Shown here piece by piece: positions 1-64,000 of a stretch of 64,000 bases of DNA. Position numbers and translations under genes: made by a program. Each line of letters opens with the position of its first letter. The stretch's first letter is position 1. The notes below the pieces were generated by a model. That model searched no databases. It was given only the letters and a program-made list of their open reading frames with translations, and was not told where the DNA came from. The stretch is from an uncultured archaeon (GTDB taxonomy: Archaea > Asgardarchaeota > Thorarchaeia > Thorarchaeales > Thorarchaeaceae): positions 255,226 to 319,225 of the forward strand of contig CAYYQL010000001.1 of assembly GCA_964473825.1 (NCBI GenBank), in the 5' to 3' direction.

Positions 1-209
1 ACGTCACTATACACTTGGACCCATTTATCGGTGGGTTGGATACAAACAGTATACCGGAACTGGGCATCATCACTCGTCGCGGAAGGGCTGGCCGGCTTCT
101 CGTCTTTGCGTTCAGTGAATGTCAACTCGAATCGTCCCTTCTTCTCATTCCATGTGTGCTTCATTTCGAGAAGGTCTAGGTAATCAGCAATCTGTTCCTT
201 AGTATCCAA
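1..209 (-). CDS. Partial CDS running off the window edge; possibly YbjN/T3SS-chaperone-like fold
   Basis: Manual translation from TTG at 209, with GGTGA upstream: MDTKEQIADYLDLLEMKHTWNEKKGRFELTF...FRYTVCIQPTDKWVQVYSD, open to the edge. Confidence 0.55.
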   Translation of the reverse strand, partial: MDTKEQIADYLDLLEMKHTWNEKKGRFELTFTERKDEKPASPSATSDDAQFRYTVCIQPTDKWVQVYSD

Positions 210-279
210 TCAACTCACCACTTCCTCAGACATTCACTCTCATTTTAAGTGTGATGCGACAACCCATCTCCAGCTTGTT

Positions 280-1878
280 TCATAAGAGGGGGACACTGCT
301 CCAGTTCACCCAGTAGACCGACATGACTGGTCGAGCACAGATTACATTGTCTGTCAGATTCACAGTATAAAGACGGCGAGCCGCATTTCCAAGAGCAGGC
401 CTCCAGATTCTATACCACACCTCAAACAGCACGAGATACTCACAGCCATGATCACGCAGATATTGTAGGGTTTGGGATAGAGTCAAGTTCATGTGGGTCA
501 TATCTGGAGTGACAAGACCCAAGAGATCGATAACCTGTCGCTCTGAGAAGAAACGAATTGCACCGACATCACTGATAGCCAGTACTGCATCCGACGGTGT
601 GTTCTCGTTGATCCAGGAACCGATTGTTACTTGCATTTCATTTATGTTCTTGACCGCGTTACCGAAGAACTGTGCTTGGTGGTTGTAAGCCCCGACAGTT
701 GGAGCCACTAGAAGACCTATGATGACAAAGCTCACTGCAGCGTGACGAAAAGTAGCACTCGGTATTATTCGATTCATCATCGCATAGGCAATCCCTGAAA
801 GACCAATCACTGCGCAGAGCATCAAGAGAGCGAAAGTCGGAACGAGGTATCTAGCATTATTCACAAGTGCCTGATAGGGTGTAACTAGCCTGTACAGCAG
901 AATCAGGGACAGAGGCACTATCCAGACGTACGGCCTCATATTCTTGAGTGTAAATGCACCTGTTATGGCACCGATGCCCAAGAAGCAATAAGCGCTGAGC
1001 CAGTACGTCCACCATGAGTTCCAAGCCTCAATCTCAAACTCTGTCGGAGTGCCTGTCTTGGCATAGAAGGTGTCTGGAAGTAGATGGCCGGTGACGCTAA
1101 GACAATGTAGAATCCAAGGAAGCATGATGAACAGCGCGATGGGAATCTTCATGGCAAACAGACCAAGTTGACGAGATTTGTTTTCTGATCGTACAAGCCG
1201 TACCAGAAGACGGGTGAGAACACATAGTCCTAAGGGCACCAGACCCTCAGGTCGGGCCAGAAATGCAGCGCCCCAGAGAACTCCTAGCATTACATCATAT
1301 GCTTCTCCGTCCTGTGCGGCTGTCCAGATTCCAGCAATGAGAATGAAGCCAAAAAGAGGATACTCCATTCCCGAGAGCATAAGCCAAGTGTTTCCCGGTA
1401 CCAGCACGAATCCCACTATGGCAAGCGCAGAAACCATCAGGTTGTTTGTGTGTTCCAAGACCACAAGGCCTGCAAGGAATGATGTTGCAGTGTACAAAAT
1501 CCACGCAATAAGATGGACACCCAGAACAAGAAGTGAAGTGTCACTTGTGAAAAAGAACAGCGGACTCAGAACGATCGACCACAAAGGACTCGTGGATCCT
1601 GTCGAAGGAACTCCAGGAGAATACTCCCATGCTCGGCCCTCGAATATACTGCGCGCATATTCAAGATGTATCCAAGAATCGTCCAAGCTGAATCCGGGAT
1701 CTGTCCAACCAAACATGACAGCCAGATAATGGATGACTGTTGTAGTTGTCACAACTACCGCAATGATCAGTATGAGTATTCTGTGTGATGTGGCTATTCT
1801 GTCTACATGGAAACGAGAATCAAGCCAAGAATCAATCTTGTCCATCCAATCATCATCTTTAGTCATAGGTTCCTTCAT
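280..1878 (-). CDS. Multi-pass GT-C-fold membrane glycosyltransferase (ArnT/PMT-like)
   Basis: About 12 TM segments; DDSWIHLEYARS loop, GSTSPLW, RPEG, and a C-terminal DVGAIRFF...DLLGL soluble domain. Confidence 0.75.
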   Translation of the reverse strand: MKEPMTKDDDWMDKIDSWLDSRFHVDRIATSHRILILIIAVVVTTTTVIHYLAVMFGWTDPGFSLDDSWIHLEYARSIFEGRAWEYSPGVPSTGSTSPLWSIVLSPLFFFTSDTSLLVLGVHLIAWILYTATSFLAGLVVLEHTNNLMVSALAIVGFVLVPGNTWLMLSGMEYPLFGFILIAGIWTAAQDGEAYDVMLGVLWGAAFLARPEGLVPLGLCVLTRLLVRLVRSENKSRQLGLFAMKIPIALFIMLPWILHCLSVTGHLLPDTFYAKTGTPTEFEIEAWNSWWTYWLSAYCFLGIGAITGAFTLKNMRPYVWIVPLSLILLYRLVTPYQALVNNARYLVPTFALLMLCAVIGLSGIAYAMMNRIIPSATFRHAAVSFVIIGLLVAPTVGAYNHQAQFFGNAVKNINEMQVTIGSWINENTPSDAVLAISDVGAIRFFSERQVIDLLGLVTPDMTHMNLTLSQTLQYLRDHGCEYLVLFEVWYRIWRPALGNAARRLYTVNLTDNVICARPVMSVYWVNWSSVPLL

Positions 1879-2091
1879 AGACTAGGCTCACCAATACCTC
1901 AATCCACTCTCATGCATTCAACATCAGCCATCGTATTTGATTAATATCAATCTAATCATGCACGAGAATAGTTTCGGTGGCCTCACTCCACTGCCATACT
2001 GTTTCACCAATCAGACAACCATCCAGAAGAAGCGACAAAGCACCCGGACTTCATACTGAAGCCTGTCCTAGTCTGCAGAAGGGGTCAGAAA

Positions 2092-3246
2092 ATGTACACG
2101 ACACAGGCTCTTGGAAACCAAACAGTCCTTCAAGCGGCAGAGAAAACAACAGAGCTGACAGTCTTCACACCTCCCGGGATAGTCATCGAAACTGCGAGGT
2201 ATCCCACAGTCTTTGCGGGCATTCTCGGATCTCTCAGCCCCTCCAAACACCTCTCAATATTCAATCATCCCGAGGCATGGCAAGGTCTAGATAGACAAAC
2301 CCTTCTTAGCATGCGACGAAGCCTCTACAGATTTGTTCTTCCTCTCAATGCACGCAACGGGAAACCTGAAAGAGTGGCGCGGATTATTCAGAACATCGCT
2401 CTTGCGGTTAATCCTCTTGCCATAGGCGTGGAGGGTCCCACCCTGCCTCCTCGTCATCTCCAGCCCCAGGCTGGCCTTCTTCCTGCCAGCCCACGTATCC
2501 AGGTGAGGTCGATTGACCTTCTCACTGAGCCAGAGATCAGTACTGTGGCTGAAAGAATCGCACAGAGAGACATTCCTGCAGCCGAAGGTGTCTGGCAACT
2601 CATGGACTATGACTATTCTCTTGACCAGGTGGCACGGATCATGGCCGCAGGCTTACTGGGAAGACATGGCTCACGTCGATTTGTACCACTCCACGGAGCC
2701 TACAAGGCAGTAATCGACTCATTTGTGAGCAGAGCGATTTTCGAACTATCTGAAATGAAACACGTCAATGAAACCCAAGTCCACATTGCCACTCATCTGG
2801 ACTCTCTCGTGGTTGTGGCAATACGGCCGGGACCTCCGAGAGTTGACTATCTTCAACTCGATGACTCGGACACCCTAAGAAGGGCCAAGCATAGCATAGA
2901 GAGCCCTCAATCTGCACCATCAGATGCAAAGACAGCCCTCTATGCTGACCATGCTCGTTTCATAGTCTACAAGAGAATGCTACAAGACCAACAGTCTTCT
3001 CACGTCACAGTATTCCATCACATCCTAAGTGGAAATGATGCCATCTTGGGACCTTGGACCGTACGCGCCGCAATAGAGAAATCGCTTGAGAACAAGCCTC
3101 TAGTCATCAATAACGAAAAGGATCTGCTTGTTGCCCTCGATTCCATTCTCTGCAATGACCTGGACCGATGGATTCGCGATGTCCCCGTACCGCACCGCAT
3201 TACAGGGACGAATGATAGCGTATCGGCCTATCCACTACTAGCATAG
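2092..3246 (+). CDS. Divergent Nre-family (DUF650/651) DNA repair protein homolog
   Basis: PPGIVI...YPTVFAGIL, PEAW, AGLLG..SRRFVP...AVID and GPWTVRAA match the Nre pattern; N-terminal Zn finger absent. Confidence 0.6.
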   Translation: MYTTQALGNQTVLQAAEKTTELTVFTPPGIVIETARYPTVFAGILGSLSPSKHLSIFNHPEAWQGLDRQTLLSMRRSLYRFVLPLNARNGKPERVARIIQNIALAVNPLAIGVEGPTLPPRHLQPQAGLLPASPRIQVRSIDLLTEPEISTVAERIAQRDIPAAEGVWQLMDYDYSLDQVARIMAAGLLGRHGSRRFVPLHGAYKAVIDSFVSRAIFELSEMKHVNETQVHIATHLDSLVVVAIRPGPPRVDYLQLDDSDTLRRAKHSIESPQSAPSDAKTALYADHARFIVYKRMLQDQQSSHVTVFHHILSGNDAILGPWTVRAAIEKSLENKPLVINNEKDLLVALDSILCNDLDRWIRDVPVPHRITGTNDSVSAYPLLA

Positions 3247-3286
3247 AAAAAATAAAGAAAGAGAGGTGAGACCTGTCGGTCTCGCC
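3247..3286 (-). terminator. Hairpin plus U-tract terminator
   Basis: Minus strand GCGAGACC-GACA-GGTCTCAC followed by CTCTCTTTCTTTATTTTT right after the stop codon. Confidence 0.6.
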
Positions 3287-4245
3287 TAAATCAACTCTTT
3301 TGCCTCTTTTCGGGAGACTCCCTTGTAGAGCAATGCTAGACCAATGATGGAAAGCATACTGCCTGAAACAACACCGGCTCCCACTAAGATTCCAAGGTAG
3401 AATGCCAGTGCTAGTAGGCCAATGCCCGCGAGCAAGGAGATGAGTCCAAAGCCAATACCCATCGCTCTGAATGCCATAGAGCGTGGATACTTGCTCTCGA
3501 TGACGTAACCAGTGGCAGCAGCAACAGAAGCCTTGTATTTCTTGTTGCCGTATCTATAGGTCAGCTCCCAGACCGGGACATGTATCAAGAAAGTCTCACC
3601 GACGTCCAAGTTGTCGTTCCGAGTTTCGATCTTGTCAACTTCCTCAAGAACCAATCTAGTCTGCCGGTCGTAGGCAGCCTTCTTCGCAGCCTCTCGAGCC
3701 TCATCCTCACCGATCCTACTGTGCAACACCTTACCATCGAACTCATCCGCATGTGCGTTACTGAAGTATTCCTTTGCTCTCGTGGGGATTGGGAAGTTTC
3801 GGATGTCCTCGTCAATACTGGGGATACCCGGGATACTGATCTCATGCCGACGCGTGAACGATCCTGATTCTGGCTTATAGAAGAAATCTATCCGTTTGTA
3901 GGCCCCGCGTCTCTGAGGCCACTCATCATAGAAGTTGGCATCTTTGCCCATACCCTTGTAGGTAGTATGGGAGTCAATTCGGCTTATCCAGAAGGGATAG
4001 AAGACGAGTCTGTACTCCAGAAACCTAGCAGCAACAGAGAGGTCCCCTGGCGTGCCAAGTTGCTTTGAACACCAGTCAAGCAAGGTTCGTTGAGATTCAC
4101 TTTGGTTGAAGTGAACACGGATCATGTAGTGGTCCTTGAACTTCGCCCCCTCAGTAGTCTGAGCAGTACCACAATAGGGACAAACGAGAAGAACGTCTCC
4201 GCGTCCTGTTTCGAAGTCTGCATCACAAAAAGCACATCTAGCCAT
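3286..4245 (-). CDS. Zn-ribbon membrane protein (YdjG-like), paralog 2
   Basis: CxxC-x14-CPYCG N-terminus, FYPFW and HVPVW motifs, two C-terminal TM helices. Confidence 0.7.
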   Translation of the reverse strand: MARCAFCDADFETGRGDVLLVCPYCGTAQTTEGAKFKDHYMIRVHFNQSESQRTLLDWCSKQLGTPGDLSVAARFLEYRLVFYPFWISRIDSHTTYKGMGKDANFYDEWPQRRGAYKRIDFFYKPESGSFTRRHEISIPGIPSIDEDIRNFPIPTRAKEYFSNAHADEFDGKVLHSRIGEDEAREAAKKAAYDRQTRLVLEEVDKIETRNDNLDVGETFLIHVPVWELTYRYGNKKYKASVAAATGYVIESKYPRSMAFRAMGIGFGLISLLAGIGLLALAFYLGILVGAGVVSGSMLSIIGLALLYKGVSRKEAKELI

Positions 4246-4250
4246 TTACT

Positions 4251-5285
4251 TCACCCCTTCTTCTCCCGCTGCGTCATAAGCAGCACTTTCATTCCGAAAA
4301 ACGTCATGACGATTCCAATGACCAAAGCCAGAATACCTATCAGGCTCAGTTCGGTTATGTCAGCCGTAAAGCCCCAGTAAGCCATTTGGCCGCCAGCTCC
4401 ACCCAGCACTATTCCAATCAGACCCACAACGGTCCAGAGTATTCTCTGGGCTCGGGTGATAGGAATCTCACCTCTAACTACTTTTCCGCTGTGACCATTT
4501 AGAGCACACTTGTAGAGCTGGCCCTCGAACTTGTATCGAACCAAGGCAAAAGGAGTCTGAAGGTACGTCGTCCCGCGCACGTTTGTGTTTGTGCGACAGT
4601 CAAAGAGTTCCTGCAGTCCTGACTTGGCCTGGCTCCGATGTCTGTCTGCCACACGACCGTGTACAGTCTTCTCAAACTCCTCCTGTCCAATCTCTGCATT
4701 GAGAATCATGGGTTCGAGATCCTTAATCTTCTCAAAGTTGTAGGGCTCAGTATTCTTAACATCGACGGTTTCGAGATAGTCCTCCAGACCATAGAATCTG
4801 GCACCCTTCCGTGCCACGAGACGTTCATCTGTATCAGTATGAATCTCATCCTTAACCGGGACGTAGCCAGTTTCGTACTCTGTCACAGTGCGAGTTCGAG
4901 TGTTTCCCTCGCTATCTGTATAAGTCTCTTGACGCTGAACCGGTACCTGGACCGTTTTGTAGCCTTTGTACCAAGTGTCAGCCTTTATTTTTGCCGTCCA
5001 GACAGGCACATAGATGAGGGTATTCTCCACAACCTCGGCCGAGTCAAGCAATGCCTTGTTGATTCCCTTGTTCTTATCCAAGAAATCTCGAAAAGCCTTG
5101 AGCCGATCATCGCTATCTTTCGCGGCCTCCATCAAGTGTTCGCCGATAGCCATGCCTTCGATTGTGGTGGTGCTTCCGCAGAATGAGCACGTAATAACAA
5201 CATCATCTGGGCCTAGCCGGACATTGCCGTTGCAGACTGGGCATTTCATTGTGTCTGCTGCGGCTGTTTCCGATGCCATATCCAA
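4251..5285 (-). CDS. Zn-ribbon membrane protein (YdjG-like), paralog 1
   Basis: CPVC...CSFCG, YVPVW, LNGHSGKVVRGEIP and two C-terminal TMs; 5 bp from the downstream paralog. Confidence 0.7.
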   Translation of the reverse strand: MDMASETAAADTMKCPVCNGNVRLGPDDVVITCSFCGSTTTIEGMAIGEHLMEAAKDSDDRLKAFRDFLDKNKGINKALLDSAEVVENTLIYVPVWTAKIKADTWYKGYKTVQVPVQRQETYTDSEGNTRTRTVTEYETGYVPVKDEIHTDTDERLVARKGARFYGLEDYLETVDVKNTEPYNFEKIKDLEPMILNAEIGQEEFEKTVHGRVADRHRSQAKSGLQELFDCRTNTNVRGTTYLQTPFALVRYKFEGQLYKCALNGHSGKVVRGEIPITRAQRILWTVVGLIGIVLGGAGGQMAYWGFTADITELSLIGILALVIGIVMTFFGMKVLLMTQREKKG

Positions 5286-5444
5286 TTGTCTCCTGAATTA
5301 GTTACTGAGAGTCGAAGAGTCGTCGATTTCTATTTAGAGTTGTGGTGTTATATCCCCCTAGATAGGGGATATCCAAGAATCTCGCATCTGCCCTCTGCCA
5401 CCGGAAGGCAAAGATTCCTCTGAACCCCAACACAAGTGCCTAAT

Positions 5445-6626
5445 CTATTGCCGCATCTCGTCACGAAGCCGGGCGGCAGAGAACTCATCCACACGTTCTT
5501 TGACTTCCTCTCTCGCAATCTGGTGCTTCTCAAGAAAATCCATGACCATTGGTGCAAGTATCTGTTTGCATTCACCACAGAGAAGGTCACCGCCTGTGCA
5601 TCTCTTCTCGATGTCAGCCAGGTCACGGTCATCTGGCATGAAGAGAAACTTGTAATACTTGAAGACCGGGCAGATGTAGGGATTGGCTCCCAGTCTTCGT
5701 TGCTCCTCTGCCGTGGCCCTTCCGCCTGTGAAGGCATTCATCACCTTTTTCTTCGCCATCTTGGGAGAATCAGTTGTGAAGATGGCCGACATCGGATCCG
5801 ACGCAGACATCTTGCCCCCCTCGCCCAGACCCGGAACAAACTTGTTTTGAATAGACGCGGGCTTGTAGTAACCCAAACCCTCTGCAACGTCGCGAGTGAC
5901 GCGCCAATAGGGGTCTTGGTCTATGGCACATGGAATGAGACACGGGGTCTTCACTCCAACCATCTCACTATGTAGGAAGGCAGGGACAGCCTGCATAGCA
6001 GGGTACCAGATCCCACCTATGTTCATGCTATTGTCGAACCCATAGACAGCCCTTGCAGTAGAGAATGTTACTTTCTTAGCCACCCGTACGGCTATCTCAT
6101 ACAACAGGTCAATATGCTTGATGTCGTCAATGATATAGGTATCCTCAGGTTCAAACCCAAGAGCCAGAAGGTCCAGTGTGTTCTCGTACGTGTACTTGTA
6201 CACATCCTCCAGCTCAAGCTCAGGATTGAAAAGAAACTTCTCATCATCAGTCATCTGGAAATAAAGGCGGGTGTCAAATCGCTCCTGAAGCCATTTCGTG
6301 AATCGCCATGGAATGAGGTGGCCAATATGTGTGTGACCACTTGGACCTCTTCCAGTGTATAGGATGAATTTGTTGCCTTTCTGATACTCATTCAACAGCC
6401 AGTTCAGGTCCCGATGAGAATAGACCAGATCCCGCTCCACAAGGATGTGCCGCTCGCCTGCAACCCTGTAGAGTTTCTCCTTCAACTCATCAGTTATCCG
6501 CTCGGTCCCGAACTTCTCAATGAGTCTATCGTAGTCAACCTTGCCGCGTACTTCCCATGGTGTGACTATCATTTCATCGTCATCATTTGACACACGACTA
6601 ACCTCATCTCTGGTGCTTTGGTTCAT
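5445..6626 (-). CDS. trpS: Tryptophanyl-tRNA synthetase (archaeal/eukaryotic type)
   Basis: VTPWEV, YTGRGPS..HIGH, IPCAIDQDPY, KMSAS. Confidence 0.97.
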   Translation of the reverse strand: MNQSTRDEVSRVSNDDDEMIVTPWEVRGKVDYDRLIEKFGTERITDELKEKLYRVAGERHILVERDLVYSHRDLNWLLNEYQKGNKFILYTGRGPSGHTHIGHLIPWRFTKWLQERFDTRLYFQMTDDEKFLFNPELELEDVYKYTYENTLDLLALGFEPEDTYIIDDIKHIDLLYEIAVRVAKKVTFSTARAVYGFDNSMNIGGIWYPAMQAVPAFLHSEMVGVKTPCLIPCAIDQDPYWRVTRDVAEGLGYYKPASIQNKFVPGLGEGGKMSASDPMSAIFTTDSPKMAKKKVMNAFTGGRATAEEQRRLGANPYICPVFKYYKFLFMPDDRDLADIEKRCTGGDLLCGECKQILAPMVMDFLEKHQIAREEVKERVDEFSAARLRDEMRQ

Positions 6627-6825
6627 GGTGAACCAGTCAATTCCGATGGTCGAAGAAGCATGAAATTAAGGTTGCTGGTCAGGAGGAGACCCTTTTTCCA
6701 GTCCTCTGACCTTCACAGATTCTAAGAAGTCATGGGATGCTTATCGAGAATAGGGGTCAACGGTTATCATGACAGAACCGCAACAACTACACTTGAGAAA
6801 GAAGTACGAGTGGTGATGCTGATAG

Positions 6826-7485
6826 TCACCTGTATGAGGCTTTGCGCTGCATCTCTGGAATGCGAATGTTTGTCTTCCCCATAAACACATCTCGGAGTAG
6901 CTCGAAATGCTCATCCAGATCCTTCAACAACTTCTCGAGAGCCTGTGGTTCGATGTTCGGCTCCGCAGTCCAGATGGTTAGATAGTTGCTGACAACCCCA
7001 ACCTCTATTCCGCCCTCCTCAAGGTCCCTGAATATCGTAATCTTCACAAGGAATTCGGACTCGAACATGTTAAGGATATCATGAATGCTCATCACGATGA
7101 GATCTAGAAAGCCAACGAGGTCGTCGATCTCGGGCGATTCGTTCGCGTTTCCACGGAGCGACTCCGTGAATGTCTGAATTGTGGATGTCTTCTGTCTGAG
7201 GCCCTCGAACATCTTCATGAGTTTGGTCAACTGCTTGATCGATGACTCAAGAGCTGGAACAAGCTTATCGTACAGATTGACCAGAAGTTTTCCTCGTGCG
7301 TTCTCACGGATATTGTTGAATCCTGATAGTTTGCCCAAGGGGCCGTCCAGATGCTCAATCTGAACGAGTGTGTTTGTGACAGCTTGAATGCCCTTGACCG
7401 AGCTTCGCTGAATCTTAGTCCAGCGTTCAACGAAGGTGTCTATGCCCTCGCGGAGTTCATCCAGAACCTCAAGCTCTTGGGACAT
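6826..7485 (-). CDS. Helical-bundle protein resembling the C1orf109/AIRIM (CK2S)-CINP family
   Basis: All-helical; W..IQ...N; LG.LS.F..IRE; MFESEFLVK..I..DL; YLTIW..EPNI. Confidence 0.55.
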   Translation of the reverse strand: MSQELEVLDELREGIDTFVERWTKIQRSSVKGIQAVTNTLVQIEHLDGPLGKLSGFNNIRENARGKLLVNLYDKLVPALESSIKQLTKLMKMFEGLRQKTSTIQTFTESLRGNANESPEIDDLVGFLDLIVMSIHDILNMFESEFLVKITIFRDLEEGGIEVGVVSNYLTIWTAEPNIEPQALEKLLKDLDEHFELLRDVFMGKTNIRIPEMQRKASYR

Positions 7486-7634
7486 TTCGTTTTCTCCGGT
7501 GGTTAAGCTCTCGAATGCATTTATAATTCATTCTGCGGGGGCATTTCTCAAGAACCGAGCCCTCTTTGTACAGACTATCCTTTTCTGTCATTTTCTAGCA
7601 TTGTGGTGATAATTTTCGGCCACATAGGCCCTAA

Positions 7635-8192
7635 TCAGAGACTTGACTCGCTGGAAGATGATCTATAGCCCTGTAGAAGGTCTGAACGAGTAATTAAACC
7701 AGACAGCCTACCACCAGTCACCACCAAGACCGCTTGGAATGTGTCAAAGAGCTGGAGAATCCAGGATATGGGTGTGGCCTCATCAACCTGTGGAGGAGCC
7801 ATCGTTTCCATCACCGCTTGAACCGAGAGCTGGTTCAGATCGTGATTGAGATTCCTGATGATATCTCGCTCGGTGACCATCCCCACCAGACTACGCCCCC
7901 GAACCACAGGAAGCTGAGAGAACCCCTTCTGCAGCATTATCCTGACAACATCAGAGGCGCTATCACGAGCATCTACAGTGACTGGATTCTGAGTCATCAC
8001 CTCCGAACACCTGACGGAGTAACCAGCCAATGCCTCATAGATTCTCATCACGATAGAGAGCTTGGGATCAAGGTCGCCAGTTTCCACTCGGGCTATGTAT
8101 GATTGTGACACACCAACCACTTCGGCCAGTTCTTTCTGTGTCATTCTTGCGCGTTTGCGAAGGCTTGCGATACTCTCCGTGCTAAAGACCAT
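7635..8192 (-). CDS. XRE-HTH plus CBS-pair transcriptional regulator (COG3620)
   Basis: MTQKELAEVVGVSQSYIARVE HTH followed by tandem CBS domains (FSQLPV). Confidence 0.9.
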   Translation of the reverse strand: MVFSTESIASLRKRARMTQKELAEVVGVSQSYIARVETGDLDPKLSIVMRIYEALAGYSVRCSEVMTQNPVTVDARDSASDVVRIMLQKGFSQLPVVRGRSLVGMVTERDIIRNLNHDLNQLSVQAVMETMAPPQVDEATPISWILQLFDTFQAVLVVTGGRLSGLITRSDLLQGYRSSSSESSL

Positions 8193-8313
8193 ATTGCATC
8201 AATCAATTACTATTGGTAATTTGAAAGCTCAAATCAATTATCCGCAGTAATTCTCTCAATAGACTTATATGTTCCGATTTGGGGCCGCCCAAGTTAACAA
8301 CGAGTTGATTATC

Positions 8314-9510
8314 ATGATACAAGTCACACGCGGAGATGGCCGCTGCATTTCAGAACGAGAAGTGGAGATTGTTGAGAGAAAGGGCAAAGGCCATCCCGAC
8401 ACCTTATGCGATAAGGCAGCAGAAGAGTTGTCTGTTCGTCTGAGCGAATACTATCTAGAAACATTTGGGAGAGTACAGCACCATAATGTGGACAAAGTCC
8501 TCCTTGTTGGTGGACAGTCCAATGCAAGGTTCGGAGGCGGCGATGTCATTGAGCCAATCTACCTGCTTCTGAGCGGAAGAGCAGTAGACGTGGTAGACAA
8601 AGACTACGAGAGACAGGTGCCCGTGGGAAAGTTTGCGGTTGAACACACTCGCCGCTGGCTGAGTGATGACCTTCCACACCTTGATGTGAATAGCGACCTT
8701 ATCGTCGATTACAAGATACGAGCTGGGAGTACTGACCTCGTAGGTAACTTCGATGTGGAAAGGGAGATACCTCGCGCTAACGATACAAGTTTTGGAGTAG
8801 CATACGGACCTCTATCAGCCACTGAGAAACTCGTATTGGAGTCCGAAAGGCTTCTTAACGAGCCCAAGACAAAAAAGAAGTGGCCGCAGATTGGTGAGGA
8901 TATAAAGGTCATGGGCACCAGAACTAATGAGAACATCTACTTGCAGGTTGCCGCTGCAATCATCTCCACCGAAACCAAAGACGCACACGAATATGCCAAT
9001 GTCATGAAAGGCATAGAGGACCTGCTCTTAGACCTCGCCCCCAAGATCACCGACTTGCCGGTCGAAGTTGGGGTCAATACTGCAGACTGTCCTGAAGAGG
9101 GGCTGTTCTATCTGACTGTAACAGGCACATCAGCTGAGCACGGTGATGATGGACAGGTCGGCAGGGGAAATCGTGCAAATGGACTAATCACGCCGTACCG
9201 CCCAATGACTCTTGAGGCAGCAGCCGGAAAGAATCCGGTCTCTCACGTTGGAAAGACCTACAATGTCGCAGCCAAGGAGATTGTAGACCGACTCGTCGAG
9301 GAACACCCAGAGGTGGAACAGATTTACTGCTACATGGTCAGTCAGATTGGTGCACCAATAACTGAGCCACGAGCCGTGAATGTTGAGTTATATGGTGATT
9401 GCGATATCAGTAGTATCCGAAGCTCGGTTGAGAGCATAGCTGAAGAAGTGATTGCAAAGCTACCTGATGTCTGGAAGGGTTTTGTCAAGAGAGAGTACCA
9501 ACTCTGGTAG
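8314..9510 (+). CDS. mat: Archaeal-type S-adenosylmethionine synthetase
   Basis: [38 protein letters not shown]; probable ATG at 8314 (ORF opens at 8269). Confidence 0.96.
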
Positions 9511-9526
9511 ATTGAAGATGGAATAC

Positions 9527-9559
9527 GAGGTCCCTCCAGGACCTCACCCCTGTTTTCTT
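9527..9559 (+). terminator. Hairpin plus pyrimidine tract after mat
   Basis: GAGGTCC-CTCCA-GGACCTC then CCCCTGTTTTCTT. Confidence 0.5.
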
Positions 9560-9648
9560 GATGGAAACGAAACCAATTCAATAGTCAATGATAGAATGAG
9601 GCTTGCAGTTCTTTGACAGGGAACTATCGTTGTTTCGACAATGAGGAA

Positions 9649-10008
9649 ATGCTCTCCGCCATCATGCTAGCTGACATGGGCAACAAAGAAGAGGCCAAGG
9701 AAAACGCTGGGAAGATGGCATATTGCCCCAAGTCAATATTCACAGGAGTAACGGGCTCAACAGCTGTGATGGTCTTTGTCGTCCCGGATTTCCAGAGATG
9801 GTGGCTTGAAGGACCAGAAGACTCGCCCGAGCTCATAGGGGCTCAGTCGGTCAGAGTGGTATACGTTGAACAAACAATCTCTCGGGTTGTGAGAGCAGAC
9901 CACACTGAGGACATGAAGATGGATGCACCCCCTTGCGGGTCAAGTTGTGTAAACTGCCCCATGAAGGAGAAACATGACTGCCCAGGATGCATTGCAGTCT
10001 ATCCGTGA
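9649..10008 (+). CDS. Small Cys-rich protein resembling the effector + Cys-cluster half of archaeal Lrp/AsnC regulators, without HTH
   Basis: YCPKSIF...; C-terminal PCGSSCVNCP..KHDCPGC. Confidence 0.5.
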   Translation: MLSAIMLADMGNKEEAKENAGKMAYCPKSIFTGVTGSTAVMVFVVPDFQRWWLEGPEDSPELIGAQSVRVVYVEQTISRVVRADHTEDMKMDAPPCGSSCVNCPMKEKHDCPGCIAVYP

Positions 10009-10162
10009 TTGATTCCTATTCCATGATGACAGGTCACAATCAGTCCATGCATAAGGTGTCCCGCGTGTTTCATGGTTACCGGTGGAGAGAATCGAATCTA
10101 GTACCACGGAGATATAGTGAAGCTTTTGTGGTCTGATAGTCAGAGGACTGCGATGAACCAAA

Positions 10163-10876
10163 ATGACTCAAGAGAAGACTAGTAAGATCATTGTTATCAC
10201 CGGCGGGTCCAGTGGTATTGGGAAGGAGATTGCACTGGAGATGGCTGGAGACGCCCATTCATTCTTCCTAATCGGAAGAACCCGAAGCAAGCTGGAGACG
10301 GCAAAAGAAGAGATTGAGAAGGAGGGTGCTAAAGTCATGTTCTCCGTAGGAGACGTTTCGAAAGAGAAGGATGTCGAACGTATCTATGAAGAAGCTATGA
10401 AGCAATTCGGGACCATTGATGTCTTGGTCGCAAACGCGGGCGTCGGATATTTCGGCAACCTAGAAGACATGGCAATAGAGCAGTACGATCAACAGATGGA
10501 CACGAATGTTAGAGGCGTCTTCCTCTGGCTCAGAAAGGTCTTACCATTGATGAAGACAAGGAATGAGGGGCAGATAATTGTGACATCATCAAACTTAGGG
10601 CTCGAGACCTCACCTAGGGCAAGTGTGTATTCGGCCACGAAACATGCAGTTCAAGCAATGGTCTGGTCACTCCGCAAAGAGCTAGCAGGAACGATGGTCA
10701 AAGCAGCCACCATCAATCCAGGCTCGGTCGCCACGCCTTGGTTCGACGGCAAGGACGTGGATACATCAAGAATGCTTACAGCACGAGACGTAGCAAAGGC
10801 AGTTCGACTGATAATCGACCAATCAGAAACAAGCGACATCGACCACATCCACTTGCTGCCCAGCAGAAGAAACTGA
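10163..10876 (+). CDS. Short-chain dehydrogenase/reductase
   Basis: TGGSSGIG, ANAG, YSATK. Confidence 0.95.
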   Translation: MTQEKTSKIIVITGGSSGIGKEIALEMAGDAHSFFLIGRTRSKLETAKEEIEKEGAKVMFSVGDVSKEKDVERIYEEAMKQFGTIDVLVANAGVGYFGNLEDMAIEQYDQQMDTNVRGVFLWLRKVLPLMKTRNEGQIIVTSSNLGLETSPRASVYSATKHAVQAMVWSLRKELAGTMVKAATINPGSVATPWFDGKDVDTSRMLTARDVAKAVRLIIDQSETSDIDHIHLLPSRRN

Positions 10877-10892
10877 TTCTATGACGATTTAC

Positions 10893-10931
10893 GAAAAATG
10901 AGATTAAGAGGCTGGCATGAACACCAGCCTC
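10893..10931 (-). terminator. Hairpin plus U-tract after the PAC2 gene
   Basis: GAGGCTGG-N8-CCAGCCTC then TTAATCTCATTTTT on the minus strand. Confidence 0.55.
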
Positions 10932-10949
10932 ATCGTTGAATGCTTAGTC

Positions 10950-11732
10950 TTATGCATATAGGCGTTGGAATTCTTCGCCTTGGCTCTGAGCCTGCTGCTT
11001 ACGCATACCATCTACTTGCTCTGCCATCTCGCTAAGTCGCCTGCGAATATCCTCGGCCTGCTCCTCCAGCTTGGATACGTCTATGTCGATATCGTACAGT
11101 TTTGCAAGACCCTTCAGGACCATTGAGGCGCCCTTTGGATCAGGCATCACTGCAACTGCGTGTGTCAGAAGGGCAAATCCGATCATCTTATGTGTGAGAG
11201 TCTCCGAGAGAATCGAACCCGCAATGCCAGTGATGATACCCTTCTTGAGCATCTCCATCTCATCTATCTCAGAGAGATCCTTCATCTTCTCAACCTCTGA
11301 GGCATAGAGAATCTTCCGGTCTGAGGGCATGCCTCCTACTGGAATGCCATCAAGAATCACGGTCTCCTCCACGCCTTGAGACTTCGCCCAGTCAAGCAAG
11401 CACGAACTCACATGGTACATACCTTGCTGTGCGACTGGCACCTCTGCGGTGACAACAATCAAGTTGTGTTCATCAGAAGCATGGATCCTAAAGGGATGTT
11501 TTAGTTGGCCCTCAAGAAACACAGCTGCTGACGGAATGAACCTGGACCGCACAAATGCAACTTGTTCCATCTCAAATTGCTCAATGATTGTATTCGCAGC
11601 TATGGTCCCGACTAGTCCGCTTGACGGGAAGCCGCATATCATCAGAGGCTTCTCAGCCTTGATCTCTTTCACTTGGACAACTTTCGCGTCGGGTGCACCA
11701 AGACCACCTTCGCATTCAGTCTTATCAGTCAT
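10950..11732 (-). CDS. PAC2-family proteasome assembly chaperone (PbaA/B-like)
   Basis: GFPSSGLVG, HPFRI, PDP..A, C-terminal HbYX motif (LYA). Confidence 0.9.
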   Translation of the reverse strand: MTDKTECEGGLGAPDAKVVQVKEIKAEKPLMICGFPSSGLVGTIAANTIIEQFEMEQVAFVRSRFIPSAAVFLEGQLKHPFRIHASDEHNLIVVTAEVPVAQQGMYHVSSCLLDWAKSQGVEETVILDGIPVGGMPSDRKILYASEVEKMKDLSEIDEMEMLKKGIITGIAGSILSETLTHKMIGFALLTHAVAVMPDPKGASMVLKGLAKLYDIDIDVSKLEEQAEDIRRRLSEMAEQVDGMRKQQAQSQGEEFQRLYA

Positions 11733-11873
11733 GAGGTGTTTCTCTCCGGCATTAACTATAGTTTCACACCATTATTAGTCTATGGCTATCCGAAGGACGA
11801 TGGCTTACCGCGCTGCAGAAAACCATAATTCGTACATCCCAGCTCTCTTAAGGCCTCGCTCCAACTTAACAAT

Positions 11874-12182
11874 ATGCAGGACTTGATAATGAATTGGTAT
11901 TTCATAGCTTTCGTCGCAATCATCCTCGTCGTCCTTGTTGGATACCTGATCTACACGTCCGTCATACAGGGTCCAGCAGTAAGACCTGAAACCAAGAGAG
12001 CGGTACGAACAAATCCGCAGGATCCAGCAACATCGCAAGCTGTAGGAGCAGAGAGTACTTACACACCGGGTCAACGGGTGTCGACAGCACAGCCTCTGCC
12101 ACTGCAAGGCAAAGAAGAACGAGAACCAACATCCTCCTTTGACGACTATACCGAAGATGAAACCTCTTCTAACGAGGAGTAG
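11874..12182 (+). CDS. Small single-TM protein with a disordered acidic tail
   Basis: N-terminal hydrophobic helix and low-complexity tail. Confidence 0.55.
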   Translation: MQDLIMNWYFIAFVAIILVVLVGYLIYTSVIQGPAVRPETKRAVRTNPQDPATSQAVGAESTYTPGQRVSTAQPLPLQGKEEREPTSSFDDYTEDETSSNEE

Positions 12183-12492
12183 GGAATAGAAAACCCGTTG
12201 AAGGAACAGGACCATATTCTTAGTTGAATACGGTTCGATTTCTCCTCTTTTTTGGACTGGACTTGTTTTCTGCACGTTTGCAGGGCCAAAGATTCGTTCG
12301 ACTAATTCTGCAATCCGGCCTTAGAGTCAGCATGTGTAAGGACGCGGGAGATGACACTTATAGTTCATTTTGAACAAAAGTGTAGTAATGAGCATAGTTT
12401 CCAGTACGATTGTTTTTAAGGAAACACTACATGTGCGTACCCAGCACAACCTGACTGGATAGGTTGCATAACTTGTTTGGAGATAAAATGAG

Positions 12493-13053
12493 ATGGGCAA
12501 AGTAAAAGACCCAATTGCCAAGCGCATCAGAGGAAAGGCAGCCAAGGATATCAAAGGCGGCATTTTCGGCAAGATAACCCACTATATCCCCGGGTGGCAC
12601 GGCTACCAAGAGAAAGAGGAGAGACGTGCGGCGGACAAAGTCCTTCGAGAGTTCCTCGCGGACCAGCTTCGTCTTGTGAAGCAGGACCTCGAGAAGCTTC
12701 AGATGATGGTTGTCGACTATGACCTCACAAAGACTTGGGAGACCTTCGACAGAATGCTTGCACTGGCAGACAAGATCGAGTCGGCAATTCGCTATGCAGA
12801 TTACGGCTACGCATCATGGGGTTCCAAGGAAAAGATCAATGAGAAAGAGCTCGACAGAATGTACGAGTTCGATGCAACAATCATTGAGGATATCGGTCAG
12901 ATAAATGATGTTGCAGAGCGATTCCTTGACGACATGAACCAAGGCAAGTTCGATGATGCCTGGCAGTACACTTACCGTATGTGGCAGATCATGCAACGCC
13001 TCGAGGAGAAATGGAATCAGCGTGAGGGCTACATGAAGGGTTATCAAGACTAG
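12493..13053 (+). CDS. Conserved helical hypothetical protein of a family often found beside SPFH genes
   Basis: IPGWHGYQEKEERRAADKVLRE, IRYADYGY, LDRMYEFD. Confidence 0.7.
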   Translation: MGKVKDPIAKRIRGKAAKDIKGGIFGKITHYIPGWHGYQEKEERRAADKVLREFLADQLRLVKQDLEKLQMMVVDYDLTKTWETFDRMLALADKIESAIRYADYGYASWGSKEKINEKELDRMYEFDATIIEDIGQINDVAERFLDDMNQGKFDDAWQYTYRMWQIMQRLEEKWNQREGYMKGYQD

Positions 13054-13063
13054 ACCAAACCAA

Positions 13064-13101
13064 GTTGGGGACGCTTCCCCAACATCTACTCTTTTTCTTT
13101 C
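13064..13101 (+). terminator. Hairpin plus U-tract
   Basis: GTTGGGGA-CGCT-TCCCCAAC then CTCTTTTTCTTTC. Confidence 0.6.
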
Positions 13102-13147
13102 GGAGTGATAAGATTCACGTTCAGCAATAGATCGCAGATCGTGGATT

Positions 13148-13816
13148 TCAACCCACTGTTGTTCCGCAGTACTGACAGGTCACCTTCTTACCTCTACTGA
13201 GGTTCTCTGCCATCTCAACGTCGTATTTCGAGCCACAGACCGGGCACAGCCAGACTCGCATATCACTCGGCTGCCCCTTGGTTATGTCAACGCTGATCTC
13301 CTCTGCAAGCTTCTGAACCCATTCAACGTATGTTGTGTGGTTTAGAGAAGAGAAGATGTCTCTAGCTTCACTCAAGAGTGGACGTATCTCGTCAAGACGT
13401 CCCAGACCACGATAGGCCTTGGCTAGACCGAAAGAATTCCACGCCACGTACCATTTACTTGCAACTTTCCGAGCCTCTTCGAGTCCGGCATGATAGTGTT
13501 TTGCTGCAGAGTCATAATCCATGTGATATGACGCGATCTCGCCAAAACCCCAGCTTGCTGCTGCACGGTACATGCTAAGGTTGTTAGCCCTCGCCAAATC
13601 CATGAGCTCACCGTAATACCCCTCTGCCTTCTTCAAGTCACGCATATTCAGAGAGCTATCGGCCATCACTCTCAATGCCTCTGCAGCTCGTGCAACCAGC
13701 CCCTCCTTCTTGAATCGCTTCCGAGCCTTGTCTGCGTATTCTCTGCTCTTTTTGTAGTCACCTGCTTGGAATAGAGTGTACGATTGTTGCAGGTGCTTCT
13801 CACCATCTTGCGACAT
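13148..13816 (-). CDS. TPR-repeat protein with C-terminal Zn ribbon
   Basis: About 4 TPR-like repeats, then CPVCG...CQYCG; probable ATG at 13816. Confidence 0.75.
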   Translation of the reverse strand: MSQDGEKHLQQSYTLFQAGDYKKSREYADKARKRFKKEGLVARAAEALRVMADSSLNMRDLKKAEGYYGELMDLARANNLSMYRAAASWGFGEIASYHMDYDSAAKHYHAGLEEARKVASKWYVAWNSFGLAKAYRGLGRLDEIRPLLSEARDIFSSLNHTTYVEWVQKLAEEISVDITKGQPSDMRVWLCPVCGSKYDVEMAENLSRGKKVTCQYCGTTVG

Positions 13817-13887
13817 GTGCGAAGAATATTTTCCCGACATATAAAGAGCGTGAATCGAGGGACACTTGCGGAGTCTATTTTTCCTCT

Positions 13888-14748
13888 TCAACGGCCAGAG
13901 CTGGGCAGAGTGGTCTTGTATTCTGCGCCATCCGAACCGTAATCGAAGTTCACTATGCCTCTATACGGTCTCAAGAGGCTCTCAAGATACTCCGCACAGT
14001 CGACAAGGCGTATCCAACTGTCGTAGAGATCCTCTTTCTCTCGAGCGCGTACATAGATGTCGAAGTTATGCGGGGCATAGGTAGGAATCCAACCGGCTAA
14101 GTCAGCGAGAGTAAAAAGATGTGCGCTTGCCCATGGATATGTTCGCTCTTCGAACATGACGTACGGCCAGTAGGGTTGCCTATCTGGGTGATCCTCGACG
14201 AGTCCGGAGCAACTCTCTTTGGTCCAGAATCCGAGCTCATTCAGACGGACTACATGAGGACGGATCAGCTCATCAACATAATCGATGAAGTCACTGATTC
14301 TTGGCCTTTCAATGTTAGAGGCCGGCCACATTGTTCTGAACCATGTCTGTGCGCCACTCCCCCACACAACGCCGGGCATGTGCCCCTGTTCAATCCAGAC
14401 CCTGTAGGAGGTGAGCAGAGCACCCAGGTCACGGGTCACTGAACAAAGTGCGTCCCATCTTGATTCTAGCAAGAGTCTCGGATGATGGTCTTCATCGGTG
14501 CCTGGGCCGGCATCGCAAATGAGCAGTATGTCACCGTTCGAATCCAATGTTGCGCCCCACGTCACAGCCTGAGATAGTGTGAATGCGTGTGCTTCACACC
14601 CAGGGTAGCTTGCATGATCAAGCCGTAACCAACTCCAATACTCCTCCTCTCTGCCCAGGGATGCTTCTAGGATAACGAACTCTGCTTCTTCGAGAGCAGA
14701 TACCAATGCGGTCTCGGATTGACTTCTGCTACTACTCATCCCACACAA
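13888..14748 (-). CDS. Hypothetical protein with a Tyw3-like LN.xG..T..SCSG segment
   Basis: VDELIRPHVVRLNELGFWTKESCSG. Confidence 0.5.
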   Translation of the reverse strand: MCGMSSSRSQSETALVSALEEAEFVILEASLGREEEYWSWLRLDHASYPGCEAHAFTLSQAVTWGATLDSNGDILLICDAGPGTDEDHHPRLLLESRWDALCSVTRDLGALLTSYRVWIEQGHMPGVVWGSGAQTWFRTMWPASNIERPRISDFIDYVDELIRPHVVRLNELGFWTKESCSGLVEDHPDRQPYWPYVMFEERTYPWASAHLFTLADLAGWIPTYAPHNFDIYVRAREKEDLYDSWIRLVDCAEYLESLLRPYRGIVNFDYGSDGAEYKTTLPSSGR

Positions 14749-14872
14749 CTAATCCTCGTACGCGCCATTAAGTCATTCGGATAGAGTAGTCAGTTATGAG
14801 GCTGTGCGATATGGAGCATGGTATGACACGGTGATAAATACCATAGTGCCGAGTAAGGCATAGGCGAACCAC

Positions 14873-15244
14873 ATGGAACCACAAGATTTCCAAGAGGAAC
14901 ACCTCAAAGGACGAAACGATAGATTGGGTCATCTAGTCCTGCAAGAGCTTCATCGCACAGCAAGAGTCCTCAAGCACGACATTTACGATTCTATCGATCA
15001 GGCCGTTCTCCAGGAGTGCGGCCAGAGGCTGCAACGCGCTGTGGACGACCTCGCACAAGATGTCTATGGTGGAAAGGTCTCGGTTGATTCGTTGGGAGTG
15101 CTGAAGGCATTCAAGACAGTGAACTGCCCAGACTTGACCAAGAGCCTTGTTATGAGAAACAGAAGAAGGTCAGAACTCGCAAAGGAGCTCCGGTTGATGA
15201 TCAACACCTTTGAGAATATAATCAGGCCAAGAACCATCGGCTGA
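14873..15244 (+). CDS. Hypothetical helical protein
   Basis: 123-aa ORF with an upstream TATA-like ATAAATA. Confidence 0.6.
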   Translation: MEPQDFQEEHLKGRNDRLGHLVLQELHRTARVLKHDIYDSIDQAVLQECGQRLQRAVDDLAQDVYGGKVSVDSLGVLKAFKTVNCPDLTKSLVMRNRRRSELAKELRLMINTFENIIRPRTIG

Positions 15245-15302
15245 ATCATGACATGTGGGGCAATATTGATTAGCCACCCGAGGTCTTGTTCATCAGGTTG
15301 CC

Positions 15303-16058
15303 ATGAAGGTCACAATTCTAGGAACGGGAACATCTTTTCCAGACCCAGACCGGGTGCAGTCTGGCGTCATGATTGAAGCAGCAGACACCGTACTCCTGTT
15401 TGACATCGGCTCCGGGGTTCTGCATCGTCTTGTTCAGACTGGAATCGAGATCACCAGGATTGAACACCTCTTCATAAGCCACTTTCACATCGACCACTGC
15501 TCTGACTTTCTTACTCTTTGTCAGAGCCTCTGGCTGAGCGGCTACGACAAGACATTGCATGTCTACGCACCTTCATATGTCAGGCGATGGTGGAAGGGAA
15601 TCTTCGAGTATTCCTTCGAGTATATGGCCGACAGGATAGACATCGAAGTCATCGAGCTCGAACCAGAACACGTGGTGGAGATTGGCAGAATGACAGTGAT
15701 GACGTGCCAAACAGCCCATGGTGACCGGGACTCAAGGGCCTTCAAGGTGGAGCATGGCAAGAAGACTGTAGTGTACACCTCAGACACGGGACCACATGAG
15801 AGAATCATACGATTTGCCAGGGACGCAGACATTCTCATCCATGAATGCAATTGGCTCGACGGCGAGCACGACAAGAATGTTCACACGACTCCATCAGAAC
15901 TTAACGAGATTGTCAAGGCCACGGGAGCCAAGACCGTCATCATCGACCACGTATCTCCCGATGTTGTGGAGAACGCTGAGCACGTACTCAGAACAATCAG
16001 AGCAGATGCTGACGCCGAGGTCATACTCGGAGAAGATCTTATGGTTCGCCAGTTGTGA
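15303..16058 (+). CDS. Metallo-beta-lactamase fold hydrolase, RNase Z/BN-like
   Basis: LGTG, SHFHIDH, YTSDT, IHEC, HTT. Confidence 0.88.
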   Translation: MKVTILGTGTSFPDPDRVQSGVMIEAADTVLLFDIGSGVLHRLVQTGIEITRIEHLFISHFHIDHCSDFLTLCQSLWLSGYDKTLHVYAPSYVRRWWKGIFEYSFEYMADRIDIEVIELEPEHVVEIGRMTVMTCQTAHGDRDSRAFKVEHGKKTVVYTSDTGPHERIIRFARDADILIHECNWLDGEHDKNVHTTPSELNEIVKATGAKTVIIDHVSPDVVENAEHVLRTIRADADAEVILGEDLMVRQL

Positions 16059-16240
16059 AGTCTCAGACGAGTATATCATATGAGGATTTATTAGGTTATA
16101 CGATAACAGTATCTCAGCAGGTGCAGGAATCATCCTCGCGATGGTCTTGAAAAAGCAACCATACTCTCCCTCCCTCAGAAATCAGGATTTCCTGATTCTG
16201 GTGCACTACACTCTCTCTCTTCCCGCACCTGCCTACTTCT

Positions 16241-16693
16241 TTACATCTTCTTGTCAGGAACGTACATCAGTCTGATATTCCTTGACCCAAAGACGGACAT
16301 GAAGACAACCAGTGGAGCCATCAGGGTGAGTCCCTGAATCTCCGGCAAGATGAGTGGAATGCCATTTTGTACAATCCAGTATCCATTAACAGCTAAGATG
16401 ATGAAATAGACCAGCCCATGGAGGGCGTTGAAGTATGCTGCACCCCTCGCAAACCTGTAAGAAAGGTACTTGTGCACATAATGGGTTTCTCGAAAGACCG
16501 CCATCAGGAAGAACAGTGTCACTATAGTGAGTACAGTGTATCCGAACGCGTAGAACAAGAGATAGCTGCCGATAATCCCTGAAGCCACATAGAAGTAGGT
16601 CCTCATGGGGTTGAAGGAGCGGCGTTTCTCCTGCTGCTCATCTTCTTGAACTTCCGTTTCGGTCTTCTGATCTTGCTGATTGCCTTCTTCCAC
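16241..16693 (-). CDS. Small multi-TM membrane protein
   Basis: Four hydrophobic segments after an acidic N-terminus. Confidence 0.65.
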   Translation of the reverse strand: MEEGNQQDQKTETEVQEDEQQEKRRSFNPMRTYFYVASGIIGSYLLFYAFGYTVLTIVTLFFLMAVFRETHYVHKYLSYRFARGAAYFNALHGLVYFIILAVNGYWIVQNGIPLILPEIQGLTLMAPLVVFMSVFGSRNIRLMYVPDKKM

Positions 16694-17189
16694 AGAGGCA
16701 CACTCATGTTGCCAACGGTCTGTATCCTAATAACTTCGGTCTTAGGAGCAACGGAAATCGTCGAAAGTCGGCATTCTAGAAAGCACTCTGTGTCATGATC
16801 TTGCAATCCCTAGGTTTTACGAGCCGTTGGGAATTCGTTGCCGTATGGGGTGACTCTTTCAAACGAGATAAGCGAAGTGTAAGAATGGTAGCTCAAAGTA
16901 GGAGAAGCGTATTCTCGACAAGAGCCTCATACGAACACCATGCACTTCAGTTTCTCACCCAGCAATACAAGCTTACCTGGACACATAGGAGAGTTCATTG
17001 CCCTCATCCTCCAAGGAATATGGGAATGGCGGCAAACCGCATATTCCCGAGATAGTATACGGTGAACAGGATTGTGCTTCCTCAGCCGTGGTACAGCACG
17101 CTGAAGTTCGGTAACCATATCAACTCAATGTTTAAAACCTAAGGCGGGCAGTACCCTCACAGTAGACCATACCATGAAGGTGTAACAAT

Positions 17190-18071
17190 ATGGCAGACGC
17201 AATTGAATGGACCAACGCCAGCAGCGAAGAGATAGTCTGGCGTTATCCTGATAATCGAATTAAATGGGGTTCTCAACTCGTCGTGATGGAGAACCAAGCC
17301 GCAATTTTCTACAGAGACGGAAAGGCTTTGGATACTTTTATTGCTGGTCGTCACAAGCTGACCACAAGCAGCATGCCCAGCCTGGTCGGCTGGCTGCAGA
17401 AGAAGGTGAAAGGGGATGTCTTCCAAGCGACTTGCATCTTCATCTCAAGAGGACAGTTCCAAGGGAAGTTTGGCGGGCGAGGACAAACAAGCGATCTGGC
17501 ACCTCTGATGTTCCACGGAAACTTCTGGTTCAGAGTGAAGGAGCCAAAGATATTCGTCACTGAGGTGGTTGGTAATCAGAATGCATTTTCAACCAAGAAG
17601 ATCAACGACTACCTACGCTCTTTCATGAACGAGCGTATAATTGACGAGTTTGCCCACTACGACCTCCAAGCAGTATTCACTCAGCTAGATGAGACCTCAA
17701 TGAAGGTCAAGACCAAAGTGCGCATGAACTTTGAGCGCATCGGACTTGAGCTCGTTGACCTGAAGTTTGAGGGAATCGACACAACTGAAAAGTATCGTGA
17801 GCGACTCTTCTGGCTCCGCACTGGCGGTGTCAGCGGTGGTCAGGTCATGGGTTCGGAGACCATGAAGTCTGCAGCTGAATCTCTGGGTAAGAGTCCCGGA
17901 GCCGGATTCGGTGCAGGCATGGGTTTCATGGGAGCCATGGGCCAGCAGATGCAGGGCGGCCAGCAACAGGGTGGCGGATCTGCTCCTGCGGGTTCCAAGT
18001 TCTGCCCTAACTGTGGGAATCAGCTGAACGGCGCCAAGTTCTGTCCGAACTGTGGAACAAAAGTCGGATAG
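17190..18071 (+). CDS. SPFH/band-7 domain protein with double Zn ribbon (YdjI-like)
   Basis: IVWRYP...GSQLVVMENQAAIFYRDGK, GAGFGAGMGF, FCPNCG x2. Confidence 0.88.
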   Translation: MADAIEWTNASSEEIVWRYPDNRIKWGSQLVVMENQAAIFYRDGKALDTFIAGRHKLTTSSMPSLVGWLQKKVKGDVFQATCIFISRGQFQGKFGGRGQTSDLAPLMFHGNFWFRVKEPKIFVTEVVGNQNAFSTKKINDYLRSFMNERIIDEFAHYDLQAVFTQLDETSMKVKTKVRMNFERIGLELVDLKFEGIDTTEKYRERLFWLRTGGVSGGQVMGSETMKSAAESLGKSPGAGFGAGMGFMGAMGQQMQGGQQQGGGSAPAGSKFCPNCGNQLNGAKFCPNCGTKVG

Positions 18072-18169
18072 TCTAGTTCAAGGAGGGTGCGTGCACCTTC
18101 CCCATTCTTCTTTCTATCATATTCCTGTATATCTGAGATTGGAATGCCAGAATCTTCTGATAGGAACAA

Positions 18170-18460
18170 TCACGAGGAGCGGATGCTTTCAGCCAAGTAT
18201 AGCAAGGCAAATGTCATGGTGACCATGCCTACTGCAACAACCACAATCAAGTATAGCAAGAGGTATTGAACACCGAGCATATGTGCCTCCCGGACTGCAA
18301 ATAGAACCAAGACAATCAATGCAACCATACCACAGACTGCGAAATCGCGCATGACGGTCTTGTTCTGTTGAGAGCCGTCGGCTTCGCTCTCCCTACCTGA
18401 TGAAACTTCACTACTCAATAAAACTCGCCCTGGCAGCACTGGAGTGGACTCTCGATACAA
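18170..18460 (-). CDS. Small 2-TM protein
   Basis: Two hydrophobic helices; start codon uncertain. Confidence 0.45.
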   Translation of the reverse strand: MYRESTPVLPGRVLLSSEVSSGRESEADGSQQNKTVMRDFAVCGMVALIVLVLFAVREAHMLGVQYLLLYLIVVVAVGMVTMTFALLYLAESIRSS

Positions 18461-18552
18461 GCTTGACGCAAGAATCCCTGATGGAAGGCTGACGGATAGA
18501 CACAGGTCAAAGTGTTATTCCTCGATCAGCAGTTCGGTACCAGCAAGACCTT

Positions 18553-20832
18553 TTGGCGGACGGTAATATCCAGATATTGCAAGGGAAGATTAGGACAGAT
18601 GCTCAGTCAAACTTGATACCCTTGGAGCTAGGATATGATATCACTGCCGTAGGAGTGCTCCTTAGAGAGTTCGCACAACCGGAGGGCCCACGGCTTCATA
18701 ATAGATATGAATCCAGGCGGTTTCAGGACGACGATTATCAGGATATCATCGAGCAGTTCTGGTCGGCAATCTACCGCGACGATGAAAACACAGTGGAGGG
18801 ACTGCTCCAAAGAGCAAGAGGACTGCATCTTGATATGACAGGCACTCTTCTTCAAGACCGGGGCATCCCAGAGCAGGGGCGTGCAGACACACTGCTGCGT
18901 CGACTAGGTGAGAACCACAGCCAGTATAGATGTGAAGTCGAAAAGGCTCTAGCATGGGACGAGTCGCTATTGGACGTTCTACATGAGCAAGTCATCGTAC
19001 CGCTGACGACTGCAGTATCAAATGCAAGGTCCAGCGAAGAACTATCACTTCGTTCCTTGAGAAAGGAAACGGGATCATTCTATACCCCACCTGCGATAGC
19101 AAGATACATCTCCGGCCGGACACTCAGTTACTGGATCCAACACAAGACCGGACTCTCCCTTGCAGGTCGCAAACTCGATACCCTTGATGGGAGGGCTAAG
19201 GGTCGGGTGTTGCACGCACTGAGAAATGTCCGAATAGTCGATCCTGCGGTAGGAGCTGGTATCTTCTTGGTTGAGGCAGCCAATTGGCTTGTAGGCCTCA
19301 GACAGGCTCTCGATGACACACAAGCAGTATCAAACATCAAGTGGGAGATTGTGAGCGAGAACCTATACGGCGTTGATATCCTCCCAGACTCTGTGGCTGC
19401 ATCACGCCGACGACTAGCTCTCTGGGCATCATCGAACGAAAGGCCGCTCCATGAGGATCTGGCGGACAAGATGGTGAGTTCTATCAGGCAAGGTAACAGC
19501 ATAGTGGGCCCAACTCCCAGAAGGGGTGAGCATTGTCAAGGCGGGCGCAAGCCAAACCAAGGTTTCAGCTGGGCAACCAGCTTCCCTCAAGCATTCGCAA
19601 AGGGGGGCTTCGACATTCTCATTGGCAATCCACCATATGGTAACATTCTCTCTGACCCTGAAAAAGAATCTGTAGACAAATCTTTGACATGGAACGTCAC
19701 TGGGGGGAGATCGGGAACATGGAATGCGGCATCACTCTTCATGGTGAGAGGGAGGGAACTGCTGAATTCAGATGGACATCTTGGTATGCTTCTCCCCAAC
19801 AGCATTCTGAGAGTGGGCCAGTTCCAGAAGACGAGGGAGTTCATGCTTCGACACCTCGATGTCTTGGAGATTCGAGATGAAGGCAGCCCCATCGATGACA
19901 TCACGCTAGAGCTGTTCAGCCTCATTGCCTGTGTGCCTCAATCCCGACGCATCCAAGATGTGTTGATTAGATCCAGAAGAGACGGAATTGAGAGAGAGAA
20001 CATGGTGGCCATCGCCAGATTCCATGAGTCGGATATCATCGTGCTCTATCATGATGAGATTCTGGACCTAGCTCGAAGAAGAGGTAGGACGCACCTCCTG
20101 AGCGCTTCACGGGGTAGGGACATCCCATCGACTCATGTAAGAAAGACACCCGATGACACCTTCTCTGTCCCCTACGCGACAAGTGGTCGCAGCATCCGAC
20201 GCTATCATCTTGACAAGGCCTATCTCAAGTATGCAGATGCTTGGTTCAAGGGAGATACAGCCCTCACAGAGTCGTACGAAAATGCATTCCTTGCGGCCAC
20301 AAAGAACTTGGCATACCCAAGAGTCATTCTCAAGCCCGAAGGGATCATTCACGGTGGTGGTATTGTGAAGGTCGAAATACACGACTCGCAGCTCTCCCCG
20401 GCCGCCGTGGGCATGGTCCTGAACTCCACCATGGTGAGATACCTCTGTATCCGATACCTGACCAACTACTCAGAACTTACTACCTGCCTCAATACTGGCA
20501 TAATGGATGAACTACCGGTCGTCGTTCCTGAGTGTCAGAAAGTATGTGGTCTGGTCTTTGGTGAACTTCAGAGGAGATACTTCAACGGGCAGACAGAGGA
20601 TCTCGTCACCCGCAATCTCGATACCCTGGCTGATGCACTCGTCTATGAGGCATATTTCTTGGATGACCCCCATCTAGCCCGCGCGGCCTCTCAGGTTCTG
20701 GATAGACGGACTCCGGTTCAGACTCAGCAGAAAGTGGTAATTGACATCGCGAGAGCAACATCCAACATCGTGTCAGAGATTATGGAGTCAGACTGGGTCA
20801 AGGCCATTGAGAGTTCTCCACGGATGGCATGA
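18553..20832 (+). CDS. Gamma-class N6-adenine DNA methyltransferase (Eco57I/TaqI-like) with C-terminal target-recognition domain
   Basis: GSFYTP, DPAVGAGIFL, YGVDI, FDILIGNPPY, and a TaqI_C-like region (LNS..RYL). Confidence 0.88.
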   Translation: MADGNIQILQGKIRTDAQSNLIPLELGYDITAVGVLLREFAQPEGPRLHNRYESRRFQDDDYQDIIEQFWSAIYRDDENTVEGLLQRARGLHLDMTGTLLQDRGIPEQGRADTLLRRLGENHSQYRCEVEKALAWDESLLDVLHEQVIVPLTTAVSNARSSEELSLRSLRKETGSFYTPPAIARYISGRTLSYWIQHKTGLSLAGRKLDTLDGRAKGRVLHALRNVRIVDPAVGAGIFLVEAANWLVGLRQALDDTQAVSNIKWEIVSENLYGVDILPDSVAASRRRLALWASSNERPLHEDLADKMVSSIRQGNSIVGPTPRRGEHCQGGRKPNQGFSWATSFPQAFAKGGFDILIGNPPYGNILSDPEKESVDKSLTWNVTGGRSGTWNAASLFMVRGRELLNSDGHLGMLLPNSILRVGQFQKTREFMLRHLDVLEIRDEGSPIDDITLELFSLIACVPQSRRIQDVLIRSRRDGIERENMVAIARFHESDIIVLYHDEILDLARRRGRTHLLSASRGRDIPSTHVRKTPDDTFSVPYATSGRSIRRYHLDKAYLKYADAWFKGDTALTESYENAFLAATKNLAYPRVILKPEGIIHGGGIVKVEIHDSQLSPAAVGMVLNSTMVRYLCIRYLTNYSELTTCLNTGIMDELPVVVPECQKVCGLVFGELQRRYFNGQTEDLVTRNLDTLADALVYEAYFLDDPHLARAASQVLDRRTPVQTQQKVVIDIARATSNIVSEIMESDWVKAIESSPRMA

Positions 20833-20890
20833 GAATCACGCAGACACTGAAGCTTAAATACTACTGAGAAGAGTCGCCGACTGAGAAGCG

Positions 20891-21478
20891 ATGGCTGAGA
20901 ACAACGAGTCACATTCCGAATCTTCAGAGATGGCAGATGATATCATCAGAGCCGTGGAGTACGAAGAGGAAGACGGTCTCACGGAACGAGAACGAGAGAT
21001 TGAACGTGAGAAAGAGGAGGAACGGATTCGGAAGGCCAAGGAACTCAAGAAGCAACTCAGGAAACGCGAGCTGGGGCTTCTGCACTACAGGTGGCCAGCG
21101 GGGATTCTTGTCCTGGCGGGGATTCTAGCTATTCTAACAGAATTTGGTCAAGTGATGACTCGTCCTCCAGAAATTGGTTTCGATAGTTTTCTCCATGGAT
21201 TCTCGATGACAGGAAACGTATTCTTTCTCTTCCCCATAATCGCTGGAGCTCTATTCATTCTCTGTGGAGTCTGGGCCTATTCAGATCCCAGAGCTACCTT
21301 TGCATCACTAGTCCCCGGAGCACTGATGGCCATGGCTGGTACGACTGTCTACATGTTGGTAGAATTTGCTCTGGTGGCCAATCCAGATGCGGAAGTGGCA
21401 ACCACGAATATACCGCTTAGTATGCTGATTGTGGCTGCCCTTTCAGTGCTGGCCATTCTCATGCGAGAAAAGGAATAG
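20891..21478 (+). CDS. Membrane protein with charged N-terminal coiled coil and 4 TMs
   Basis: E/R/K-rich helix followed by hydrophobic segments. Confidence 0.65.
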   Translation: MAENNESHSESSEMADDIIRAVEYEEEDGLTEREREIEREKEEERIRKAKELKKQLRKRELGLLHYRWPAGILVLAGILAILTEFGQVMTRPPEIGFDSFLHGFSMTGNVFFLFPIIAGALFILCGVWAYSDPRATFASLVPGALMAMAGTTVYMLVEFALVANPDAEVATTNIPLSMLIVAALSVLAILMREKE

Positions 21479-21497
21479 GAAGCACCTGCCGCACCCG

Positions 21498-22064
21498 TCA
21501 CCTGATGTAGTCATCGAGTATTCCTTTCTCTTCGAGAAAATCCATCCAGTCAATACGTTTTATCGGTTCGTCAGAGTCAAGGAAGCTTACAATCAGTTTC
21601 ACTGCCTCTTCAGGAGACATATCAGAAGTGTCTATTTCAAACACAAATTCCTCCCCAAATGAATCAAGAGCGTCCAGTTGACATACACCGAATACCTCGG
21701 CCTCTACGTTCTCAGCTATCTTCGGCTCAGAATACCCTCTTGAACGAAGACGCTCTCTCAAGATGTCAGGATGGGTTCGCAGTATGACTGTGAAGTCAAG
21801 GGATGACCAAGGAACAAGATCTACATAGTGGCCTTCAATTATCAGATCATCCTGTCGCTCATATAGGACATCCATAAGCGCTTCAACGAGACAGTCTTCA
21901 TCTATGATAGTTGTGTCACGCTCCAGGTCTTCTTCCGTGATGCACCCTGCTTCGATAGCAACATCTCCGAGGTTGATCACTTCTCTTCCGAGTGCTTTGC
22001 CCAACTGTTCCGCGATTGTCGTCTTGCCTGTGCAGGGTGTTCCGCCAATAGCAATGATTTTCAT
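21498..22064 (-). CDS. Adenylate kinase 6 / Fap7-like ATPase
   Basis: GTPCTGKTT, IEGH, RGYSEPKIAENVEAE. Confidence 0.9.
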   Translation of the reverse strand: MKIIAIGGTPCTGKTTIAEQLGKALGREVINLGDVAIEAGCITEEDLERDTTIIDEDCLVEALMDVLYERQDDLIIEGHYVDLVPWSSLDFTVILRTHPDILRERLRSRGYSEPKIAENVEAEVFGVCQLDALDSFGEEFVFEIDTSDMSPEEAVKLIVSFLDSDEPIKRIDWMDFLEEKGILDDYIR

Positions 22065-22191
22065 AGTCGATATCTATCCTCCCTGAGTTCTTAGCAGAAC
22101 TAGTTGTGTGAAAAAGTAAACGGTACGAACAAGAAGACTGAGGGTCCAAACCAAAGCTATTTCACCTAAGGATTGTTAGTAAGTACAGAGG

Positions 22192-22944
22192 ATGAAATCT
22201 GTGTACTCAAAGCCACCAACATTGCTGCCGTTTATGCTGTTCATAGTGACACTTGCAGCCGCAGTTATGCTTTGGTGGACGAACACTGTCCTATCCATGA
22301 TTCTGGTGATTCTTGGACTCTCATCTCTTGTTTTTGGGTTCTGCCAGGGGTTAGACCTACTGGCCGTCGAACAGAAAGCTAGAGAGTCTCAGCATAAAAC
22401 TGTCTATTCCACGCGATACCTCGACCAGTTCATGCAGGACCTTTCAGAACGGATGGAGAGGGACCTGGCAGAAGCGGCAGAAGAGGAACAGAGAGTATCA
22501 CTGGCCGAAGGAATCGAGACATTGGAGAACGGCTCAGAGGATATTCACAGGATACCCCCCTCGGTCATCAACGGAATCGGTCGAGAATACTCAGACAAAC
22601 TCGCAAGTCTTGGCATAACTAGAATTGAGCAGCTTGCAGATGCGAATCCAGAGATGGTAGCTGACCACTGCCGTGTCAATCTGGAGGAAGCGGAGGATTG
22701 GGTCTTTGATGCTGCGGCGATTGTCCATGGAGCCAGAATATCAAGTATCATAGAACTGTCTATGTCTGTTCCCGAGGAGATACTTGAAAGAATCGACAGG
22801 TCTCTCCGAGAGGGAAAGCTTGACCTTCCAGATGACTATGAGGTCTCCATGTGGAGTGTTCGACAATGGATAGAGGGGGCGAATAGAGCAATCACTGGAA
22901 AAGGTTCTGAAGACATGGAGAGATGGTGGCGACGAAGGCCATAG
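22192..22944 (+). CDS. Membrane-anchored helix-hairpin-helix (DUF4332-like) protein
   Basis: Two N-terminal TMs; INGIGREYSDKLASLGITRIEQLADA; W..W pattern. Confidence 0.65.
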   Translation: MKSVYSKPPTLLPFMLFIVTLAAAVMLWWTNTVLSMILVILGLSSLVFGFCQGLDLLAVEQKARESQHKTVYSTRYLDQFMQDLSERMERDLAEAAEEEQRVSLAEGIETLENGSEDIHRIPPSVINGIGREYSDKLASLGITRIEQLADANPEMVADHCRVNLEEAEDWVFDAAAIVHGARISSIIELSMSVPEEILERIDRSLREGKLDLPDDYEVSMWSVRQWIEGANRAITGKGSEDMERWWRRRP

Positions 22945-23039
22945 AAGCTAGACCCCTTCCCAGACTCATTACGCATGATTTTGGCACAATCCATAAAAGA
23001 GGACCGAAATGCTGAGTTCGAAACGCAGCTGAGCAGGAA

Positions 23040-23549
23040 ATGATTCAAGTGACTAAGGACTGGGTCATCCGTCAGTTCCAAGAGGAAGACCTCCCGAGTG
23101 TTGTTCAGATAAATCGTGAGTGTCTGCCTGAGAACTATCCAGACCGGTTCTTCTTGGGTCTGCACTACCACGCACCCAAAGCATTTCTTGTGGCAGAGAA
23201 GGATGACACCGTCGTTGGATACATGATGTCTAGAATCGAGAGGGGCATCTCGAGTTTCGGGAGGCTTCCCACCAAAAAGGGACATATTGTTTCTGTGGCA
23301 GTCTTGCCGGAATTTCGACATCTTGGGATCGGTACTGACCTCGTAGAGCACGGAATCGAAGGAATGGTTGAGTACGGTGCCTCAGAGTTCTTTCTAGAGG
23401 TGCGAAACACAAACAAAGCCGCAATCTCAGTCTACGAGAACCTTGGATTTGAAGTAAAGAGAGTACTCAAAGGATACTACAGAGACGGCGAAGACGCCTA
23501 CTTGATGGTGAAGGAATATGATCAGCCTTCGGAGGATGGCTCCGATTGA
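23040..23549 (+). CDS. ard1: N-terminal acetyltransferase (Ard1/RimI type)
   Basis: CLPENY, GHIVSVAV, LEVR..N, YYRDGEDA. Confidence 0.9.
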   Translation: MIQVTKDWVIRQFQEEDLPSVVQINRECLPENYPDRFFLGLHYHAPKAFLVAEKDDTVVGYMMSRIERGISSFGRLPTKKGHIVSVAVLPEFRHLGIGTDLVEHGIEGMVEYGASEFFLEVRNTNKAAISVYENLGFEVKRVLKGYYRDGEDAYLMVKEYDQPSEDGSD

Positions 23550-24469
23550 GCAACACAGAGATTGACGTCCCACTTATTCCTGAGTGCTCTGCCTGCATTG
23601 TGCAAAGTCTTCAGACCCTGATATCAAATCTAACTGAAGATAAGGATCAGCAGTTCGCACTCTATAGCCACGCACTCAGAAGGCTATCAGAGGGTTACGA
23701 GAAACGGGTCAGACCGCATCCTCTCTCAGTAAGCATCTATCAAGAACTCTATGAACGGGGCGAAGCAACGGGCGATCCCTATCACGATATCAAGGTAGCC
23801 AGCAATCTTGCCGCAGCCAAGGCCCTCCCGTCCATCCAAAGCGTTGTTGAGCAATATCAGGGATACCAAAGACTGAGAGCTGCAGTCATGGCATCCATAG
23901 CGGGCAATCTCATAGACTTCAATACTGCGGCCCATAAGCCCCAGCTGGATGAGCTCGAGGACGACTTTCTAAGGATGCTCAAGGAGGGATTCAGCCCAGA
24001 TGACTCAAGAGAACTGTATGAATTGATTGTAGATTCTGACGGTCGTGTGGTCTATCTTGCCGATAATGTAGGTGAGACCTTACTTGACATACCAGTGCTT
24101 AGATTTCTTGCGGCACATGGCTGGAAGACAACCTACGTTGTAAAGGGCAAAGCGATGGTGAATGACGCAACACGTGATGACGTTGTGGGTACCGAAATCG
24201 AGCAGCTTGCAGAGATAGCAGACACCGGTGCCTGGGCGCACGGTGTACCTCGTGGTCTTGTAAGTGACGAGTTCATGGACACTGTCCAATCAGCTGATCT
24301 TGTGATTAGCAAGGGACAAGCCAACATCGAAACCTTCCCGGAGATTCAAGACCAGATGGGAGTTGAAACCTTCTATATCACCAGAGCAAAGTGTTCTCAT
24401 ATCGCTCAAGCAGTGGGAACGCATAAGGGCGCTAATGTCGTACTCTATAGAATCGGTCCAAATGACTGA
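23546..24469 (+). CDS. ARMT1-like (DUF89) damage-control phosphatase
   Basis: ECSAC, DPY, AGNLID, DNVGE, NDAT..D, SKGQANIE, AKC. Confidence 0.88.
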   Translation: MSNTEIDVPLIPECSACIVQSLQTLISNLTEDKDQQFALYSHALRRLSEGYEKRVRPHPLSVSIYQELYERGEATGDPYHDIKVASNLAAAKALPSIQSVVEQYQGYQRLRAAVMASIAGNLIDFNTAAHKPQLDELEDDFLRMLKEGFSPDDSRELYELIVDSDGRVVYLADNVGETLLDIPVLRFLAAHGWKTTYVVKGKAMVNDATRDDVVGTEIEQLAEIADTGAWAHGVPRGLVSDEFMDTVQSADLVISKGQANIETFPEIQDQMGVETFYITRAKCSHIAQAVGTHKGANVVLYRIGPND

Positions 24470-24614
24470 CAGTTGACAAGCTTTTTATGTTCATGAAATC
24501 GCGTTTCGATTGGCCGGAAGACATCTAAGACAAGCTTTAAATGGGCAAAATATGCCGAAGTCCATGTACAGTTTTGTCACATTAGTTAATACACTAAGTG
24601 GAGGAAACTAGAAG

Positions 24615-26246
24615 ATGAGTCAAGTACCAATAATCGTACTCAGGGAAGACACTGAGAGGACGCGGGGTCGTGATGCTCAAAGAAACAACATCATGGCTGC
24701 TGTCGTCATCGCGGAGGCTGTAAAGTCTTCGCTAGGACCGAAAGGAATGGACAAGATGCTTGTTGACAGCTTTGGTGATGTCACCGTCAGCAACGACGGC
24801 GCCACAATCCTGAAAGAGATGGATGTGGCCCATCCTGCTGCGAAGATGGTCATCGAGGTGTCAAAGACAGTCGACGATGAAGTGGGAGATGGTACCACAA
24901 CCGCTGCTGTTCTAACAGGCGAGCTACTCAAGAATGCAGAGGAGCTTCTTGACCAGAAGATTCACCCGACAACTATAATCTCAGGTTACAGGAAAGCAGC
25001 CGAACAATCGGCAGCAATACTGGATGAGATAGCAGAGAAGGTTGATACAACAAAGGCCGCCGCCTACAAGAAAACCCTGCGCGATGTTGCGACTACCGCA
25101 ATGTCAAGCAAGTTTATCTCAGGCAATAAGGAAGCCCTCGCAGAAGTTGTTGTGGACGCAATTCTTGCACTTGCCAAGGGGAAGCAGGAGGGCGAGGAGA
25201 TTGACATCGAGGATATCCCCCGTCAGAAGCAAGTGGGATTGCGGGTGACAGACACTGCCCTTGTCAAAGGTCTTGTCTTGGACAAGGAAGTTGTTCACCC
25301 AGGTATGCCGAAGAAGGTTGAAGGCGCCAAGATTGCACTCTTTGAATGTCCTCTTGAGATCTCAAAGACAGAATACGACGCTAAGATATCAATTTCAGAT
25401 CCATCTTCGATGCAGGTCTTTCTCGATGAAGAGGAGAAGATGCTCAAGAATATGGTTGACAAAATCGTTGAAGTGGGTGCAAATGTGGTCATTGCCCAGA
25501 AGGGTATCGACGATGTTGTCCAGCACTACCTCGCGAAGAACGGCATTATGGCAGTGAGAAGAATCAAGAAATCCGATGTCGAAAGACTACACAAGACAAC
25601 TGGAGCATCTATTGTGTCCAAGATTGCAAACTTGACCGTGAGCGATCTTGGAAAGGCGAAACTTGTCGAGCAGCGGAGAATTGGCGATGACAAGATGCTG
25701 TTTATTGAAGGCACTCCGAAATCGACAGTTGTCACTCTTCTTGTGAGAGGTGGAACAGACCACGTTGTTGATGAAGTGGACCGTGCACTGAATGATGCGC
25801 TCTACGTCGTCAAGGATGTGGTGAATCATCCGTACATCTTGTACGGTGGCGGTGCCTTAGAGAGCGAGCTGGCGATGAAAATCCGAGACTACGCCTCTTC
25901 CCTTGAGGGTCGTGAGCAGTATGCAGCGAACGCCTTTGCTGACGCCGTAGAATCAATACCGGCCACGTTGGCAGAGAATGGTGGCTTGGATCCGATAGAC
26001 ATTCTCGTATCACTTAGGTCAGCCCACACCGAAGGAAAGACGACCTATGGTGTTAACCTGGTCACAGGGAAAGTTGGCGATATGAAAAAGAGTCGTATCA
26101 TCGAACCTGCTGTTGTGAAGAAGCAGGTCATTGCATCCGCATCAGAGGCTGCCCAGATGTTGCTGAAAATTGATGATGTCATCAGCTCAAAGGGCGGAGG
26201 CATGCCTGGAGGCCCAGGTGGCGAAGGCGACTTCGACGAAGAATAG
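24615..26246 (+). CDS. Thermosome (group II chaperonin) subunit
   Basis: [26 protein letters not shown]-rich tail. Confidence 0.97.
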
Positions 26247-26281
26247 AAAGACAGAACAGGACAGGCTCGTAGGTGTAGCTC

Positions 26282-26953
26282 ATGTACCAAGACCCCTCGA
26301 AAATAATAAAAAAGAAGCGAAAACCCAAGCTTGAGCAGCTGGAGAACATCAAGCTTGTACTCACCTTCATACAAGGAATCGGACCCAAGACCTCAGACAA
26401 GATGATTGAGGCTGGGTACGACACTGTTGAGAAGGTGATGGAAGCCTCTTCAGAAGAGATGGCTGAGGCAGTCAGCGGACTGAGTGTTTCCAAGGCAAAG
26501 TCAGTTATTGAAGAAACCAAGGAGATCAAGGAGCAGGTCGAGGCTGCAAAGCTCGATCTCAAGAAGGCTCGAAGGGGTCGAAGGCGCAAGGTTGTTGACG
26601 AAGAACCAGACAGTTATGGGCTCCCTCCTGCGGGAGCGATAGAGCACGAAATTGAGAGAACAAACCTGAAGACGGGGCATGAGAAAGATAACGAGAGACT
26701 CGGTATTCCAATCGGCCCCAAATGGCTCACCAGATTCGAGAAGGCGCGAGTCATAGGGGCGAGGGCTCTTCAGATATCGATGGGAGCCCCTACACTCCTC
26801 AGCATGGACAAGGGGCCCGCTGAGCTTTTTGCCTTTGCCGAAATGGAGCTTAGGGCTGGTGTTCTGCCCATGACCGTCAGACGCTCTGCTCCCACGGGCG
26901 AAATAGCTGATATCGCCCTTTCTGTCCTATTGGGACACACCCGGCTGGATTAA
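26282..26953 (+). CDS. rpoK: RNA polymerase subunit K (Rpo6) with an N-terminal HhH domain
   Basis: C-terminal LTRFEKARVIGARALQISMGAP...LPMTVRR; N-terminal IQGIGPKTSDKMIEAGY. Confidence 0.85.
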   Translation: MYQDPSKIIKKKRKPKLEQLENIKLVLTFIQGIGPKTSDKMIEAGYDTVEKVMEASSEEMAEAVSGLSVSKAKSVIEETKEIKEQVEAAKLDLKKARRGRRRKVVDEEPDSYGLPPAGAIEHEIERTNLKTGHEKDNERLGIPIGPKWLTRFEKARVIGARALQISMGAPTLLSMDKGPAELFAFAEMELRAGVLPMTVRRSAPTGEIADIALSVLLGHTRLD

Positions 26954-26978
26954 TTCCAGCCTGCCTCTTTTCTTTTTG
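26943..26978 (+). terminator. Hairpin plus U-tract after rpoK
   Basis: GGCTGGA-TTAAT-TCCAGCC then CTCTTTTCTTTTT. Confidence 0.6.
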
Positions 26979-27013
26979 CTGATTCTAAATATGCTATATG
27001 ATAAGCGATTAAC

Positions 27014-27153
27014 GGCTCTGTAAAATAACTCTCATATTGTTCACGAAATGAATTCTGTGAACAACGAAATGGGTCTCTTCTGATAGTTTTGAGTTGCTCC
27101 ATACAAGTTTTCCTTTATCTAAGCCATGTGAACTCGATTTATTTTACAGGGCC
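27014..27153. mobile_element. 140-bp MITE, copy 1 (IS5 family, IS903-like ends)
   Basis: TIRs GGCTCTGTAAAATAA / TTATTTTACAGGGCC; 9-bp target duplication GCGATTAAC (27005-13 and 27154-62); inverted copy at 51606-51745. Confidence 0.92.
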
Positions 27154-27216
27154 GCGATTAACACAATGCCTAAATGTATGAAGCAACAATGCTGATGGTC
27201 TGGACAGTGTTATGTC

Positions 27217-28545
27217 TTGCAGGAAATCTTACTAAGCCCAGATCTCGTCATTAGGTGTTTGATTGGCTTCGCAGTCGGAGCTCTCATCGGACTTGAGCGA
27301 CAGAAGAGAATGACTGAGGAGTCATCCATAGGAGTGAGGTCTTTTGGGCTTCATAGTCTCTTTGGTATGCTTGGAGCCTATACATATACAGTCACGGCAA
27401 ATCCAGTTGTCTTGGTCTATTCTGTCGCGATATCTATAATTCTAGTCATGACCCACATCATCTACAAGATTTTCCGAACCATGCGCAAGGGGATGACGAC
27501 CTCCATAGTCTTTGCTCTGTCTTTCATCTTGGGCACACTTGTTGGGCTGGACTCGGCACCCGTACCTCCCGAAGTCATCGGCCCTCTATCAGTTCTCTCG
27601 ATGACAGTATCATTCCTTGTCTTTCTGGTTCTGTCTTTCAAGCAAGAACTGTCTGAGGCAGTCGAGATCATCACCCGAGAAGAAATGATCAGTGCTGTCG
27701 AACTGGGAGTGCTCATCCTGTTCTTGTGGCCTCTGATTCCACAGACTGTCCAGATAGGAGCTGTTGCCTTTCCACTCTTTGAAACCTATCTCCTAATCGT
27801 TGTCCTATTGTCAATTAGCTTCGCCAATTACATACTGGTGAAGAAGTTCAAAGACCGCGGGCCCTATTTCTTCGGCTTCTTCGGAGGGTTCGCTAATAGT
27901 GAAGCAACGGTTTCGTCCCTGACGGACTTCCATGTGCAGACGGAGTCAAGATACACGGGGAAGATTTCACTATCTGTGATATTTGCAAACCTTGCCATGG
28001 TTCTTAGAAATGGGTTCATCATAATCTTGTTTGACAGAGAGTTACAAATCATGCAGTACTTCCTCGTTCCTCTCGCCATCCTATTCATCATGGGACTCGT
28101 CCGAATGTACTATGAGAGGAGAACGGCTCATGAAGAAGAAAAACAGGAGATGAGTGCTCGATTGGTTTCGCCTTTCGAGTTTGGTGCAGCCATTCGGTTC
28201 GCCGTTATTTTCACCGCAGTTTCACTCGCCTCTCTCTTCTTACAGGAATTCTTTAGTGAATGGGGTCTTGTGGCAGCGGCGTTTATTGGGGGATTTGCTT
28301 CAGCAGGAGCAGTTGTGGCAGTCGCAAGCCAGGCCTTTGCAGCAGGCACAGTCAGCCTGTCAACGGCTGTCTACGCTGTGATTATAGCAACTACAACATC
28401 AGTGTTCAACAAGATTGTATACGTCGCCGCGGGTGATCGAGACAGTAACCTTCTCCGACGAGTATCGAGAGATGCCATTCTCATGGCAGCCGGAGTTGTG
28501 CTCTACCTCATCCTTCTGATAGTGGGTTTCATCCCAGTAACATGA
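27217..28545 (+). CDS. MgtC/SapB plus DUF4010 membrane protein
   Basis: GALIGLERQ, GVRSF, GMTT, GFFGGFANS, SPFEF. Confidence 0.85.
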   Translation: MQEILLSPDLVIRCLIGFAVGALIGLERQKRMTEESSIGVRSFGLHSLFGMLGAYTYTVTANPVVLVYSVAISIILVMTHIIYKIFRTMRKGMTTSIVFALSFILGTLVGLDSAPVPPEVIGPLSVLSMTVSFLVFLVLSFKQELSEAVEIITREEMISAVELGVLILFLWPLIPQTVQIGAVAFPLFETYLLIVVLLSISFANYILVKKFKDRGPYFFGFFGGFANSEATVSSLTDFHVQTESRYTGKISLSVIFANLAMVLRNGFIIILFDRELQIMQYFLVPLAILFIMGLVRMYYERRTAHEEEKQEMSARLVSPFEFGAAIRFAVIFTAVSLASLFLQEFFSEWGLVAAAFIGGFASAGAVVAVASQAFAAGTVSLSTAVYAVIIATTTSVFNKIVYVAAGDRDSNLLRRVSRDAILMAAGVVLYLILLIVGFIPVT

Positions 28546-28682
28546 CCCAAAGGGCGAAGACAACGACGAACACAAGACTTAAACTGAATCAGGCGGCTCT
28601 CGCTTATGGTGACAATATTGACAGCTGGTGGATTAGTTCATCTGTTTCTGTGAGATTGCTCTGAGAAAGACACTGGCTCCCA

Positions 28683-30023
28683 TTGTTGCCGAAAGTAGGA
28701 CTGGAGAATTGTATTTTGAGTGAACTCAGAACAGTCAGAGGAATGCGTGACTTGATGGGATCTGAAATCCTAATCAGAGACTATCTAGAGGAAACCGCAG
28801 TGGAGGTCTTCAAACTCTTTGGGTATGAACCACTGGACTCGCCCGTGATGGAACTGTGGGAGACCCTTTCAGCAAAGGGAGGAGAGGACGTTGAAGCTGA
28901 AACCTTCCGCTTCGAAGACAAGGGTGATCGAGAGGTAGGTCTCAGGTTTGATCTCACGGTTCCTCTGGCGCGAATTGTCGCGACCAATCTGCATCTGCCC
29001 AAACCATTCAAGAGGTATGCAGTCGGCAAGGCATGGAGGTACGACAGACCTCAAGCAGGAAGATACAGGGAGTTCACTCAGGCAGATGTAGACATCGTGG
29101 GTTCTCAGAATCCCGCTGCCGATGCAGAGGTGGTTCTGGTTGCGCTGGAGTTTCTTGACCGTGTCCTGCAGCGAGACTACTTGATAAAGATCAACAGCAG
29201 AAAGGTCTTGAAAGGTCTCACAGAAAAGGCAGATGTTCCCGATACACTCGCCCATGAATGTTTCAGAGCCATTGATAAGCTGGACAAGATAGGCAAAGAA
29301 GGCGTGGTAGAAGAGCTTAAGGCGAGGGGCATTGCCGACAGGTCAAGTCGCTTCCTCATTGATGCCATTGACCTCAGTGGAGAGAGCATGTCAGTCCTTG
29401 ACGAGTTCCAAGAAGTTCTGAAAGGTTCAAAGGTCGGGCAAGAGGGTGTGGAAGAGCTCAGAGTCATGGCCGAGATATTCGAAGAGTGCAGAAAGAGCGA
29501 GTACATAGAGTTTGACATTTCTCTGGCAAGAGGCCTCGATTACTACACGGGTCCTGTTTTTGAGGGAAGGTATCTGGGCAAACCAGATGTTGGTTCGATT
29601 CTTGGAGGCGGGAGATATGACAATCTGATAGAGAAGTTCGGAGGTCCACAGACTCCAGCTACTGGCATATCGCTTGGAATCGGACGTCTCATCGATGTGA
29701 TGTTAGAGAGGGGCTTGGGTGAGGAGCTTACCCCTGAGGTTGACGCCTTCATAGCACCTATCAAGCAGCCAATGGTCAAACACGCAATGCGCATCCAATC
29801 AGAACTTGTGGCTGCTGGAATATCGTGCGAAGTGGACCTAATGGACCGCCCGCTCGGCAAACTGCTGGAGCTTGCGGATTCACGGAACGCAAGGTTCACC
29901 ATCATAGTAGGCAAGAGAGACCTATCAAAGGGAGAAGTGAGTCTCCGTAATATGGCCACAAAGGAAACCGAACAGGTCAAATTAGATGATATCGTTGAGA
30001 GAGTCCTTCGCTTCACCCAGTAG
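28683..30023 (+). CDS. hisS: Histidyl-tRNA synthetase
   Basis: RGMRD, LRFDLTVP, GRYREFTQ, ARGLDYYTG, GGGRYD. Confidence 0.97.
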   Translation: MLPKVGLENCILSELRTVRGMRDLMGSEILIRDYLEETAVEVFKLFGYEPLDSPVMELWETLSAKGGEDVEAETFRFEDKGDREVGLRFDLTVPLARIVATNLHLPKPFKRYAVGKAWRYDRPQAGRYREFTQADVDIVGSQNPAADAEVVLVALEFLDRVLQRDYLIKINSRKVLKGLTEKADVPDTLAHECFRAIDKLDKIGKEGVVEELKARGIADRSSRFLIDAIDLSGESMSVLDEFQEVLKGSKVGQEGVEELRVMAEIFEECRKSEYIEFDISLARGLDYYTGPVFEGRYLGKPDVGSILGGGRYDNLIEKFGGPQTPATGISLGIGRLIDVMLERGLGEELTPEVDAFIAPIKQPMVKHAMRIQSELVAAGISCEVDLMDRPLGKLLELADSRNARFTIIVGKRDLSKGEVSLRNMATKETEQVKLDDIVERVLRFTQ

Positions 30024-30125
30024 TATGAAGACACTTCGTGAACAGGTTCGCATCAGCTAAGAAACGACAGGCTTCAAATCAAAGCATTTTTCTCTCACAT
30101 GACCATAAGAACCGTGGGATGTAAG

Positions 30126-30965
30126 ATGGTTCGGATGCCAGTCGTCGCCGGAAGCTTCTACGAGGGGGAGGAGAGTCTCCTCAGAAACAGAATAGAGTCC
30201 TGCTTCAAATCAGAACTCGGCCCGGGTGTGCTTCCGGATGGTACTCCGGGAGAGAGGAGAGTCCTAAAAGCTGCTATAGCCCCTCATGCAGGATATGTCT
30301 ACTCTGGACCTCCTGCGGCTAATACGTATCTTGAGATTTTCAGAGATGGAAGACCTGACCACATAGCCATTCTTGGGCCTAATCACACGGGTTTCGGTGC
30401 ACCACTAGCTGTGTGCGAAGAAGACTGGATGACTCCCTTAGGAAGAGTCAAGTATGATGCCGAGCTTGGACAGTCTATTATTGAACAGAACACATATGCA
30501 TCGTCCGACTGTCTGGCTCACAACAACGAACACTCTATTGAGGTTCAACTGCCCTTTCTCCAGTACATGTTCCCAGATGATCTGAGCTTTGTTCCAGTGT
30601 GTATTTCCGATCAGAGTTGGGAGGTCTGCAAGTCTATAGGCACAACCTTAGCTGACCTCTCAGAAGAAATGGATATTCTGGTGTTGGCAAGTTCTGATTT
30701 CACCCACCACGAACCAGCTGATGTAGCAAAAAAGAAAGACAACCAAGCGATAGAATACCTTGAATACATGGATTCCAAGGGATTCTTGGATTTTGTGCAG
30801 AAACATCGAATCAGTATATGTGGGGCGGGCCCCATAACAGCGGCACTCGAGTATGCAAACCAAGTAGATGCGACGGAATTCGAGCTGTTGAAGTACACAA
30901 ACTCAGGAGATGTACTTGGTGACTACAAGAGCGTTGTAGCCTATGTGTCAGCCGTATTCAGATGA
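30126..30965 (+). CDS. amrB: MEMO1 family protein (AmmeMemoRadiSam protein B)
   Basis: AGSFY, PHAGYVYSG, GPNH, EHSIEVQLPFLQ, SSDFTH, CG.GP. Confidence 0.92.
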   Translation: MVRMPVVAGSFYEGEESLLRNRIESCFKSELGPGVLPDGTPGERRVLKAAIAPHAGYVYSGPPAANTYLEIFRDGRPDHIAILGPNHTGFGAPLAVCEEDWMTPLGRVKYDAELGQSIIEQNTYASSDCLAHNNEHSIEVQLPFLQYMFPDDLSFVPVCISDQSWEVCKSIGTTLADLSEEMDILVLASSDFTHHEPADVAKKKDNQAIEYLEYMDSKGFLDFVQKHRISICGAGPITAALEYANQVDATEFELLKYTNSGDVLGDYKSVVAYVSAVFR

Positions 30966-30985
30966 GCATCAGTCTGAAAGGAGCC

Positions 30986-31495
30986 TCATTGCTTGAGAAT
31001 GACCCTGCTAACGCCCTCGATTCCAGAGAGTACCTCGATTGCAGCTCCGGGGAGTGGGGTCTGCGTGATCACCTTGAGACAGGGTTCTCGGTGGATTGCA
31101 ACATCCTCTGCGATGACCTGACGAATTGCGACGCCATAGCCAGAAATAACAGAAGTGACTTGAGACAGAATGCCGGGATTCCCAGGGGACTCGACATGGA
31201 TTATTACAACACCATATCCAAGAATCTTCCGGACACCTTCAAGAGAAGAACCGGCGGGCTCGAGATTCGAGAAGAACCTGAACAATCCCTCATCTTTACA
31301 GATGTCCTCGGTCGTCACACGGACTGTTCTCCGATCGATGCCCAAAGCATCACCGATAGATTTTAGCGGGACACGAATCGAACCACAACTGATGTCGCCG
31401 GGTTCATTGACCTTGAATCCGTGACTGATTATGGCCTGGGCTACCTCTAACCTCATAGGAGTATCTTGGAAATACTCAACAATCCTTCGCCACAT
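30986..31495 (-). CDS. HTH-ACT regulator of amino acid metabolism (COG2150)
   Basis: IGDALGIDRRTV, PGILSQV, IRQ. Confidence 0.85.
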   Translation of the reverse strand: MWRRIVEYFQDTPMRLEVAQAIISHGFKVNEPGDISCGSIRVPLKSIGDALGIDRRTVRVTTEDICKDEGLFRFFSNLEPAGSSLEGVRKILGYGVVIIHVESPGNPGILSQVTSVISGYGVAIRQVIAEDVAIHREPCLKVITQTPLPGAAIEVLSGIEGVSRVILKQ

Positions 31496-31518
31496 GGGGA
31501 AACACGCATTCCATCAAT

Positions 31519-32049
31519 TCACTGAAGCATCTTTTCATAGAGCACTTCATCAATATATCCCTTCGGCATTTTGAAATGCTTATGCCTTGTTCCCACAAGG
31601 CGATACCCAATTCCTTCGTATAGATGGCGGGCACTCTCATTGCCTGCAAAGGTGCTAAGAGTGATCTTTGCATAGCCCTCATTCAGAGCTGCTTCTTCTG
31701 CACAAGTCATCAGAGACTTGCCTACACCCACACCTCTTAAGTTGCTGACCACAATAATCCCTAGTTTAGCCACATGCCGTGAAGCCTCCCATTCTTCTGG
31801 CTGCAGCGAGAGATGACCAGCATAAGCACCATCGATGTGAGCAACAAGAAGGACCTCTCTGACGTCCTGAGCACGCTCTATCCAAGTGGCCCAATCTGAG
31901 GGTCCGGCCTTGGGTTTGAAGCTAGGTAGCCATTGGCCCTCCTCAATCACATCACAAAAACCACGATACATGTCTTGGGCGTCCTCAGACCTCGCATGAC
32001 GAAGAACTAGATCTCGTTCGTCTTTGGTTTTGAGGTGCCAATCGCTCAA
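31519..32049 (-). CDS. GNAT acetyltransferase
   Basis: RGVGVGKSLM, N..A.HLYE..GY. Confidence 0.88.
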   Translation of the reverse strand: MSDWHLKTKDERDLVLRHARSEDAQDMYRGFCDVIEEGQWLPSFKPKAGPSDWATWIERAQDVREVLLVAHIDGAYAGHLSLQPEEWEASRHVAKLGIIVVSNLRGVGVGKSLMTCAEEAALNEGYAKITLSTFAGNESARHLYEGIGYRLVGTRHKHFKMPKGYIDEVLYEKMLQ

Positions 32050-32210
32050 ATCACCATCTCAGTGCAGCAGGTACAAGAGCCGACAAAAAAGATTATGGTA
32101 GTGACACAAATCTTAGTACATTGGCGGTGTTTGCGCTAGCTTTAAAAACGCCGTGCATTTTCAGCCCACATCGACCACAACAGGTGACTCGGTATCAGGA
32201 AGGCGTCAGG

Positions 32211-33788
32211 ATGAATGGCAAGAGAATTACGGTAATACTACTACTGACAGCAATATTCGTTGGGACACTGCAACTGCCTCCACTCGCCGGTAACGTCACA
32301 GCTAGTAACAACGTTTTCAACAAGGAGAAGGGCGGTGTCTTCGAAGCTTACTTCGAGTCGGAGAACATCACAATCACCCTGACTACTCCTGCAAATACGA
32401 GTACTTTGGTCGGAACGGTGAACATCACCTTAGATGTTGTATCAGACTACGACCCACTGAATCTAACACTCTTCGTGGATGATGAGATATACCCCGACCT
32501 GAACCGCACCGAGATCTCTGTTGGTCTGCAGAACGTGACGATAGACACACTGACTCTTCCAGAGGGCTATCTGAATTTCACTTTCCTCTTTGAGAATGCG
32601 TCATCAGGTGCTATCGATCGGCAAAGCTATCCTTTGCTCTTCGAGGTGGATAATCATGGTTATCCGAGTGTGGAGATACTCGCACCGAGCGAGGATGAAG
32701 CATTCACAGGGCTGGATGAGCTGTATCTCAACATCTCATCTTCCTACGATGAAGTCTATCTCAACATAACAGTCAATGGGGTTCCTACCGAGGAGTGGAA
32801 CGGTTCACAACTCGTTTCGATAGGCCCAGCCAATTACACCATCAATGGCAGCAGATATGAAAACGGCAATAACTTGGTTGAGGTAATCGTAGTAACTGAG
32901 GAAGGGCTCTCAGACCAAGCAGATGCTGTTGTTCGGTTCCTTGATCATGTCCGATTCACAATAGTGGGATTGAGCAACTATGGAGAGGTATCTGGGGAAC
33001 AGGAGTTCGCAATCCGCGTCTTCACACCCTACGATTCCGTAAACTTTACAGCTTTCGTTGACGAAAATGTAGCAGATGACGTGAATAACATAACTGTGCC
33101 CCAGGGCCGCAGTGAATTCACCATGGATACTACTGGATATGCAGAAGGGGAGCACGAATTCCTATTTGTGGCCCATGATGGATTCGGGCATTCTTGGTCT
33201 CAGAAACTCATATTCATAGTCGATAACCACGGAGAACCGATTGTGGCGTTCAGCGGGCCCACCCGAGAGATCGTGGTAGGTCTGGCAGAATTCACTGTCG
33301 ATATCGAAACCACCTATAGCACAGTTACGCTCTCTGTCTATGTCGATGGAGAGGCAGTTGAGAATCTGAACAATCTGACCGCTCCCGCTGGATCCTACAC
33401 TTTCATCCTTGATACCACACCGTATAGCAAGTGGCAACACGAGGTGAAAGTCGTGGTGACCACAGTAGAGGGACTCAGCGACGACACGACTTCGCAATTC
33501 GGCTTTGCCAATTTCAAGATTGAAGAGATCCTCAGCGCAATTGTATTGATAGGAATCGCTCTGACTATCCCGCTCATGAGACTGAAGAAAGGAGAGGTTG
33601 TCAAGTCTACCTTCATTGTGGATGCAATATTCATACTGGTCTTCTTCGGAATCTTCTTTGCGTTGGGTGTATCCTCACTTCCCGTCATGATATGGCACTT
33701 CAATCTTGCAAGCGTATGGGCCTTTGGCACGACACTGATTGCAACCAACTGGCTCATCCCTCTGTTCACCATGGAAACTACCCAATAG
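32211..33788 (+). CDS. Cell-surface glycoprotein with tandem Ig-like repeats and a C-terminal 3-TM anchor
   Basis: Signal peptide, about four 95-aa beta repeats (VDNHG.P twice), many N-x-S/T sequons. Confidence 0.75.
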   Translation: MNGKRITVILLLTAIFVGTLQLPPLAGNVTASNNVFNKEKGGVFEAYFESENITITLTTPANTSTLVGTVNITLDVVSDYDPLNLTLFVDDEIYPDLNRTEISVGLQNVTIDTLTLPEGYLNFTFLFENASSGAIDRQSYPLLFEVDNHGYPSVEILAPSEDEAFTGLDELYLNISSSYDEVYLNITVNGVPTEEWNGSQLVSIGPANYTINGSRYENGNNLVEVIVVTEEGLSDQADAVVRFLDHVRFTIVGLSNYGEVSGEQEFAIRVFTPYDSVNFTAFVDENVADDVNNITVPQGRSEFTMDTTGYAEGEHEFLFVAHDGFGHSWSQKLIFIVDNHGEPIVAFSGPTREIVVGLAEFTVDIETTYSTVTLSVYVDGEAVENLNNLTAPAGSYTFILDTTPYSKWQHEVKVVVTTVEGLSDDTTSQFGFANFKIEEILSAIVLIGIALTIPLMRLKKGEVVKSTFIVDAIFILVFFGIFFALGVSSLPVMIWHFNLASVWAFGTTLIATNWLIPLFTMETTQ

Positions 33789-33789
33789 C

Positions 33790-34647
33790 CTACAACAGTC
33801 TGGTCACAGGAATGATTCTGCACGAGTCTGTATTCCACGGTGCAGCCTCCTCATAATACGGGAGACGATCCTTAGGAATCACTGTAGAAACCTCTGTGGC
33901 CCTCCATCTGTGAGAGGCTCTTGCAGTATGAAGGATGACCTCTTCAAGATGAGATTTACCCCTTCTGTTGACATCAGCAATAAAGTGCCCTGTCTTATCC
34001 TCAGCAATCCCTATCACGCCTGTCCCCGCAGGCCGACCATCAAGCCTAAACTCCAGCACACGTCCCTTCATCCCAAAGACGAGCACGTGTCGAGCCATGT
34101 CGGCTAGAAGTCCAGGGTGGGCCATGTTCGAGTACTTGAGGCTGCTGGGTAACCTTCTAACATTCGTTATCTCCTTGACATCAAGACTTCTCTGAGAGGG
34201 CTTCGGCAGACTCGCTCTCTGGATTGAGAGGTCTAAGAGCGATCCCCGTGCGAAGTAACCAATCTTCATCCAGAAGTTGTACGCCTCAGGAGGTGAATCA
34301 GCCACGACTCGTACCGCCTTCTTCTTGCGGAGCACAACCTCTGCTTCCTTCACCAGCAGGGTGCCAATGCCTTTCTTCTGATGGCGCACATCAACGTCCA
34401 TGGTCCTGATGATCCCCATCTTGCCTGAAGTGGGGTTTCGCTCGACACGAACAGTTACTTCTCCCACGACTTGACCGTCGTCTTCTGCCACAAGCCAGCC
34501 CCACCTTCTGAAAAACAAACCACGATGCTCTTGTTTCACCTGTTCGACAGTCATGTACTTCTTCTGTAGCCAACGTGTTGTCTGATATATCGTTAGAATG
34601 TCGGCGCAGTCGCGCATGCGCCCTTTGCGTATATTGACCATTAGCAA
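33790..34647 (-). CDS. GNAT acetyltransferase with a degenerate second GNAT-like domain
   Basis: HQKKGIGTLL, A.NFWMKIGY. Confidence 0.75.
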   Translation of the reverse strand: MLMVNIRKGRMRDCADILTIYQTTRWLQKKYMTVEQVKQEHRGLFFRRWGWLVAEDDGQVVGEVTVRVERNPTSGKMGIIRTMDVDVRHQKKGIGTLLVKEAEVVLRKKKAVRVVADSPPEAYNFWMKIGYFARGSLLDLSIQRASLPKPSQRSLDVKEITNVRRLPSSLKYSNMAHPGLLADMARHVLVFGMKGRVLEFRLDGRPAGTGVIGIAEDKTGHFIADVNRRGKSHLEEVILHTARASHRWRATEVSTVIPKDRLPYYEEAAPWNTDSCRIIPVTRLL

Positions 34648-34714
34648 CCAACTCTAGACTGTCAGAGGAAGACTAATCGAACAGAAAATAAGACTATGTA
34701 ATAACAGGTCTGCT

Positions 34715-35647
34715 CTATTGGTGAGCAGTCTCTTTGCTGATTGCCACGCACGTCTCTGCTAGAGAAACGGCGCTGCCATCGAAGAGATAGAGAATTGGTT
34801 CAATACCCATTCCTCCAGGTACATGAATCCCCCACCTGTCTGTGAAACTGAAATGAGAGGACAGCTTGTCGTCCACAGCAAAAGCAATCGCATCTACTTC
34901 AAGAGTAGACTTCTCCAGTTCAATCACTGGCAAACCGAGACCTTTCGCAGCACGCAGAACACAATCTTCGCCACTGATACAGAAGCATGCACGAACTTCA
35001 GAATCAATGTTTTTTGCCCATAACAGAATGGTCGCTGTATGTTGTGACGTGCCAAAACCAGGCGGCAGAAGAGCCCTGGCTCGCCCGGATATGACTGTGA
35101 TTCGTCCTGGCACTCCCGCAACATCTTCAGGAGAAGAAGCGTCTTCGCCGCAGACAACAAGATTTGCACGCACCTGTGGTACAATCCTGCTGAAATCAGA
35201 AGACGATTCGACCACCTCCAAGGCCATCTGGGTCTCGTGCAATACATCAGACCGAATACGCAGTTGTGAGGCATCTCCCAGGAGCTCAGAGCATATGGAG
35301 CATGAAACAGTACCGAGACTGTCTATTTGCCGTCTATGTAGAGCACAGATCCTGCCGCCTATTCGTGAAGTCATACAGACAGCACAGATCATCTTGACGA
35401 GCACATCTCGACGGTGCTTCCCTTCAATAATCATCTCACTGATTGAGTCTGACAGCTCCTTCACGTCGGGGGTGACATCTGGGCGATTCTGGAGGTACTT
35501 GTGGATTGCTGCCTGGGTCACCTCAAGATGTTCTGCAATCTCACTCTGTGAAAGGCCCTCTTCGTTCAGAGAATGTGCAACCTGGGACCTGATCTTCGGA
35601 AGAAACTCTCGCTGTATCAGCTCGCATGGAGGCCTCATCTGCTTCAC
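34715..35647 (-). CDS. thiR: ThiR-type regulator (HTH plus ThiN-like domain)
   Basis: PPCE...SQSEIAEHLEVTQAAIHKY; VPQVRANL, GVPGRIT, FGTSQHTA, GIEP; divergent from the thiamine ABC genes. Confidence 0.8.
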   Translation of the reverse strand: MKQMRPPCELIQREFLPKIRSQVAHSLNEEGLSQSEIAEHLEVTQAAIHKYLQNRPDVTPDVKELSDSISEMIIEGKHRRDVLVKMICAVCMTSRIGGRICALHRRQIDSLGTVSCSICSELLGDASQLRIRSDVLHETQMALEVVESSSDFSRIVPQVRANLVVCGEDASSPEDVAGVPGRITVISGRARALLPPGFGTSQHTATILLWAKNIDSEVRACFCISGEDCVLRAAKGLGLPVIELEKSTLEVDAIAFAVDDKLSSHFSFTDRWGIHVPGGMGIEPILYLFDGSAVSLAETCVAISKETAHQ

Positions 35648-35677
35648 CAGTAGGCAAGATATATATCAGAGCTTGTC

Positions 35678-35707
35678 TATAACACTGTTGTATAACTGAC
35701 ATATAAG
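35678..35707. promoter_or_regulatory. Candidate ThiR operator / overlapping divergent promoters
   Basis: TATAACactGTTGTA near-palindrome and repeated TATAAC in the 68-bp thiR-thiB spacer. Confidence 0.45.
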
Positions 35708-35715
35708 GTGATGGG

Positions 35716-36846
35716 TTGATGTCGGAGTCGTACTACCCAGAGAGAAGGGATCCTCGCAAAACTGTGGCAGCCATTGCAGCAGTAGTCATTATTGTTATCG
35801 CGGCTTTTGCAATTTTCACATGGCCGAAGCCCAAGATTCACATCTACACGTATGATAGCTTCATGCTGTGGGGCGATGACCCCGACAATATAGACAGTGT
35901 AGTGTTTGGACCCTTTGAAGAGCGCTACGGTGTTGAAATCGAGATAACCAGATTGCACGCAGACGCTAACGGAATAGTCGCGCGTCTTGTAGCGGAGGCA
36001 GAGAATCCCGTGGCAGATGTCGTCATAGGTATCGATAACATTCTGATTTTGCAGGCATTGGCCAAACAGGTACTCACTCCATTCCAGCCGGAGAATCTCA
36101 CTCTTGTTGACCCGCAACTCATAGATCTTCTAGATCCTGATCACTATGTTGTTCCGTTCGACTACGGTCTTGTCACCCTCATCTACAAGACTAGTAAGAT
36201 AAATGAAACATCAAGTCCCGAAATCGCCAATCTTACGTTCGCAAATCTAGCCACACCAGATCTTGCTTCGACACTCGTAACACAGAATCCCCATTTCAGC
36301 AGTCCAGGTCTGGCCTTTCTACTCAGCGAGATTGCAGTGCACGACAAGATTCTCGAATCCGATTGGAAAGACTGGTGGACAGATGTAAAACCACATCTAG
36401 AAGATTCCATCTATCAGGGATGGTCTGAGGCTTGGGCGGCATGGGATGAGGATCCTTCAAAACACTTCTTAGTGAGCTACGGCACAGACCCTGCCTATTC
36501 GGCATGGTGGACCGAGTCAGAGCCCGATACAGGGGTGGCCCCATTCTACTATCAAGACAAGCATTGGGCATGGATGCAAGTAGAGGGAATGGGCCTTGTG
36601 AAGAATGGTCCCAACCCGGAAATAGGCAAGGCCTTCATCGAATACTGTCTATCTGAAGCAGTACAGTCATATGTCGCCACTAACCAATGGATGTTCCCAG
36701 TCAACTCGGATGTGACACTTGAACCGGTGTTTCAGTACGCAATACATCCAGATGAGGTGAGCGCACTGAACTCGCTACTGACCAGGGACGAGATTGAAGC
36801 GAACCTCACCCAGTGGCTAAACGACTATGACAATGTGATGGCATAG
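35716..36846 (+). CDS. thiB: Thiamine ABC transporter substrate-binding protein
   Basis: YTYDSF, ADVVIGIDN, PFDYG, SSPGLAFL, GWSEAW, VSYGTDP, QVEG, NQWMFP. Confidence 0.9.
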   Translation: MMSESYYPERRDPRKTVAAIAAVVIIVIAAFAIFTWPKPKIHIYTYDSFMLWGDDPDNIDSVVFGPFEERYGVEIEITRLHADANGIVARLVAEAENPVADVVIGIDNILILQALAKQVLTPFQPENLTLVDPQLIDLLDPDHYVVPFDYGLVTLIYKTSKINETSSPEIANLTFANLATPDLASTLVTQNPHFSSPGLAFLLSEIAVHDKILESDWKDWWTDVKPHLEDSIYQGWSEAWAAWDEDPSKHFLVSYGTDPAYSAWWTESEPDTGVAPFYYQDKHWAWMQVEGMGLVKNGPNPEIGKAFIEYCLSEAVQSYVATNQWMFPVNSDVTLEPVFQYAIHPDEVSALNSLLTRDEIEANLTQWLNDYDNVMA

Positions 36847-36863
36847 AAAGCGAGGAAGAAGGA

Positions 36864-38570
36864 ATGGAGAGGGATCGAGCAGTTGAGTATGCGATAGTTG
36901 CTATTCCCCTCATCCTCCTCGGCATCTTCATCCTCTATCCGGTCTTGATGGTCCTCTTCAGAGGAATCCTCTACGGACCCGGTCAAACCCCACCGGAAGT
37001 CCTTGAGTCTGCTTTGACACAGCGAGCTATTGGATTCACAGTCGTCCAAGCCTTGGTAAGCGCCCTGATCTCGTTGGTTGTTGGGATTCCCGGCGCCTTT
37101 ATTCTGGCAAGGCTCAGATTCACGGGAAAGAGCCTCATCAGAGCTACGATGATAGTACCATTTGTACTCCCGCCGATTGTAGTGGTGGTCGGGTTCTTAG
37201 GTATGTTTGGGGAGTACGGAATCATCGACTTGTTCATCCAAGAACTGATTCGGTACCTACAGACGCTTGGAGACCACGGAACCATCGGGTTCTTCACCAT
37301 GGGTCTGACTGGAATCAGGGAAACAGTCATCGCCTGGTCGTTGGGATTCACGGGAATCATCACATTACATGTCTTCTATAATGCCCCCTTGGTGGTGCTG
37401 ATGGTGTCTGCATCGATACAACGTCTGAGACCAGAACTGGAGGAGAGCGCAGAGCTGCTTGGTGCAGACCGCATCCAACGATTCAGACACATCTTTCTCC
37501 CCCACATTGCCCCGGCACTTCTTGCCTCTGCAAGCCTAGTATTCCTCTTCTGTTTCATGTCCTTCCCGATTGTGCTTGCCTTGGGGGGAGCCAGATACAG
37601 CACGATTGAGGTCGAAATATGGAAGTCGTTTGCGTTCTTTGACTACGGCCGAGCAAGCACTCTTGGCGTGATTCAGTTACTGGTCACTGTATCGGTAGCA
37701 TGGGTCTATTTCTGGATAGGTAGAGCAGAGAAGTCCAGAGTAGACAAGACCTCATATACCAAGACTGTGAGGTATTCAGAATTGGCCTCATCAGAGAAGA
37801 TTGCCACGGCAGTGTACTCTGTGTCACTGGTGATTCTAATTTCGGGGCCAATTGCTGCAATAGGTCACTCCGCAGTCTATGACCCAACCCGAAGGGAGTA
37901 CACCCTTAGAGGTATTCAGAACCTGTTTGCGACGGGGCTCAGTGGAGGTCTTGTCCCTATGACGAACTCCTTATTCTACGCAGGCATTGCTACGCTCTTT
38001 TCGGTCGTCCTCGGCATACCGTTGGCCTATGCCCAGAGGTCGCGCAGGAAGGAACTGGCTGGTCTGACTTCCTTCATGACACTATTACCTCTGGGGATCT
38101 CATCAATCACAATAGCGTATGGCCTAATGGTAGCAATCGCGGTTCCGCTCGGCCTGAGTACAAACCCTTGGCCGCTCATAGTTGTTGCTCAGACCATAAT
38201 TGGATTACCGTTGAGTGCACGGTCTATCGAGATCTCACTGAAGGACATCGACCAGAGCATAATCGACCAAGCTAACTCCCTCGGAGCATCAAGGCTCCAG
38301 AGGTTGTTCTTCGTGGAGCTTCCTCTACTCGCCCCAGGCATCATGGTAGGAGGTGTCTTTGCCTTCGCCATGGCAATAGGAGAGATGTCAGCCACCCTCT
38401 TCATCGCACTACCACAGAACTTCACCCTAGCTGTGGCAATATATCAGCATCTTGCCGTAAGAAGATTCGTGGAAGCAGGGGCACAGGCACTGGTGCTTGC
38501 TCTTGCTTGCTTCGCGGCGTTCTTGGCGATCGAGAGAATCTCGGGCGAGTCGGCAGGGAGGGCGCTATGA
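36864..38570 (+). CDS. thiP: Thiamine ABC transporter permease
   Basis: Duplicated permease with two EAA-like loops; PFVLP, HVFYNAP. Confidence 0.85.
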   Translation: MERDRAVEYAIVAIPLILLGIFILYPVLMVLFRGILYGPGQTPPEVLESALTQRAIGFTVVQALVSALISLVVGIPGAFILARLRFTGKSLIRATMIVPFVLPPIVVVVGFLGMFGEYGIIDLFIQELIRYLQTLGDHGTIGFFTMGLTGIRETVIAWSLGFTGIITLHVFYNAPLVVLMVSASIQRLRPELEESAELLGADRIQRFRHIFLPHIAPALLASASLVFLFCFMSFPIVLALGGARYSTIEVEIWKSFAFFDYGRASTLGVIQLLVTVSVAWVYFWIGRAEKSRVDKTSYTKTVRYSELASSEKIATAVYSVSLVILISGPIAAIGHSAVYDPTRREYTLRGIQNLFATGLSGGLVPMTNSLFYAGIATLFSVVLGIPLAYAQRSRRKELAGLTSFMTLLPLGISSITIAYGLMVAIAVPLGLSTNPWPLIVVAQTIIGLPLSARSIEISLKDIDQSIIDQANSLGASRLQRLFFVELPLLAPGIMVGGVFAFAMAIGEMSATLFIALPQNFTLAVAIYQHLAVRRFVEAGAQALVLALACFAAFLAIERISGESAGRAL

Positions 38571-46165: not shown

Positions 46166-48652
46166 TCAAACCTCATCTGTCAGAGTGATGCGTAAGGTAA
46201 TGATTGAATGGGCATCAACAGGAACCCCTACATTGTTGGACGAATGCGTAAGATCACCGATTGTCTTTTCGCATAAGTCGACCAAGGTGACCGAACCAAG
46301 AGTGCCGCTGAAGTTGAGTTCGGCCGTTCCCGATTCGCCCTTGGGCTCATATAACCGAAGCAAGTACTCATTCTCCCGTTCCGTTGGCTTGAAACAGGAT
46401 AGAACTAGCTCAGTTCCTGTTATGCTCAGTAGTGATTCCTCTTGTGGTTCACCGACCGGGCTCTCATCGAGGGGATACGCAATCAACGGAAGACGATGTT
46501 CGGTAGAAACACGCCAAACGTGACCTTCTTTCCATCCACCTCTGTGAGAAGAGATGCAGTAACGAAAACTATGACGACCGTTTTCACGTGCTGTTGAGCT
46601 CTCGACATTATCATCGTCTAGGCCTCGTGAAAGATAATCGACACTCCTGAACAAGGTGAAGGCAAGCACTCCATCCTGGAACTGAAACTCGTGTATACCT
46701 GGTACAGATATCATGACACCATTGTCTGGGCCAGAGCAATCAACCCAGTCTAATGCTGCAAATGTGTCCGGTTGAGAGGGAGGAATGATTTCCACTCGTC
46801 GCTTCTCGGCCGCAAACTGAGCTCCCACAGTAACTTCATTGCTGAATACCGACAGAGGGAAGCGCAAGGCAACCCGACGGTCTTGTCCCTTGAAATCAAT
46901 GTCCGTTTCGAGATCTATGCGGTCTATTCCTTCATAGACACTGATCCGCTGTTGTACAGGGCAACCATGAATTTTCGTTTCGACTTCCGCCACTGCTCTC
47001 AAGGGTCCGCTCTCGACCATGCGCACTTTTGCTGATGATCTGAGCGAAGTGATCACGGAATCATTTCCTGCGAGATCACTGGCTGAGTACCTATACAAAT
47101 CACCTACATCTGTTTCCAACGCGAGGCAGTTAGCATTTGATGTAAGTAGCTCAAACTGATTCCTCTTGTCATAGAGTCTAGTGAGCGTGCCGTTGAAACC
47201 ATCGAATTCAACAATCACATCACGAGATTCTATCCAATCTTTTCCAGTACGCAGGGAACTCTCATGAGAAATCCTTGACTCAGAGGGCTTGACACAGAAT
47301 ACTCGGTAGCCTAGGCTTGGAACATCCTCGGCCAGAAAAAGTAAATCGGATCCGCCAGAGCCGTCTTCGTCCCGACCAAGTACCTGACATGGAACAGGAG
47401 ACCCATTTATGTCCTCTACGGTTACGGGGCCTTCATTACTCATATCGTGGGGGAGGGGGACACGGACGATATCGCTTCTGGACCAAGATAGGGGATTGAA
47501 GACAGCATAACTCTGTCCTTCATCAACGCGGCGGATTTTGGATGCAACTTGAGCGACCGCATCCTCCAGTATATTCTGAGCACTCTCTATTGCTTGATTG
47601 TATCTTCTCTTGGCAAATAGATAGGGCTCATCTGCGATGGTACCCCGCAAGATATTGTGATCTTGATTGAAGAGAAGAATCCGCCAGATGTTCTCTAGTT
47701 CGGTGTGTGGTTTGGCATCTCTTCCCAGAGACAACAGAACCTCTACCAGATAGGCCAAACCTTCTAGCTCACGATTCTTCAGCTTGAGTTTCACTCTAGA
47801 ACTGAGGCTTCCCTCGAATGTGGAAAAGAACCGACCTGACATGAGGGGGCCAGAAATCACCGGCAACTCAGCCTGAACCGACTTCAGCTTCTCGGTGAAC
47901 TGCTGTGGAGTGACAATCACCATTCTCATATCCGGAAAGGTATGGTTCCATTGATTCACGATATCGTTCAAGTGAGGTAACGGGGGAATGAGTTCTCCAC
48001 CCACGGGAATGAATAGGTTCTTGGAAGCAGCACCGGAGCCGGTGTTTTCCACGATTCCAAGTATCTTTGTAAACGCCTCTCGTGTGTTCTCCGAGAGCCA
48101 AGATGCACAGGAATATCCTCGTGGCAACCAGACAGCATTGACATGACTGCCATCCGGACCTTTCCAGACGAATTCAGAAGGTGCCCTATACGGCATTCCT
48201 CTCCAGAAGAAGTAAGAACCGATGCCACACTGCCGCAGAATTTGAGGTAATTGAGAACAATGACCCACAGAGTCGATAGCCCATCCAGTTCTGACATCAA
48301 TACCGAAATTCTCTCGAAAATACTGGGTTCCATGTAAGAACTGTCGAGCCAGTGACTCACCGTCAGGAATCACCATGTCTGGCATGACATAGGTGCCGCC
48401 TACCAGCTCCACTCGCCCTTCCAGAACTGCCTGCTTCAGTAGGTCCAGATAGTTCGGAAAGAGCCGCTCAAATCCCTCAAGTAGACTGGCCTGATCTAGA
48501 CAAAAAGAATGAGATTCGTTGACCTCGAGATAGTCCAAGACGCTTTTTACATTCCACGATGCAATGCTGATATTATGTTCGTAGGTCTCAGTTCTAGCGT
48601 TGTCGAAATGAAGAAAGGGGCAGAGGTTAACAATCCAACGTTGCTCCATCAT
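46166..48652 (-). CDS. GH38 alpha-mannosidase-like protein
   Basis: HFD, ELVGG, GESLARQ, GWAIDSVGH, EFVWKGPDGS, NQDHNILRGT, FNPLSW.R. Confidence 0.88.
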   Translation of the reverse strand: MMEQRWIVNLCPFLHFDNARTETYEHNISIASWNVKSVLDYLEVNESHSFCLDQASLLEGFERLFPNYLDLLKQAVLEGRVELVGGTYVMPDMVIPDGESLARQFLHGTQYFRENFGIDVRTGWAIDSVGHCSQLPQILRQCGIGSYFFWRGMPYRAPSEFVWKGPDGSHVNAVWLPRGYSCASWLSENTREAFTKILGIVENTGSGAASKNLFIPVGGELIPPLPHLNDIVNQWNHTFPDMRMVIVTPQQFTEKLKSVQAELPVISGPLMSGRFFSTFEGSLSSRVKLKLKNRELEGLAYLVEVLLSLGRDAKPHTELENIWRILLFNQDHNILRGTIADEPYLFAKRRYNQAIESAQNILEDAVAQVASKIRRVDEGQSYAVFNPLSWSRSDIVRVPLPHDMSNEGPVTVEDINGSPVPCQVLGRDEDGSGGSDLLFLAEDVPSLGYRVFCVKPSESRISHESSLRTGKDWIESRDVIVEFDGFNGTLTRLYDKRNQFELLTSNANCLALETDVGDLYRYSASDLAGNDSVITSLRSSAKVRMVESGPLRAVAEVETKIHGCPVQQRISVYEGIDRIDLETDIDFKGQDRRVALRFPLSVFSNEVTVGAQFAAEKRRVEIIPPSQPDTFAALDWVDCSGPDNGVMISVPGIHEFQFQDGVLAFTLFRSVDYLSRGLDDDNVESSTARENGRHSFRYCISSHRGGWKEGHVWRVSTEHRLPLIAYPLDESPVGEPQEESLLSITGTELVLSCFKPTERENEYLLRLYEPKGESGTAELNFSGTLGSVTLVDLCEKTIGDLTHSSNNVGVPVDAHSIITLRITLTDEV

Positions 48653-48738
48653 GAATCACTACACCACAGAGGAAAGGGGTTCTTCTGCTACTGAGCATTT
48701 TTCGGTCTTATAGGTATTCCATGCGTGAATTAGGTTGA

Positions 48739-48775
48739 GAAAAAGAAAGGGAGCTGACGAGTCAGTGACTCGCCA
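48739..48775 (-). terminator. Hairpin plus U-tract after cdc48
   Basis: TGGCGAGTC-ACT-GACTCGTCA then CCCTTTCTTTTT. Confidence 0.6.
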
Positions 48776-48803
48776 ATCTTGTTTCAGCCGAAGGTTTCAT
48801 CGA

Positions 48804-50999
48804 CTATATGTAACCTGAGGGCTGGTTTGTTCCTTCTGGTGACCTGCGATAGACCCTGTCCTTCTGGCCCTGATATCGCTGGGCCTCCTCTTCAGAGATG
48901 CTTGGCCGTATCTCTTGCATTGCCTGCTGGAAGTGCTTCATCTCAACAGGCTTGGCTTTCCAATCAACTCTAACAGCGGCCATTGCTGCCTCCCTGCACA
49001 GGCCCTCGATGTCAGCACCTGAGTAGCCTTCGGTCAAGCGACCGAGCTCTTCGACGTCAACATCATCAGCAAGAGGCATGTCCCGGGTGTGCACCTTGAA
49101 GATCTCAACTCTCGCGTCCCGGTCCGGAGGTGGTACAAACACCACGCCATCGAACCGGCCGGGTCTGAGAACCGCCGGGTCAAGAATGTCCGCCCGGTTG
49201 GTGGCACCTATAACGAGTACATTCTGGAGGGCCTGCATGCCATCTAGTTCGGCCAGAAACTGGTTGACAATCCGCTTGCTCACACCAGTCTCATCACGTT
49301 GGCTTCTCGAAGCCATCACAGCATCGATCTCGTCGAAGAACAGGACACAAGGGGCAGTCTGTCTGGCTTTCTTGAATATCTCACGCACTGCCTTCTCAGA
49401 TTCTCCAACGTACTTGTTGAAGATTTCAGGACCGCGAATCGAGATGAAGTTGGCCTCGCTCTCCGTCGCGACGGCCTTGGCCAATAGGGTCTTGCCAGTT
49501 CCAGGAGGACCGAACAGCAGAACGCCCTTTGGTGCTCGAATGCCCATGTCTTTGAATACATCCGGATGTTTCAGCGGAGCTTCAACAGCCTCTCGGAGTT
49601 GCATCTTGACTTTTTCTAGGCCGCCAACATCACTCCAGCGCACGTTTGGTTTCTCAACAAGCACTTCTCTCAGTGCTGATGGTGAAACCTCTGCCAGAGC
49701 AGCATCAAAGTCATTCCGAGTTACATAGAGGTCATTCAAGATGTCCGCCGGGATATCACCGGTTTCAGGATCCACATGCGGGAGCGCCCGTCTCAGAGCC
49801 TTCATTGCAGCCTCTCTTGCAAGAGCTGCGAGATCTGCGCCGACAAAACCATGAGTGGTCGCAGCTAGACGTTCGAGATCTAGGTCCTCCTCAAGCGGCA
49901 TCGAACGAGTATGGATCTGAAGAATCTCAAGCCGACCCTGCTTGTCAGGAACCCCGATTACTATCTCCCGGTCGAATCGCCCAGGTCGCCTGAGTGCTTC
50001 ATCAACATCATCAACTCTGTTGGTCGCGCCTATCACTATGACCTGGCCGCGTCCAGCCAAGCCGTCCATCAACGATAGGAGCTGAGCAACTACCCTTCGT
50101 TCAACCTCTCCTGATACTTCGGCTCGCTTCGGAGCAATGCTATCCAATTCATCAATGAAGATGATGCTGGGAGCGTTCTTCTCTGCATCTTCAAAGACTT
50201 CTCTCAGTTTTCCTTCTGACTCACCATAGAACTTGGACATGATCTCCGGGCCATTGATCAGTCGAAACGTGGCCCCAGACTCGTTAGCGACAGCCTTCGC
50301 TATCAGTGTCTTGCCAGTTCCTGGTGGGCCGTGAAGCAACACACCCTTAGGAGGCGTGATGCCCAGCCTTCTGAATAGCTCAGGAGACTTCATGGGTAGC
50401 TCGACCATCTCTCGTATCTTCTGAAGTTCCTTACCAAGACCACCAATGTCTTCGTATGTTACCTGAGGAACTGTGACATCTTCAGGCTTGGCCGGCTTTG
50501 TCAATACCTCTAACTCAGTGCCTGCCACCATCCGAACATGTTTTCCGGGAGCAGCCGCTGTGACCGTGAATTGAAGTCCCTGACCTATCGAAGATATAAT
50601 CACAATATCTCCACGTGTCACAGGCCTGTTCAGAATCTGCTGCTTCACATAGTTCGCAAAACCTGACTCAAATCTTACAGGTTGACTCGGAGCAAATACT
50701 ACTCGGCTGGCTTCAGGGAGGGTCACAGATGATACTTCAACCATCTCACCGAGTTTGGCACCGGCATTGGCTCTTATCAAACCGTCCATTCTAATCATGT
50801 CAAGGACTTCGTCTTCCTTCAGACTAGGCCAGCATATCGCAACTGTTTCTTTCGATCCTTTCAGGAGTACATAATCTCCAGACCGTACGCCCAGCTTGTT
50901 TCGCACCTGGGAATTCAGTCGAACTATACCTCGACCTTGGTCTTTCGGCATCGCAGCTGCGGCTTTCAGTCTTACACTATCGTCTGCCATCCTGCTCAC
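48804..50999 (-). CDS. cdc48: CDC48/VAT AAA+ ATPase
   Basis: N domain, two GPPGTGKT / DE.D / RPGRFD modules, C-terminal GYI (HbYX-like). Confidence 0.97.
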   Translation of the reverse strand: MSRMADDSVRLKAAAAMPKDQGRGIVRLNSQVRNKLGVRSGDYVLLKGSKETVAICWPSLKEDEVLDMIRMDGLIRANAGAKLGEMVEVSSVTLPEASRVVFAPSQPVRFESGFANYVKQQILNRPVTRGDIVIISSIGQGLQFTVTAAAPGKHVRMVAGTELEVLTKPAKPEDVTVPQVTYEDIGGLGKELQKIREMVELPMKSPELFRRLGITPPKGVLLHGPPGTGKTLIAKAVANESGATFRLINGPEIMSKFYGESEGKLREVFEDAEKNAPSIIFIDELDSIAPKRAEVSGEVERRVVAQLLSLMDGLAGRGQVIVIGATNRVDDVDEALRRPGRFDREIVIGVPDKQGRLEILQIHTRSMPLEEDLDLERLAATTHGFVGADLAALAREAAMKALRRALPHVDPETGDIPADILNDLYVTRNDFDAALAEVSPSALREVLVEKPNVRWSDVGGLEKVKMQLREAVEAPLKHPDVFKDMGIRAPKGVLLFGPPGTGKTLLAKAVATESEANFISIRGPEIFNKYVGESEKAVREIFKKARQTAPCVLFFDEIDAVMASRSQRDETGVSKRIVNQFLAELDGMQALQNVLVIGATNRADILDPAVLRPGRFDGVVFVPPPDRDARVEIFKVHTRDMPLADDVDVEELGRLTEGYSGADIEGLCREAAMAAVRVDWKAKPVEMKHFQQAMQEIRPSISEEEAQRYQGQKDRVYRRSPEGTNQPSGYI

Positions 51000-51011
51000 G
51001 CACCTTCTCCT

Positions 51012-51446
51012 CTATTTTCCTCTCAATTCTACTTCTCTGAAGTCAGAACTAGTATCTTCGTTGTCCGCCTCAACCAGTTCAAGCTCAATTATGCCATGGT
51101 TGAATGACATTGAAGACTTCTCACTGTCAATCGGATACGGTAGTTCTTCAACCAAGTCGTTGTGCTGGCGGCTATTGAATTTCAGCTTCAACTGCCTTCC
51201 CTCAATCTCAGCAATTGGTTCCAGATCGTTAGTGAGTCCATCAACTACGATAATAATCCTATCATCTAGCTCTATCTTCTCTACACGAAGGTCCTCTTCC
51301 CGAGTCTCAATGACAGATTCATTGTCAGTTCGCGAGATTCTGAATCTCATTCTTGCTTCATTGGGACCCATCGGTATCGTCTTGCCGAAAATCTCTTCTA
51401 GCATTCGGCGCATCATCTTATCGAAATCATCGTCTATCATTATCAT
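51012..51446 (-). CDS. Small heat-shock protein (Hsp20-like, divergent)
   Basis: ELPYPID....SFNHGIIELEL alpha-crystallin tail; the usual hsp20-cdc48 arrangement. Confidence 0.72.
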   Translation of the reverse strand: MIMIDDDFDKMMRRMLEEIFGKTIPMGPNEARMRFRISRTDNESVIETREEDLRVEKIELDDRIIIVVDGLTNDLEPIAEIEGRQLKLKFNSRQHNDLVEELPYPIDSEKSSMSFNHGIIELELVEADNEDTSSDFREVELRGK

Positions 51447-51605
51447 TGGTCCTCATATTGGGAAGCCCAAGGGCGGACACAGCCGCCCAGTGAGTCACCT
51501 TATGTTCGGGCTTCCGCGCTTGTTAGCTCTAATCCCCATCACTAGGGACTAGTTAGTCACTAGTATAGCTGCTGACCTTCAACATATAAGCCTTTGGAAG
51601 AGTGA

Positions 51606-51745
51606 GGCCCTGTAAAATAAATCGAGTTCACATGGCTTAGATAAAGGAAAACTTGTATGGAGCAACTCAAAACTATCAGAAGAGACCCATTTCGTTGTTC
51701 ACAGAATTCATTTCGTGAACAATATGAGAGTTATTTTACAGAGCC
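51606..51745. mobile_element. 140-bp MITE, copy 2 (inverted relative to copy 1)
   Basis: GGCCCTGTAAAATAA...TTATTTTACAGAGCC; 9-bp TSD GAAGAGTGA (51597-605 and 51746-54). Confidence 0.92.
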
Positions 51746-51760
51746 GAAGAGTGAACTGAC

Positions 51761-53215
51761 TTATGCATCCGCTTCGATATCAATGCCCTCTTTTCTCAAG
51801 ATATCTCTTGCAACAAGCACTCCGGAAACAGACGCCTGCATCAGCCCTCTGGTGATTCCAGCACCGTCCCCTGCAGCATAGAAGTTGCTCACCTGTGTTT
51901 CGAGAGAGGGCTTCACTCTCAGGCGGGAGCTATAGAATTTGACCTCGATTCCATAAAGAAGCGTACCCATGTCTGCAACGCCTGGGCAGAGCCTGTCAAG
52001 AGCATCGAGCATCTCCATGATTGAACTAAGATGGCGATATGGCAGGGCAAAACTGATGTCTCCAGGACAGGCACTAGGTAGAGTAGGTTTGATGGGAGAA
52101 CGCTTTATGCGATCCTCTGTACTCCTCTTGCCCCGCCTGAGATCGGCAAGACGCTGGATAAGTACACCATCTCCCAACATGTTTGCAAGTCGGGCGACAT
52201 GCTGACCATATGATATCGGATGCTTGAATGGTGCCGTAAAACGTGTGGAAACAAGCAAGGCGAAATTACTGTTCGGCGTCTTTTTGTTCGCAAAGGACTG
52301 ACCATTCACTGTGAGAATCTCGTCATAATACTCGCTTGTCACGACCCCACCAGGATTAAAACAGAACAAACGTACTTTGTCATCAAACTGCTTCGAGTAA
52401 TAGACAAGCTTGGGTTCGTAAAGAGATTCTGCGATGTCTTCCATTACTGGAGCCGGAATTTCAACCCTGACACCAATGTCAACGAAGTTGCTTTCAGTGT
52501 CCAGACCAAGACGGCTGGCTTGACGCGACAGCCATTGATTGCCCACGCGTCCAGGGGCAGCCACAACATACTTGGCAGCTAGATAGTCTCCACCATTGGT
52601 CTCGAGACCCTCGATAGCCTTTCCATTGACGCGGATGTCTTTTGCTTCTGTGTTGAATCTGATATCGACTTTTTGGTCTATGGCCTTATACATTCGACCC
52701 ATTACTTCGATACAGCCCTCACGGCCCATATGGCGAACCTTCTGAGGAATGAGCTCCAGTCCAACTCTGGCTGCCTTACGAGACCAAGCTTCAATCTCAT
52801 CCAGATTATCGCCGTACATCTCCTCAGGAGCACCATACTCAAGATAACGAGAGTCTACGTAGTCAATCATCTCCGAGAGTCGGCCATCGCCAATAATGTC
52901 GTTGAGCCAACCGCCTACTCGCGTTGAAATTGTCAGCTTACCGTCAGAGAAGGCACCAGCACCACCCCATCCAGCAAGGATATGACAAGGACTGCACTTC
53001 TTGCAGCCTCGGGCACGGGTTGAGTTAGGGCAGGTCCTGCGATCGATAGGCTTGCCCTTCTCAATCATCGCAATTCGAAGACCAGGTTTGTATTGTAAAA
53101 GCTCTAGGGCACAGAATATGCCAGCGGGTCCGCTGCCGACAATCGCTACATCGTAGTCCAATGAGTTTCTCTCCTCGAAGAGGGTCAGAAAACGCAACTG
53201 AGCACCAGAGCCCAT
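51761..53215 (-). CDS. FAD-dependent oxidoreductase (COG2509)
   Basis: IVGSGPAG, C-x7-CxxCxxC, GWGGAGAFSDGKL, GVRVE, GDGAGITRG. Confidence 0.88.
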   Translation of the reverse strand: MGSGAQLRFLTLFEERNSLDYDVAIVGSGPAGIFCALELLQYKPGLRIAMIEKGKPIDRRTCPNSTRARGCKKCSPCHILAGWGGAGAFSDGKLTISTRVGGWLNDIIGDGRLSEMIDYVDSRYLEYGAPEEMYGDNLDEIEAWSRKAARVGLELIPQKVRHMGREGCIEVMGRMYKAIDQKVDIRFNTEAKDIRVNGKAIEGLETNGGDYLAAKYVVAAPGRVGNQWLSRQASRLGLDTESNFVDIGVRVEIPAPVMEDIAESLYEPKLVYYSKQFDDKVRLFCFNPGGVVTSEYYDEILTVNGQSFANKKTPNSNFALLVSTRFTAPFKHPISYGQHVARLANMLGDGVLIQRLADLRRGKRSTEDRIKRSPIKPTLPSACPGDISFALPYRHLSSIMEMLDALDRLCPGVADMGTLLYGIEVKFYSSRLRVKPSLETQVSNFYAAGDGAGITRGLMQASVSGVLVARDILRKEGIDIEADA

Positions 53216-53334
53216 AACTTAAGCCTTTGCCTCTGTATCATATTCTCCCATGTATTGCTGCAGGAAGAGGAGTCATAGCGATATAGCCAAAAGAGGATAA
53301 GAGCAGGAAGACAAAGACCACGGGTGCATAGAGA

Positions 53335-54210
53335 ATGGCTAGATGTTCGTTATGCGGAAAAGAAGACCTCTGTTTCAATTGTCCGTACTGCAATGGAGTC
53401 TATTGCTCAGAACACAGACTGCCTGAGAGCCATGGATGTCCTGGCCTTCAGTTAGCAAAACAAAGAGCCAGAGAGAAGCTGTCAGATGCATACTCTGAAA
53501 CCTATCAGAAGCCTAGAAGATCGCGTTTTAGCCGCGGTTCGAAGGCTACGACCAAGAGAAGGCGTTTCTCGCAGAGAGAGCTACGTGATCTTGGAATTGC
53601 CGTCCTTCTCGTCATACTCGTCGGGATTTCTATAATGGGACGAACCCCCATAGGCATCCTCAACGGAATACTGACAATCTATGCACTTGCAGGGACCGCC
53701 TACTGGTGGTTTCCAGTCGTAGTCATTCTAATTTTTCTTGCATCTTTCATGCTTCATGAGTTGGCGCACAAGTTCGTTGCACAACACTATGGAATGTGGA
53801 GCGAATTCAGAATGTCACCACAAGGTTACTATCTTTCAACGTTGGCCATCATCTTCGCATTTCCTATCTTCGGAACAGGCGTGGTCTACACGAGCGGCTC
53901 AGCAAGTCGCGATGAGAATGCCAAGTCAAATCTGGCGGGGCCTCTCTCGAACTTTGTGCTAGCATTTGCTGCTGCCGCAGCGGTTGTTCTTTCTGCATTA
54001 TTGCTGGGAGGAGTAGCGTATCCATTCGGATTCGTTGCCCAGTACACAATAAGTCTCAATGCGATGCTTGGGCTCTTCAACATGATTCCTATCCAGCCGT
54101 TTGACGGGGCGACAGTTCTACAATGGAACAAAGCAGTCTGGGCGACGGTAGCTGCTTCACTACTTGTACTACTAGTATTTGGATATGTCCTGCTCCCACT
54201 CATCTTGTAA
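53335..54210 (+). CDS. AN1 Zn finger + site-2 (M50) membrane metalloprotease
   Basis: CSLCG..CPYC...CSEHRLPESHGC; HELAH; NMIPIQPFDG. Confidence 0.88.
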   Translation: MARCSLCGKEDLCFNCPYCNGVYCSEHRLPESHGCPGLQLAKQRAREKLSDAYSETYQKPRRSRFSRGSKATTKRRRFSQRELRDLGIAVLLVILVGISIMGRTPIGILNGILTIYALAGTAYWWFPVVVILIFLASFMLHELAHKFVAQHYGMWSEFRMSPQGYYLSTLAIIFAFPIFGTGVVYTSGSASRDENAKSNLAGPLSNFVLAFAAAAAVVLSALLLGGVAYPFGFVAQYTISLNAMLGLFNMIPIQPFDGATVLQWNKAVWATVAASLLVLLVFGYVLLPLIL

Positions 54211-54288
54211 GGCATAATGCCTCAGTAATACTGTGCTTCATAGTGGCACATAGTATTCTATCTATCAGATTACAGAAGAGGATGAGCT

Positions 54289-55815
54289 TTGCAGTCGGTC
54301 CAGTCACACTCAAGCGACATAGTGGAATTGTCGGTTTCATCATGGTTCTACAGAAACAGAACAATTGCGGGTTTCGATAATCCTGCCCGCTCTCTGTATG
54401 TCTCTGTGAGAGAGCTGGTCGAGAATAGCTTGGACTCATGCGAAGAGAACGGATACTTGCCTTCTATCCGAATCAGACTAGTTCTAGCATCTCATGAGGA
54501 CTCTCTTGCCGGGTTTGACGAGGGGCCACAGACCTTCGAACTTGAGGTCAGTGACAATGGTGGAGGGATGGAACGTGAGGCGATACCTTTGCTTCTTGGG
54601 AAAATGCTCACCGGGACGAAATTCTCCCATAAACAGAGCCGCGGAACATTTGGACTTGGAGGTAGTCTAGCCCTTCTCTATGGACAAGTTACAACACAAG
54701 AGCCAATCCAGGTCATAACCTCACTCTCGGGGAGTGAAGTCCAGAATGAGACCACCATCAGACTTGACATAGACGAGAATCGGCCCACCATTTTAAGCGA
54801 GGCACAGTCACCTAAGCCACCAGACATGCATGGAACGACTGTGAAGTTCAGCCTCCAAGGAGACTGGCTACGGAGTAAGCGCAAGATCATTGAATACATA
54901 AACCAGACAAGCATCATTGTTCCGTACGCCTCAATCGTGTTTCAGAACCCAGATGGTGACACTCTTTCATTTCCAAGAATCATCAACGAGATGCCAGAAC
55001 CACCCCAAGAGATGCAGCCCCATCCCAAGGGCATTGATGTTGAGATGCTGAAGAGGCTGCTAGCTGAAACCAACTCACGCACGCTGGGCACATTTATGAT
55101 AAGCTCATTTCAAAGGGTCGGAGAAGCGACTGCACGGGCCTTTCTTGAGAGTGCAGACTTGGAGTATACAAGAGCACCAGATTCGCTTGATGCCCGCGAG
55201 ATTACAGCAATGATGAGAGCAATGGAGAGATTCGATGATTTCATATCTCCATCGTCAGACTGCCTCTCACCCCTCGGCGAAGATGTATTGCGTGCAGGTC
55301 TCAAGCGGCTGAAACCAGAGTTCAGCATCACCGCACAGAGAGATCCAAGTGCTTACGAGGGACATCCCTTCATAGTTGAAGTCGGAATCGGTTACGGAGG
55401 CGAAGTTGAAGGGGGCATGTACCGATTTGCCAACAAAATCCCGTTGCTATACGATGAAGGCTCCGATGTTTCTACTAAAGTGGTTAAGGAACTGAACTTG
55501 AAGCACTATGGTCTGAGGCAAGACGATCCTATAGCATTTCTCACACACATATGCTCCACGAAGATTCCTTACAAGACAGTCGGAAAGGAATACATAGGTG
55601 ACGTTGATGTCATCCGCCGTGAGATTGAACTTGGGTTCAAGGAATGCCTGAGGAAACTCGGGAGAAGAGTCCGGCGGAAGAATAGGATAAGGCGAGCAAG
55701 GAAACGAGAGAGCCGATTGCAGACATATTACGAGTTCATCTCGGATGTCTTGAGTCGAAGCTTGGAGAGAGAGATCAGAACAGACCATCTGTTTTCACAG
55801 GGGGGAAACCCTTGA
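54289..55815 (+). CDS. top6B: DNA topoisomerase VI subunit B
   Basis: RELVENSLD, DNGGG, QSRGTFGLG, H2TH, YRFANKIPL, STKIPYKTVGKE. Confidence 0.93.
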   Translation: MQSVQSHSSDIVELSVSSWFYRNRTIAGFDNPARSLYVSVRELVENSLDSCEENGYLPSIRIRLVLASHEDSLAGFDEGPQTFELEVSDNGGGMEREAIPLLLGKMLTGTKFSHKQSRGTFGLGGSLALLYGQVTTQEPIQVITSLSGSEVQNETTIRLDIDENRPTILSEAQSPKPPDMHGTTVKFSLQGDWLRSKRKIIEYINQTSIIVPYASIVFQNPDGDTLSFPRIINEMPEPPQEMQPHPKGIDVEMLKRLLAETNSRTLGTFMISSFQRVGEATARAFLESADLEYTRAPDSLDAREITAMMRAMERFDDFISPSSDCLSPLGEDVLRAGLKRLKPEFSITAQRDPSAYEGHPFIVEVGIGYGGEVEGGMYRFANKIPLLYDEGSDVSTKVVKELNLKHYGLRQDDPIAFLTHICSTKIPYKTVGKEYIGDVDVIRREIELGFKECLRKLGRRVRRKNRIRRARKRESRLQTYYEFISDVLSRSLEREIRTDHLFSQGGNP

Positions 55816-56960
55816 CCGTTGCGAGTCGAGATTCCTACAATGCTCATGAAGTCATGGACATGATAGGAGACATACTGAATAGATTAGGCGAAACCCTAGA
55901 AGACGGGCTGTTCCCGGAAATAGGCTATTTCGCGTCATCCAAACGAAACATCAGATATGAGAAAGGCAAGGGTTACACACCTCTGGATGAAAAGCCGTCA
56001 TTCCTTGACGGAAGAAAGGCTGAGAGTGCCAAGACGATTGCAGGCCTGGTCTATGGGCTTACGCAATTCAAAGAACACCTAGAACACGGCATGTCGATGT
56101 CCCTCCGAGACTTCTACTATGTTCATAAGGTGAAGGCAGTCCAAGAAGCACTGAACATCAAAGACCAGAATGAAACCAACAGGATGATCAACCTCTGTGA
56201 GAGAATCCTCAGAATTTCTGGCGAATCGATTCCCCGGGAGGAGTTCGGCGTAGTCAGCTCACCCAAGGGCACATTCTATGGAGATGTTACGCTGTCTGAC
56301 CTGTCAGGAAAGAGGCTGAACTGCAGTGCTGCGGGGGAATATGGCTGGTTCATCTCATCAAGACCCCATGAAGTGGTCATTCATGACATAAACATCGATG
56401 CCGCTGTCCTCGTCGAGAAGGAGGCAATGGCAAGAAACCTCATCGAACTGGGGATTGCCGAAGAACTCGATGTGGGAATAGGAGCCCTCTTCGGCCAACC
56501 GGGACGAAACATGAGAGCCTGGATTCATAAGCTTGCAGACAATGGCATTCCAATTCTGGTTCTAGTCGACATGTCGCCCTGGTCGCTCAGAATCTTCAGT
56601 ACAATCAAGAGCAACTCCATTGAACTCGCGAATATTGTCGGATTAGCAACCCCTGATGCCAAGCTTCTCGGCCTGACAACTGACGACTTCTGGTCCAAAG
56701 ATGGGATGCTGAGTGAGATAGAGCATTCGCTTGAACAGATGAGCAACTCTGACAAGAGATGTGCCAGACAGAATAAGAATATCCCGGCTATTGAACAGGA
56801 TTCCGTCTTGAAGAGAGAGAACGAGATTCTGTTGAAGAAGGGAAAGAAAGGAGAGCTTGAGGCCTTCAAGGCCTTCGGCCTTCCACTTACGGAGCTAAGA
56901 GATCTGTACAAATCATACATTACAAACAAAGCACGCATGTTTGATGTGAAACTGATATAG
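55812..56960 (+). CDS. top6A: DNA topoisomerase VI subunit A / Spo11-like (divergent)
   Basis: LRDFYY catalytic Tyr, VEKEA Toprim Glu, GQPGR, DMSPW, KGELEA; overlaps top6B by 4 bp. Confidence 0.85.
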   Translation: MTVASRDSYNAHEVMDMIGDILNRLGETLEDGLFPEIGYFASSKRNIRYEKGKGYTPLDEKPSFLDGRKAESAKTIAGLVYGLTQFKEHLEHGMSMSLRDFYYVHKVKAVQEALNIKDQNETNRMINLCERILRISGESIPREEFGVVSSPKGTFYGDVTLSDLSGKRLNCSAAGEYGWFISSRPHEVVIHDINIDAAVLVEKEAMARNLIELGIAEELDVGIGALFGQPGRNMRAWIHKLADNGIPILVLVDMSPWSLRIFSTIKSNSIELANIVGLATPDAKLLGLTTDDFWSKDGMLSEIEHSLEQMSNSDKRCARQNKNIPAIEQDSVLKRENEILLKKGKKGELEAFKAFGLPLTELRDLYKSYITNKARMFDVKLI

Positions 56961-56996
56961 GGGAGTGTTCCCAATAGGGAAAGGAGGAGATCGTCC

Positions 56997-57668
56997 ATGT
57001 CAACCCAGAAAGAACAAGTTGCAGAACAGCTAGAGACACTGAAGTCAACCTTTGATGAGTTGATCACGAAATCTGAAGAACTAGAAGAAGAGGCAGAAGA
57101 GCTTCGCAAGACCCGCAGAGAAACAGAAGAAAAAGCATGGGCTGCTGAAGAGAAGCTGGAGCAGTTGACGAAAGAAGCTGAGGAAACTGAAGCGGAACTC
57201 GGTAAAGCAAGAGATAGAATCGAGGAACTGGAAACACAGTTCAAAGAAACAAAAGATCGGGCAGACCAACTTGAATCGTCAATGGAGGAGGCCGTTGGAG
57301 ATCTCAGGAAGGAGAGAGATGAACTCAAACATGAAATGGACGAGATAAACCAACAGCTGAATCGTGTGTCGGAATTGTACCGTGAAACCGCAGCCGAGAA
57401 AGAGAAGCTTGAGGAGAAGGTTGATGTTTCAGACCTGCTTGCAATATACATCACACTGATTGAGACAGTCTTTGCTGGCAAGCCACATGCCCGGGTATTG
57501 TACATGCTTCACGACACGGGAGCTGCCATCACCAGAAAACATATTGAGGCAAGCACCGGCATCATGCCCACACACGTCATAAAGGCCATACACGACCTCA
57601 GGAATGCGGATCTCGTTTCGTATGACGAACAGACTCAAGAGGTCGAGCTCATTCGAAACATCCTGTAG
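56997..57668 (+). CDS. Long coiled-coil protein with a C-terminal winged helix
   Basis: About 140 aa of uninterrupted heptads, then RVLYMLH..ITRKHIEASTGI...AIHDL..ADLVSYD. Confidence 0.75.
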   Translation: MSTQKEQVAEQLETLKSTFDELITKSEELEEEAEELRKTRRETEEKAWAAEEKLEQLTKEAEETEAELGKARDRIEELETQFKETKDRADQLESSMEEAVGDLRKERDELKHEMDEINQQLNRVSELYRETAAEKEKLEEKVDVSDLLAIYITLIETVFAGKPHARVLYMLHDTGAAITRKHIEASTGIMPTHVIKAIHDLRNADLVSYDEQTQEVELIRNIL

Positions 57669-57712
57669 AAATAGGTCACTAATCACCAGAAGCCAACACA
57701 GAGAGGAGTATT

Positions 57713-58717
57713 TTGGGCTACAAAGTGAAATACCCACAACAACTTAGAAAGCATATGCAGAAGTACAATCTGCATCAGAAATTTCGGTCAATCACGGATC
57801 TATTCGGAAACGATGCACAGGACGTTATAGACTGGGCGGTCGACGAGGCAGAGAGACGAATCGGAGAAGGTGAGCTCCCCGAGAACTACAGCCTGGGAAA
57901 GGCAATCTATGAACTCGTTGGAACAGAAGCTGCAATACGTTTGGTGCAAGACAACCATGCTCGGGGACGGTTGACGACTAAGAGCGAGGTGAAGAGGAAG
58001 ACCGGAAGAAACCCAGAGATGCCCGTGCTCTTTCGTCAGGCAGGTCTTCGACACCCGCAGGAGGCCAGGAATCTACGACATAATATGTTTCATTGCTCCT
58101 TCGAAGCCTTGGTCAACAAGCTCTTCTCGAATGTGGATACAGATGTGCCGAGCACAGGTAATGGTTTAACGCCTGACCTCATAATAACTTCTAGGAACCC
58201 CGGATGGCAAATCTCGGTGGAGTACAAAGGATACCGTTCACTGACATTGCTTAGCGAGTCCGAGATTCTCAAGGGCATGAGATACCAAGCGGAATACGGA
58301 ACGGCCTGGCTTGTCACGAGTACTTCAAAGACCGTAAAGGACCTCTATGACGGAGTGATTACAGCTGAAGAACTGATAGAGAGAGGGATTCCCCGACTCA
58401 GGAGGATTGGAAGGAGAAGGGCGTACACCAATGAACAGAAGGAGAATCGCGGTATCTCCAGAAAGGGTATCTCCCATCTAGAGAAGCATAAGGGAGAGAA
58501 GCTGAGTTGTAGACTCCTGTCAGCAGATGAAATAGTTGATTCATGCCAGAACGGAAGGCCGAAAGAGGGGCTGGCAATAACCAATGGCATGGAATATGTC
58601 GACCTTCTTCGGAAGAATGGTCTCCACCAACACGCTGACAATGTTCTTCAGATAATGAAGAGTCCAGCAGACCTTCTACACAGTGATACCATAACTTCTG
58701 TCAGGCTCATCGAATAG
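57713..58717 (+). CDS. PD-(D/E)xK nuclease-fold protein
   Basis: FE.LV..LF, TPDLII, ISVEYKG, Y..AWLVT. Confidence 0.65.
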   Translation: MGYKVKYPQQLRKHMQKYNLHQKFRSITDLFGNDAQDVIDWAVDEAERRIGEGELPENYSLGKAIYELVGTEAAIRLVQDNHARGRLTTKSEVKRKTGRNPEMPVLFRQAGLRHPQEARNLRHNMFHCSFEALVNKLFSNVDTDVPSTGNGLTPDLIITSRNPGWQISVEYKGYRSLTLLSESEILKGMRYQAEYGTAWLVTSTSKTVKDLYDGVITAEELIERGIPRLRRIGRRRAYTNEQKENRGISRKGISHLEKHKGEKLSCRLLSADEIVDSCQNGRPKEGLAITNGMEYVDLLRKNGLHQHADNVLQIMKSPADLLHSDTITSVRLIE

Positions 58718-58837
58718 CTTAGCAGTTCTTCCCGAGAGAGAAAGACCAGCTCCTAACCTTTATGTGCTGAGAGTTTATTAGAGATGGTTGCCGTTTGAGA
58801 ACGATTCTCCGGCAGTGAAGAACACGAGGTGTAAGAC

Positions 58838-59230
58838 TTGCACAGACAGAGCGCAGTTGATGTTACTGAACTGATAAAGGAACTACTGAAAGATCTCTCC
58901 ATCAACTCGCCAATACTCGGTTCCGCCATATTCTCCGTTGAAGGTCTTCCCTTTGTCAGCTACTTCCACACGGGAATGGAAGATGTTGGCATCGCAGCCA
59001 TGGTAGCAAGCGTCTACTCTGCCGGCGAGCAGACGGTCCGGGAGCTTCGGCAGGGTAATCTGGAGTCAATCATAATCCAGGGAACGCTAGGAACAACTCT
59101 GGTAGTTTCTGTCACAGAAGACTACTTGCTTACAGTGACTGCTCCAGAGAATGCAACTCTTGGTCTGATATTCAATGATGCGAAACGTGCAGCCAGAGAG
59201 GCAGCCAGACTTCTTCAAGAACTCATATGA
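58838..59230 (+). CDS. Roadblock/LC7 domain protein
   Basis: SAIFSVEGLP, IAAMVAS, GNLESIIIQGTLG, LGLIF. Confidence 0.9.
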   Translation: MHRQSAVDVTELIKELLKDLSINSPILGSAIFSVEGLPFVSYFHTGMEDVGIAAMVASVYSAGEQTVRELRQGNLESIIIQGTLGTTLVVSVTEDYLLTVTAPENATLGLIFNDAKRAAREAARLLQELI

Positions 59231-59240
59231 GTCAAGCATA

Positions 59241-60062
59241 ATGGACAAGGACTATCCCTATGAACTGCATCCATGCTGGGCCAGCGAGAGAGAGGGCCTT
59301 TGGGAACGAATACACGTGCCGGTAGCAGCAGGATGTAATGTGCAATGCGGTTTCTGTGAGAACTCGCGTGATGGTTGTAACGCCTTACAGCCAGCTTATT
59401 CAAACAGAGTCATCTCTGTAGCTGAGGCGGTAGAGATAATCACACGCGAGTTGGGAAGTCGGTCGAATCTAGGGATTGTGGCCGTTTCAGGTCCAGGCGA
59501 ACCACTTCTGAATGGAAGAGCACTCGAGGTCTTCAAGCAGATTCGGAGAACACGAAAAGATATCGAGTTCTGCCTGAGCACGAATGGCACCCTCCTTGCT
59601 GAATGCAGCAAGAAGCTTGCCAAACTTGGAACAAGAACCATCACTGTTTCTATGAGTACATCTCTCCCAGAAACGGCGGCAAAGATCTATGACTGGGCAG
59701 TACTGGATGGAAAACGCCTTGAGGGCCTCAAGATGGCGAGAGCAATAATAGAAAGACAGCTTCAAGGCATTGATGCAGCAGTTGATGAGGGCATGCTAAT
59801 CAAAGTGAATACCGTTCTCATCCCGGGTGTCAATGACAGAGATGTCTGTACACTTGCCGAATCTCTCTCTGACCACGATGTCTCATTGCAGAACATAATC
59901 CCCCTGATCCCTCTTGGACGCATGAAGACACGCAGAGCACCGACTCATGCCGAAGTGGAAGCGGCTCGTCTTCAGGCCTCAGACTGGCTCCCTCAGTTCT
60001 CTAACTGCAAGCTATGCAGAAGCGACGTTGTGGGGATTCCCGGCTGCGATACCCCAATCTAG
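59241..60062 (+). CDS. NifB-like standalone radical SAM protein
   Basis: HPC, RIHVPVA..CNVQCGFC, SGPGEPL, STNG, KVNTVLIPGVND, CKLCRSDVVG. Confidence 0.8.
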   Translation: MDKDYPYELHPCWASEREGLWERIHVPVAAGCNVQCGFCENSRDGCNALQPAYSNRVISVAEAVEIITRELGSRSNLGIVAVSGPGEPLLNGRALEVFKQIRRTRKDIEFCLSTNGTLLAECSKKLAKLGTRTITVSMSTSLPETAAKIYDWAVLDGKRLEGLKMARAIIERQLQGIDAAVDEGMLIKVNTVLIPGVNDRDVCTLAESLSDHDVSLQNIIPLIPLGRMKTRRAPTHAEVEAARLQASDWLPQFSNCKLCRSDVVGIPGCDTPI

Positions 60063-60901
60063 AGAGTGCCTTTCAGACACAGACAACCCTCTTCCACAAG
60101 TTTGTTTATCAAGAACCAAATCGCGTTGCGGTCAAAACCGAAAGGTGCGTCTTCAAGCTTGGCAATAACAGACTCGATGGAATCCTTGCCATCCATAGCC
60201 TCGAGAAGATCATCGACTGGGGCGCCATATTGCTGACGCAGACGTATCATGTTAGAACCTGAACAATCTCTTTGTTCCAAGATGTCGCTGGGTCTGAGCC
60301 GCCGCCGGAAATCAATCCATTTGTATTTCTTCAATAGAGAGATGAGGGCGATAACTTCTTCGTCAGGTAGGTCAATTAGCCCAAGAATCTCAGCGATGTT
60401 TCTCTTTCCGTTGATGTAGTTCTCAAGAGTCTCAAGCTTTCTGTCAACAATACCGACACGGTAAGGGAAGTCGACGCCGTTCCTTCTCCTAAAGGGTACC
60501 AACTCCATGTCAGGGATGGAGAAGGGGAATTCCATAATGACACTCAATGCAAAGTCCCGGAACTTCCGAACGTCGCCCTCAAACCTACGAAGACTCTCCC
60601 CGTGTTCAACTTCTACGCGTTCAAGGATTGCCCGAAGCTTCTTCCTGTATGGCTCCTCGTTCGGGACTGGGTCGACGACAAGCAGAACCAACACAGTCTC
60701 GCCGACTTCAATCAGGATATCGTAGGCAGCCTTGCGAATGGTTCTAATCGGCGTCTTGGCAAAAATAATCACGGCAGTAACAAAACCGGCGATGAGATCG
60801 GGGTCAACAGTGAGCTCTGCATATGGAATGTTAAGAATGGATTCGCCGCCTTCCAGTCGGATCAGCGAGATATATCGGACATTGGAAAGGTCGTAGCCCA
60901 T
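60059..60901 (-). CDS. Longin + tandem winged-helix protein (NPRL2-like), paralog 2
   Basis: DPDLIAGFVTAV longin helix, FEGDVRKF, YINGKRNIAEI, MDGKDSIESV. Confidence 0.7.
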   Translation of the reverse strand: MGYDLSNVRYISLIRLEGGESILNIPYAELTVDPDLIAGFVTAVIIFAKTPIRTIRKAAYDILIEVGETVLVLLVVDPVPNEEPYRKKLRAILERVEVEHGESLRRFEGDVRKFRDFALSVIMEFPFSIPDMELVPFRRRNGVDFPYRVGIVDRKLETLENYINGKRNIAEILGLIDLPDEEVIALISLLKKYKWIDFRRRLRPSDILEQRDCSGSNMIRLRQQYGAPVDDLLEAMDGKDSIESVIAKLEDAPFGFDRNAIWFLINKLVEEGCLCLKGTL

Positions 60902-60960
60902 TGTATCAAATCCCCTCCTCAGATGCTTCTCCTACATCCAGACTCCTTCTCATGATTGAC

Positions 60961-61803
60961 CTACTCCTCATAGCCCAACACCCCTGCCTCAATCAAATTC
61001 CGTGCTACAGTTCGTACAACCTCAAGACTATATGGAACCTCTTCGACGACTTGAATCAGAGACCTTGACCCATCACAGAGTTCAACCAGCTGGACAAGCT
61101 CCTCACCATACACACCTAAGAGGAACTGAGGAGGATCGCTCAATTTCCTCAAGACCGTATCAGCCTCAAGGGGTCGGCTCAAAGAAATCCAGTTGTACTT
61201 AATCAGCATCGAGAATATAGCCATAATCTCATCTTCTGAGAGGCCAGATGCATCTTCTATCTCTAGGATACTCCTCTTGCCGTTCACATAACTGAGAATC
61301 ATCTGCAGTTTCTCGTCTGTTTCTCCGACACTCCAAGGAATTCTCTGCTGTCGGTCGGGAACGGCTTCAGATTTGTGTATAACTCGTGGCACCAGACTAG
61401 AGTCAAATCTCTGGTATGGGAAGAACCCAAGAATGTCGAGAGCAAACTCTCGAAACGGACGAATGTCGCCATCCCATCGTTCGAGTTGTTTCGAATATCT
61501 CCGTTCGAACTCTGCTATCACCTCTTTGAGAGTATCACGATAAGGAGTATCGTCGTCAACCAAATCAACGATGAGCAGTCCTACAACATGATTGCCCTCT
61601 TCTATGACAACGACATACCCCTCCTTTTGGAATGTCTTGAGTTGACGGTTCTCGAAAATCACCACAGCCAAGACAAAGCTTGCCACCAAGTCCGGGTCCA
61701 CTCGCATCTCTCTGTATGGTATCCCCAATATTGGCTCACCACCCTCTCTTCGAACGAGAGAGATATATCGGACCTTTTCTTCGTCGATGGCGATTGAGTT
61801 CAT
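60961..61803 (-). CDS. Longin + tandem winged-helix protein (NPRL2-like), paralog 1
   Basis: DPDLVASFVLAV, WDGDIRPF, ILSYVNGKRSILEI, CDGSRSLIQV. Confidence 0.7.
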   Translation of the reverse strand: MNSIAIDEEKVRYISLVRREGGEPILGIPYREMRVDPDLVASFVLAVVIFENRQLKTFQKEGYVVVIEEGNHVVGLLIVDLVDDDTPYRDTLKEVIAEFERRYSKQLERWDGDIRPFREFALDILGFFPYQRFDSSLVPRVIHKSEAVPDRQQRIPWSVGETDEKLQMILSYVNGKRSILEIEDASGLSEDEIMAIFSMLIKYNWISLSRPLEADTVLRKLSDPPQFLLGVYGEELVQLVELCDGSRSLIQVVEEVPYSLEVVRTVARNLIEAGVLGYEE

Positions 61804-61925
61804 CTCATCCAGCCTATTACATACTAGAATAATAAGCTAAGGGTGCTAAACACCCTCTCACCGAGTCAAACTTTGAGTAATGCCTCTCTTGTCTCGCAGT
61901 CATAGAAGCTGTCTTGTTGCCTCTA

Positions 61926-62846
61926 TCAGAAGTGTTCGAGCAGACTTGACTGAGAAACATAGTTGACCTCACTCTCCTCATCTATAGTGTACCCAACCAG
62001 TCTCTTCAGGTTGATCGCAGTTATAATCCTGCCAGTTTCAACAAGAAGAAGTGGTCCTTTCATCCCCAGAATCTCACCAAGAACCTGTTGCCCATGGAGT
62101 CCACGACGCTGCGCTGGCCAGACGTTGGGAACTGTATCTACATGGGGAAGCCCATAGTAGGAATCCAGTGATTGAAGTCTAGGTTCTTGCAGCTGTAGAC
62201 CGGACTTGCCAAATGCTTCAGAGAACGCATTACTGTCACAGACAAACTGAACCATCTTCTTAGCCTCAGCAAGTGAGATAGAGTGAGTTAGGGCATCGAC
62301 TTTACGGCCGAATCTGACGGACTTGGTGACATATGCATGTTGTGAGAGCAGCCGTTCGAGGGCCCTGGCCCTCTTCCCATCCCGCACCTCTGCCAATACT
62401 GCACCAACATCCGCCCCCTGCTCCAACCAACGTATCATTAATCGCCCTCGGACAGAGACCCCAACCTTCAGGGTTCCGTCACCGAACACTGTGCCATAGA
62501 CAGAGTAATCGGCATCTCTGCATTGATCCCTGCGCTCCGGTGAAGCCCTGCAGATACTACCGTCGCAAAAAACGCACTCGTCATAGAAATCCATTGCTGA
62601 GCACGGTCCACATCGTTTCTGACCGCTCCTCACAAGAGAACGTTCAGGACATCGCTGGCGCCGTCCTTGGCTATCTCTATAGCCGATGCACCGGCGAGGA
62701 CCCAAAAGTGTCCAGGTGATCTTGGTTCCCCGGTTTAGAAGTTTCGTTGCACGGTCCTCTTCTTCGTCGCTCCAAACCTGAATTCCATGCTTGTATAGCT
62801 GATCATCAACGTGCAACCATCTGATGCCCAGAACGTGCATGAGCAA
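61926..62846 (-). CDS. DUF2797 domain protein
   Basis: RRCIG, Cys clusters, LKVGVS, RWLEQGA, GMKG. Confidence 0.75.
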   Translation of the reverse strand: MLMHVLGIRWLHVDDQLYKHGIQVWSDEEEDRATKLLNRGTKITWTLLGPRRCIGYRDSQGRRQRCPERSLVRSGQKRCGPCSAMDFYDECVFCDGSICRASPERRDQCRDADYSVYGTVFGDGTLKVGVSVRGRLMIRWLEQGADVGAVLAEVRDGKRARALERLLSQHAYVTKSVRFGRKVDALTHSISLAEAKKMVQFVCDSNAFSEAFGKSGLQLQEPRLQSLDSYYGLPHVDTVPNVWPAQRRGLHGQQVLGEILGMKGPLLLVETGRIITAINLKRLVGYTIDEESEVNYVSQSSLLEHF

Positions 62847-62851
62847 TCTCC

Positions 62852-63898
62852 TCAGAGGAACGGCCTGCTACTTGCACCACGTTTCATCCACTGCACCCCG
62901 GCTATGTTCAAGTCATGTCCGCAATTCGGACACTTGCCATTCTCATCGAGGTTGTTGCTCTTCAAGTAGACAGAATACCTTTCTACAGCCTTGTATCCAC
63001 AGTCTGGGCAGTACGTGTTCTCACCATCATGACCGGGAACATTTCCGGAGTAGACAAACTCAAGTCCCGCAGCCTTTGCTACCTTCATGTGTTTCTCTAG
63101 AGTGGATGGGCTTGTCCTAGGCAAATCAGTCATCTGATAGGTAGGCCCAAATGCAGTCAGATGGAGCGGAGTCAGGCTTCCGAGGTTGCCAACAATCCAC
63201 TTGGAGAGCTCACGTGTGTCATCCTCAAAATCCCCGAGCTCCGGGATGATGAGATTAGTGAGTTCTATGAAGATATCCTCTTCCTTGAACTTCTTCAATG
63301 CCGTGAAAATTGGTTTCGTGCTTGGTACGTCCATATATTCCCTGTAGAAGTCCTTGTTTCCGCTACCCTTGAAGTCAACTGTTACAGCGTCAAGATACGG
63401 TGCAATGTACTCTATGGCTTCTGGTGTCTCATAGCCATTGGTGACGAATGTGTTATACATTCCCTCCGAGTGAGCTATCTCTGCTGTATCATGCGCAAGC
63501 TCCATGAAGATGGTGGGTTCAGTGTAAGTGTAACTGATTCCTTGACAGTCGTACTTCTTCGCAAGAGACACAACGTCGTTTGGACTCATCTTCCTTCCAG
63601 TAGGTTCTTCCCGCTGAGATGAGTGGTAATTCAGACAGAACTTACAGTGGAAGTTGCAACACGAAGTGCTAATTGAGAACGTGTGTGAGCCAGGGGCGAA
63701 GTGAAACATCGGCTTCTTCTCGATTGGGTCTGGTGCCATGCCATCAATCAACCCGTAGACTTTCGTGTACAGCTCGCCTTCATTCACAACCCGTACTCTG
63801 CAGTAGCCTATCTCGCCCTCGCCTAGGACACAGTGCCTCGCACAGAGATCGCACCGTATCCGGTCCTTTATCTTGGTGTATAGCTCCGCTCGCTTCAT
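62852..63898 (-). CDS. amrS: AmmeMemoRadiSam system radical SAM enzyme
   Basis: CDLCARHC, DPIEKKP, CNFHCKFC, YTYTEP, ENTYCPDCG; probable ATG at 63898. Confidence 0.92.
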   Translation of the reverse strand: MKRAELYTKIKDRIRCDLCARHCVLGEGEIGYCRVRVVNEGELYTKVYGLIDGMAPDPIEKKPMFHFAPGSHTFSISTSCCNFHCKFCLNYHSSQREEPTGRKMSPNDVVSLAKKYDCQGISYTYTEPTIFMELAHDTAEIAHSEGMYNTFVTNGYETPEAIEYIAPYLDAVTVDFKGSGNKDFYREYMDVPSTKPIFTALKKFKEEDIFIELTNLIIPELGDFEDDTRELSKWIVGNLGSLTPLHLTAFGPTYQMTDLPRTSPSTLEKHMKVAKAAGLEFVYSGNVPGHDGENTYCPDCGYKAVERYSVYLKSNNLDENGKCPNCGHDLNIAGVQWMKRGASSRPFL

Positions 63899-64000
63899 CC
63901 TGACTCCCCATTCCCGACCATTCTTATTCGTGTTTTGGTGTCCGAGGCTCTGTCCAATAATACAAGAATTCAGAGGCGGATTGACCACATCGTCTGATTC

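What the first reader, a model, noticed from the sequence alone, without database searches (positions are those of the whole stretch)
54289..58717. Topoisomerase VI operon extended by a coiled-coil-wHTH protein and a PD-(D/E)xK nuclease
top6B, top6A, the coiled-coil-wHTH gene and the nuclease gene are tightly spaced (-4, 36 and 44 bp). Eukaryotic TopoVI/Spo11 complexes need accessory factors, whereas archaeal TopoVI is regarded as a stand-alone A2B2 enzyme. A coiled-coil DNA binder plus a nuclease could form an undescribed module for chromosome segregation, break processing or defence.
Basis: inference. Interest (0 to 1): 0.7.

Follow-up and report, generated by a model that had tools for sequence, protein, structure and literature searches.

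The report
Third TopoVI beside separable wHTH-nuclease pair
In this Thorarchaeota genome a third, already published copy of topoisomerase VI sits directly upstream of a coiled-coil DNA-binding gene and a nuclease gene, but relatives keep that pair, with its own promoter-like element, after losing the topoisomerase, so the pair is probably not a dedicated topoisomerase accessory.

Summary
Four co-oriented genes lie at 54289-58717 with spacings of -4, 36 and 44 nt: top6B, top6A, a coiled-coil/winged-helix protein and a PD-(D/E)xK-fold protein.

- The genome is Thorarchaeial and carries three TopoVI pairs. The window holds the third, divergent pair (Top6A Toprim DxD reads DMS). A third Thorarchaeial copy is already published (PMC12680538).
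- The coiled-coil/wHTH protein belongs to a single-copy family found in 240 of 301 Asgard genomes. It has no conserved neighbours outside Thorarchaeia.
- The nuclease is specific to Thorarchaeia. It lies directly downstream of the wHTH gene in 68 of 68 genomes.
- The TopoVI-3 pair is missing from this site in 13-14 of 62 informative genomes. At least three separate presence/absence changes are needed, and two genomes keep a deletion scar. The wHTH and nuclease genes stay intact in all of them.
- A 14-nt BRE/TATA-like element (56946-56959) overlaps the top6A stop codon. It persists in 12 of 13 genomes without top6A-3.

I read this as two separable units placed side by side. First readers noted the same arrangement in at least seven other genomes. 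A physical link to TopoVI-3 is not excluded. Transcription could not be tested.

The parts
53335..54210 (+). AN1 zinc-finger / M50 peptidase gene. It is the upstream neighbour, and in genomes without top6BA-3 it directly abuts the wHTH gene.
   Evidence: Pfam PF02163 and PF01428; synteny.
54289..55815 (+). top6B-3, the B subunit of the third TopoVI paralogue pair. GHKL ATPase and transducer motifs are intact.
   Evidence: PF09239 at 7.6e-54; NF003218 at 543 bits against cut-off 274. 393 bits to S. shibatae Top6B (2zbk_B), with ELVENSLD, DNGGG, GTFGLG and KIPYKTVGKE aligned.
55812..56960 (+). top6A-3, a divergent A subunit. The catalytic RDFYY and the Toprim Glu (VEKE) are kept, but the DxD motif reads DMS.
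   Evidence: PF21180 at 84 bits, against 172-185 bits for the two other copies in this genome. Alignment to 2q2e_A and 2zbk_A. DMS is present in all 12 orthologues aligned.
56946..56959 (+). Conserved element GTGAAACTGATATA, BRE/TATA-like, 51 nt before the wHTH start codon and overlapping the top6A-3 stop codon. I infer it to be the promoter of the wHTH-nuclease unit.
   Evidence: Present with at most 2 mismatches in 12 of 13 genomes lacking top6A-3, and with at most 3 mismatches in 44 of 47 that have it. It is the only exact copy in the window. Chance gives 0.6 hits with at most 2 mismatches per 64 kb on both strands.
56997..57668 (+). Coiled-coil/winged-HTH protein (P0001), a member of a single-copy pan-Asgard family with no Pfam model.
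   Evidence: AF2 pLDDT 85: helix 2-141, then the H-H-(short strand)-H-H-strand-strand topology of a wHTH. Foldseek matches to TFE-alpha, MarR, IclR and Z-alpha winged helices. Homologues in 240 of 301 Asgard genomes.
57713..58717 (+). PD-(D/E)xK-fold, Mrr-like nuclease candidate (P0002), specific to Thorarchaeia. It starts at a TTG preceded by GAGAGGAG.
   Evidence: AF2 pLDDT 89. VIA Z 7.3 to AF1548 (1y88) and Z 5.4-6.5 to LlaBIII, Can2, AspBHI, PaqCI, BspD6I and McrC. Foldseek top hit PspGI. ESM Atlas nearest clusters carry Mrr_cat. Invariant E117, PD155, E170-x-K172. Distribution.
58838..59230 (+). Roadblock/LC7 gene, the conserved downstream neighbour of the nuclease. It is listed as context, not as a shown part of the module.
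   Evidence: PF03259 at 3e-10. Downstream of the nuclease in 67 of 68 Thorarchaeota loci.

Best explanation
The region holds two evolutionarily separable units that lie side by side.

Unit 1 is top6B-3/top6A-3, the third TopoVI paralogue pair of Thorarchaeaceae. The B subunit looks ATPase-competent. The A subunit keeps the catalytic tyrosine and the Toprim glutamate but has DxS in place of DxD. This pair is dispensable and has been lost repeatedly.

Unit 2 is an older two-gene unit. Its first gene encodes a pan-Asgard protein with a long, presumably dimerising coiled coil and a C-terminal winged HTH. Its second gene encodes a Thorarchaeia-specific Mrr-like PD-(D/E)xK nuclease. A BRE/TATA-like element sits about 50 nt upstream of the wHTH gene, and the top6A-3 reading frame ends inside that element.

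Shown: the gene identities, folds and conserved catalytic residues; the distribution of each gene; the loss of unit 1 with retention of unit 2; and the conservation of the upstream element.

Inferred: that the element is a promoter. Also inferred is the working model, in which the coiled-coil/wHTH protein binds or bridges DNA as a dimer and the co-transcribed nuclease cuts DNA in a housekeeping role such as repair, recombination or chromosome processing, independently of TopoVI-3. Read-through from top6A-3 may add to expression where that gene is present.
For: - Three top6B and three top6A loci occur in the genome and across the family. A third Thorarchaeial copy is published (PMC12680538).
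- Top6A-3 motifs were checked, Top6B-3 motifs.
- The wHTH-nuclease-roadblock block is present in all 20 relatives examined. top6BA-3 is absent from that site in 7 of them.
- In the census of 68 named Thorarchaeota loci, wHTH and nuclease are adjacent in 68 of 68. top6A-3 is upstream in 47 of 62 informative loci, and M50 is directly upstream in 13-14.
- Deletion scars of top6A-3 (residues about 306-382) remain in G019 and G044.
- The tree needs at least 3 presence/absence changes on well-supported branches and 6 on the best tree.
- Genomes without copy 3 still hold the two other top6A types.
- The wHTH family occurs in 240 of 301 Asgard genomes, single-copy, with no shared neighbours outside Thorarchaeia.
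- The nuclease occurs in 66 of 76 genomes of the own family (f1) and 1 of 1 of the sister family (f2). Among 223 other Asgard genomes there is one marginal hit. Only 12 clusters match among 1.84 billion representatives.
- The upstream element is kept in 12 of 13 genomes lacking top6A-3, against a chance rate of about 0.002 per upstream region.
Against: - In about three quarters of Thorarchaeaceae species the four genes are tightly packed (36 nt between top6A-3 and the wHTH gene). Co-transcription and functional coupling there are therefore not excluded.
- All genomes with top6BA-3 have it at this one site. This fits a single inherited insertion but equally fits selection for linkage.
- No transcript data were obtained, and promoter function is inferred from sequence only.
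- Nuclease activity, DNA binding and dimerisation are all untested.
- Structural Z-scores (at most 7.3) fall in the range where the tool warns that matches can reflect only a common arrangement.
- The Thorarchaeaceae-specific RREAEEKAW patch in the coiled coil has no assigned partner.
Confidence: 0.6

Rival explanations
1. The four proteins form one machine: TopoVI-3, with its weakened Toprim site, makes or holds DNA breaks, the coiled-coil/wHTH dimer targets or bridges DNA, and the nuclease processes the ends. This would be an archaeal analogue of Spo11 with its accessory factors and nucleases.
For: Tight spacing of -4, 36 and 44 nt. The four-gene order is kept in 47 of 62 informative Thorarchaeota genomes. 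Top6A-3 is strongly conserved (69-78% identity outside the own genus, 93% within it) yet carries DxS in all orthologues. top6BA-3 is never seen at another site.
Against: The wHTH and nuclease genes stay intact and equally conserved after at least 3 separate top6BA-3 presence/absence changes, read as losses, and in the sister family that lacks copy 3. The wHTH family is pan-Asgard while copy 3 is confined to one family. A promoter-like element precedes the wHTH gene regardless of top6A-3. Pfam gives no hit to any Spo11 or TopoVI accessory family. The published phylogeny places the extra copies away from eukaryotic Spo11.
Confidence: 0.12
2. The wHTH protein is simply a transcription regulator, possibly autoregulating its own unit. 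The nuclease is an unrelated enzyme that happens to be co-transcribed with it.
For: The winged helix matches MarR, IclR, SmtB and TFE-type domains. The family is single-copy and pan-Asgard with variable neighbours.
Against: A variable-length coiled coil of 100-190 residues is unusual for a simple repressor. The nuclease is adjacent in 68 of 68 Thorarchaeota genomes.
Confidence: 0.2
3. The wHTH-nuclease pair is an anti-virus or restriction-like defence module.
For: The nuclease core most resembles restriction and defence nucleases: PspGI, LlaBIII, AspBHI, Can2, Cap4 and McrC. The ESM Atlas neighbours carry Mrr_cat.
Against: It is single-copy, near-universal in Thorarchaeia, fixed in synteny with housekeeping genes, and 54-64% identical across genera of the family. 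That is vertical, core-gene behaviour. PADLOC returned only coiled-coil noise and no model for the nuclease. No relatives were found in viral contigs.
Confidence: 0.05

Closest known systems
Archaeal topoisomerase VI (Top6A/Top6B; PDB 2zbk, 2q2e) and the extra Asgard copies described in PMC12680538
   Same: Both subunits are present with overlapping genes. The GHKL and transducer motifs, the catalytic Tyr and the Toprim Glu are conserved. A third Thorarchaeial copy has already been reported.
   Different: Top6A-3 has DxS instead of DxD in all orthologues. It scores far below the two other copies (84 against 172-185 bits on PF21180) and below every NCBIfam equivalog cut-off. It is dispensable in several genera.
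Mrr-like / restriction-endonuclease-like PD-(D/E)xK nucleases (AF1548, PDB 1y88; nuclease domain of LlaBIII, 4xqk; Pfam Mrr_cat PF04471)
   Same: The core fold over residues 119-301 and the E...PD...ExK catalytic signature.
   Different: No Pfam, NCBIfam or PDB sequence hit. It has an extra N-terminal helical domain (1-118), a helical hairpin inserted in the core (about 215-263) and a C-terminal alpha/beta extension. Its distribution is that of a core gene confined to Thorarchaeia, not of a mobile restriction gene.
Archaeal and bacterial winged-HTH DNA binders (MarR/IclR/SmtB families; TFE-alpha winged helix, PDB 6pln)
   Same: The C-terminal ~80 residues adopt the winged-HTH topology.
   Different: No family reaches its Pfam cut-off. 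The domain follows a 100-190-residue coiled coil of variable length. The conserved region also includes about 40 residues before the wHTH.
Eukaryotic Spo11/TopoVI accessory factors (Rec114-Mei4-Mer2; plant RHL1/BIN4)
   Same: Only the general idea: a coiled-coil protein and DNA-end processing near a Top6A-like enzyme.
   Different: No sequence or fold similarity was detected, and the gene linkage is facultative. The published phylogeny places copy 3 with other archaea, not with Spo11.

Membership tests
Topoisomerase VI subunit B | GHKL ATPase plus transducer domains above curated cut-offs | tested here: met
   PF09239 at 182 bits (cut-off 24); NF003218 at 543 bits (cut-off 274); TIGR01052 at 441 bits (cut-off 381).
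Topoisomerase VI subunit B | ATP-binding motifs and the switch lysine | tested here: met
   ELVENSLD, DNGGG, GTFGLG and KIPYKTVGKE align with S. shibatae Top6B, 2zbk_B.
Topoisomerase VI subunit A / Spo11 | 5Y-CAP (TP6A_N) and Toprim domains | tested here: met
   PF04406 at 27.0 bits (cut-off 26) and PF21180 at 84.2 bits (cut-off 24.1). All NCBIfam equivalog cut-offs are missed; the best is 262 bits against 424.
Topoisomerase VI subunit A / Spo11 | Catalytic tyrosine and Toprim glutamate | tested here: met
   SLRDFYY aligns with LRELYY (2q2e_A) and IRDLYY (2zbk_A). VEKEAM aligns with the Toprim Glu.
Topoisomerase VI subunit A / Spo11 | Toprim DxD metal-binding motif | tested here: not met
   The motif reads D-M-S in the window and in 11 orthologues. 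The two other copies in the same genome have DGD and DSD.
PD-(D/E)xK nuclease superfamily | alpha-beta-beta-beta-alpha-beta core fold | tested here: met
   AF2 pLDDT 89. VIA Z 7.3 (rmsd 2.9, 110 residues aligned) to 1y88, and Z 5.4-6.5 to more than ten other PD-(D/E)xK nucleases. Foldseek top hit PspGI with prob 0.97. Caveat: Z below 8 is the range the tool flags as possibly a common arrangement.
PD-(D/E)xK nuclease superfamily | Catalytic (E)...PD...(D/E)xK signature conserved | tested here: met
   E117, P154, D155, E170 and K172 are invariant in 20 sequences. The equivalent acidic and lysine residues are also kept in the distant P0127 and P0128.
Mrr_cat (PF04471) sequence family | Match to the Pfam model | tested here: not met
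   No Pfam hit at E <= 0.01. The only link is an ESM Atlas feature similarity of 0.88-0.89 to Mrr_cat-bearing clusters.
Winged helix-turn-helix DNA-binding domain | H-H-(short strand)-H-H-strand-strand topology and fold match | tested here: met
   DSSP elements H144-159, H162-174, H180-187, H191-203, E207-210, E215-218. Foldseek prob 1.00 to TFE-alpha, MarR, IclR and Z-alpha. Pfam hits are all below cut-off.
Spo11/TopoVI accessory factors (Rec114, Mei4, Mer2, RHL1, BIN4) | Sequence or fold similarity to any of them | tested here: not met
   Pfam scans of both proteins and of 19 family members list none of these families. None appears among the listed PDB fold or profile matches.
Known anti-phage defence systems (PADLOC) | Match to a defence-system protein model | tested here: not met
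   Nuclease: only AbiEii at E = 0.038 over 24 residues. wHTH protein: only coiled-coil matches to JetC, LmuB and similar.
Single operon top6B-top6A-wHTH-nuclease | One transcript spanning all four genes | not testable with these tools
Sequence gives only short gaps and a promoter-like element before the third gene.

The most novel reading that the evidence does not exclude
In the Thorarchaeaceae that keep it, TopoVI-3 (Toprim DxS) has been recruited to the older wHTH-nuclease unit. The four proteins would then act together as a programmed DNA-break and end-processing machine, a prokaryotic parallel to Spo11 with its coiled-coil partners and nucleases. Lineages that lost TopoVI-3 would run the wHTH-nuclease part alone or with another TopoVI copy.
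Probability: 0.08. Interest if true: 0.85.

Novelty: new member of a known kind. Interest (0 to 1): 0.35.

Why it matters
The check turns an attractive idea, archaeal TopoVI with Spo11-like accessory factors, into a sharper and more modest picture. The extra TopoVI copy is already known. Its linkage to the downstream genes looks like one inherited, repeatedly reversed insertion next to an older gene pair.

Three things remain of value:
1. An uncharacterised single-copy coiled-coil/winged-helix family found in most Asgard genomes. [quoted passage not shown]
2. A Thorarchaeia-specific core nuclease permanently coupled to that protein.
3. A TopoVI A subunit with a conserved DxS Toprim site, whose activity is worth assaying.

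The natural loss lineages give a ready-made comparative test of whether the units depend on each other.

Tried and rejected
- **Complex prediction** of the nuclease with the wHTH protein returned no verdict (score 0.00, controls not run). It is not used as evidence either way.
- **Searches for P0127/P0128.** The genome-contig scan returned only Thorarchaeota loci. The viral-contig scan and both metagenome-contig scans returned nothing. Cluster look-up shows singletons on short unnamed contigs. Their origin stays unknown.
- **Sigma-70 promoter and terminator scan** gave counts near shuffle expectation. It is not suited to archaea and was ignored.
- **Family searches for the wHTH protein.** The profile search of the PDB and the Pfam scan of 19 members returned only coiled-coil noise, plus a sub-threshold TFIIE_alpha signal in 4 of 19 members. 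No family assignment was made.
- **ESCRT/CdvA-like reading** of the coiled-coil/wHTH protein was considered after reading PMC10936438. It was dropped because there are no ESCRT neighbours and no similarity.
- **Contamination** as the source of the extra TopoVI copies was rejected. All three types recur across 40 genomes of the family, and the contigs have similar GC.
- **Supplementary text of PMC12680538** is not held.


Full report
**Observation.** Four + strand ORFs occupy 54289-55815, 55812-56960, 56997-57668 and 57713-58717.
- The first ORF is a good Top6B: PF09239 at 7.6e-54, and NF003218 at 543 bits against a cut-off of 274. It scores 393 bits against S. shibatae Top6B, with the ATP-binding motifs and the switch lysine aligned.
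- The second is a divergent Top6A. It scores 84 bits on PF21180 and 27 bits on PF04406, but falls below every NCBIfam equivalog cut-off.
- The third and fourth have no Pfam or NCBIfam family beyond coiled-coil noise.

**Organism and TopoVI copies.** Database names of the closest homologues place the window in Thorarchaeota.
- The assembly is 95.7% complete with 4.4% contamination. It holds three top6B and three top6A loci.
- A canonical pair of 505 + 350 aa lies beside RIO kinase and KH-domain genes on contig C33.
- A long pair lies on C38: a 706-aa B subunit and a 746-aa A subunit with N-terminal helix-hairpin-helix repeats.
- The third pair is the one in the window.
- All three types recur across 40 genomes of the family, so contamination is not the explanation.
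- This expansion is published. PMC12680538 states that various Asgard clades encode a second Top6A copy and Thorarchaeia a third. It places the extra copies with other archaea, outside the clade that is sister to eukaryotic Top6A/Spo11.

**State of copy 3.**
- Top6A-3 keeps SLRDFYY (the catalytic tyrosine region) and VEKEAM (the Toprim glutamate).
- Its DxD motif reads DMS in the window and in all 11 orthologues aligned. The two other copies in the same genome read DGD and DSD.
- Top6A-3 is 69-78% identical to its orthologues in other genera of the family. It is therefore under constraint, not decaying, where it is present.

**The fourth gene.**
- With a 20-sequence alignment, AlphaFold2 gives mean pLDDT 89.
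- Residues 119-301 match PD-(D/E)xK nucleases. VIA gives Z 7.3 to AF1548 (1y88), and Z 5.4-6.5 to the nuclease domains of LlaBIII, Can2, Cdn1, AspBHI, PaqCI, BspD6I, McrC and others.
- The Foldseek top hit is PspGI. The nearest ESM Atlas clusters carry Mrr_cat.
- E117, P154-D155, E170 and K172 are invariant.
- These Z-scores lie in the range the tool warns may reflect only a common arrangement. The assignment rests on the convergence of several searches plus the invariant motif.
- The family is narrow. It is found in 66 of 76 genomes of the own family and 1 of 1 of the sister family. Among 223 other Asgard genomes there is one marginal hit. Only 12 clusters match among 1.84 billion representatives.

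**The third gene.**
- AlphaFold2 (pLDDT 85) gives one helix over residues 2-141 followed by a winged HTH. The winged HTH matches TFE-alpha, MarR, IclR and Z-alpha domains.
- The conserved C-terminal 119 residues have single-copy homologues in 240 of 301 Asgard genomes, and in 82 of 90 high-quality ones.
- In 16 non-Thorarchaeial loci no neighbouring gene is shared across orders.
- The coiled coil varies in length and sequence.
- An RREAEEKAW patch in the coiled coil is conserved only within Thorarchaeaceae, and it is kept whether or not top6BA-3 is present.

**Linkage test.** In 20 relatives the block wHTH-nuclease-roadblock-radical SAM-two longin-like genes is always present. top6BA-3 lies between the M50 peptidase gene and the wHTH gene in most of them, but is missing from that spot in seven, including the sister family.

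A census of 68 named Thorarchaeota loci gives:

| Feature | Count |
|---|---|
| wHTH and nuclease adjacent | 68 of 68 |
| Roadblock downstream | 67 of 68 |
| top6A-3 upstream of the wHTH gene | 47 of 62 informative |
| M50 directly upstream, no top6BA-3 | 13-14 of 62 informative |

- Genomes without copy 3 still hold the two other TopoVI types.
- Two genomes of one genus keep a frameshifted remnant of the last ~75 codons of top6A-3 at the site. This shows loss by deletion.
- On a tree of the conserved neighbours, the presence pattern needs at least three changes on well-supported branches and six on the best tree.
- The wHTH and nuclease genes in the loss lineages are intact. Their nucleases are 54-61% identical to the window's, against 55-64% in genera that keep copy 3.

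**Promoter-like element.**
- The 14-mer GTGAAACTGATATA (56946-56959) overlaps the top6A-3 stop codon and lies 51 nt before the wHTH start codon, followed by a GGAGGAG ribosome-binding site.
- It occurs with at most two mismatches in 12 of 13 genomes that lack top6A-3, where it is non-coding, and with at most three mismatches in 44 of 47 that have it.
- Chance gives about 0.6 such matches per 64 kb on both strands, or roughly 0.002 per upstream region.
- Its variants swap A and T in the TATA-like half and keep GTGAAA. This fits a BRE plus TATA box, but that is an inference: no transcript data could be obtained.
- The sister family has a similar GTGAA plus AT-rich box at the same place. This suggests that the element predates the arrival of top6BA-3.

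**Interpretation.** The simplest account is a single insertion of top6BA-3 immediately upstream of an existing wHTH-nuclease unit near the base of Thorarchaeaceae, followed by repeated loss.
- That makes the four-gene order one inherited event, not repeated evidence of functional coupling.
- The downstream pair does not depend on TopoVI-3.
- My working model for the pair is a dimeric coiled-coil DNA binder with a co-transcribed Mrr-like nuclease in a housekeeping DNA transaction. The model is inferred and untested.
- A defence role is unlikely given the single-copy, syntenic, vertical pattern and the lack of PADLOC or viral matches.
- A physical or regulatory link to TopoVI-3 in the lineages that retain it is not excluded. 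I give it about one chance in eight.

**Earlier notes.** First readers recorded the same four-gene arrangement and the DMS motif in at least seven other genomes of this scan. None of those notes carried a follow-up.

Noticed in passing
G000 contig C38 (locus L007: 938-3058 and 3062-5302): The second TopoVI pair has a 706-aa B subunit and a 746-aa A subunit. The first ~380 residues of the A subunit are helix-hairpin-helix repeats (PF14520 at 1e-45). Long forms of 650-950 aa recur across the family.
   Followed up: partly
G005 contigs C12 and C47 (locus L023): In one relative, top6A-3 is split. Residues 96-382 lie upstream of the wHTH gene, while residues 7-102 are on another contig, and neither top6B-3 nor M50 is found in the 5 kb upstream. 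This could be a rearrangement, an insertion or a misassembly.
   Followed up: no
window 58838-60062: A roadblock/LC7 gene is followed, with a possible 56-nt overlap, by a NifB-like radical SAM gene. The pair is conserved downstream of the nuclease throughout Thorarchaeaceae. The sister family keeps only the roadblock gene.
   Followed up: partly
window 60059-61803 (- strand): Two tandem 280-aa paralogues, 30-40% identical to each other, one with an HTH_47 hit, are conserved as a pair in all relatives examined.
   Followed up: no
window 57105-57131 (residues 37-45 of P0001): An RREAEEKAW patch inside the otherwise variable coiled coil is nearly invariant in Thorarchaeaceae. It is absent in the sister family and in other Asgard homologues. 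It may be a partner-binding site, but no partner was identified.
   Followed up: partly
P0127 and P0128 (database proteins): Two ~300-aa proteins are distant relatives of the nuclease, 27-29% identical to Thorarchaeial members in the alignment, with the catalytic residues kept. They sit on short unnamed metagenome contigs and could not be placed in any genome or virus collection.
   Followed up: yes
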